From an uncultured virus (IMG/VR IMGVR_UViG_3300044631_002251) (lineage: Duplodnaviria; Heunggongvirae; Uroviricota; Caudoviricetes): a stretch of 20,000 nt of DNA. How positions within the stretch are numbered: the stretch's first letter is position 1; each line of letters opens with the position of its first letter. The notes beneath the pieces are model-generated. The model had not been told where the DNA came from, searched no databases, and was given only the letters and a program-made list of their open reading frames with translations. The DNA lies in the IMG/VR virus record IMGVR_UViG_3300044631_002251, one strand, 5' to 3'. Below are positions 1 to 20,000 of the stretch, piece by piece. Position numbers and translations under genes: made by a program.

Positions 1-52
1 TGTCTACACAATCTGCACTGCTTCTCGGTTTTAAAAAGTGTGAATAAAAAAC

Positions 53-78
53 AAATCCTCCGTAACTGGAGGATTTTT
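53..78 (+). terminator. Intrinsic terminator-like hairpin
   Basis: AAATCCTCC-GTAACT-GGAGGATTT followed by T-run; A-run upstream, so possibly bidirectional. Confidence 0.7.
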
Positions 79-79
79 C

Positions 80-108
80 TTGATTTCGCCTCTTCGATGC
101 TGTAAGTT
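80..108 (+). promoter_or_regulatory. Putative sigma70-type promoter
   Basis: TTGATT-17 nt-TAAGTT upstream of ATG at 122. Confidence 0.45.
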
Positions 109-121
109 GGTTTTGAAACGT

Positions 122-793
122 ATGAAATTACTTGATTTATTTTGTTGCGCTGGTGGAGCGAGTATGGGTTATAGCCAAGCTGGATTTGAAGTAACAGGAG
201 TTGATATTAAAGATCAACCAAGTTATCCTTTTAAATTCATTAAGGGAGATGTCATTGAAATCTTGAAAGATAAAGAATTTCTTAATTCTTTTGACGTTAT
301 TCATGCGTCACCTCCTTGTCAGGGATACAGCAACGCTACAAAGCCTGATTCAATTTACGTTCATTATTCTCAAGGCAAAGACACGCCGAAACTAATTGAG
401 CCAGTTCGCAATGCATTAATTAATACTGGTAAATATTATATTATTGAAAACGTCGCTGGTGCGAAAGAATATCTAATTGAACCGTTTAGATTAACTGGTT
501 ATATGTTTAATATGCCAATTGAAAGAACACGATATTTTGAATGTAATTTTCCAGTTGCAGAATTAAAAAATATTACTAAACGTGGATATTCTAAAAAATA
601 TGCAGAAGAGAATGGTATTGATTATCGCGACATGAGCGTTACCGGCAAGAGTCGCCGCAAAGGTTCTATTGACGTTTGGCGCAAGGTTATGGATATGCCT
701 TGGGCAGGTCGTGGTTGGGAGTTGACTGAAGCTATTCCACCTGCTTATACTAAATATATCGGTGAACAAATTTTAAAATATGAAAATAAATAA
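122..793 (+). CDS. DNA (cytosine-5)-methyltransferase
   Basis: Motif I LDLFCCAGG, catalytic motif IV SPPCQ, motif VI IENV; start moved to ATG 122 (MKLLDLF). Confidence 0.88.
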   Translation: MKLLDLFCCAGGASMGYSQAGFEVTGVDIKDQPSYPFKFIKGDVIEILKDKEFLNSFDVIHASPPCQGYSNATKPDSIYVHYSQGKDTPKLIEPVRNALINTGKYYIIENVAGAKEYLIEPFRLTGYMFNMPIERTRYFECNFPVAELKNITKRGYSKKYAEENGIDYRDMSVTGKSRRKGSIDVWRKVMDMPWAGRGWELTEAIPPAYTKYIGEQILKYENK

Positions 794-1331
794 ATTACCA
801 TCTTTAGAATATCTTAAAGAGTGTTTTGTTTTAGAGGGTTCTTTGCCAAGTGGACTTAGATGGTCTGCTAATAGACCTCTTTCTCACTTTAAGAGCGAAG
901 CCCTTTTCAAAAGATGGAAGACAAATAATTCAAATCAACCAGCAGGTTGTATTTTAGGTAATGGATATTATTATTCAAGACTTGATAAAAATAGATATGC
1001 AAATCATCGAATTGTATTTGCTATTTATAATAACAATGTAGATTTTCAAGATAAACAAATAGATCATATAGATGGCAACGTATTAAATAATTCTCCTCAG
1101 AACTTAAGGCTTGTAACAGCATCTCAAAATCAATTCAATCGTAAAAAACAAAAAAATAATTCCAGCGGACATAAAAATATTTCTTTTGTTAAAAAATTAA
1201 ATAAGTATCGCTGTGCTATGCAAATAAATGGTGAAGATATTTATATTGGCTTATTCAATACTGTAGAAGAGGCTATTGTAACAAGAGATTTAAAATTTAA
1301 ACAATTAGCTGGAGAATTTTATAAATCATGA
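780..1331 (+). CDS. HNH endonuclease with C-terminal AP2-like DNA-binding domain
   Basis: HRIVF...IDHIDGNVLNNSPQNLRLVTASQN (HNH_3 type), then SGHKNISF...IYIGLFNTVEEA (AP2-like). Confidence 0.88.
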   Translation: MKINKLPSLEYLKECFVLEGSLPSGLRWSANRPLSHFKSEALFKRWKTNNSNQPAGCILGNGYYYSRLDKNRYANHRIVFAIYNNNVDFQDKQIDHIDGNVLNNSPQNLRLVTASQNQFNRKKQKNNSSGHKNISFVKKLNKYRCAMQINGEDIYIGLFNTVEEAIVTRDLKFKQLAGEFYKS

Positions 1332-1552
1332 AAGCAATCTTAGAATTCAATCTACCTGAAGATCAAAGAAAGTTCGAAATGGCTAATCAGGCTGGTGATA
1401 TGGTAGCTGCTATTGGTCATTTTGAAGATAGACTGCGAAGCTATATAAAATACGGCCACGAATTTAAATCTGCAAATGAAGCTCTTGAATCTATTCGCGC
1501 TCTTTTGCATGAAGAAATCAACCTTAGACGCATAAATATCCATGACTGCTGA
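1328..1552 (+). CDS. Hypothetical phage protein
   Basis: ORF with ATGA overlap, MKAILEFNLPED start. Confidence 0.75.
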   Translation: MKAILEFNLPEDQRKFEMANQAGDMVAAIGHFEDRLRSYIKYGHEFKSANEALESIRALLHEEINLRRINIHDC

Positions 1553-1829
1553 TATACAAACAGAAATAGTTAAACTCTCCGAAGAGTGGTATGAACTTAT
1601 TAGCAGCAATCATCATAAAGATAAAGATTGCCATTGGTACATAGAAACTCGCTGGTCTTATGGCGAAAAACCTGAGTACAGAGTCTTTCATAATGGTTAT
1701 GTTACTGATGATATAGAAATAGCTTGCGACTCTTATGAAACAGCTTTGACAGAATTGCGAACTATTCTTAAACGAGCAATCGAAAGAGAAAAAGAATTAG
1801 AGCAACTACCAAGTTCCAATGACTGGTAA
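1542..1829 (+). CDS. Hypothetical protein
   Basis: Coupled ORF in gene run. Confidence 0.7.
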   Translation: MTADIQTEIVKLSEEWYELISSNHHKDKDCHWYIETRWSYGEKPEYRVFHNGYVTDDIEIACDSYETALTELRTILKRAIEREKELEQLPSSNDW

Positions 1830-2235
1830 ATCTAAAGGGTTTACTCTTATAGAAATAGTATTGGCGACAGTGATATTATTATCATTGATCACTGCACTTG
1901 TTATTAACTTTGATTCTTTTAATGGAAATAGATATCAAGAAGCGCGAGAGAATTTAAAAACCTTTCTAATAAATAAGCGTCATCAAGCAGCATACCATCA
2001 AAAAGATATTGAATTATCTTTTGATGAAGAATACACTATAAACTCTCTTGAGAATCCAGATGAACTCGCCGCAATAACTAACGATTTAAAAATTATAGAA
2101 TCATCTGCAACAAAAATTGTTTTTTTTCTTGACGGGACGATAGAAGAAAGCTATATTATCACCAGTTCTAATGATGGAAAAGTAACTAATACTTTTCGCA
2201 TAAATGTCATTGGAAAAATAGACTACGACAAGTAA
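1819..2235 (+). CDS. Prepilin-type N-terminal cleavage/methylation domain protein (FimT/GspH-like pseudopilin)
   Basis: KSKG|FTLIEIVL with E at +5, hydrophobic helix, C-terminal IVFFLDG...INVIGKI. Confidence 0.8.
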   Translation: MTGKSKGFTLIEIVLATVILLSLITALVINFDSFNGNRYQEARENLKTFLINKRHQAAYHQKDIELSFDEEYTINSLENPDELAAITNDLKIIESSATKIVFFLDGTIEESYIITSSNDGKVTNTFRINVIGKIDYDK

Positions 2236-2246
2236 AGTTATATTAT

Positions 2247-2621
2247 ATGAGTATGAAATTTACTCGTAAGGGATTCTTTAAATCTATATTCGGCGGTTTT
2301 GTAGCGGCAGCAGCGACTCCATCTCTAATCAAAGCAGAAGAGAATATTCAACCGTCAAAAGATTTTTCACTTAATAATGGTAATCTTGGTATTGGAGGAT
2401 CAGATAACGTTGGATTAGGAACTAGCACACCTAGGACTAAACTCCATGTTGAAGGTATTGTTTTTCATATTAATGATCGAATGCTAGAAATGGCAGGAGA
2501 TGAGAATGGTGATTTTAAAATAAAATGGTTAAATCCGAAAGAAAACGAAACCGTTAACACCATCGTAATTCAAAAACCAAAGGATGATCCGTGGAAGAGA
2601 GAGTTTATTACGATTCGTTAA
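2247..2621 (+). CDS. Putative exported protein with Tat-like signal and a GNVGIGT-type fibre repeat
   Basis: TRKGFFK + hydrophobic stretch + IKA; internal GNLGIG/NVGLGTSTPRTKLHVEG. Confidence 0.6.
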   Translation: MSMKFTRKGFFKSIFGGFVAAAATPSLIKAEENIQPSKDFSLNNGNLGIGGSDNVGLGTSTPRTKLHVEGIVFHINDRMLEMAGDENGDFKIKWLNPKENETVNTIVIQKPKDDPWKREFITIR

Positions 2622-2764
2622 GCACTGAAGAAATTAGTCAGGGCTGGCATTATTGTTATACTTGGAAAGGATTGCTAATTGGCCCCGGAAATCCTAAAAT
2701 GGATAATTGTAAATGCAAGATAGACAAAAGAGCGCATAATACTCTAAAAAAGAAAAATGAATAA
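2591..2764 (+). CDS. Small hypothetical protein (57 aa, not in ORF track)
   Basis: GTG start after AAGGA; MEERVYYDSLSTEEISQGWHYCYTWKGLLIGPGNPKMDNCKC...; fills the gap and overlaps the next ATG. Confidence 0.55.
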   Translation: MEERVYYDSLSTEEISQGWHYCYTWKGLLIGPGNPKMDNCKCKIDKRAHNTLKKKNE

Positions 2765-3674
2765 AGTAGCATATATAATATTAGCTATCAATCAAAAATA
2801 TATAGAAATCGCCGAAATAACTTGTAAAAAACTTTTAGAGTACACTAATTATGATGTTGTTCTTTATTATGCCAACGGAAGCGTTGAATCGCACTGCTCT
2901 CCAAGATTAAAAAAAATAAATTTGTGTAATTTTCATTTTGAATTTGATTATATTAAATTTTGGACTCCATTAAAACCTTTTATTATCATAGAAGCTTTGA
3001 AAAGTTATGATACTGTTATAAGTTTAGACGCAGACATCCAAATAACACCAAATATAAATGAAATAGAAAAGTATCACAACCATGAAAATCCAATTTTTAC
3101 ATCATATTGTGGTGGCCCTATATTTTTAATATGGTATCCACCTAATGGTGATCAAATTTGTATTGACTGGGTTCCAGATGCAGTTAAAAATCACATACCT
3201 TTTGAAAATAAAAATATACCAGTTCTATTTACTGGATTTTGCATTATAAATAAAAAACATGAATTAATTATTGATGAGTGGTATTTTAATTGTAAAAAAA
3301 TTTTAAATTTGACAGATCTTAATGAATTCAATGCTCAGAGTAAAGCGTGTATAAATGAAGAATCTATATTAAATGCGATAATTCGCAAATATGATATAAA
3401 AACAAATCTTAATCCTAGATTCATTACAGCTTGCACAATCGAAGGGGTTTATGAAGCTTTTGATATGTTAAACAAAAAAATACCTTGGAATTCATCTGAT
3501 TTAATTGAAGGGTATGGTTCAATAAAATTCTTATATTCTAAAGAACCAATGAATAATAATTTTAGTATAGTGCCTTCAGACGCTAAACATTTTTGGGGTT
3601 TTCATACTATAAAAGATAAGATAGATGTAATTGAAACTTATAAAATAATAGAAGACTTTTTTAATAAAATTTAA
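2757..3674 (+). CDS. Glycosyltransferase-like protein (GT-A fold)
   Basis: N-terminal beta strand, KPFIIIEAL...VISLDADI (DxD), TGFCII, NEESILN, late His (FH). Confidence 0.65.
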   Translation: MNKVAYIILAINQKYIEIAEITCKKLLEYTNYDVVLYYANGSVESHCSPRLKKINLCNFHFEFDYIKFWTPLKPFIIIEALKSYDTVISLDADIQITPNINEIEKYHNHENPIFTSYCGGPIFLIWYPPNGDQICIDWVPDAVKNHIPFENKNIPVLFTGFCIINKKHELIIDEWYFNCKKILNLTDLNEFNAQSKACINEESILNAIIRKYDIKTNLNPRFITACTIEGVYEAFDMLNKKIPWNSSDLIEGYGSIKFLYSKEPMNNNFSIVPSDAKHFWGFHTIKDKIDVIETYKIIEDFFNKI

Positions 3675-3675
3675 A

Positions 3676-4446
3676 ATGATATTCGATAGTCACAAGAAAA
3701 AAATAGTATTACTTTCTGATCTTCACAATAATATTAAGAAGTTCAATAAGATTATTCAACACGAATCGGCGGACATAAATATTTGTCTTGGCGATTGGTT
3801 TGATAGTTTTTATTTGGATGACAATGATGATTATAAAAAGACCGCTGATTATTTGATGCGATATCTATCCGCGCCAAATAACTATACTCTTTTTGGTAAT
3901 CATGATTTGCATTATCTATTTAATAATCATTATACGATGTGTAGCGGTTATGAAGATAGAAAGTATTTTGCTATCGATGAAATGTTAGGATCTGAACGCA
4001 AAAACATCATTAATAAATTTAAATGGCGTTTTTGGGTTGATGGTATCCTTTGCACTCATGCAGGATTATTTCCTGATTATATAGATCCATCTGTTAAAAA
4101 TAACGATGATCTAAGTTTATTTCTTGTGAAAGAAGTGGAACGTGCAAATATCGCTTTAATAACAGATCAAAATCATTGGTTTTATTATGCTGGCAGAAGC
4201 AGAGGTGGACCTAAAAAAGGTGGCGGAATTGTGTGGTTAGATTTCAAACAAGAGTTTCAGCCTATTGAAGGATTAAAACAAATTGTTGGTCACACTTATC
4301 ATAAAAATGGTAGAGTTAATCCTCACCATTTAGACGGCAACGTGAATCCAGCAGATTGCGATAATCTTTGTATTGACAATGGACTAAATGAGTATATAGT
4401 TATCAGCAACGGTAAGTTAGAAATTAAAAAATTTTTAGATATATGA
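3676..4446 (+). CDS. Calcineurin-like metallophosphoesterase
   Basis: DLH, GDWFD, GNHD, THAG, GHT motifs. Confidence 0.9.
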   Translation: MIFDSHKKKIVLLSDLHNNIKKFNKIIQHESADINICLGDWFDSFYLDDNDDYKKTADYLMRYLSAPNNYTLFGNHDLHYLFNNHYTMCSGYEDRKYFAIDEMLGSERKNIINKFKWRFWVDGILCTHAGLFPDYIDPSVKNNDDLSLFLVKEVERANIALITDQNHWFYYAGRSRGGPKKGGGIVWLDFKQEFQPIEGLKQIVGHTYHKNGRVNPHHLDGNVNPADCDNLCIDNGLNEYIVISNGKLEIKKFLDI

Positions 4447-5132
4447 TTAACGATAAGAATGATAATAAAGTACAGTTAATTGGCTATTACGGTAGCGATC
4501 AAGTTCATGCTTGTTCAGCTTGGACTTCTACAAGTAGAGATTTAAATGAAGATAAGATTAATAGAATTCCTAAACTTCTTAAAATGCTCGCTGATGCAGG
4601 TCATCACACACCTTTTGAAAAATCTTCTCTTCACTTCTTAGTTGATACAGATATTGCTAGTCACATTCATATTATAAAACACCGAGTTGGAACATCTGTT
4701 AATGGCGAATCCGCTCGTTATAAAGAAATTAAAGAAGATAAGTATTTGATTCCTGATGATTGGAAAAATATTGAAGTCACGAATAATCTTGACGTAAATA
4801 GTCAACTTAATTTTCCCGGCAAAAATTGGGCCGATGTGTTAGAAATGTATACGCAAGCTGGCAACAGATTATATCATGCCGCTCTGAAGGATCTTGAGCC
4901 TGTGCTTGGTCGCAAGCGAGCCAAGGAATCTGCTCGTTATTTCAAGACTTATAACTCTCAAATTCAGGCTGATGTTATGTTTAATTGGCGTTCTTTCTAT
5001 CATTTCTTGAGTTTGCGTAACAAGCCTGACGCTCAAAAAGAGATTAGAGAAATTGCCGCCGAGATGTTGCGTCTAGTAAAGAATATTGAAGGTAATCCTT
5101 TTGAGCATACAATCGCCGCATTCGAACTATGA
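4443..5132 (+). CDS. thyX: FAD-dependent thymidylate synthase
   Basis: GHHTPFE, KHR-x7-SARY ThyX motif, NWRSFYHFLSLR...AQKEIR. Confidence 0.93.
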   Translation: MINDKNDNKVQLIGYYGSDQVHACSAWTSTSRDLNEDKINRIPKLLKMLADAGHHTPFEKSSLHFLVDTDIASHIHIIKHRVGTSVNGESARYKEIKEDKYLIPDDWKNIEVTNNLDVNSQLNFPGKNWADVLEMYTQAGNRLYHAALKDLEPVLGRKRAKESARYFKTYNSQIQADVMFNWRSFYHFLSLRNKPDAQKEIREIAAEMLRLVKNIEGNPFEHTIAAFEL

Positions 5133-5512
5133 TAAGTAAATATAATTTATTCCTTGATGACATTCGCATCCCAACCGATGTAACTTGGGCTAATGTACCA
5201 ATCGATCAACATTATTCTGTTGTACGAAACTACAAGGAATTTGTAGATTTAATAACTCTTAGAGGAGTTCCCAAGTTCGTCTGCTACGATCACGATCTAG
5301 CAGATTCTCATTATGGGCATGGATTAAATAACGATGATATTCCTTATGATTCTTATAAAGAAAAGACTGGATATGATTGCGCCAAATGGTTGGTAGCTTA
5401 TTGTTTTTTTGAAAAGAATATCAAACATCCACCATATATTGTGCATAGTTTAAACCCTATCGGTAAAAAGAATATTGAATCTTATATAGAATCCTATAAT
5501 AAAATACTATGA
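5129..5512 (+). CDS. Cyclic-phosphate-processing receiver-like domain protein
   Basis: LFLDDIRIP, DHDL, TGYDCAKWL, HSLNPIGKKNI. Confidence 0.75.
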   Translation: MISKYNLFLDDIRIPTDVTWANVPIDQHYSVVRNYKEFVDLITLRGVPKFVCYDHDLADSHYGHGLNNDDIPYDSYKEKTGYDCAKWLVAYCFFEKNIKHPPYIVHSLNPIGKKNIESYIESYNKIL

Positions 5513-6177
5513 GCTATCAAACTGAATTTGATTTCGAAACGCCAGAACAAAAAGAAAAACGCCTTAAACATTGGCATGATCAAGAAGCCGAATTAAATAA
5601 GTTGTTTCCAGAAGATAATAATTATTATACATATAATAAATATGTAGACAAACTTATTGATCTTCTGCCTTATCGACTTGGATGGGGCTTCAAACATAAT
5701 TGGTGTGAATTGCGTTGGTGGGCAAAGTGCAAATATCAGAAATTTCGCTATGGAGTTTCTGACGATGATGTTTTTTCTTTAGAAACTAATATTGCTAAGT
5801 TTATTGTTCCTCGTTTGCAATATCTTAAAAAGGTGGGCAAAATGGGTATTCCAATGAAATTTTTGCCTAATGACTATACTTCTTTGTCAGAAGAAGATCA
5901 GCGAAAAGCGGAAAAAATCGCCGAAAAAGAAATTGACCGTATCATGGATGAAATTATTTTTGCTTTTGATTATATTATTGATCCTGACAAGTATGCACCT
6001 TTTCCACAATCGTTAACAAAATGGGATCTTAAAGATAGAAACTATTTCAACAGAGAAAAGACTATCGAAGAAAAAGCAGGTTGGGATGAATACATGAAAA
6101 AATGCGAAGAATTGAATGCTCGCAAGAAACAAGGTTTGCTATTATTTGTGGAACACATGGATATTTTGTGGATCTAA
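5509..6177 (+). CDS. Hypothetical phage protein
   Basis: 222-aa coupled ORF. Confidence 0.75.
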   Translation: MSYQTEFDFETPEQKEKRLKHWHDQEAELNKLFPEDNNYYTYNKYVDKLIDLLPYRLGWGFKHNWCELRWWAKCKYQKFRYGVSDDDVFSLETNIAKFIVPRLQYLKKVGKMGIPMKFLPNDYTSLSEEDQRKAEKIAEKEIDRIMDEIIFAFDYIIDPDKYAPFPQSLTKWDLKDRNYFNREKTIEEKAGWDEYMKKCEELNARKKQGLLLFVEHMDILWI

Positions 6178-6516
6178 ATGAAATTATTTTTAGCAATTTT
6201 GTTGCTTAGTTTGGTATATGTAGTTGGTTGGTATCAGATTCATGGACAATTCTTATCCGAATGGTTCAAGAAGTATGAATACTATCTAATATTTATTAGC
6301 GTACCAACTACACTAATATCAATTCGCGCCATCAAATTAATTAACGAACATTTTAATGGTTTGATTTGGCCCAACAGAATATTAACTTTTACTATAGGTA
6401 TAATATTATTTACATTTTTAACTTCTTTTCATTTTGGTGAAAAATTAAGTTTAAAAACGTTGACATTATTATGTCTGTGCGGTATTATAGTTACACTTCA
6501 AGTGATTTGGAAATGA
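6178..6516 (+). CDS. Small multi-pass membrane protein (DMT/SMR-like)
   Basis: Four hydrophobic segments, FGEKLS before the last helix. Confidence 0.7.
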   Translation: MKLFLAILLLSLVYVVGWYQIHGQFLSEWFKKYEYYLIFISVPTTLISIRAIKLINEHFNGLIWPNRILTFTIGIILFTFLTSFHFGEKLSLKTLTLLCLCGIIVTLQVIWK

Positions 6517-6707
6517 AATTTACACCTCAACAAATCGAACTTTTAATCAAGACTCGCGATGAAATTAGAGATCTAACTGAAAAGCAGCATAAGTTATACG
6601 ATAATCTTGTTAAAGAATTAAACGTAACAGTTTATGCCGAAGATTGGTTGTTTGATTACATTTATAATGAGTGCGGCAGCATAGAAGATTTAGAAAATAG
6701 AATATAA
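6513..6707 (+). CDS. Hypothetical protein
   Basis: ATGA overlap start MKFTPQQIE. Confidence 0.7.
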   Translation: MKFTPQQIELLIKTRDEIRDLTEKQHKLYDNLVKELNVTVYAEDWLFDYIYNECGSIEDLENRI

Positions 6708-6759
6708 TTGTTTCATTTATAAAACGGTATACTGTACAGTGTTTTATATAAAAAACGTT

Positions 6760-6945
6760 ATGAATCATCAACCAAATTATTATTTAACTTTAGATCTTCC
6801 AAAAGGTTTTAGTCGCGAGGACGCTGAAAAAATTCAAAAAGATCTTCTTGATTTTCTGGAATCTAAGCGTCATTATGGTGCAAAATACGATGGCAAAAAT
6901 GGAATAACCGTTAAAGTCATCAGTATTTCTACTAATCATGATTGA
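6760..6945 (+). CDS. Hypothetical protein
   Basis: ATG start MNHQPNYY within ORF 6739-6945. Confidence 0.6.
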   Translation: MNHQPNYYLTLDLPKGFSREDAEKIQKDLLDFLESKRHYGAKYDGKNGITVKVISISTNHD

Positions 6946-7108
6946 ACAATCTATAGAACGTCTTCGCGCATACAATAAATGGCGTACCGGAGAAGATGAT
7001 CGCACAATGGATGAAGCTGGTATTCAACCTAGTCAAATTACCGCAGATATCGAAAATGTCTGTGATGAACTCGAAAAACTGATTTCAATGTATGCAAGTC
7101 GTAATTAA
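6938..7108 (+). CDS. Small hypothetical protein (56 aa, not in ORF track)
   Basis: MIEQSIERLRAYNKWRTGEDD...YASRN; fills the gap and overlaps both neighbours. Confidence 0.7.
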   Translation: MIEQSIERLRAYNKWRTGEDDRTMDEAGIQPSQITADIENVCDELEKLISMYASRN

Positions 7109-7385
7109 TACTTCTCATAGTAATTTTGCTATAAGTCGCGATGCTATACTGTATATTCAAAAAAAGATAAAGAGCGTAAAAGCTAAGTCAGAAATAAATG
7201 CTTATGCTTTTGATAATGATAGATGTAATCCTTTACTTGTGGAAGCTGTAGAAAAGCTTGGCAAAAAGGCTAATGGTTTATATACTACTTTAAAGATTAT
7301 TGAAATACCTAATGATATAGGTTGGAAAATAATGTCCGATACTTCTGGCGAATATATTGCTGAAGCGCATCGTACTTGGCGATGA
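7092..7385 (+). CDS. Conserved phage hypothetical protein (paralog of 17215-17562)
   Basis: VVIN..H..F.IS, R.NPLLVEAVEKLG, LKIIEIP, HRTW. Confidence 0.8.
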   Translation: MQVVINTSHSNFAISRDAILYIQKKIKSVKAKSEINAYAFDNDRCNPLLVEAVEKLGKKANGLYTTLKIIEIPNDIGWKIMSDTSGEYIAEAHRTWR

Positions 7386-7778
7386 ATGAAGCCGCGAATA
7401 TTAAAGAGAGCAGTTGAAACTGCTCACGCTCTATGCCCTACTAATTGGAAGAATGTTAATAATTCTCATGTAGCTTTTCTTGTTAAAAAGAACAAGATAG
7501 TAAAAATTGGTTGGAATAGAAAAAGAACTCACCCTGAAATATCTAAACATCCATATCACGATGGATATGTTGGCACTCATGCTGAATTAGATGTCATTTT
7601 AAAATCAGGTCTTGAAGATCTTAACGATCATTCTATGATCGTACTTAGAGTTGATAGAAAAGGACGATTGGCAAACAGTAAACCGTGTCCCGGTTGTTTG
7701 AGTTTGCTTAAGTCTTACAATGTCGAAGAAGTTTTTTATTCAGATAGTGAGGGTAATATTGAAAAATTGTCAAATTAA
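7386..7778 (+). CDS. Zn-dependent cytidine/deoxycytidylate deaminase-like protein
   Basis: HAE ... KPCPGC deaminase motifs. Confidence 0.82.
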   Translation: MKPRILKRAVETAHALCPTNWKNVNNSHVAFLVKKNKIVKIGWNRKRTHPEISKHPYHDGYVGTHAELDVILKSGLEDLNDHSMIVLRVDRKGRLANSKPCPGCLSLLKSYNVEEVFYSDSEGNIEKLSN

Positions 7779-7780
7779 CC

Positions 7781-7808
7781 TTGACTATATCTGAGGCTAG
7801 AATATTAT
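7781..7808 (+). promoter_or_regulatory. Putative sigma70-type promoter
   Basis: TTGACT-16 nt-TATTAT, ATG at 7816. Confidence 0.55.
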
Positions 7809-7815
7809 AACCGTA

Positions 7816-8052
7816 ATGAAGAAAGATTTATATATGAAGAAGCCTAATGAAAATGTAATCATCCAAAGTGATGACCTAAAGTACGATGGAAAGAATATTA
7901 TTATTCCATCTTATTATGATGGCGTTATTTGCGATTATTTGAATCGCGTAGATGTTAAAGGTATGAATGACGCAGATCATCAAGATTATCTAGCATTTCG
8001 CAAATTTTTTGAAACCATTATAGATTATAAAGCTGATAAAGGGGGAAACTAA
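7816..8052 (+). CDS. Hypothetical protein
   Basis: ORF after promoter. Confidence 0.7.
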   Translation: MKKDLYMKKPNENVIIQSDDLKYDGKNIIIPSYYDGVICDYLNRVDVKGMNDADHQDYLAFRKFFETIIDYKADKGGN

Positions 8053-8053
8053 T

Positions 8054-8644
8054 ATGGGAATGTTCGATAGCATAGAATGCAAATGTTGGTTGCCAATGCC
8101 AGATGAACCGAAAGGTTATACTAGTTCGCACGGCTTTCAAACTAAAGATTTTGATTGCGGGTTGGATATTTATATCATCGATGAAAATGGACAACTATCT
8201 ATTGAACGCCGCGAAACAGAATGGATAGAAGGAGATCCAAATGCTAAAAGCTTTTTTGAAAAAGCGGGGTATCCGAAAACTAAAAAGACATGGCTTGAAT
8301 CTGTAAATAAAACTTGCACAGTACAATTTTATGATTATTTCAGTTCTAATAATACTGATTATGATTATTGGATTGTATATGACGCTGTATTTATTGAAGG
8401 TAAAATGAAAGACATTAAGCTAACTACTTTTGAAGCTACACCAAATAGCGAACGCAAAAAAAAGGATATAGAGTTTCATAAAAAAATGCGAGAATGGGAC
8501 GAGTTTAGAAAGACTCGTCGATATAAGTATTTCTTGAATCCATACAATAAGATTCTTAAATTTATTTGCGATAAAGTATACAAAGCTTTGTGCTTTTTAT
8601 CTAGTAGAGTCTGGCGAGTACATAACTTTTTAAGCATTAAATGA
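8054..8644 (+). CDS. Conserved phage hypothetical protein
   Basis: MGMFD.I.C...FQTKD; GGGGGA SD-like site upstream. Confidence 0.8.
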   Translation: MGMFDSIECKCWLPMPDEPKGYTSSHGFQTKDFDCGLDIYIIDENGQLSIERRETEWIEGDPNAKSFFEKAGYPKTKKTWLESVNKTCTVQFYDYFSSNNTDYDYWIVYDAVFIEGKMKDIKLTTFEATPNSERKKKDIEFHKKMREWDEFRKTRRYKYFLNPYNKILKFICDKVYKALCFLSSRVWRVHNFLSIK

Positions 8645-8883
8645 AAGAAGAAAAAGACTCTGAGTTTCTTATTTGCGATTGTTATAGTCATGGGCTTCTT
8701 GTTGAGAAGTTCGATGATGAAGAAGTATGCTTAAGTTTATTTGAAAGAGGATTGAGTGGTAGAACGCTAGGTTGGTCAGAGAGATTAAGATGGTGTTGGC
8801 AGATACTGAGATATGGAAAACCTTGGTCTGACTTTATAATATTAAATACAGAGAATCAGAAAAAGTTAAAAGAATTTTTATGA
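8641..8883 (+). CDS. Hypothetical protein
   Basis: ATGA-coupled ORF with CDC..H. Confidence 0.7.
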   Translation: MKEEKDSEFLICDCYSHGLLVEKFDDEEVCLSLFERGLSGRTLGWSERLRWCWQILRYGKPWSDFIILNTENQKKLKEFL

Positions 8884-9146
8884 AATTCAAGAATTTCGAG
8901 GGTGTAGAATATACAGTTAATTATAATAAACCGCCTACAAGATTTCACGCTTCTGGTTTGTGTGATTCTCCTGATACTGATCATCCTCAAATTCTAGTTG
9001 ATCCAACGTTACTTACTCGCCGTCAACTAAACGTATTGATTGAAGAAGTATTTCATGCTCATTTATTCGATCTTTCCGAAAAGAAAGCTAGAAAGTTTGC
9101 CGCCAATTTAGGCAAACTTGTGTATAATAGATTTATAAAGAAATGA
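8880..9146 (+). CDS. Hypothetical protein, zincin-like fold with degenerate HExxH (EEVFH)
   Basis: GLCD...ILVD...LIEEVFHA...E pattern resembles small phage metallopeptidases. Confidence 0.6.
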   Translation: MKFKNFEGVEYTVNYNKPPTRFHASGLCDSPDTDHPQILVDPTLLTRRQLNVLIEEVFHAHLFDLSEKKARKFAANLGKLVYNRFIKK

Positions 9147-9394
9147 ATCTTAAAGAACTAATAGGGGATGAAGAAAACTTCGATCCCCTTTTTAAATTAC
9201 AGTTTCGTAATCATAACATCATTTGTTTTAATAAAAAATTAATGACTTTAAAGCATCCCTTTGAGTGTGATTCTCAAGATGATTCTTGTCGCAATCATGT
9301 TATTAAGTTCTTAAATGATGAAGGTTATTTAGATCAGTGTGAGGATAAAGTAATTATATTTGATATGTATACTGATCTTTATGATGAAGAATAG
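9143..9394 (+). CDS. Hypothetical protein
   Basis: ATGA-coupled ORF. Confidence 0.7.
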   Translation: MNLKELIGDEENFDPLFKLQFRNHNIICFNKKLMTLKHPFECDSQDDSCRNHVIKFLNDEGYLDQCEDKVIIFDMYTDLYDEE

Positions 9395-9757
9395 TTAGAT
9401 CGACATTTGACCAGAAGACCAAGGAAGCGGCGGCTGTACTACTAGTGGTGTTAATTGATTATATATTTCTAAATAAGCTAATTGTTCATAATAATATTTA
9501 GAACCTGTTCCCATCGTATCCCAAACCCAAGATAGAACTAAAGATTCTGTCAAATCAGGGTATGGAGTGAAGTTTCCACTGTTTGCAGGTAAAGACTGTA
9601 CGGTACAAATTTTTCCATAAAAAGGGCCACCGCTAATCCCTGAATAATATGACAAGCAATCCCAGTGAACTTTAAAAACATAATCTTTTTCCCCACTGAA
9701 GGTAGGATAACAATCCATTGCTGAAACTTGCCAATTTAATGAAATTTCTTCATTCAT
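9395..9757 (-). CDS. Phage protein, possibly virion/tail-fibre associated
   Basis: W.V..MDCYP...VFKVHW...FTPYPDLTE..VLSWV...PPLPW; preceded by GTGTA motif; function is inference. Confidence 0.65.
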   Translation of the reverse strand: MNEEISLNWQVSAMDCYPTFSGEKDYVFKVHWDCLSYYSGISGGPFYGKICTVQSLPANSGNFTPYPDLTESLVLSWVWDTMGTGSKYYYEQLAYLEIYNQLTPLVVQPPLPWSSGQMSI

Positions 9758-9848
9758 ACTTTTTTATACACTATAATAAAATTATTATTAAGATTTTCAT
9801 TTATTTTTTCACATTTGATGCTATGATATGTACAATTAGAATATAAGT

Positions 9849-10013
9849 ATGAAAAAATGTTTATACTGTAGCGAATTTATCGACACTGAAAACGACGATT
9901 ACCAAAAAGTCGGTAAGAAGTTGGTTTGTGTATTCTGCTATGAAGATTATGCAGATGAAATAGATAATAATTTTTCAGACGATGAAGAAGATAATTGTCG
10001 TGAAGAAGAATAA
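9849..10013 (+). CDS. Small Zn-finger protein with acidic tail (54 aa, not in ORF track)
   Basis: MKKCLYC...CVFC YEDYADEIDNNFSDDEEDNCREEE. Confidence 0.75.
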   Translation: MKKCLYCSEFIDTENDDYQKVGKKLVCVFCYEDYADEIDNNFSDDEEDNCREEE

Positions 10014-10024
10014 ATAGTGTAATA

Positions 10025-10125
10025 TATAGTAGCGCAAATATAAACTGTTCAAACTTTGATCTATTGATTAAAAAACAGTAAGACCCGAAGCGCATCAAGC
10101 TTGTGTTTGATATCGGGTCTTTTTT
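10025..10125 (+). ncRNA. Candidate small RNA (two hairpins, ends in terminator)
   Basis: After GTGTA at 10017; ACTGTT/AACAGT stem with inner TTTGATC/GATTAAA; no + strand ATG ORF. Confidence 0.4.
10081..10125 (+). terminator. Intrinsic terminator
   Basis: AGACCCGA/TCGGGTCT stem with inner ATCAAGC/GTTTGAT, followed by T-run. Confidence 0.7.
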
Positions 10126-10169
10126 CGTCCCCACCCTCTCATTTTTCTCAAAAAATCTTGCGAAGCCCC

Positions 10170-10197
10170 TTGACAGCACCTAAAAACCTGATAAAGT
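10170..10197 (+). promoter_or_regulatory. sigma70-type promoter with extended -10
   Basis: TTGACA-16 nt-TAAAGT with TGn; ATG at 10206. Confidence 0.75.
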
Positions 10198-10205
10198 GGT
10201 CGCGT

Positions 10206-10457
10206 ATGGAAAATCCATCACCCAAGATTGGTCGTGGTCGTCCCAAGGGAGCGACCTCCACTGTTGAAATCACGTTGGGCGAGCTTCTCGCGAAGCTTAA
10301 CAACGATGCGAACGCCACTGTTGTTGTTGGTCGCGTTTGGTACAATAAGTACCAGAACGTGCCTGTAGCTTCAGCGCAAGATGGCGATTCACTTCCTCAA
10401 GAGATTCAGAATCAGCTTGACGAGGAGCCTGTTGCAGAGTTCACTATCACCCAGTAA
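10206..10457 (+). CDS. Small AT-hook DNA-binding protein
   Basis: GRGRPKG AT-hook core; start moved to ATG 10206 after the promoter; TAATG overlap with next gene. Confidence 0.75.
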   Translation: MENPSPKIGRGRPKGATSTVEITLGELLAKLNNDANATVVVGRVWYNKYQNVPVASAQDGDSLPQEIQNQLDEEPVAEFTITQ

Positions 10458-11386
10458 TGAACTACTTCGCTGAACTTGTTGGGCAAGAAGAAGTCAAACG
10501 CAAGCTTTCATTTTATTTGGAAGCTCATGCTAAGACTGAACTTGTACCGTTTTTGAACTTCGTTGGTGCAAAAGGTTTGGGCAAGACTGCATTTGTTCGC
10601 GAATTTGCCAAGAACATTTATAACACCACCGGAGTCAATAAGCCACTGCTTGAGCTAAATAGCTCTAGTATTAAATCGGGGAATCAGTTTTTCGAACAAG
10701 TTTTTCTGCCCCATATTCAAGATCAAGAAATTATTTGTTTCTTTGATGAAGCGCATTGTCTGCCAAGAGACTTTACTTACGCATTGCTATCTATTCTCTC
10801 TACAGAGAAAGATCATGTAATTGATTATAATGCTGGTAAAGCAAATTATATCTTCAATTTCAAGAAGCATCATTTTATATTCGCGACAACTGAATCAGAT
10901 AAGCTATTTATTCCGTTGCGTGATCGACTGACGACGATTGAATTTGCAGATTATAATACAAATGAATTGAAGGAAATTTTTCAAAAAGCTCTACCAAATA
11001 TTGAGTTTGATGAAGAAGCTCTATCAATGCTGTCTGAAACTTCCAGAGGCAATGCCCGTTCTTGTGTGCTTCGCGCCAAAGAAGTCAAGCTTTATGCTGA
11101 TCGATTTGAGATCACGCGATTTACCAAAGAAGATGCTGAGAAGTTGTTTTATATTCTTGATATTCTTCCTTACGGTTTGAATAGAATTGAGTGGCAGATA
11201 CTAAATATTTTGCGTAAAGAAGGTAGCTGTACTCTTTCTATGCTCGCTGCAAAAACTGGTTTGTCAAGAACCGCGATTCAAAGGGATTTTGAATTGTATC
11301 TTATTCGTAAAGGGTTTATTAGTATTGATAATGTTAGATATATTACGAGTAATGGATGCAAAGTATTAGAACTAGTTAAGAAATAG
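10457..11386 (+). CDS. ruvB: RuvB-like Holliday junction branch-migration AAA+ ATPase
   Basis: ELVGQE, Walker A GAKGLGKT, FFDEAH, FATT, PLRDR, SRGNAR, C-terminal winged helix ELYLIRKGFI. Confidence 0.85.
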   Translation: MNYFAELVGQEEVKRKLSFYLEAHAKTELVPFLNFVGAKGLGKTAFVREFAKNIYNTTGVNKPLLELNSSSIKSGNQFFEQVFLPHIQDQEIICFFDEAHCLPRDFTYALLSILSTEKDHVIDYNAGKANYIFNFKKHHFIFATTESDKLFIPLRDRLTTIEFADYNTNELKEIFQKALPNIEFDEEALSMLSETSRGNARSCVLRAKEVKLYADRFEITRFTKEDAEKLFYILDILPYGLNRIEWQILNILRKEGSCTLSMLAAKTGLSRTAIQRDFELYLIRKGFISIDNVRYITSNGCKVLELVKK

Positions 11387-11404
11387 TGTATAATATTTAA
11401 GTGT

Positions 11405-11479
11405 GCTTCGCAAGCATAGATGCCGATGCAGGGGTTTTGTAAACCTCAGAGCAGAGTTGAAGTCTCTGGCGAAGCTCCA
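11405..11479 (+). tRNA. tRNA-Thr(UGU), non-canonical D/T loops
   Basis: GCTTCGC/GCGAAGC acceptor, GGGGT-TTTGTAA-ACCTC, CAGAG-TTGAAGT-CTCTG, encoded CCA. Confidence 0.85.
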
Positions 11480-11485
11480 ATTTTT

Positions 11486-11950
11486 ATGAAAAGAAGTTTG
11501 TATAAAGAAGAAATTCTCAGGTTGAGATCTGAGGGCAAAACATACTCGGAAATTGCGAGTATTTTGAATTGCTCAAGGACATTGGTAACATATTTTCTAA
11601 ATGTGAATTATCAATCAAATCATCAAAATCGATCTAAGACTTTTAAAAAGACTAATAGATTCGCAAAGAAAGAAGAAATAAGAAACAAGTTCGGCGGCAA
11701 ATGTCAAATTTGTTCTTATGACAAGTGTCAAAGCGTACTGAGTTTTCATCATCTTCCCGGTACAAATAAAAAGTTTACTATTTCAGATGCGATAGTAAGA
11801 AAAAGAAAATCAGATGAAGAATTAGTAAATGAGTTGAAAAAATGTATTTTGGTTTGTGCGAATTGTCACGGTGAGATTCATGCGGGGATCACAGAAATTC
11901 CAGAAGGTATCAAGAATCCCTTGACAATCAGTGAAAGTATGGTAGATTGA
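11486..11950 (+). CDS. Free-standing HTH-HNH (Zn) homing endonuclease
   Basis: HTH GKTYSEIASILNCSRT, CQIC...SFHH...CANCHGEIH; real start 11486 because the upstream extension is the tRNA. Confidence 0.85.
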   Translation: MKRSLYKEEILRLRSEGKTYSEIASILNCSRTLVTYFLNVNYQSNHQNRSKTFKKTNRFAKKEEIRNKFGGKCQICSYDKCQSVLSFHHLPGTNKKFTISDAIVRKRKSDEELVNELKKCILVCANCHGEIHAGITEIPEGIKNPLTISESMVD

Positions 11951-12050
11951 TCGCGTTCTTTGGATGCAGCAGGTAGTTGAAGGTAGTTTGAAATTTCTGC
12001 TAAGTCCCCTTGACAATCGAAGAAAGTATGGTAGATTGTCAACGTTCTTT
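11918..12050 (+). repeat. Tandem duplicated promoter cassette (11918-11961 and 12007-12050)
   Basis: CCCTTGACAATC-n3-GAAAGTATGGTAGATTG-n4-CGTTCTTT twice, 37/44 identical; TTGACA-16-TAGATT with TGn. Confidence 0.85.
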
Positions 12051-12056
12051 AAATTT

Positions 12057-12129
12057 TGCGGGTTGGAGAAGAGGTCATCTCGTCACGCTCATAACGTGAA
12101 GATCATCGGTTCGAATCCGATACCCGCTA
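12057..12129 (+). tRNA. tRNA-fMet(CAU)-like initiator tRNA
   Basis: U1xU72 mismatch, GCGGGT/ACCCGC, GAGA/TCTC D stem (A11-U24), CTCATAA loop, TTCGAAT; no encoded CCA. Confidence 0.85.
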
Positions 12130-12138
12130 AGTTTCCCC

Positions 12139-12183
12139 TTGACAAAGGCAACATACTAAAGTAGGATGTTGAAGTTCTTTAAA
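12139..12183 (+). promoter_or_regulatory. sigma70-type promoter plus boxA-like element
   Basis: TTGACA-17-TAGGAT then GTTCTTTAAA. Confidence 0.7.
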
Positions 12184-12185
12184 AT

Positions 12186-12769
12186 GCAATCGTAGCTCAG
12201 TTGGTAGAGCAACAGACTTGATGTTATCGCAAGATAACAAGGGTCCATGTATAGGAAACTGTGCATGAGTAAGGTGTAAATTCGGTGAACGGGTAGCAAT
12301 GACAGATTTCAAAAGAATCTGCAATATGTAAATATATGCCCCCAACGCCGAGCGAAGTTTTAGGCAAACGCTAGAGAAATAATAGAAGAAAGGATTGTGG
12401 GTAAATAGGCGCAATAGTGACCTACCATGATTGCTAGGCTACCCGTCTAGCCACTTAATTGTGATAAATTCTATAGCCTCATAATAAAAAACGTGTAGAG
12501 ACTATAATCACCTATCTAAAATTAGCACGGTAAAGGCATGAGAATCGTCGGGTAAGCTAAACTCGCAAGAGAGGAACCCCTGACAGCTAATTATGATAAA
12601 GGCATAGTCCAGACCACAAACAGTAGTAGCGAGAAATCTGTATCCAATGAAGTTTAGTAATTGGTAATTAGTATTCAATCAATTATGTAACAACATTCTA
12701 CTGGTAGTGAAAACTATAGTGGTAGGTTTAATCTGTGAGTCGCGGGATCGTTCCCCGCCGATTGCACCA
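12186..12769 (+). tRNA. tRNA-Lys(UUU), split by group I intron (exons 12186-12218 and 12727-12769)
   Basis: Joined exons give GCAATCG/CGATTGC acceptor, ACAGA-CT|TTTAA-TCTGT, GCGGG-ATCGTTC-CCCGC, ACCA. Confidence 0.9.
12219..12726 (+). mobile_element. Group I self-splicing intron (IC3, Azoarcus-like), 508 nt, no ORF
   Basis: P AAATTCGGTGAAC 12278, Q AACGCCGAG 12344, R TGTAGAGACTA 12494, S AAGGCATAGTCC 12599; P1 GACU/GGUC with U.G; terminal G. Confidence 0.92.
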
Positions 12770-12792
12770 TTTTTTTCAGTTCTTTTAAATTT

Positions 12793-12863
12793 TAAGCAGT
12801 GAAGTCACTATCATTATAATGTGTGTTATTTATGATAGATGGAAATACGTTTCCCGCTGCTTA
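12793..12863 (+). ncRNA. Candidate small three-way-junction RNA
   Basis: TAAGCAGTG/CGCTGCTTA closing stem, CTATCAT/ATGATAG arm, GGAAA-TACG-TTTCC hairpin. Confidence 0.5.
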
Positions 12864-12871
12864 TTTAATTT

Positions 12872-12942
12872 GAGTAAAGAGTAAGAATATGTTTGTCATT
12901 CGGTAATATATTCTGAAACATAATTGGAATTATACTTTACTC
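12872..12942 (+). ncRNA. Candidate small three-way-junction RNA with loop-E-like motif
   Basis: GAGTAAAG/CTTTACTC closing stem, AGTA-[AGAATAT/ATATTCT]-GAA, ATAAT-TGGA-ATTAT hairpin. Confidence 0.5.
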
Positions 12943-12980
12943 TTTTCGTTCTTTAAAATTTAATATGTAGTAGTTTCTAT

Positions 12981-13053
12981 GGGCCGTTAGCATAATGGTT
13001 TGTGCAGCGAACTCATAATTCGTCGGTTGCTGGTTCAAGTCCAGCACGGCCCA
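12981..13053 (+). tRNA. tRNA-Ile2(CAU, lysidine type); elongator Met less likely
   Basis: GGGCCGT/ACGGCCC, GCGAA-CTCATAA-TTCGT, GCTGG-TTCAAGT-CCAGC as in ileX-type tRNAs; no encoded CCA. Confidence 0.8.
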
Positions 13054-13077
13054 CAGAGGCTATTGCGTATTTTTAGT

Positions 13078-13153
13078 GGTCCCGTAGCTTAACATCAAAA
13101 GCGTTCTCTTTATAAGGGATTGACTGTGGGCGAAAATCCCACCGGGACTACCA
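13078..13153 (+). tRNA. tRNA-Ile(UAU), non-canonical D/T loops
   Basis: GGTCCCG/CGGGACT, TTCTC-TTTATAA-GGGAT, GTGGG-CGAAAAT-CCCAC, ACCA. Confidence 0.75.
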
Positions 13154-13157
13154 AAAC

Positions 13158-13232
13158 GGTCCATTCGTCTAGTGGTTAGGACAGTAGGTTTTCAACCTAT
13201 TAACAAGAGTTCGATTCTCTTATGGACTGCCA
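13158..13232 (+). tRNA. tRNA-Glu(UUC)
   Basis: GGTCCAT/ATGGACT, GTCTAGTGGTTAGGAC D arm, GTAGG-TTTTCAA-CCTAT, GCCA. Confidence 0.92.
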
Positions 13233-13243
13233 AATTTTTCCCC

Positions 13244-13288
13244 TTGACAGGGGCCGCAATCTCTAGTAGATTGTGCGTGTTCTTTAAA
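13244..13288 (+). promoter_or_regulatory. sigma70-type promoter plus boxA-like element
   Basis: TTGACA-17-TAGATT then GTTCTTTAAA. Confidence 0.75.
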
Positions 13289-13292
13289 TTTT

Positions 13293-13761
13293 GGCGCGAT
13301 GATGAAATGGCAGACATAGCGGACTCTTAAGGGTCCATACATGAGAAATTGTGTATGAGTATGGTGTAAATTCGGTGAACGGCTCGTTTCTTGATGAAAA
13401 GCAGCACTAGTGCGGTAGTGAGAAGTCAGATATTTGTAGGTTTCAAACTCACATTAATAAAAGTCGAAACCTTCTAGTCAAGAGACAACCCAACGCCGAG
13501 GCAAGCTAATTGAAGTTCATAAAAAGGACAGATATTAGAAGCTGTAGAGACTATAATCACCTATCTAAATTAATTCGGGGTGAATGCCCTTAAATGGGAG
13601 ATGTTACCTTTGTAAATGAGCTAAACGAAAGCTCTTCGGATTAATATGATAAAGGCATAGTCCAGACCACAAACAGAGAAATCTGGTAGTGAAAACTATA
13701 GTGGCAGGTAAAATCCGCTGGTAGAGATACCGTAAGGGTTCAAGTCCCTTTCGCGCCACCA
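13293..13761 (+). tRNA. tRNA-Leu(UAA), split by group I intron (exons 13293-13325 and 13709-13761)
   Basis: GGCGCGA/TCGCGCC, GCGGA-CT|TAAAA-TCCGC, long variable arm GGTA-GAGA-TACC, TTCAAGT, ACCA. Confidence 0.9.
13326..13708 (+). mobile_element. Group I self-splicing intron (IC3, Azoarcus-like), 383 nt, no ORF
   Basis: P 13368, Q 13492, R 13543, S 13652 identical to the Lys intron; P1 GGACUC/GGGUCC with U.G; terminal G. Confidence 0.92.
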
Positions 13762-13784
13762 TTTTTGTTCTTTTATAAAATTTT

Positions 13785-14390
13785 TCCAATAAGATGCATC
13801 CAGCTTCCAAGAGCAAACCCATGTTAACAGGACTTGGTAAATCCGTGTTATGGACGGCAGATGAGGAAAAATTGCGGTTTGGGAGTAATTACCCAAGCCG
13901 CAATACAATTTTGCAGCAATGAGGGCAGTCGTCTACATAAGACGTAGTTTGGGGTAGCCAGTGAAAAGCCTCTCGGAAAGGATCTGGTAGAAACTAGGGC
14001 AGAGATCAAATTAAAAAATAGTGCTTTTCGAACTATTTGGATTGATTGAAGCCGATATCTAGTTGGGAACACATCAAGCAACTGAACGACCTGATCTGCA
14101 AAAAACATACAGTGCGCCCAAGCGATCTTGTTTTGAGTCGCTTTACACTGAGTCAACAATGGGCAATAATTTTATTCGATGTCAGCAGACTCACGATGCT
14201 GAAAAAAGATACGCCGATTGCAAGCGGCGTAGTCGTGGAGAGTGAGTGGGTTGATCTATGCAAGATATCGTGTTATAGATTATAATAAGCTCTGAAGGTT
14301 TTCCCGTAAACCAACATCGAATATATTTCTCATTAGAAGGACAATGGGCTTCATGCCCCGTTCTGTAAAAAGACTTACTTCTAGTGGGAT
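13785..14390 (+). ncRNA. Large structured noncoding RNA candidate (GOLLD/ROOL-like or new class)
   Basis: ~600 nt, GC-richer than flanks, no credible ORF, many hairpins plus long-range and crossing helices, directly after tRNA-Leu; ends approximate. Confidence 0.7.
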
Positions 14391-14412
14391 TTTAATTTTT
14401 TTGAAAAAGCTG

Positions 14413-14440
14413 TTGACTTCTTGGAAAAAGCTGATAAAGT
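14413..14440 (+). promoter_or_regulatory. sigma70-type promoter with extended -10
   Basis: TTGACT-16-TAAAGT with TGn; ATG at 14450. Confidence 0.7.
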
Positions 14441-14449
14441 ATACCCACA

Positions 14450-14758
14450 ATGAATACGAAATTGTTTGTTCTATTAATTGCTGCTACCTCTTTGGTTGGA
14501 TGCCGCAGAGAAAATGATCCAGAAACTCGCGCAATCAATCAAGTAAATGCAAATGCGCCTGAATTTGTTGCCAATACTCCAAAAGGAAAATTGTATCGAA
14601 TTATTATCGATATAGGTGCGGGTCGTCACGAAGATCGTATATATTACTTCGAGAATAGCAATGAAGTGAACATAAATAAAACAATTCAATCTGGAAAAAC
14701 AAGTCGCACCGAAACTTCCGTAATTATCGACGGAAAAGAGTATATTCTCAAACAATAA
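14450..14758 (+). CDS. Putative lipoprotein
   Basis: MNTKLFVLLIAATSLVGC signal peptide with lipobox LVGC. Confidence 0.78.
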   Translation: MNTKLFVLLIAATSLVGCRRENDPETRAINQVNANAPEFVANTPKGKLYRIIIDIGAGRHEDRIYYFENSNEVNINKTIQSGKTSRTETSVIIDGKEYILKQ

Positions 14759-14770
14759 TTAAAATAAAAC

Positions 14771-14923
14771 ATGAAAGAAACTTCTATCAAATACGGAATC
14801 AATATTGGCAACGCATTAGCTGTTGCTATCAGTTGGAGCGTCAATAAGAGCATCCTCTGGGCTATTCTTCATGGATTGTTTGGTTGGTTTTATGTGATTT
14901 ACTACGCAATTGTTCGGGATTGA
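14771..14923 (+). CDS. Small membrane protein (50 aa, not in ORF track)
   Basis: MKETSIKYGINIGNALAVAISWSVNKSILWAILHGLFGWFYVIYYAIVRD. Confidence 0.8.
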   Translation: MKETSIKYGINIGNALAVAISWSVNKSILWAILHGLFGWFYVIYYAIVRD

Positions 14924-14940
14924 GTAGTTAAAAAAACCCC

Positions 14941-14968
14941 TTGACTTTTTCTAAAACCCTGATAGGAT
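14941..14968 (+). promoter_or_regulatory. sigma70-type promoter with extended -10
   Basis: TTGACT-16-TAGGAT with TGn; ATG at 14978. Confidence 0.7.
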
Positions 14969-14977
14969 GTTTGCACG

Positions 14978-15037
14978 ATGAAAATTGAAGTGGATCACTC
15001 GGAAATTGTTTGGAATTCTTTTTCAAAAAACTATTGA
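14978..15037 (+). CDS. 19-aa mini-ORF or truncated gene remnant
   Basis: MKIEVDHSEIVWNSFSKNY at the same promoter-ATG spacing as 14450; stop lies in the next -35 box. Confidence 0.4.
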   Translation: MKIEVDHSEIVWNSFSKNY

Positions 15038-15061
15038 CAATACTATTATCGAGTATAAGAT
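15034..15061 (+). promoter_or_regulatory. sigma70-type promoter for tRNA-Arg/Asn
   Basis: TTGACA-16-TAAGAT. Confidence 0.7.
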
Positions 15062-15076
15062 AGTTGTAGATTTTAC

Positions 15077-15153
15077 GTTCCCGTAGCTCAGTTGGATAGA
15101 GCATCCGCCTTCTAAGCGGATGGTCGCAGGTTCAAATCCTGCCGGGAACGCCA
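15077..15153 (+). tRNA. tRNA-Arg(UCU)
   Basis: Canonical cloverleaf, TCCGC-CTTCTAA-GCGGA, A20, GCCA. Confidence 0.95.
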
Positions 15154-15162
15154 CTTTAAAAC

Positions 15163-15237
15163 TGCTAGGTAGAATAATGGTAATTCACAAAACTGTTAAT
15201 TTTGGCGATGTTCGTTCGAATCGAACCCTAGCAGCCA
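15163..15237 (+). tRNA. tRNA-Asn(GUU)
   Basis: TGCTAGG/CCTAGCA, CAAAA-CTGTTAA-TTTTG, GCCA. Confidence 0.93.
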
Positions 15238-15262
15238 TTTTTATCTATACTTGAATTTACCA

Positions 15263-15289
15263 GTGTATTAACTATAATAGTTAATACAT
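15263..15289 (+). promoter_or_regulatory. Hairpin covering the HNH translation start, with GTGTA motif in its 5' arm
   Basis: TGTATTAACTA-TAA-TAGTTAATACA perfect 11-bp inverted repeat ending on the A of ATG. Confidence 0.65.
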
Positions 15290-15764
15290 GGTATTATCTG
15301 ATATAGTAAAACTTAAAAGAATAAAAGCTGGTCTCAGAACCATTACTGATGCCGAAATAAAAGAAATACAAGCTTTTTATGATGAAGGCAATGGTTTAAC
15401 AGCTTGTCAACAAAAATATGGCTATTGTCGAGGTACGTTAATTAAATATTTAAAAACAAGACCTCAATCCAAATCATCTATTTCTGACGAACAAAAGAAA
15501 AAGAATAAAAGCAAAGCTGTTGTAGCTTGGAGAATTAGAGCGAAGCAAGCTTTAGTAGATTATAAAGGTGGTAAATGTATTGTTTGCGGATATAATAGAT
15601 ACATAGGAAATTTGACTTTTCATCATTTAGATCCAAATGAAAAAGAATTTCAAATTAGTGGTAAATCTATTTCTTTGCACAAGCTAAAAGTTGAAGCTGA
15701 TAAATGCGCTCTATTATGTCATTTATGTCATGGAGAGCTTCATGCAGGTCTGATTAAATTATAA
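15288..15764 (+). CDS. Free-standing HTH-HNH (Zn) homing endonuclease
   Basis: N-terminal HTH-like region, GGKCIVCGY...TFHH...CHLCHGELHAG; paralog of 11486-11950. Confidence 0.85.
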   Translation: MVLSDIVKLKRIKAGLRTITDAEIKEIQAFYDEGNGLTACQQKYGYCRGTLIKYLKTRPQSKSSISDEQKKKNKSKAVVAWRIRAKQALVDYKGGKCIVCGYNRYIGNLTFHHLDPNEKEFQISGKSISLHKLKVEADKCALLCHLCHGELHAGLIKL

Positions 15765-15769
15765 TTTTC

Positions 15770-15855
15770 GGGAGTATCGCATAGTGGTCAATTGCAGGAG
15801 ACTGTAAATCTCCCGGCTCACGCCTACGATAGTTCAAATCTATCTGCTCCCACCA
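15770..15855 (+). tRNA. tRNA-Tyr(GUA)
   Basis: GGGAGTA/TGCTCCC, GGAGA-CTGTAAA-TCTCC, long variable arm, ACCA. Confidence 0.93.
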
Positions 15856-15858
15856 TTT

Positions 15859-16773
15859 TCAATACATTTTAAATCCACTCAAGTCTACTTCATTAATTTT
15901 ATATCCACTACTTAATGAAGATATTGTATTATTTACTTCATTTATATAACTAGGAATATTTGTTGCCAAGCCAGCCATAGTTCCAAGTGTCATATACCAG
16001 CCGCCGATCAATACAACTTCATTATTAATAATAGTAGAAACAATATTGCCGCTGTCGCCGCCAATTAATGCTTCGAAATATTGCGCTCTGTTATTATCTT
16101 TTGAAATATTTATTAACGTATTATTTGATCCGTAAGTAGTATTAAGTAAACCATTTTCTCCGATTAAAGCTTTTCTTTCTTGATCAGAATATAATATTGG
16201 AAAATTAATTTTATTTGCGTCAAAGTATTTTAAATAATTAGCTGGCAATACATTATATATTTTTAATGAAGCATCGACTTCTCTATCAAGTTCACCAATT
16301 AAAATATCAGTGTTGGCAACACGCTTTGTTTTTATTACGTTATAAACAAGTGATACATCTTTATTGTTAATAAAGAAAATCATGAATGGTGAAGTTGAAT
16401 AAGGCACATGATTCGCCAACAAAACGTGCTTCTTAGTAATAAGTGTTCCGCCGCCAACTCCACCAAGAGGAACGACAGCAGCGGCATATCCAGTTAGATC
16501 AAGACTTTTTGCCCAACAGTTAGTATTTCTGGGCCAATTATAAGGATTAGCATAAGGTGTTAATATATTTTTTCCTTTCTTATCTTTAATTAAATTATCG
16601 AAGTTAGAAGAGATATGAGAAAATAGATCTAATTTATTTGTGGTTATAGATTTTGGTTTGGGCGCATCAGCATCATTTAGCCAAATAGCGTATTCAGCTT
16701 CTTTTCTAGCTTCTGCAATTATTTTTTGCATTAAAATTGCGTGATCTGCGACTAGCTGCTGTAAGGTTGTCAT
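15859..16773 (-). CDS. Trypsin-like serine protease
   Basis: GGTLITKKHVLLANH (His), TDILI (Asp), GGDSG (Ser); start moved to ATG 16773. Confidence 0.78.
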   Translation of the reverse strand: MTTLQQLVADHAILMQKIIAEARKEAEYAIWLNDADAPKPKSITTNKLDLFSHISSNFDNLIKDKKGKNILTPYANPYNWPRNTNCWAKSLDLTGYAAAVVPLGGVGGGTLITKKHVLLANHVPYSTSPFMIFFINNKDVSLVYNVIKTKRVANTDILIGELDREVDASLKIYNVLPANYLKYFDANKINFPILYSDQERKALIGENGLLNTTYGSNNTLINISKDNNRAQYFEALIGGDSGNIVSTIINNEVVLIGGWYMTLGTMAGLATNIPSYINEVNNTISSLSSGYKINEVDLSGFKMY

Positions 16774-16802
16774 ACATATTTTCTTACACCGAAAAATGCC
16801 GC

Positions 16803-16831
16803 TTGACAAGGGGAAATTTTTCTGCCATCAT
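16803..16831 (+). promoter_or_regulatory. Putative sigma70-type promoter
   Basis: TTGACA-17-CATCAT with TGn; ATG at 16844. Confidence 0.55.
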
Positions 16832-16843
16832 GTTCGCACGATT

Positions 16844-17218
16844 ATGAGTGATGCAAATTTTTTCGAATTAAAGGGCCAGATCGTTAAAGAAATAACTGGT
16901 TTAGAAAAAGACAGTCCAGAAGTACATATTGTAACCAATCAAACAACTTATAAATTATATCATCATCAAGATTGCTGCGAAAGCGTTTTCGTCGAAAATG
17001 TTATTGGAGACGAGAAAGATATTCTCAATGAAGAAATAATCTTTGCTGAAGAAGATGCTGGCGCAAATGATCCTGATTGGTATACTGAATACGATAGACT
17101 TTACAGCCACACTTGGACTAAATACGCTTTAAAAACTAAAAACGCCAGTTTAGAGTTTTGGTTTCTTGGCGAATCAAATGGTTATTATAGTGAAAGCGTT
17201 AGCATTAAAAAGATATGA
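16844..17218 (+). CDS. Conserved phage hypothetical protein
   Basis: YHHQDCCESV...TWT.Y...WFLGESNGYYSESV; start moved to MSDANFF. Confidence 0.8.
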   Translation: MSDANFFELKGQIVKEITGLEKDSPEVHIVTNQTTYKLYHHQDCCESVFVENVIGDEKDILNEEIIFAEEDAGANDPDWYTEYDRLYSHTWTKYALKTKNASLEFWFLGESNGYYSESVSIKKI

Positions 17219-17562
17219 AAATAGTAATCAATAAAAAACACGGCGGCTTTCATCTTAGCAAAGAAGCTGTTCTATTATATGGTGATAAGAAAGGTCTTAA
17301 CATCATAGCCGAAGAAGATAAAGTAATCAAAGGTCTTAATCATTACTTTCTAAATGAAGTAAAAGAAGAAAATGGATTTGCCGAGTGGGACATTGAAAGA
17401 AATGATCCGGTTCTCGTTGAAGTTGTCGAACAGCTTGGCGATTTGGCAAATAGTCGTTATGCTAAATTGAAGATTGTTGAAGTACCAGATGATGTTAAAT
17501 GGTATATTTACGATTATTATGGTGTTGAAGAAGTGCATGAAGAGCATAGAAAGTGGATTTAA
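17215..17562 (+). CDS. Conserved phage hypothetical protein (paralog of 7092-7385)
   Basis: KIVINKKHGGFHLS...RNDPVLVEVVEQLG...LKIVEVPDD...EEHRKW. Confidence 0.82.
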   Translation: MKIVINKKHGGFHLSKEAVLLYGDKKGLNIIAEEDKVIKGLNHYFLNEVKEENGFAEWDIERNDPVLVEVVEQLGDLANSRYAKLKIVEVPDDVKWYIYDYYGVEEVHEEHRKWI

Positions 17563-17564
17563 TT

Positions 17565-18122
17565 ATGAAAAAAATTAATAAATTAAACGAACAATTCAAA
17601 AAAGCAACCAAAGCTCAAAAAAGAGTAATGATTGCTCAAGATGTTCTTGCCCAACTCAAGGCTAAGAGATATGTTGCTGAGAGTGGATGTTGGGTGCAAC
17701 CAAATATTCATTCTGCTTGGGAAAAAAAATTATCGCATCACGATTCTGTCCAAGAACTATTTATTGAACAGAAGATTGAATCTTGCAATGTGTGCGCTCT
17801 TGGCGGATTGTTTATGAGTTGCACAAATTTTAATAATAATACTTTACTTGAAGACCTTGATTTTGCTTCATCAGAGTTGGGGGATTTGATTGAAGAAGTA
17901 AAACTGTCTAATAAACTCAATTCAATATTTAGCGTCAAGCAGCTAAAATTGATCGAAAGTTACTTTGAAGAAAACGATGGATATTTTTATATTAATAGTC
18001 AATACGACCGTATTAAAGCGTTTTGTGATAAACATCCATCTGATAAAAAACGTCTTCAATTAATCATGGAGAATATTGTAGAAAATGAAGGAACTTTTGT
18101 TCCTGAAAAGCTGAAGATATGA
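17565..18122 (+). CDS. Hypothetical protein
   Basis: Long ORF, CNVCALG motif; ATG at 17565. Confidence 0.78.
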   Translation: MKKINKLNEQFKKATKAQKRVMIAQDVLAQLKAKRYVAESGCWVQPNIHSAWEKKLSHHDSVQELFIEQKIESCNVCALGGLFMSCTNFNNNTLLEDLDFASSELGDLIEEVKLSNKLNSIFSVKQLKLIESYFEENDGYFYINSQYDRIKAFCDKHPSDKKRLQLIMENIVENEGTFVPEKLKI

Positions 18123-18280
18123 CTTGCTTAAAAGTCAAAAAAGAAGCAAAACTAGAAGAGTGCGCCGTTGCTTGGAGCGGCGACACTATTTCTGTTTGTG
18201 ATAAATGCCGCATGAGTATTTGGGATTTTGATTTTGATGAGTTTCATATTATGAATGATGGAGAGCCTTTTATTAATTAA
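18119..18280 (+). CDS. Small hypothetical protein (53 aa, not in ORF track)
   Basis: ATGA overlap; MTCLKVKKEAKLEECAVAW...CDKC...; fills the gap. Confidence 0.65.
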   Translation: MTCLKVKKEAKLEECAVAWSGDTISVCDKCRMSIWDFDFDEFHIMNDGEPFIN

Positions 18281-18282
18281 TT

Positions 18283-18528
18283 ATGAATAAAAACATTGAT
18301 GATGGAGGACCGGCATTTCCTAGAACTGGAGCCGATGGGCATACAAGTCCACAAAGCGGTATGAGCCTTCGTAATTATATTGCTATTCAAGCTATGCAAG
18401 GTGATTGGGCCTCTCAAAGTAAATCTACAGGAGAATGGAGCAACGAAACAAAAGAAGAGTATTTTGCAATTAGAGCGAGGGTCTATTTTCGTATGGCAGA
18501 TGCAATGATAAAAGTAAGTAAAGAATAA
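18283..18528 (+). CDS. Conserved phage hypothetical protein
   Basis: GGPAFP...GMSLRNY.A..AMQ...ADAM pattern. Confidence 0.8.
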   Translation: MNKNIDDGGPAFPRTGADGHTSPQSGMSLRNYIAIQAMQGDWASQSKSTGEWSNETKEEYFAIRARVYFRMADAMIKVSKE

Positions 18529-18529
18529 T

Positions 18530-18871
18530 ATGAAATACAGAAAAAAACCTGTAGTTATCGAAGCAACGCAATGGTTTAAGAATGGAGATCATCCAGAAGA
18601 TAATATTTTTAGACCATTTGAAGATACAGGAGTAATACCAAAAGAAGAGAGAGAAGGAAAGATTGTAAGATGTTTTAGGCGACCTTATTTCAGCGGAAAT
18701 CATCAATGCAATCATTGCGGCAATAAGATGCGCTGGCATGGTTGGATTGAGACTTTAGAAGGTGGGCATATTGTTTGCCCCGGCGATTATATTATCACTG
18801 GTATCAAAGGAGAACATTATCCTTGCAAACCAGATATCTTTCACGCCACTTATGAGAAAGTAGAAGAATAA
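18530..18871 (+). CDS. Conserved phage protein (KKPVVIEA...PGDYII...YPCKPDIF family) with CxxC insert
   Basis: YRKKPVVIEATQW, TLEGGHIVCPGDYIITG, YPCKPDIFHATYE. Confidence 0.82.
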   Translation: MKYRKKPVVIEATQWFKNGDHPEDNIFRPFEDTGVIPKEEREGKIVRCFRRPYFSGNHQCNHCGNKMRWHGWIETLEGGHIVCPGDYIITGIKGEHYPCKPDIFHATYEKVEE

Positions 18872-18872
18872 T

Positions 18873-19052
18873 ATGAAAAAAGGCGATAAATTTATTCACA
18901 CTGATATACTTGGCAAAAAATATGAAGTAACATACACTGGAACTCGACGCATAGTTAAAGATTGTGAGTTTGAATTTTTTGTAGATGATAAAGGCGGCGG
19001 CTGTTTCTTTACTGATACAGAAGTGAAGAAGATGGAGAAAATTTCTGATTGA
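18873..19052 (+). CDS. Small hypothetical protein (59 aa, not in ORF track)
   Basis: MKKGDKFIHTDILGKKYEVTYTG... Confidence 0.7.
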   Translation: MKKGDKFIHTDILGKKYEVTYTGTRRIVKDCEFEFFVDDKGGGCFFTDTEVKKMEKISD

Positions 19053-19077
19053 CTTTCTTTAAACTCCGTGGCAAAGT
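19049..19077 (+). promoter_or_regulatory. Putative sigma70-type promoter
   Basis: TTGACT-17-CAAAGT with TGn; ATG at 19089. Confidence 0.5.
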
Positions 19078-19088
19078 AAAAGAATAAT

Positions 19089-19208
19089 ATGACTGAATTT
19101 TATAAATTTGCAGGAGAACATCCTTTTTTAACATTTTTATTGGCGGTGATTATCGGAGAAACAATTATTATTACAATAAAATCAATTGCGAGCATTTTTA
19201 AAAAGTAA
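19089..19208 (+). CDS. Small single-pass membrane peptide (39 aa)
   Basis: MTEFYKFAGEHPFLTFLLAVIIGETIIITIKSIASIFKK. Confidence 0.65.
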   Translation: MTEFYKFAGEHPFLTFLLAVIIGETIIITIKSIASIFKK

Positions 19209-19223
19209 AAAAAAATAAATAAT

Positions 19224-19475
19224 ATGACTAAAACTATCGTACTCGGATCATCTTATCAAGACGATAATAAACCAATTGTGTTCAACGATTATCTTGATGC
19301 TACAGAATTTAGCTCTGCGTTTGTTCGCCTACCATCTCAATTCAATTACATTGAGCTTATTTGCAAGAATTATAATGGTTGTAGTAGGGATCTTATGTTT
19401 GCTTATAATGATCCAAGCAATCGTAACAATGGTACTCTGTTCTTCGGCTATTGGAATAGCGGAACGGTAAAGTAA
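19224..19475 (+). CDS. Hypothetical protein
   Basis: ORF in gene run. Confidence 0.7.
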   Translation: MTKTIVLGSSYQDDNKPIVFNDYLDATEFSSAFVRLPSQFNYIELICKNYNGCSRDLMFAYNDPSNRNNGTLFFGYWNSGTVK

Positions 19476-19486
19476 CTAACAACTAT

Positions 19487-19669
19487 ATGAAAATGACAGA
19501 CGAAAATAAATTAAAAATTGTAACCCTAAGCCACAACATTAAAGCTTTGTGCTATATACTTGACAAAAAAACATTCAGCGAACAGTGTGTCACTAGTGGT
19601 AATTTTATTGAGATTGATTATTTGTTTGATTTGGCCAAGAAATTGAAAGAAATGAACAAAGAAGAATAA
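19487..19669 (+). CDS. Hypothetical protein
   Basis: ORF in gene run. Confidence 0.6.
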   Translation: MKMTDENKLKIVTLSHNIKALCYILDKKTFSEQCVTSGNFIEIDYLFDLAKKLKEMNKEE

Positions 19670-19693
19670 AAATAATATAACCTTACAATTAAT

Positions 19694-19903
19694 ATGGACG
19701 TAGTAACACTCTCTAATCTTTATTCCCATGCTAGTGGAGCTTATAACAAAGTCAAAGACGCAGAAGACTTAATCATAATGATGAACGTATTGCATCTTAG
19801 ACTTGAGCATAATATGGCATATCATAAGATTGCAAAAAGGTGTGGTATTAAAGTGAATAAGGTGAAGTTGATACTATTTAATTATCAGAATGAAAAAGAA
19901 TAA
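19694..19903 (+). CDS. Small HTH-like protein
   Basis: LRLEHNMAYHKIAKRCGIKVNKVK resembles a helix-turn-helix. Confidence 0.6.
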   Translation: MDVVTLSNLYSHASGAYNKVKDAEDLIIMMNVLHLRLEHNMAYHKIAKRCGIKVNKVKLILFNYQNEKE

Positions 19904-20000
19904 ACAATCATTTAACTCTTTCATTAAGAACCTGCCTTCACTAAAAGAAGTAGATTCTCAAGAAAGATTACCAAGTTATTTTGACATGATGTGGGATATT
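19890..20000 (+). CDS. Hypothetical protein, partial (runs off window)
   Basis: MKKNKQSFNSFIKNLPSL... open to the window end. Confidence 0.55.
   Translation, partial: MKKNKQSFNSFIKNLPSLKEVDSQERLPSYFDMMWDI

What the first reader, a model, noticed from the sequence alone, without database searches (positions are those of the whole stretch)
11405..15855. Paralogous free-standing HTH-HNH endonucleases bracket the intron-containing tRNA island: possible collaborative homing
Seen: two homologous HNH genes (GGKC..C.Y...FHH...C..CHGE.HAG), each directly 3' of a tRNA (Thr, Asn), while the two introns encode no endonuclease. Known: free-standing endonucleases mobilise tRNA regions (T4 SegB) and can mobilise ORF-less introns that interrupt their target. 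Inference: the HNHs may cut intron-less tRNA-Lys/Leu alleles of competing phages or the host, with the introns and divergent tRNA sequences giving self-immunity.
Basis: inference. Interest (0 to 1): 0.7.

Follow-up and report, generated by a model that had tools for sequence, protein, structure and literature searches.

The report
Mobile HNH nucleases in phage tRNA island
Two related DNA-cutting "selfish" genes and two self-splicing introns do sit in this lake phage's tRNA gene cluster, but comparison with related phages shows that they come and go independently, so they are separate hitch-hikers and not a cooperating pair.

Summary
Two homologous HTH-HNH genes (11486-11950; 15288-15764) flank a phage tRNA island. 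In it, tRNA-Lys(UUU) and tRNA-Leu(UAA) carry ORF-less group I introns (12219-12726; 13326-13708).

In 12 related viral contigs with complete islands plus the window:
- HNH-1 occurs with introns in 4 and without in 6.
- All 3 islands lacking HNH-1 have introns.
- Contig L012 carries both window introns at 100% identity, yet lacks HNH-1 and has a different, inverted HNH in HNH-2's slot.

Both HNH genes are precise cassettes of about 520 bp with empty-site alleles in relatives. Their protein families sit beside tRNA genes, mostly without long introns: a tRNA lies within 400 bp in 77 of 80 and 68 of 80 sampled viral loci.

Best reading: these are SegB-like free-standing homing endonucleases specialised on phage tRNA arrays, and the introns are independent selfish ribozymes. 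Lake metatranscriptome contigs carry a circular junction of the Leu intron, so it is excised in nature.

The HNH part is a new member of a known kind. Group I introns in phage tRNA genes were not described in the papers I could search, but this scan has met them repeatedly on other DNA.

The parts
11405..11479 (+). tRNA-Thr(UGU)-like gene with an atypical T-loop, immediately upstream of HNH-1
   Evidence: ARAGORN calls it only at -ps85. It is not called. Orthologues in L014, L018 and L021 are called at default settings.
11484..12004 (+). HNH-1 cassette: a 521-nt insertion relative to the empty allele of L011/L012. It holds the ORF, a second promoter module and a 41-nt spacer.
   Evidence: Alignment A4; G001 comparison.
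11486..11950 (+). HNH-1 ORF (154 aa): N-terminal HTH and C-terminal HNH. Its last ~11 codons read into the promoter module at 11919-11948.
12008..12037 (+). Promoter module CCTTGACA-N-TAGATT. It is one of 4 in the island; the others are at 11919, 12137 and 13242.
   Evidence: 4 matches against 0.07 expected.
12056..12130 (+). tRNA-Met(CAU), lying between HNH-1 and tRNA-Lys
12186..12769 (+). tRNA-Lys(UUU) split in the anticodon loop after U33: exon 1 12186-12218, exon 2 12727-12769
   Evidence: ARAGORN -i gives Lys(ttt) i(34,508); sequence.
12219..12726 (+). ORF-less group I intron in tRNA-Lys (508 nt)
   Evidence: Core blocks shared with the Leu intron and the L013 intron. RF00028 gives only 13.2 bits, E 1. 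RNA contigs cover 12229-12621 with 0 mismatches. No internal + strand ORF.
12981..13232 (+). tRNA-Met(CAU) 12981-13054, tRNA-Ile(UAU)-like 13078-13150 (called by Rfam only), tRNA-Glu 13158-13232
   Evidence: The orthologue of the middle gene is called Ile(tat) in L018.
13293..13761 (+). tRNA-Leu(UAA), long variable arm, split after U33: exon 1 13293-13325, exon 2 13709-13761
13326..13708 (+). ORF-less group I intron in tRNA-Leu (383 nt). U13325 pairs with G in P1; the omega G is 13708.
   Evidence: RF00028 30.3 bits, E 6e-6, model positions 1-253. RNA contigs cover it. No internal + strand ORF.
13328..13708 (+). Extent of the circular intron RNA seen in metatranscriptome contigs (381 nt; the junction is ambiguous by up to 3 nt)
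   Evidence: Joint 13708->13328 'goes back 381' in X19 and X22, side 59, both 3, 0 mismatches.
15077..15237 (+). tRNA-Arg(UCU) 15077-15153 and tRNA-Asn(GUU) 15163-15237
15242..15764 (+). HNH-2 cassette: a 523-nt insertion in the ~9-nt Asn-Tyr spacer, relative to the empty alleles of L013, L014, L018 and L021
   Evidence: Alignment A3.
15251..15278 (+). Promoter-like site TTGAAT-16-TATAAT, 10 nt before the HNH-2 start codon
   Evidence: a consensus match only.
15288..15764 (+). HNH-2 ORF (158 aa): N-terminal three-helix HTH and C-terminal HNH
15770..15855 (+). tRNA-Tyr(GUA), starting 5 nt after the HNH-2 stop codon

Best explanation
HNH-1 and HNH-2 are two independent free-standing homing-endonuclease cassettes. 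Each has a small HTH DNA-binding domain and an HNH nuclease, and they belong to a large phage family that lives in the spacers of tRNA gene arrays.

Likely mechanism (inferred, by analogy with T4 SegB and 'intronless homing'). During co-infection with a relative that lacks the cassette, the enzyme nicks or cuts the relative's DNA in or near the flanking tRNA or promoter sequence around the empty slot. Recombinational repair then copies the cassette, together with variable lengths of neighbouring tRNA genes, into the recipient.

The two ORF-less group I introns in tRNA-Lys and tRNA-Leu are separate selfish ribozymes. They are transcribed and excised in nature. They travel with whole tRNA-gene cassettes and at most hitch-hike on HNH-driven gene conversion. 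They are not a dedicated partner or immunity device of these HNHs.

Shown here: homology and motifs, precise presence/absence with empty sites, alternative occupants of the same slots, the family-wide association with tRNA genes, independence from the introns, and intron RNA circles. Inferred: nuclease activity, where it cuts, and the homing process itself.
For: 1. Precise cassettes with empty sites.
- HNH-1 is a 521-nt insertion, absent from L011 and L012, where tRNA-Thr runs straight into the promoter and tRNA-Met.
- HNH-2 is a 523-nt insertion in an Asn-Tyr spacer that is about 9 nt long in L013, L014, L018 and L021. The tRNA-Tyr of L013 is 100% identical to the window's.

2. The same slots hold other nucleases.
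- Thr/Met slot: a 223-aa HNH_3 protein in L013 (Pfam 26.8 bits, above the cut-off of 24.8).
- Asn/Tyr slot: a 173-aa HNH on the opposite strand in L011 and L012.
- Two further slots, empty in the window, hold HNH genes in relatives.

3. Family habit.
- HNH-2 relatives: at least 536 in viral contigs. Of the best 80 loci, 80 have a tRNA within 3 kb and 77 within 400 bp; only 4 of 80 have an ARAGORN intron call of 150 nt or more.
- HNH-1 relatives: 68 of 80 loci have a tRNA within 400 bp. Among those below 80% identity, 52 of 64 do.

4. Independence from the introns. In 13 complete islands (12 contigs plus the window): HNH-1 present and intron present 4; HNH-1 present and intron absent 6; HNH-1 absent and intron present 3; both absent 0.

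5. Exchange boundaries. Window against L012 is 97.6% identical left of HNH-1, 99.3% from 12006 to 14398, then 89.5% (Arg-Asn) and 86.8% beyond the HNH-2 slot.

6. Fold. The AlphaFold2 model has pLDDT 85.5. Residues 14-60 resemble the Tc3, resolvase and IstA HTH domains (Z about 5). Residues 78-158 resemble HNH nucleases: Cap5 Z 4.7, Gme HNH Z 3.9, T4 endonuclease VII Z 3.7. These scores are modest.

7. Precedent.
- SegB lies in the T4 tRNA cluster, recognises a site that includes the T-psi-C motif, and drives inheritance of the tRNA region (PMC2330249, abstract).
- segB-tRNA co-localisation is widespread (PMC13096335, abstract and section 10).
- HNH genes in mycobacteriophage tRNA clusters have been noted (PMC6409571, passages).

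8. Intron activity. RNA contigs from lake metatranscriptomes cover both introns with 0 mismatches. In 2 of the 4 runs laid, a contig joins 13708 back to 13328, a circular junction.
Against: - No cleavage or homing was or could be shown. The target sites are unknown.
- The Pfam HNH model is below its cut-off for HNH-2 and was not reported for HNH-1. The structural Z-scores are modest, and Foldseek gave no match at E<=0.001.
- Many of the related contigs are near-duplicates, so there are about 8 distinct island architectures. The co-occurrence table therefore has few independent events.
- All three genomes with an occupied Asn/Tyr slot (window, L011, L012) also carry the Lys intron. They are each other's closest relatives, and the occupant differs between them.
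- Intron-present, endonuclease-absent genomes are also an expected intermediate of collaborative homing. The endonuclease-present, intron-absent genomes have divergent tRNA-Lys and tRNA-Leu sequences. Independence therefore weakens that model but does not abolish it.
- The best 80 loci of each family are those most like the query, not a random sample. No matched control for tRNA density was run.
Confidence: 0.72

Rival explanations
1. Collaborative (trans) homing. HNH-1 and/or HNH-2 cut intron-less tRNA-Lys or tRNA-Leu alleles of competitors at the intron insertion site. The introns protect the phage's own copies and are spread by the repair.
For: - The introns carry no ORF yet belong to a family found in three different tRNA species (Leu, Lys, Met) and in several unrelated phage contexts, so something moves them.
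- Intron-less tRNA-Lys(UUU) genes with the same anticodon arm exist in 37 of the 59 viral loci that matched the exon-1 word. Three of 16 loci did so for Leu. Potential targets therefore exist.
- Trans homing by free-standing endonucleases is established for T4 MobE with I-TevIII (PMC2790892, abstract in the listing) and for F-CphI with the psbA intron (PMC6083498, abstract in the listing; the details are recalled).
- Earlier notes of this scan describe HNH genes abutting intron-split tRNA-Leu or tRNA-Arg in other phages (unchecked).
Against: - HNH-1 accompanies the Lys intron in 1 of 3 islands. HNH-2 accompanies the window-type Leu intron in 1 of 4.
- Six complete islands have HNH-1 and no intron.
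- L012 has both introns at 100% identity but neither HNH.
- Neither HNH abuts an intron-bearing tRNA.
- The protein families sit beside many different tRNAs, mostly without long introns.
- No intron-less allele with the window's own exons was seen among the relatives. Intron-less tRNA-Lys and tRNA-Leu there are different genes.
Confidence: 0.08
2. The HNHs are retained because they benefit the phage. They might drive amplification or exchange of tRNA genes against tRNA-targeting host defences (as shown for SegB), or damage co-infecting competitors. Pure selfish homing would then not be the main reason for their presence.
For: - SegB promotes segmental amplification of tRNA-Tyr and anti-defence loci (PMC13096335, abstract).
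- The family is very widespread in tRNA arrays.
- The island is mosaic at the resolution of single tRNA genes: the window's tRNA-Arg is 100% identical to that of L018 but 85% to that of L012.
- The window's island carries a duplicated promoter module next to HNH-1.
Against: - The patchy presence/absence among near-identical genomes, and the replacement by unrelated nucleases in the same slots, look like selfish turnover and not conserved function.
- No tandem amplification is seen in the window.
- This reading is compatible with the best explanation and not exclusive of it.
Confidence: 0.13
3. One or both HNH genes are decayed or non-catalytic remnants, for example DNA-binding HTH proteins that now act only as regulators of tRNA-operon transcription.
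For: - The Pfam HNH score is below the cut-off for HNH-2 and the family was not reported for HNH-1.
- The C-terminus of HNH-1 reads into a promoter.
- The HTH segment of HNH-1 is the most divergent part between the window and its relatives.
Against: - The ORFs are intact.
- All Cys and His residues of the CxxC...HH...CxxCH..H signature are invariant in 20 and 16 aligned relatives down to about 50% identity.
- The PHROG HNH matches are strong.
Confidence: 0.05

Closest known systems
Phage T4 SegB, a free-standing homing endonuclease in the T4 tRNA cluster (PMC2330249, abstract read; PMC13096335, abstract and section 10 read)
   Same: A free-standing endonuclease gene lodged between phage tRNA genes and absent from close relatives. 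It is expected to drive preferential inheritance of itself and the neighbouring tRNA genes. The family-wide co-localisation with tRNAs is also shared.
   Different: SegB is a GIY-YIG enzyme; these are HTH-HNH proteins. No cleavage site or cross has been shown here. Here at least four slots of one island are used by several HNH lineages.
Collaborative or trans homing: T4 MobE with the nrdB intron and I-TevIII (PMC2790892); cyanophage S-PM2 F-CphI with the ORF-less psbA intron (PMC6083498). For both I saw only abstracts in a search listing; the mechanistic details are recalled.
   Same: Free-standing phage endonucleases and ORF-less (or endonuclease-defective) group I introns lie in the same genomic neighbourhood.
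   Different: In those systems the endonuclease gene lies next to the intron-bearing gene and cuts at or near the intron insertion site. Here the HNHs abut other tRNAs and are distributed independently of the introns.
HNH endonucleases in phage tRNA clusters: mycobacteriophages (PMC6409571, passages read); the phage T5 tRNA-region nicking HNH enzymes F-TflI, II and IV (recalled, not checked in any call)
   Same: HNH genes interspersed among phage tRNA genes and implicated in tRNA-repertoire diversity.
   Different: This is a different phage lineage (uncultured, lake water). Here the natural empty-site alleles and slot replacement are documented.
Bacterial tRNA group I introns, subgroup IC3: classes Leu.3Ug, fMet.2Ug, Arg.5Ug, Ile2.5Ug (Williams 2020, bioRxiv 10.1101/2020.01.27.920355, whole text read; Table 1 is an image that I could not see)
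   Same: Anticodon-loop group I introns with U-1 and omega G, and the conserved catalytic core. The small intron of L013 sits at the classical Leu.3Ug site and passes Rfam's threshold. The tRNA-Met intron of L010 sits at the fMet.2Ug site.
   Different: The window's introns sit after U33 (site 2) in tRNA-Leu(UAA) and tRNA-Lys(UUU). They are in a phage, carry large peripheral insertions, and fall below Rfam's gathering score. A 2014 review states that all phage introns then known were in protein-coding genes (PMC3984707, passage read).

Membership tests
HNH (beta-beta-alpha-metal) nucleases | Conserved catalytic His (the HH of FHH) and a downstream His, with paired CxxC zinc ligands | tested here: met
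   Invariant in the HNH-2 family: C97, C100, H112, H113, C144, C147, H148, H152 (20 sequences). The equivalent residues C73, C76, H88, H89, C124, C127, H128, H132 are invariant in the HNH-1 family (16 sequences).
HNH (beta-beta-alpha-metal) nucleases | Significant match to a curated family profile | tested here: inconclusive
   PHROG HNH-endonuclease families 2255, 3106 and 35854 match at E 1e-20 to 8e-25. Pfam PF01844 scores only 13.8 bits against a cut-off of 21.4 for HNH-2 and is not reported for HNH-1.
HNH (beta-beta-alpha-metal) nucleases | HNH fold of the C-terminal domain | tested here: inconclusive
   AlphaFold2 pLDDT 85.5. VIA-align gives Cap5 HNH Z 4.7 (rmsd 3.5, 64 aligned), Gme HNH Z 3.9 and T4 endonuclease VII Z 3.7. 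Foldseek's best E-value is 0.35.
HNH (beta-beta-alpha-metal) nucleases | Metal-dependent DNA nicking or cleavage | not testable with these tools
   Needs purified protein.
Free-standing homing endonuclease genes (intronless homing; Seg/Mob type) | Not inside an intron or intein; lies between genes | tested here: met
   Both ORFs lie in tRNA-tRNA spacers.
Free-standing homing endonuclease genes (intronless homing; Seg/Mob type) | Presence/absence polymorphism with a precise empty site in close relatives | tested here: met
   Alignments A3 and A4; G001 comparison.
Free-standing homing endonuclease genes (intronless homing; Seg/Mob type) | Cuts the endonuclease-less allele near the insertion site, with co-conversion of flanking markers | not testable with these tools
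   Only indirect evidence: the identity breakpoints between window and L012 coincide with the two HNH slots and with 14398.
Collaborative (trans) homing pair: free-standing endonuclease plus ORF-less intron | Endonuclease gene and intron co-occur across related genomes | tested here: not met
   HNH-1 accompanies the Lys intron in 1 of 3 islands. HNH-2 accompanies the Leu intron in 1 of 4. Six of 10 islands with HNH-1 have no intron. All 3 islands without HNH-1 have introns.
Collaborative (trans) homing pair: free-standing endonuclease plus ORF-less intron | Endonuclease gene adjacent to the intron-bearing gene | tested here: not met
   HNH-1 is separated from tRNA-Lys by tRNA-Met (268 nt to the insertion site). 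HNH-2 lies 1.58 kb downstream of the Leu intron, with a non-coding region, two small ORFs and two tRNA genes (Arg, Asn) between.
Collaborative (trans) homing pair: free-standing endonuclease plus ORF-less intron | Endonuclease cuts intron-less alleles at the intron insertion site; the intron disrupts the site | not testable with these tools
   Needs cleavage mapping.
Group I introns (tRNA anticodon-loop, IC3-like) | U at -1 paired with G in P1; G at the 3' end (omega G) | tested here: met
   Leu: U13325 aligns to the model's splice-site U and pairs with G; the omega G is 13708. Lys: the exon ends ...GACU and the intron ends ...UAGG. The same holds for the L010, L018 and L013 introns.
Group I introns (tRNA anticodon-loop, IC3-like) | Catalytic core matching RF00028 at the curated threshold | tested here: inconclusive
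   Leu intron 30.3 bits (E 6e-6), below the gathering score of 50. Lys intron 13.2 bits (E 1). Homologous L013 intron 71.5 bits. The core blocks are conserved across 5 introns.
Group I introns (tRNA anticodon-loop, IC3-like) | Excision from the transcript | tested here: met
   For the Leu intron only, and indirectly. RNA-library contigs in 2 of the 4 runs laid join 13708 to 13328, a circular form of 381 nt, with 0 mismatches. Ligated exons were not seen. These are contigs, not raw reads.

The most novel reading that the evidence does not exclude
Breaks made by tRNA-array HNH endonucleases drive gene conversion across whole tRNA cassettes. This is the vehicle by which an ORF-less group I intron family has colonised three different tRNA species (Leu-UAA, Lys-UUU, Met-CAU), all at the same site after U33, in lake phages. 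The relationship would be a loose, many-to-many 'communal' trans-mobilisation between a nuclease family and an intron family, and not a dedicated pair. It would also make phage tRNA arrays a previously undescribed reservoir of active group I introns.
Probability: 0.2. Interest if true: 0.7.

Novelty: new member of a known kind. Interest (0 to 1): 0.42.

Why it matters
The locus is a clean natural experiment on how selfish elements share a phage tRNA array. Near-identical genomes differ exactly by HNH cassettes, while the introns stay 100% identical. This shows that nuclease turnover is faster than intron turnover and decoupled from it. It argues against reading every 'ORF-less intron plus nearby HNH' as a collaborative-homing unit.

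It also documents an HTH-HNH family that lives almost exclusively beside phage tRNA genes. That makes it an HNH counterpart of SegB, which has recently been tied to escape from tRNA-targeting defences.

As a by-product, the work gives environmental RNA evidence that a group I intron in a phage tRNA gene is excised. A 2014 review said such introns were unknown in phages.

Tried and rejected
- The window's own assembly is not held, so I used the nearest virus record, G001, and viral contigs instead.
- Rfam at its gathering score, and at E<=5 on 5.2 kb, found no intron in the window. Only searches of each intron alone gave hits.
- A blastn search of cultured phages found only tRNA-sized matches and weak HNH matches. 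A tblastn search with the clamp-loader/RuvB-like neighbour found nothing above about 31% identity. No cultured relative or host could be named.
- A single-protein locus search for HNH-2 gave only 2 loci, so I repeated it with an alignment.
- The PDB sequence search gave nothing for the nuclease domain. Foldseek gave no match at E<=0.001.
- My first automatic 'intron' label was wrong for tRNA-Lys, because GGGTCC also occurs in intron-less tRNAs. Reading the rows, only 2 of the 59 loci (the G001 and L012 contigs) carry the intron.
- The RNA contigs gave no cover over HNH-1 and almost none over HNH-2. This says nothing either way about their expression.
- The joint 12591->13645 in X20 lies in a 32-nt stretch shared by the two introns. 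I take it as an assembly chimera.
- No circular junction and no ligated-exon junction was seen for tRNA-Lys. No ligated exons were seen for tRNA-Leu.
- The fold of non-coding 13763-14170 is not unusual (z -1.22).
- I considered that occupancy of the Asn/Tyr slot tracks the Lys intron (3 of 3). I rejected this as shared ancestry, because the occupants differ and face opposite ways.
- Paper searches found no report of group I introns in phage tRNA genes. The library lacks most subscription journals.

Full report
**What is there**

The window is part of an uncultured lake-water phage. DNA runs that hold the stretch are lake metagenomes. No cultured relative was found.

Between a clamp-loader/RuvB-like gene (10457-11386) and a minus-strand gene (15859-16809) lies a tRNA island on the + strand. 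ARAGORN and Rfam at default settings find seven tRNAs: Met, Met, an Ile(UAU)-like gene called by Rfam only, Glu, Arg, Asn and Tyr.

Three more tRNA genes appear on closer reading:
- A tRNA-Thr(UGU)-like gene at 11405-11479. It is called only at a relaxed ARAGORN threshold because of an atypical T-loop.
- tRNA-Lys(UUU) at 12186-12769, with a 508-nt intron.
- tRNA-Leu(UAA) at 13293-13761, with a 383-nt intron.

Four copies of a promoter module (CCTTGACA, 15-19 nt, TAGATT-like) precede tRNA genes, against 0.07 copies expected by chance.

**The two HNH genes**

HNH-1 (11486-11950, 154 aa) starts 6 nt after the tRNA-Thr-like gene. HNH-2 (15288-15764, 158 aa) starts 50 nt after tRNA-Asn, behind its own promoter-like site, and ends 5 nt before tRNA-Tyr.

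Evidence that they are homologous HTH-HNH proteins:
- They share 33% identity over 117 aa (E 2e-17).
- Both match PHROG HNH-endonuclease families 2255, 3106 and 35854 at E 1e-20 to 8e-25.
- The Pfam HNH model scores below its cut-off for HNH-2 and was not reported for HNH-1. The HTH models, reported for HNH-1, also score below their cut-offs.
- In alignments of 20 and 16 relatives, the CxxC...FHH...CxxCH...H residues are invariant.
- An AlphaFold2 model of HNH-2 (pLDDT 85.5) has an N-terminal three-helix domain resembling the Tc3, resolvase and IstA HTH domains (Z about 5). Its C-terminal domain resembles HNH nucleases: Cap5 Z 4.7, Gme HNH Z 3.9, T4 endonuclease VII Z 3.7. These scores are modest, and Foldseek alone gave no significant match.

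**The introns**

Both introns follow U33 of the anticodon loop (CU/intron/UAAAA for Leu, CU/intron/UUUAA for Lys), and both end in G.

Evidence for the Leu intron:
- Searched alone, it matches Rfam's group I model over its whole length (30.3 bits, E 6e-6). This is below the gathering score of 50.
- In that alignment U13325 sits at the model's splice-site U, paired with G in P1.

Evidence for the Lys intron:
- It scores only 13.2 bits (E 1).
- It shares the conserved core blocks with the Leu intron, with introns in tRNA-Met(CAU) of L010 and tRNA-Leu of L018, and with a small intron at the classical U34/A35 site in L013. The L013 intron passes Rfam's threshold at 71.5 bits.

Neither intron holds a + strand ORF of 30 aa or more. 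Three minus-strand frames that overlap them (56-95 aa) were scanned against PHROGs and gave no hit.

RNA evidence: contigs from lake metatranscriptomes cover both introns with no mismatch (for example 12229-12621 and 13336-13674). In two of the four runs laid, a 123-nt contig joins 13708 (the omega G) back to 13328. This is the junction of a 381-nt circular intron lacking its first two nucleotides, ambiguous by up to 3 nt. Circularisation by the terminal G is a known side reaction of excised group I introns (from general knowledge). I take the joint as evidence that the Leu intron is excised in nature. These are assembled contigs, not reads, and ligated exons were not seen.

**Relatives as a natural experiment**

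A search with the upstream clamp-loader-like protein, which is blind to HNHs and introns, found 21 viral contigs. Seventeen are close relatives (88-97% nucleotide identity), and 12 of those hold the complete island.

HNH-1:
- It is a 521-nt cassette. In L011 (the same contig as G001) and L012 it is simply absent, and tRNA-Thr runs into the promoter and tRNA-Met.
- In L013 the same slot holds an unrelated HNH_3-type gene of 223 aa.

HNH-2:
- It is a 523-nt cassette in an Asn-Tyr spacer that is about 9 nt long and empty in L013, L014, L018 and L021.
- L011 and L012 carry a different 173-aa HNH in that slot on the opposite strand.
- No other contig has HNH-2 itself there.

Two further slots are empty in the window but hold HNH genes in relatives: the Ile-like/Glu slot and the Glu/Leu slot.

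**Test of the collaborative-homing idea**

Counts over the 13 complete islands (12 contigs plus the window):

| | introns present | introns absent |
|---|---|---|
| HNH-1 present | 4 (window, L010, L018, L019) | 6 (L014, L017, L021, L023, L025, L026) |
| HNH-1 absent | 3 (L011, L012, L013) | 0 |

- Collapsing near-duplicates leaves eight architectures, with counts 3, 2, 3 and 0 in the same order.
- The Lys intron is accompanied by HNH-1 in 1 of 3 islands.
- The window-type Leu intron is accompanied by HNH-2 in 1 of 4 islands.
- Most telling, L012 carries both introns at 100% identity to the window but differs at both HNH slots.
- Window against L012 is 97.6% identical left of HNH-1 and 99.3% from 12006 to 14398. 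It then drops to 89.5% and 86.8% around and beyond the HNH-2 slot.

The nuclease cassettes therefore mark the places where otherwise near-identical genomes differ. This matches a published pattern (PMC10448857; I saw only the title and abstract in a listing).

Caveats:
- The number of independent events is small.
- Genomes with an intron but no endonuclease are also an expected by-product of collaborative homing.
- The islands with HNH-1 and no intron carry different tRNA-Lys and tRNA-Leu sequences. A cut at an insertion site is therefore unlikely but not excluded.

**Family habit**

Searching viral contigs with an alignment of HNH-2 relatives gave at least 536 relatives.
- Of the best 80 loci, all 80 have a tRNA within 3 kb and 77 within 400 bp.
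- The tRNA typically starts 0-30 nt after the stop codon and is often tRNA-Asn.
- Only 4 of the 80 loci have an ARAGORN intron call of 150 nt or more.

For HNH-1 relatives, 68 of 80 loci have a tRNA within 400 bp. Among those below 80% identity, 52 of 64 do.

These are the most query-like loci, not a random sample, and no matched control was run. Even so, the association is with tRNA genes as such and not with introns.

**Mechanism proposed**

The closest worked example is T4 SegB, a free-standing endonuclease in the T4 tRNA cluster.
- Its recognition site includes the conserved T-psi-C motif of tRNA genes.
- It drives nearly complete inheritance of itself and the surrounding tRNA genes in crosses with phages lacking it (PMC2330249, abstract).
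- segB-tRNA co-localisation is widespread, and SegB can amplify tRNA loci against a tRNA-cleaving defence (PMC13096335, abstract and section 10).
- HNH genes in mycobacteriophage tRNA clusters have been linked to tRNA-repertoire diversity (PMC6409571, passages).

I propose that HNH-1 and HNH-2 work the same way. Each would cut the empty slot, or the adjacent conserved tRNA or promoter sequence, in a co-infecting relative, and be copied in by repair. Confidence is about 0.7. The steps from 'cassette polymorphism' to 'cuts there' are inferred.

The introns are independent ribozymes. They may occasionally be carried along by such conversion tracts.

No intron-less allele with the window's own exons was found among the relatives. 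Intron-less Lys and Leu genes there are different tRNAs, which suggests that whole tRNA cassettes are exchanged. Elsewhere in viral contigs, intron-less tRNA-Lys genes with the identical anticodon arm are common: 37 of the 59 loci that matched a 24-nt exon word.

**Novelty**

Free-standing endonucleases in phage tRNA arrays are a known kind, so these HNHs are new members.

Group I introns in phage tRNA genes:
- A 2014 review stated that all phage introns then known were in protein-coding genes (PMC3984707, passage).
- Three searches of the held library found no later report.
- The bacterial catalogue of Williams 2020 lists the classical classes Leu.3Ug and fMet.2Ug (whole text read). I could not see its Table 1, so whether site-2 introns in tRNA-Leu or tRNA-Lys are already known in bacteria is open.
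- Earlier notes of this scan report intron-split phage tRNA-Leu and tRNA-Arg genes beside HNH genes in many other genomes. One of them (e1-5801629) reached the same 'loosely linked companions' conclusion on other DNA.

Noticed in passing
window 13763-14449; L011 11250-11819: A conserved non-coding stretch lies after tRNA-Leu. Part of it is 97-99% identical in L011 and L012. Positions 13907-14126 are covered by RNA-library contigs of a G001-like variant in 3 of the 4 runs laid. There is no Rfam match and the predicted fold is unremarkable (z -1.22). It may be a stable RNA of the tRNA operon.
   Followed up: partly
L086 2850-3435 and L096 110-695: ARAGORN calls a tRNA-Ile(UAU) whose two halves are separated by 512 nt. 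That insert contains a second tRNA-like element and a complete HNH ORF of this family. It is either a tRNA gene split by a nuclease cassette or an intron-like arrangement without room for a ribozyme.
   Followed up: partly
L011 11169-11244; L013 11409-11688: In these relatives the tRNA-Leu slot holds a 76-nt tRNA with anticodon UAA and no long variable arm, which is unusual for a Leu tRNA. It is intron-less in L011. In L013 it carries a ~205-nt group I intron at the classical U34/A35 site (Rfam 71.5 bits).
   Followed up: partly
L010 9958-10466; L018 10903-11276; L032, L034, L035; L262, L266, L269: The window's intron family also sits in a tRNA-Met(CAU) gene (L010) and in tRNA-Leu(UAA) genes of other phage contexts, with peripheral modules swapped. 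The Lys intron and the L010 Met intron share one large insert. In L032 a 229-aa HNH abuts the intron-bearing tRNA-Leu; in L035 the same spacer is empty.
   Followed up: partly
window 11540-11625 (HNH-1 codons ~19-46): Between the window and the HNH-1 genes of L010 and L021, almost all differences fall in the HTH segment, while the nuclease half is nearly identical. This hints at a swapped or fast-evolving DNA-recognition module.
   Followed up: no
window 14399-15033: A window-specific insertion relative to L011 and L012 holds a 102-aa lipoprotein-like ORF (14450-14758; weak phrog_6360 match, E 6.5e-4) and a 50-aa hydrophobic ORF (14771-14923). The adjacent tRNA-Arg is 100% identical to that of L018 but 85% to that of L012.
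   Followed up: no
window 780-1331: A third endonuclease gene of the HNH_3 type (Pfam 44.8 bits, E 9.4e-12) lies directly after a DNA methyltransferase-like ORF (80-793).
   Followed up: no
L013 9808-9886: A near-threshold match to the CyVA-1 RNA motif (38.2 bits against a gathering score of 41.4) lies between the HNH_3 gene and tRNA-Met.
   Followed up: no
window 11965-12005: A 41-nt spacer (GGATGCAGCAGG...CTAAGT) between the two promoter copies belongs to the HNH-1 cassette and is conserved in L010 and L021. Its origin is unknown; it may be a tRNA remnant.
   Followed up: no

Follow-up and report, generated by a model that had tools for sequence, protein, structure and literature searches.

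Two regions of a phage tRNA gene cluster raise a simple question: What are the inserts of several hundred nucleotides which separate the two ends of a tRNA gene in each of them? The DNA analyzed, which we call the window, is a stretch of 20,000 nt from IMG/VR record IMGVR_UViG_3300044631_002251, and it belongs to the tRNA gene cluster of a freshwater phage which has not been cultivated. Very probably, tRNA-Lys(UUU) and tRNA-Leu(UAA) each carry, between U33 and U34, a group I intron which is self-splicing and has no open reading frames. The introns are real and their mechanism is canonical; it is the host context that is new.

Complete cloverleafs of the Lys and Leu tRNAs are obtained only when 508 nt and 383 nt, respectively, are taken out. 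ARAGORN then calls the exons spliced in silico as tRNA-Lys(ttt), with 76 nt, and tRNA-Leu(taa), with 86 nt; the limits and lengths proposed in the initial annotation are exact. Neither split gene is detected in the window by default ARAGORN or by the Rfam tRNA model, as had been anticipated for standard tRNA scanners. The tRNAscan-SE 2.0 paper describes that program as not designed for group I introns. The intron mode of ARAGORN gives i(34,508) for the Lys gene. Its placement for the Leu gene, Phe(aaa) with i(31,385), is wrong, and junctions were enumerated directly instead. The Leu junction is unique, as every other pair of cut sites leads to a different product. The Lys junction has a single alternative, shifted by one base, which would leave a T and not a G at the end of the intron. 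No plus strand ORF of at least 40 amino acids is found within either insert, and the three minus strand ORFs which overlap them have no Pfam match, so a homing endonuclease encoded inside the introns is rejected. As a separate observation, tRNA-Lys has an unusual T-loop, ATCGTTC. All features are listed in Table 1.

Table 1. Features of the two split tRNA genes and their surroundings (positions in the window).
Feature	Position	Strand	Remarks
Free-standing HNH endonuclease gene, head of tRNA cluster	11420-11950	+	PHROG HNH families, E 9e-25
Sigma-70-like promoter, ~20 nt upstream of tRNA-Lys	12139-12167	+	TTGACA/17 nt/TAGGAT; consensus match only
tRNA-Lys(UUU) 5' exon, positions 1-33	12186-12218	+	Last base U33; ARAGORN
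Lys intron, group I, ORF-less	12219-12726	+	508 nt
Lys P1	12215-12219 / 12241-12245	+	U12218.G12242 at splice site
Lys extra L1 hairpin	12222-12240	+	GCAA loop
Lys P2	12246-12267	+	GAAA at 12255-12258
Lys P3	12272-12276 / 12509-12513	+	
Lys P4	12281-12287 / 12346-12352	+	
Lys P5 extension	about 12291-12341	+	
Lys P6 insertion	12353-12494	+	
Lys J6/7-P7	12495-12504, partner 12605-12610	+	
Lys P8	12513-12597	+	Receptor-like ATCTAAA/TATGAT
Lys P9	12612-12722	+	76-nt insertion
Lys terminal G	12726	+	
tRNA-Lys(UUU) 3' exon	12727-12769	+	Anticodon UUU first, encoded CCA last; ARAGORN
Sigma-70-like promoter, upstream of tRNA-Leu	13244-13272	+	TTGACA/17 nt/TAGATT; conserved in G001
tRNA-Leu(UAA) 5' exon, positions 1-33	13293-13325	+	Last base U33
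Leu intron, group I, ORF-less	13326-13708	+	383 nt
Leu P1	13321-13326 / 13331-13336	+	U13325.G13332 at splice site
Circular excised Leu intron	13328-13708	+	G13708 joined to U13328; RNA contigs X15, X16
Leu P2	13336-13357	+	GAAA at 13345-13348
Leu P3	13363-13366 / 13558-13561	+	
Leu P4	13371-13377 / 13494-13500	+	
Leu P5 extension	about 13381-13491	+	
Leu P6	13500-13543	+	
Leu J6/7-P7	13544-13553, partner 13658-13663	+	
Leu P8	13562-13650	+	
Leu P9	13665-13704	+	
Leu terminal G	13708	+	
tRNA-Leu(UAA) 3' exon	13709-13761	+	Anticodon UAA first, long variable arm, encoded CCA
Second free-standing HNH endonuclease gene, flanked by tRNA-Asn and tRNA-Tyr	15288-15764	+	PHROG, E 2.7e-23

Both inserts contain the core of a group I intron. 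We have built a covariance model (R1) from 40 viral tRNA introns, most of them viral Leu introns at 34/35, with the window excluded. Its structure has 42 pairs, 29 of which show compensatory changes in the family alignment. R1 finds the Leu intron with 62.6 bits (E 1.6e-15) and the Lys intron with 48.8 bits (E 6.4e-12), to which the 5' half of the latter adds 24.3 bits. These are the only matches in the 20 kb, where the next best has E 0.085. Standard pairs are present at 39 of the 42 family pairs in the Lys intron and at 37 in the Leu intron, and the misses are one-column alignment shifts. The P3-P9 core, including the P3/P7 pseudoknot, is conserved in each intron and backed by covariation. 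None of the core helices is prevented from forming in either intron, and P7 (GACTA/TAGTC) is invariant in the family alignment and in the window introns. Compact relatives reach 134-199 bits, much above the window introns, whose R1 scores are lower because of large insertions in P5, P6, P8 and P9. These insertions could slow folding or make it dependent on proteins.

At gathering thresholds, Rfam gives no group I match in the window: RF00028, which has its gathering score at 50 bits, assigns 30.3 bits (E 2e-5) to the Leu intron and 13.2 bits to the Lys intron. This model finds nothing at E 0.01 in a related contig (G001), and Rfam at E 1 finds nothing in positions 13760-15100. According to Williams 2020, none of the 12 RF00028 seeds is bacterial, and cut-offs of 18-20 bits are used there. 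By this standard the Leu intron passes and the Lys intron does not. The detection by covariance models expected in the initial annotation holds for R1, which finds both introns, while RF00028 stays under its gathering score. An intron of the archaeal type, or one spliced by proteins, is rejected because the inserts carry the group I core, and a group II intron is rejected as there was no match.

The shared blocks of the two inserts are present and identical: the guide GGGTCC, the P2 hairpin with its GAAA loop (L2), TTCGGTG / CGCCGAG (P4), GTAGAGACTA (J6/7-P7), TAGTCC (P7'), ATCTAAA / TATGAT (P8) and the terminal G, directly before the 3' splice site. The U.G wobble at each 5' splice site is accompanied by 4-5 more P1 pairs, and in both introns GGUC of the guide is paired to GACU of the exon. 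Exon and guide vary together across host classes and also in a related phage locus (L164), where the same intron is found in a different tRNA-Lys. There the exon has GCCU and the intron GGGC, a compensatory change. In P8, the window introns have UCUAA../UAUGA, while most relatives have CCUAA../UAUGG; columns 183/205 show covariation from C-G to U-A (CG 23, UA 17).

Mismatch-free RNA contigs are found on the intron bodies in all four lake metatranscriptome runs. They cover 12229-12629 of the Lys intron and 13328-13708 of the Leu intron, and one contig ends the Leu intron exactly at 13708. With this contig end, the R1 matches and the shared core, the group I identity, the 33/34 site, the U33.G pair and the terminal G of the initial annotation are supported. 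The Lys contigs end at 12621-12629, probably because of a block of ~33 nt common to both introns. In two of the four runs (X15 and X16), contigs join 13708 to 13328, with 59 nt on the shorter side. This joint is the circular excised Leu intron, in RNA from nature. It was read from assembled contigs, not raw reads, and carries a 3-nt ambiguity, as 13708 and 13327 are each followed by TAA. Since G13708 is joined to U13328, the first two bases of the intron have been lost. The same register is found in the circle of the Azoarcus intron, which, according to PMC13168695, circularizes between bases 2 and 3 by attack of the terminal G. The RNA contigs of the four runs contain no circle joint of the Lys intron. 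A ligated exon-exon junction is likewise absent from them, and neither the 5' splice sites nor the mature tRNAs are seen directly. Spacers, exons and 12630-12726 have no RNA contig cover, and missing cover is not evidence. The sole matches of the exons are pieces of 18-24 nt in foreign tRNA contigs of high depth.

The pathway which we propose is as follows. Each gene would be transcribed from its own sigma-70-like promoter. The guide GGGUCC would pair with tRNA nucleotides 30-33 (GACU) to form P1, with the U33.G wobble at the splice site, where free guanosine would attack. The terminal G would then take the site of this guanosine and the exons would be ligated, restoring the anticodon loop. 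In the released intron, the terminal G would attack after base 2 to give the circle. The Lys intron presumably splices as well, and the mature tRNAs would be used.

Some of these data might also be expected if one or both inserts were decayed introns and the genes were tRNA pseudogenes, with RNA which is unprocessed or partly degraded. The Rfam scores are under threshold, large peripheral insertions split up the core, the T-loop of tRNA-Lys is odd, and neither an exon-exon joint nor a Lys circle appears in the RNA contigs. But an active ribozyme is needed for a Leu circle whose end is exactly the terminal G, and every core helix can form in both introns. Moreover, the Lys gene and its intron are 100% identical over 610 nt in G001 and also present in another locus (L187), L164 keeps P1 through its compensatory change, and each gene has retained its own promoter. 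Decay is thus very unlikely, and self-splicing introns are the reading we keep.

Promoter motifs of the same type are found, as consensus matches, at 11921, 12010, 13244 and 15034. The HNH gene at the head of the cluster has only weak HTH matches in Pfam; it might act in trans as a homing enzyme. Some IMG/VR contigs are misclassified, and the closest bacterial introns occur in MAGs of lake Verrucomicrobiota and Bacteroidota, so we have considered whether the stretch might be bacterial DNA with ordinary bacterial tRNA introns. The content of the window argues against it: short, densely packed ORFs match phage families (DNA methyltransferase, thymidylate synthase, clamp loader and three HNH endonucleases), and nine tRNA genes form a cluster. 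In addition, its nearest record is an IMG/VR virus contig, and the same intron family is carried by cultured phages (Atu_ph07). A bacterial origin is extremely improbable, and we treat this DNA as that of a phage.

Sequence comparison assigns the window introns to the family of tRNA introns classed as IC3 in the literature: R1 matches include tRNA(CAU) and Leu 34/35 introns, in accordance with homology to bacterial introns of the anticodon loop, which the group I intron database places in IC3. Williams 2020 labels four classical bacterial tRNA intron types as IC3, describes 17 new bacterial types, and lists Leu.3Ug (CUU/AAAA) and fMet.2Ug, which agrees with the known sites given in the initial annotation (Leu 34/35 and fMet 33/34). 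Like the cyanobacterial tRNA-fMet intron (fMet.2Ug, IC3), the window introns follow loop position 2 (33/34), have U at -1 and end in G. They differ in their hosts, tRNA-Lys(UUU) and tRNA-Leu(UAA) in a phage instead of initiator tRNA-Met, and in the large insertions in P5, P6, P8 and P9. The Synechocystis fMet intron encodes an endonuclease, whereas the window introns are ORF-less.

The cyanobacterial and plastid tRNA-Leu(UAA) intron (Leu.3Ug) has the same host tRNA, anticodon and core family as the window Leu intron, but it is inserted between U34 and A35, while ours lies one base upstream, between U33 and U34. The guides also differ: GGGUCC with GACU in the window, GAGU with GACUU in Leu.3Ug. 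The tRNA-Ile intron of Azoarcus sp. BH72 (205 nt, the IC3 structural model) is another group I intron in an anticodon loop, and a compact one. Its insertion is at 36/37 (Ile2.5Ug), and the two introns of the window have 1.9 and 2.5 times its length. It has a GAAA loop in L2 and a receptor in P8; the window has sequence equivalents of both, and, as proposed in the initial annotation, the conserved blocks of the window introns may resemble those of the Azoarcus ribozyme.

Self-splicing group I introns are also found in protein genes of phages (T4 td/nrdB/nrdD, SPO1/Bastille DNA polymerase, LL-H terminase and crAss-like phages). These interrupt mRNAs, often with an endonuclease ORF, whereas the window introns lie in tRNA genes and have none. 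In fact, the R1 core also appears in a DnaB intron of Kolpuevirus (91.5 bits) and in a capsid intron of Pelagibacter phage HTVC120P (152 bits). Cyanophage S-PM2 combines an ORF-less psbA intron with the gene of a free-standing endonuclease, F-CphI, beside the split gene ('collaborative homing'). The window likewise has ORF-less group I introns with a free-standing gene for a homing-type endonuclease nearby, although here HNH and tRNA genes are associated by position only.

The two introns are close relatives. In a tree of 203 core columns and 70 unique sequences, which are short, they are sisters with a support of 0.895. Both fall within a lineage of the 33/34 site which is otherwise found in tRNA-Met(CAU) and tRNA-Leu(UAA). 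Their nearest relatives are in tRNA(CAU) at 33/34, both in viral contigs (L028, L040 and L088) and in bacteria (Verrucomicrobiota, Opitutaceae and Sediminibacterium MAGs), where R1 gives 132-134 bits for the bacterial tRNA(CAU) introns. The core identity between the Lys and Leu introns is just 0.794, and by a narrow margin the Lys intron is nearer to L040 (0.816); the duplication is therefore not a recent one. The Leu intron is absent from G001, which has an uninterrupted tRNA(UAA) gene. Most likely one intron seeded the other, because the GACU target is common to both tRNAs. Copying may have taken place by reverse splicing, by recombination, or by homing helped by the neighboring HNH endonucleases. 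The sister relationship and the fit of the guide to this common target support the initial proposal of an intron lineage which spreads among the tRNA genes of a phage.

Public data contain many phage tRNA genes with introns of this family. We have sampled exact 17-mer matches in IMG/VR, taking the first 119 among the matches listed, and 87 of these loci are intron-split tRNAs with six different anticodons. The survey of other phage tRNAs suggested in the initial annotation does find the same core. Leu 34/35 introns account for 58 of the 87 assigned loci, among the matches listed. Junctions were assigned by requiring a real anticodon at the shortest intron length, with a fixed order of preference, and L055 was the one locus moved to Asn manually. 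The length of P1, taken as a simple score, did not separate neighboring junction candidates. Two other pattern scans returned little beyond chance: 57 of 60 matches to a Lys-type 3' pattern among viral loci are due to chance, and 78 of 83 matches of a 16-mer in genomes failed the core-motif filter. The family is also present in cultured or deposited phages: Atu_ph07, a huge phage of 735 kb and a Microcoleus phage. Atu_ph07 and LR756501 have the 34/35 Leu form. One deposited genome has a spurious protein in its annotation, covering the 3' end of the intron and the 3' exon.

According to the standard 2014 review of bacterial group I introns (PMC3984707), every phage intron known at that time interrupted a protein-coding gene, although phages have many tRNA genes, and our literature search found no report of phage tRNA introns. 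The window is not singular: the family is frequent in public phage data, and a tRNA-Arg of 286 nt is already annotated in a phage record of GenBank.

It may be asked whether the introns serve the phage. They might delay or gate the supply of both tRNAs, or hide the gene or its precursor from nucleases which act on the anticodon loop, either host anticodon nucleases or homing endonucleases which cut intron-less tRNA genes. Like the insertion site of these introns, the cut which the anticodon nuclease PrrC makes in tRNA-Lys lies 5' of the wobble base, and phage tRNA-Lys genes can counter defences which target tRNAs. HNH endonuclease genes flank the tRNA cluster, and the intron has been retained in several related phages. 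On the other hand, nothing in the present data links the introns to defence or timing, G001 lacks the Leu intron, and the family occurs in at least six other anticodon or site classes and in protein-coding genes, a distribution which fits selfish spread. A benefit to the phage is therefore very unlikely, and we favor the spread of the introns for their own sake.

It is possible, and we suggest it only tentatively, that phage tRNA clusters serve these introns as a reservoir and exchange hub, large but overlooked. Within phages the introns would hop between isoacceptors and neighboring anticodon-loop sites by re-matching their guide to the anticodon stem, and phages would carry them between bacterial phyla. 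If so, this would account for a matter long debated, the patchy distribution and lateral transfer of bacterial tRNA-Leu, tRNA-fMet and other tRNA introns, and it would overturn the textbook view of phage introns as restricted to protein-coding genes.

In any case, the window pair, the census, and the cultured and deposited phages show that the 2014 generalization no longer holds. Phage tRNA inventories are under-counted, since default finders miss intron-split genes. The natural circle, with variants of the same family which range from compact (about 200 nt) to expanded (383-508 nt), provides material for the engineering of ribozymes and circular RNA. Finally, the lateral movement of tRNA introns can now be tested: A change of host tRNA is accompanied by a matching change of the guide within one phage lineage.

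The tRNA-Lys(UUU) and tRNA-Leu(UAA) genes of the window fold only when inserts of 508 and 383 nt, respectively, are removed. Each insert is located between U33 and U34, and the ARAGORN calls on the spliced sequences agree with this (Table). The Leu cut sites are unique, as no alternative pair yields an identical product. The only alternative for Lys is one base rightward, and the insert would then end in T, not in G. No plus strand ORF of at least 40 amino acids is found inside either insert, and the three minus strand ORFs which overlap them have no Pfam match. The window has six tRNA genes according to default ARAGORN and seven according to the Rfam tRNA model; neither of the two calls a gene at the positions of the split genes. 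In its intron mode, ARAGORN recovers the Lys gene with the exact intron and misplaces the Leu intron. According to the tRNAscan-SE 2.0 paper, detection of group I introns is outside the design of that program. The initial annotation had described two tRNAs split at 33/34 (tRNA numbering) by inserts without ORFs and likely to be missed by standard scanners. All this agrees with our results, the last point for default ARAGORN and the Rfam tRNA model. The T-loop of tRNA-Lys (12753–12759) is ATCGTTC, compared with the usual TTCRANY. It is kept in G001, the nearest IMG/VR virus contig, and in another locus, L187.

Table. Coordinates of features in the window and in other sequences. L numbers are other sequence loci; R1 is a covariance model built from viral tRNA introns.
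Feature	Location	Strand	Description
tRNA-Lys(UUU)	12186–12769, insert 12219–12726 (508 nt)	+	76 nt tRNA after insert removal, anticodon UUU (ARAGORN)
tRNA-Leu(UAA)	13293–13761, insert 13326–13708 (383 nt)	+	86 nt tRNA after insert removal, long variable arm (ARAGORN)
Extra tRNA	13078–13150	+	Rfam model only (50.4 bits), missed by ARAGORN
Promoter-like unit (C-run, TTGACA, 16–17 nt, TAGATT/TAGGAT/TAAGAT)	11921–11948, 12010–12037, 12139–12167, 13244–13272, 15034–15061		5 copies
G001 tRNA(UAA)	L001 75–150 = G001 about 4974–5049	-	Occupies the slot of the window's tRNA-Leu
LR756501 (735 kb uncultured phage, no annotation)	L273 360–650		tRNA-Leu(UAA), 34/35, 205 nt intron; R1 199.5 bits
Agrobacterium phage Atu_ph07 (MF403008 about 112.9–113.2 kb)	L009 1253–1614		tRNA-Leu(UAA), 34/35, 278 nt intron; R1 163 bits
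Microcoleus phage My-WqHQDG (OR578706)	L275 413–698		tRNA-Arg(CCU), 213 nt intron; R1 134 bits
Pelagibacter phage HTVC120P	L274 551–753		Capsid gene; R1 152 bits
Kolpuevirus 'frurule'	L010 about 1340–1568		DnaB helicase gene, GIY-YIG endonuclease ORF; R1 91.5 bits

The two inserts are 64% identical over 374 aligned positions, with the identity clustered in blocks. Both contain the guide sequence GGGTCC, a 9 bp P2 with a GAAA loop (four pairs differ between them, yet pairing is kept), the P4 strands TTCGGTG and CGCCGAG, GTAGAGACTA followed by the P3 3' strand, the P8 base ATCTAAA and TATGAT, P7' TAGTCC, a three-way P9 and a terminal G. The Rfam group I model, RF00028 (Intron_gpI), aligns with both of them from end to end, with 30.3 bits for Leu (E 2e-5) and 13.2 bits for Lys (E 2.8), below its gathering score of 50 bits. 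None of the 12 RF00028 seeds is bacterial according to Williams 2020, where cut-offs of 18–20 bits were used. Because of these seeds and the low scores, we built the R1 model without window sequences, from 40 compact introns (191–235 nt) in viral contigs, which align well. RNAalifold recovers P2, P3, P4, P5, P6, P8 and P9 in this alignment, with 42 pairs; 29 of these stay paired despite changes on both sides. In the entire window, searched with filters off, R1 matches the Leu intron (13451–13708, 62.6 bits, E 1.6e-15), the Lys intron (12475–12726, 48.8 bits, E 6.4e-12) and the 5' half of the latter (24.3 bits, E 1.8e-5); the best remaining match elsewhere has an E of 0.085. The alignments are split because long insertions interrupt the core: in P5, P6 and P8 in both introns, and also in L1 and P9 in Lys. 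Standard pairs are formed at 39 of the 42 positions in Lys and 37 in Leu; the others are in P8 and P3, shifted by a single column, and a correct register is available there. The proposal that both inserts are group I introns is thus upheld by the R1 matches and the shared blocks, whereas the check with covariance models succeeds with R1 but not with RF00028 at its gathering score.

The exon end GACU pairs with the guide GGUC in both genes, with U33 opposite G, so the P1 pair and the terminal G had been correctly described. The upstream tRNA-Met and promoter of the window are shared by a related viral contig (L164), whose tRNA-Lys(UUU) is a different one, with a 272 nt intron which carries the same P5 extension. 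In L164 the exon is GCCU and the guide GGGC: both have changed together, so an A-U pair has become C-G. The guide also tracks the exon from one host class to the next: the guide and exon combinations are GAGU with GACUU (34/35 Leu sites), GGUC with GACU (33/34 sites), GGGC with GCCU (tRNA-Arg) and GCAGC with GCUGU (tRNA-Asn).

These introns are found as RNA. In 14 lake or freshwater DNA runs, 94% or more of the words sampled from 12100–13800 are present, and in six lake metatranscriptome runs 25–41%. When contigs (not raw reads) of four RNA runs were placed on 12000–13900, all four had contigs with no mismatches on the intron bodies (12229–12629; 13328–13708 or parts of it). A 123 nt contig in two runs (X15 and X16) links 13708 back to 13328, with 59 nt on the shorter side of the joint; since TAA comes after either position, the joint is ambiguous by three bases. 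This joint cannot come from a linear phage genome. It would be formed by circularization of the excised Leu intron, with the terminal G attacking after intron base 2. The register is identical to that of the Azoarcus intron, which circularizes between its bases 2 and 3 (PMC13168695). The joint places the Leu intron 3' end at 13708, as predicted, and shows, from contigs rather than raw reads, that this intron is active as a ribozyme in nature. No junction of ligated exons and none of the Lys intron is present among the contigs of the four runs. A Lys contig which ends at the same base, 12229, in two runs is at most a weak hint. Loose contig ends in runs X16 and X18, at 13704 and 13675, match the 3' core before diverging, one of them continuing into a 34/35 Leu-type exon. 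Other related tRNA introns therefore exist as RNA in the same lakes.

The survey of phage contigs suggested in the initial annotation reveals a large family. A 17-mer from the 3' core has exact matches in at least 119 IMG/VR stretches. Each upstream T was joined to the G's after the conserved 3' motif, and ARAGORN was queried across the junction. A tRNA was recovered at 89 and assigned at 87 of 119 loci among the matches listed, which include duplicates and are biased by the exact-word requirement. Among these matches, Leu(UAA) is split at 34/35 in 58 loci and Met(CAU) at 33/34 in 15. Arg(UCU) at 33/34, Arg(UCU) at 34/35, Leu(UAA) at 33/34 and Asn(GUU) at 35/36 have three loci each, and Glu(UUC) at 34/35 has two (L069, L127). 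The other 32 of the 119 listed loci have protein-coding hosts, are ambiguous or cannot be judged because their flanks are short. Of the 90 assigned sequences up to 560 nt, 70 are unique.

Some individual loci should also be mentioned. L015, L064 and the two Glu(UUC) loci are unusual candidates. The host of L015 is ambiguous (intron of 534–556 nt). The 93 nt tRNA of L064, with anticodon UCA and a 346 nt intron, may be an opal suppressor or resemble tRNA-SeC. At only 73–77 nt, several intron-split viral tRNAs read as 'Leu(taa)' are short (L027, L033, L036, L052, L054). In seven viral contigs (L013, L025, L075, L076, L102, L116, L122) the intron core leads into one shared protein-coding exon, which starts with AAAGGC and stays open in frame. 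The intron has thus been inserted recurrently in one conserved phage gene.

Deposited phage genomes also contain the family (Table), with the highest R1 score overall in LR756501. The split tRNA-Leu of Atu_ph07 is unannotated, and a 38 amino acid hypothetical protein (AUZ94936.1) is annotated over the intron 3' end and the 3' exon. The GenBank annotation of My-WqHQDG is a 286 nt tRNA-Arg; ARAGORN places the intron 3' of the anticodon. Since the same core is present in DnaB and capsid genes, the intron lineage crosses between tRNA and mRNA hosts. In bacteria, a 16-mer which is diagnostic of the sub-lineage of the window introns has 83 matches in one genome per prokaryote species. Five pass a core-motif filter, and three of these are tRNA(CAU) 33/34 introns, in Verrucomicrobiota, Opitutaceae and Sediminibacterium MAGs.

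Over 203 core columns, the Lys intron is 79.4% identical to Leu and 81.6% to L040. In a tree built with FastTree from these columns of 70 unique sequences (short sequences, midpoint root), the Lys and Leu introns are sisters (support 0.895). They are nested in a clade with only 33/34 introns, from tRNA(CAU) (L028, L040, L088) and tRNA-Leu(UAA) (L036, L056). Host tRNA and insertion site switch many times across the tree. The sister placement supports the suggestion of an intron lineage spreading among phage tRNA genes: The intron would have moved from one tRNA gene to another in this phage lineage, in an event which is not recent. The Lys gene with its intron is 100% identical over 610 nt in G001 (51 kb), and L187 also has the Lys gene with a 508 nt intron. 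The Leu slot of G001, with the same promoter upstream, has an uninterrupted and unrelated 76 nt tRNA(UAA) without a long variable arm, so the whole Leu cassette differs between close relatives.

Both split genes, as well as other tRNAs, are preceded at a distance of about 20 nt by a promoter-like sequence (TTGACA, 16–17 nt, TAGATT or TAGGAT), and G001 and L164 contain the unit too. After the units at 12010, 12139 and 13244, those which were read, a conserved TTCTTTAAA directly precedes the tRNA 5' end. The anticodon loop of the extra tRNA reads UAU and its T-loop is odd; it would be a tRNA-Ile type which reads AUA. Phage-type genes are present in the window and include three HNH endonucleases. 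Two of them bracket the tRNA cluster or sit within it, and these enzymes may be cutters of intron-less tRNA genes. Downstream of tRNA-Leu, 13782–15019 contains only short putative ORFs and has no Rfam match at E 1. Positions 13907–14167 are 97% identical in G001, and 14168–15019 has no counterpart there. This region could hold RNA or small genes.

Four classical bacterial types are described by Williams 2020 (Leu.3Ug, Arg.5Ug, fMet.2Ug and Ile2.5Ug, all IC3), raised there to 21 types in bacterial genomes; phages are absent from its main text. According to a 2014 review of bacterial group I introns (PMC3984707), the phage introns described by then were all located in protein-coding genes, although phages have many tRNA genes. 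Group I introns in phage tRNA genes are not reported in the full-text literature that we searched, which largely leaves out subscription journals. In summary, the split tRNA genes with group I introns are real, as initially read, and their splicing mechanism is canonical. What is new is that the carrier is a phage, that tRNA-Lys(UUU) serves as a host gene and that tRNA-Leu(UAA) is invaded at 33/34, together with the evidence that circular intron RNA occurs in nature and with how far this family extends in phage tRNA genes.
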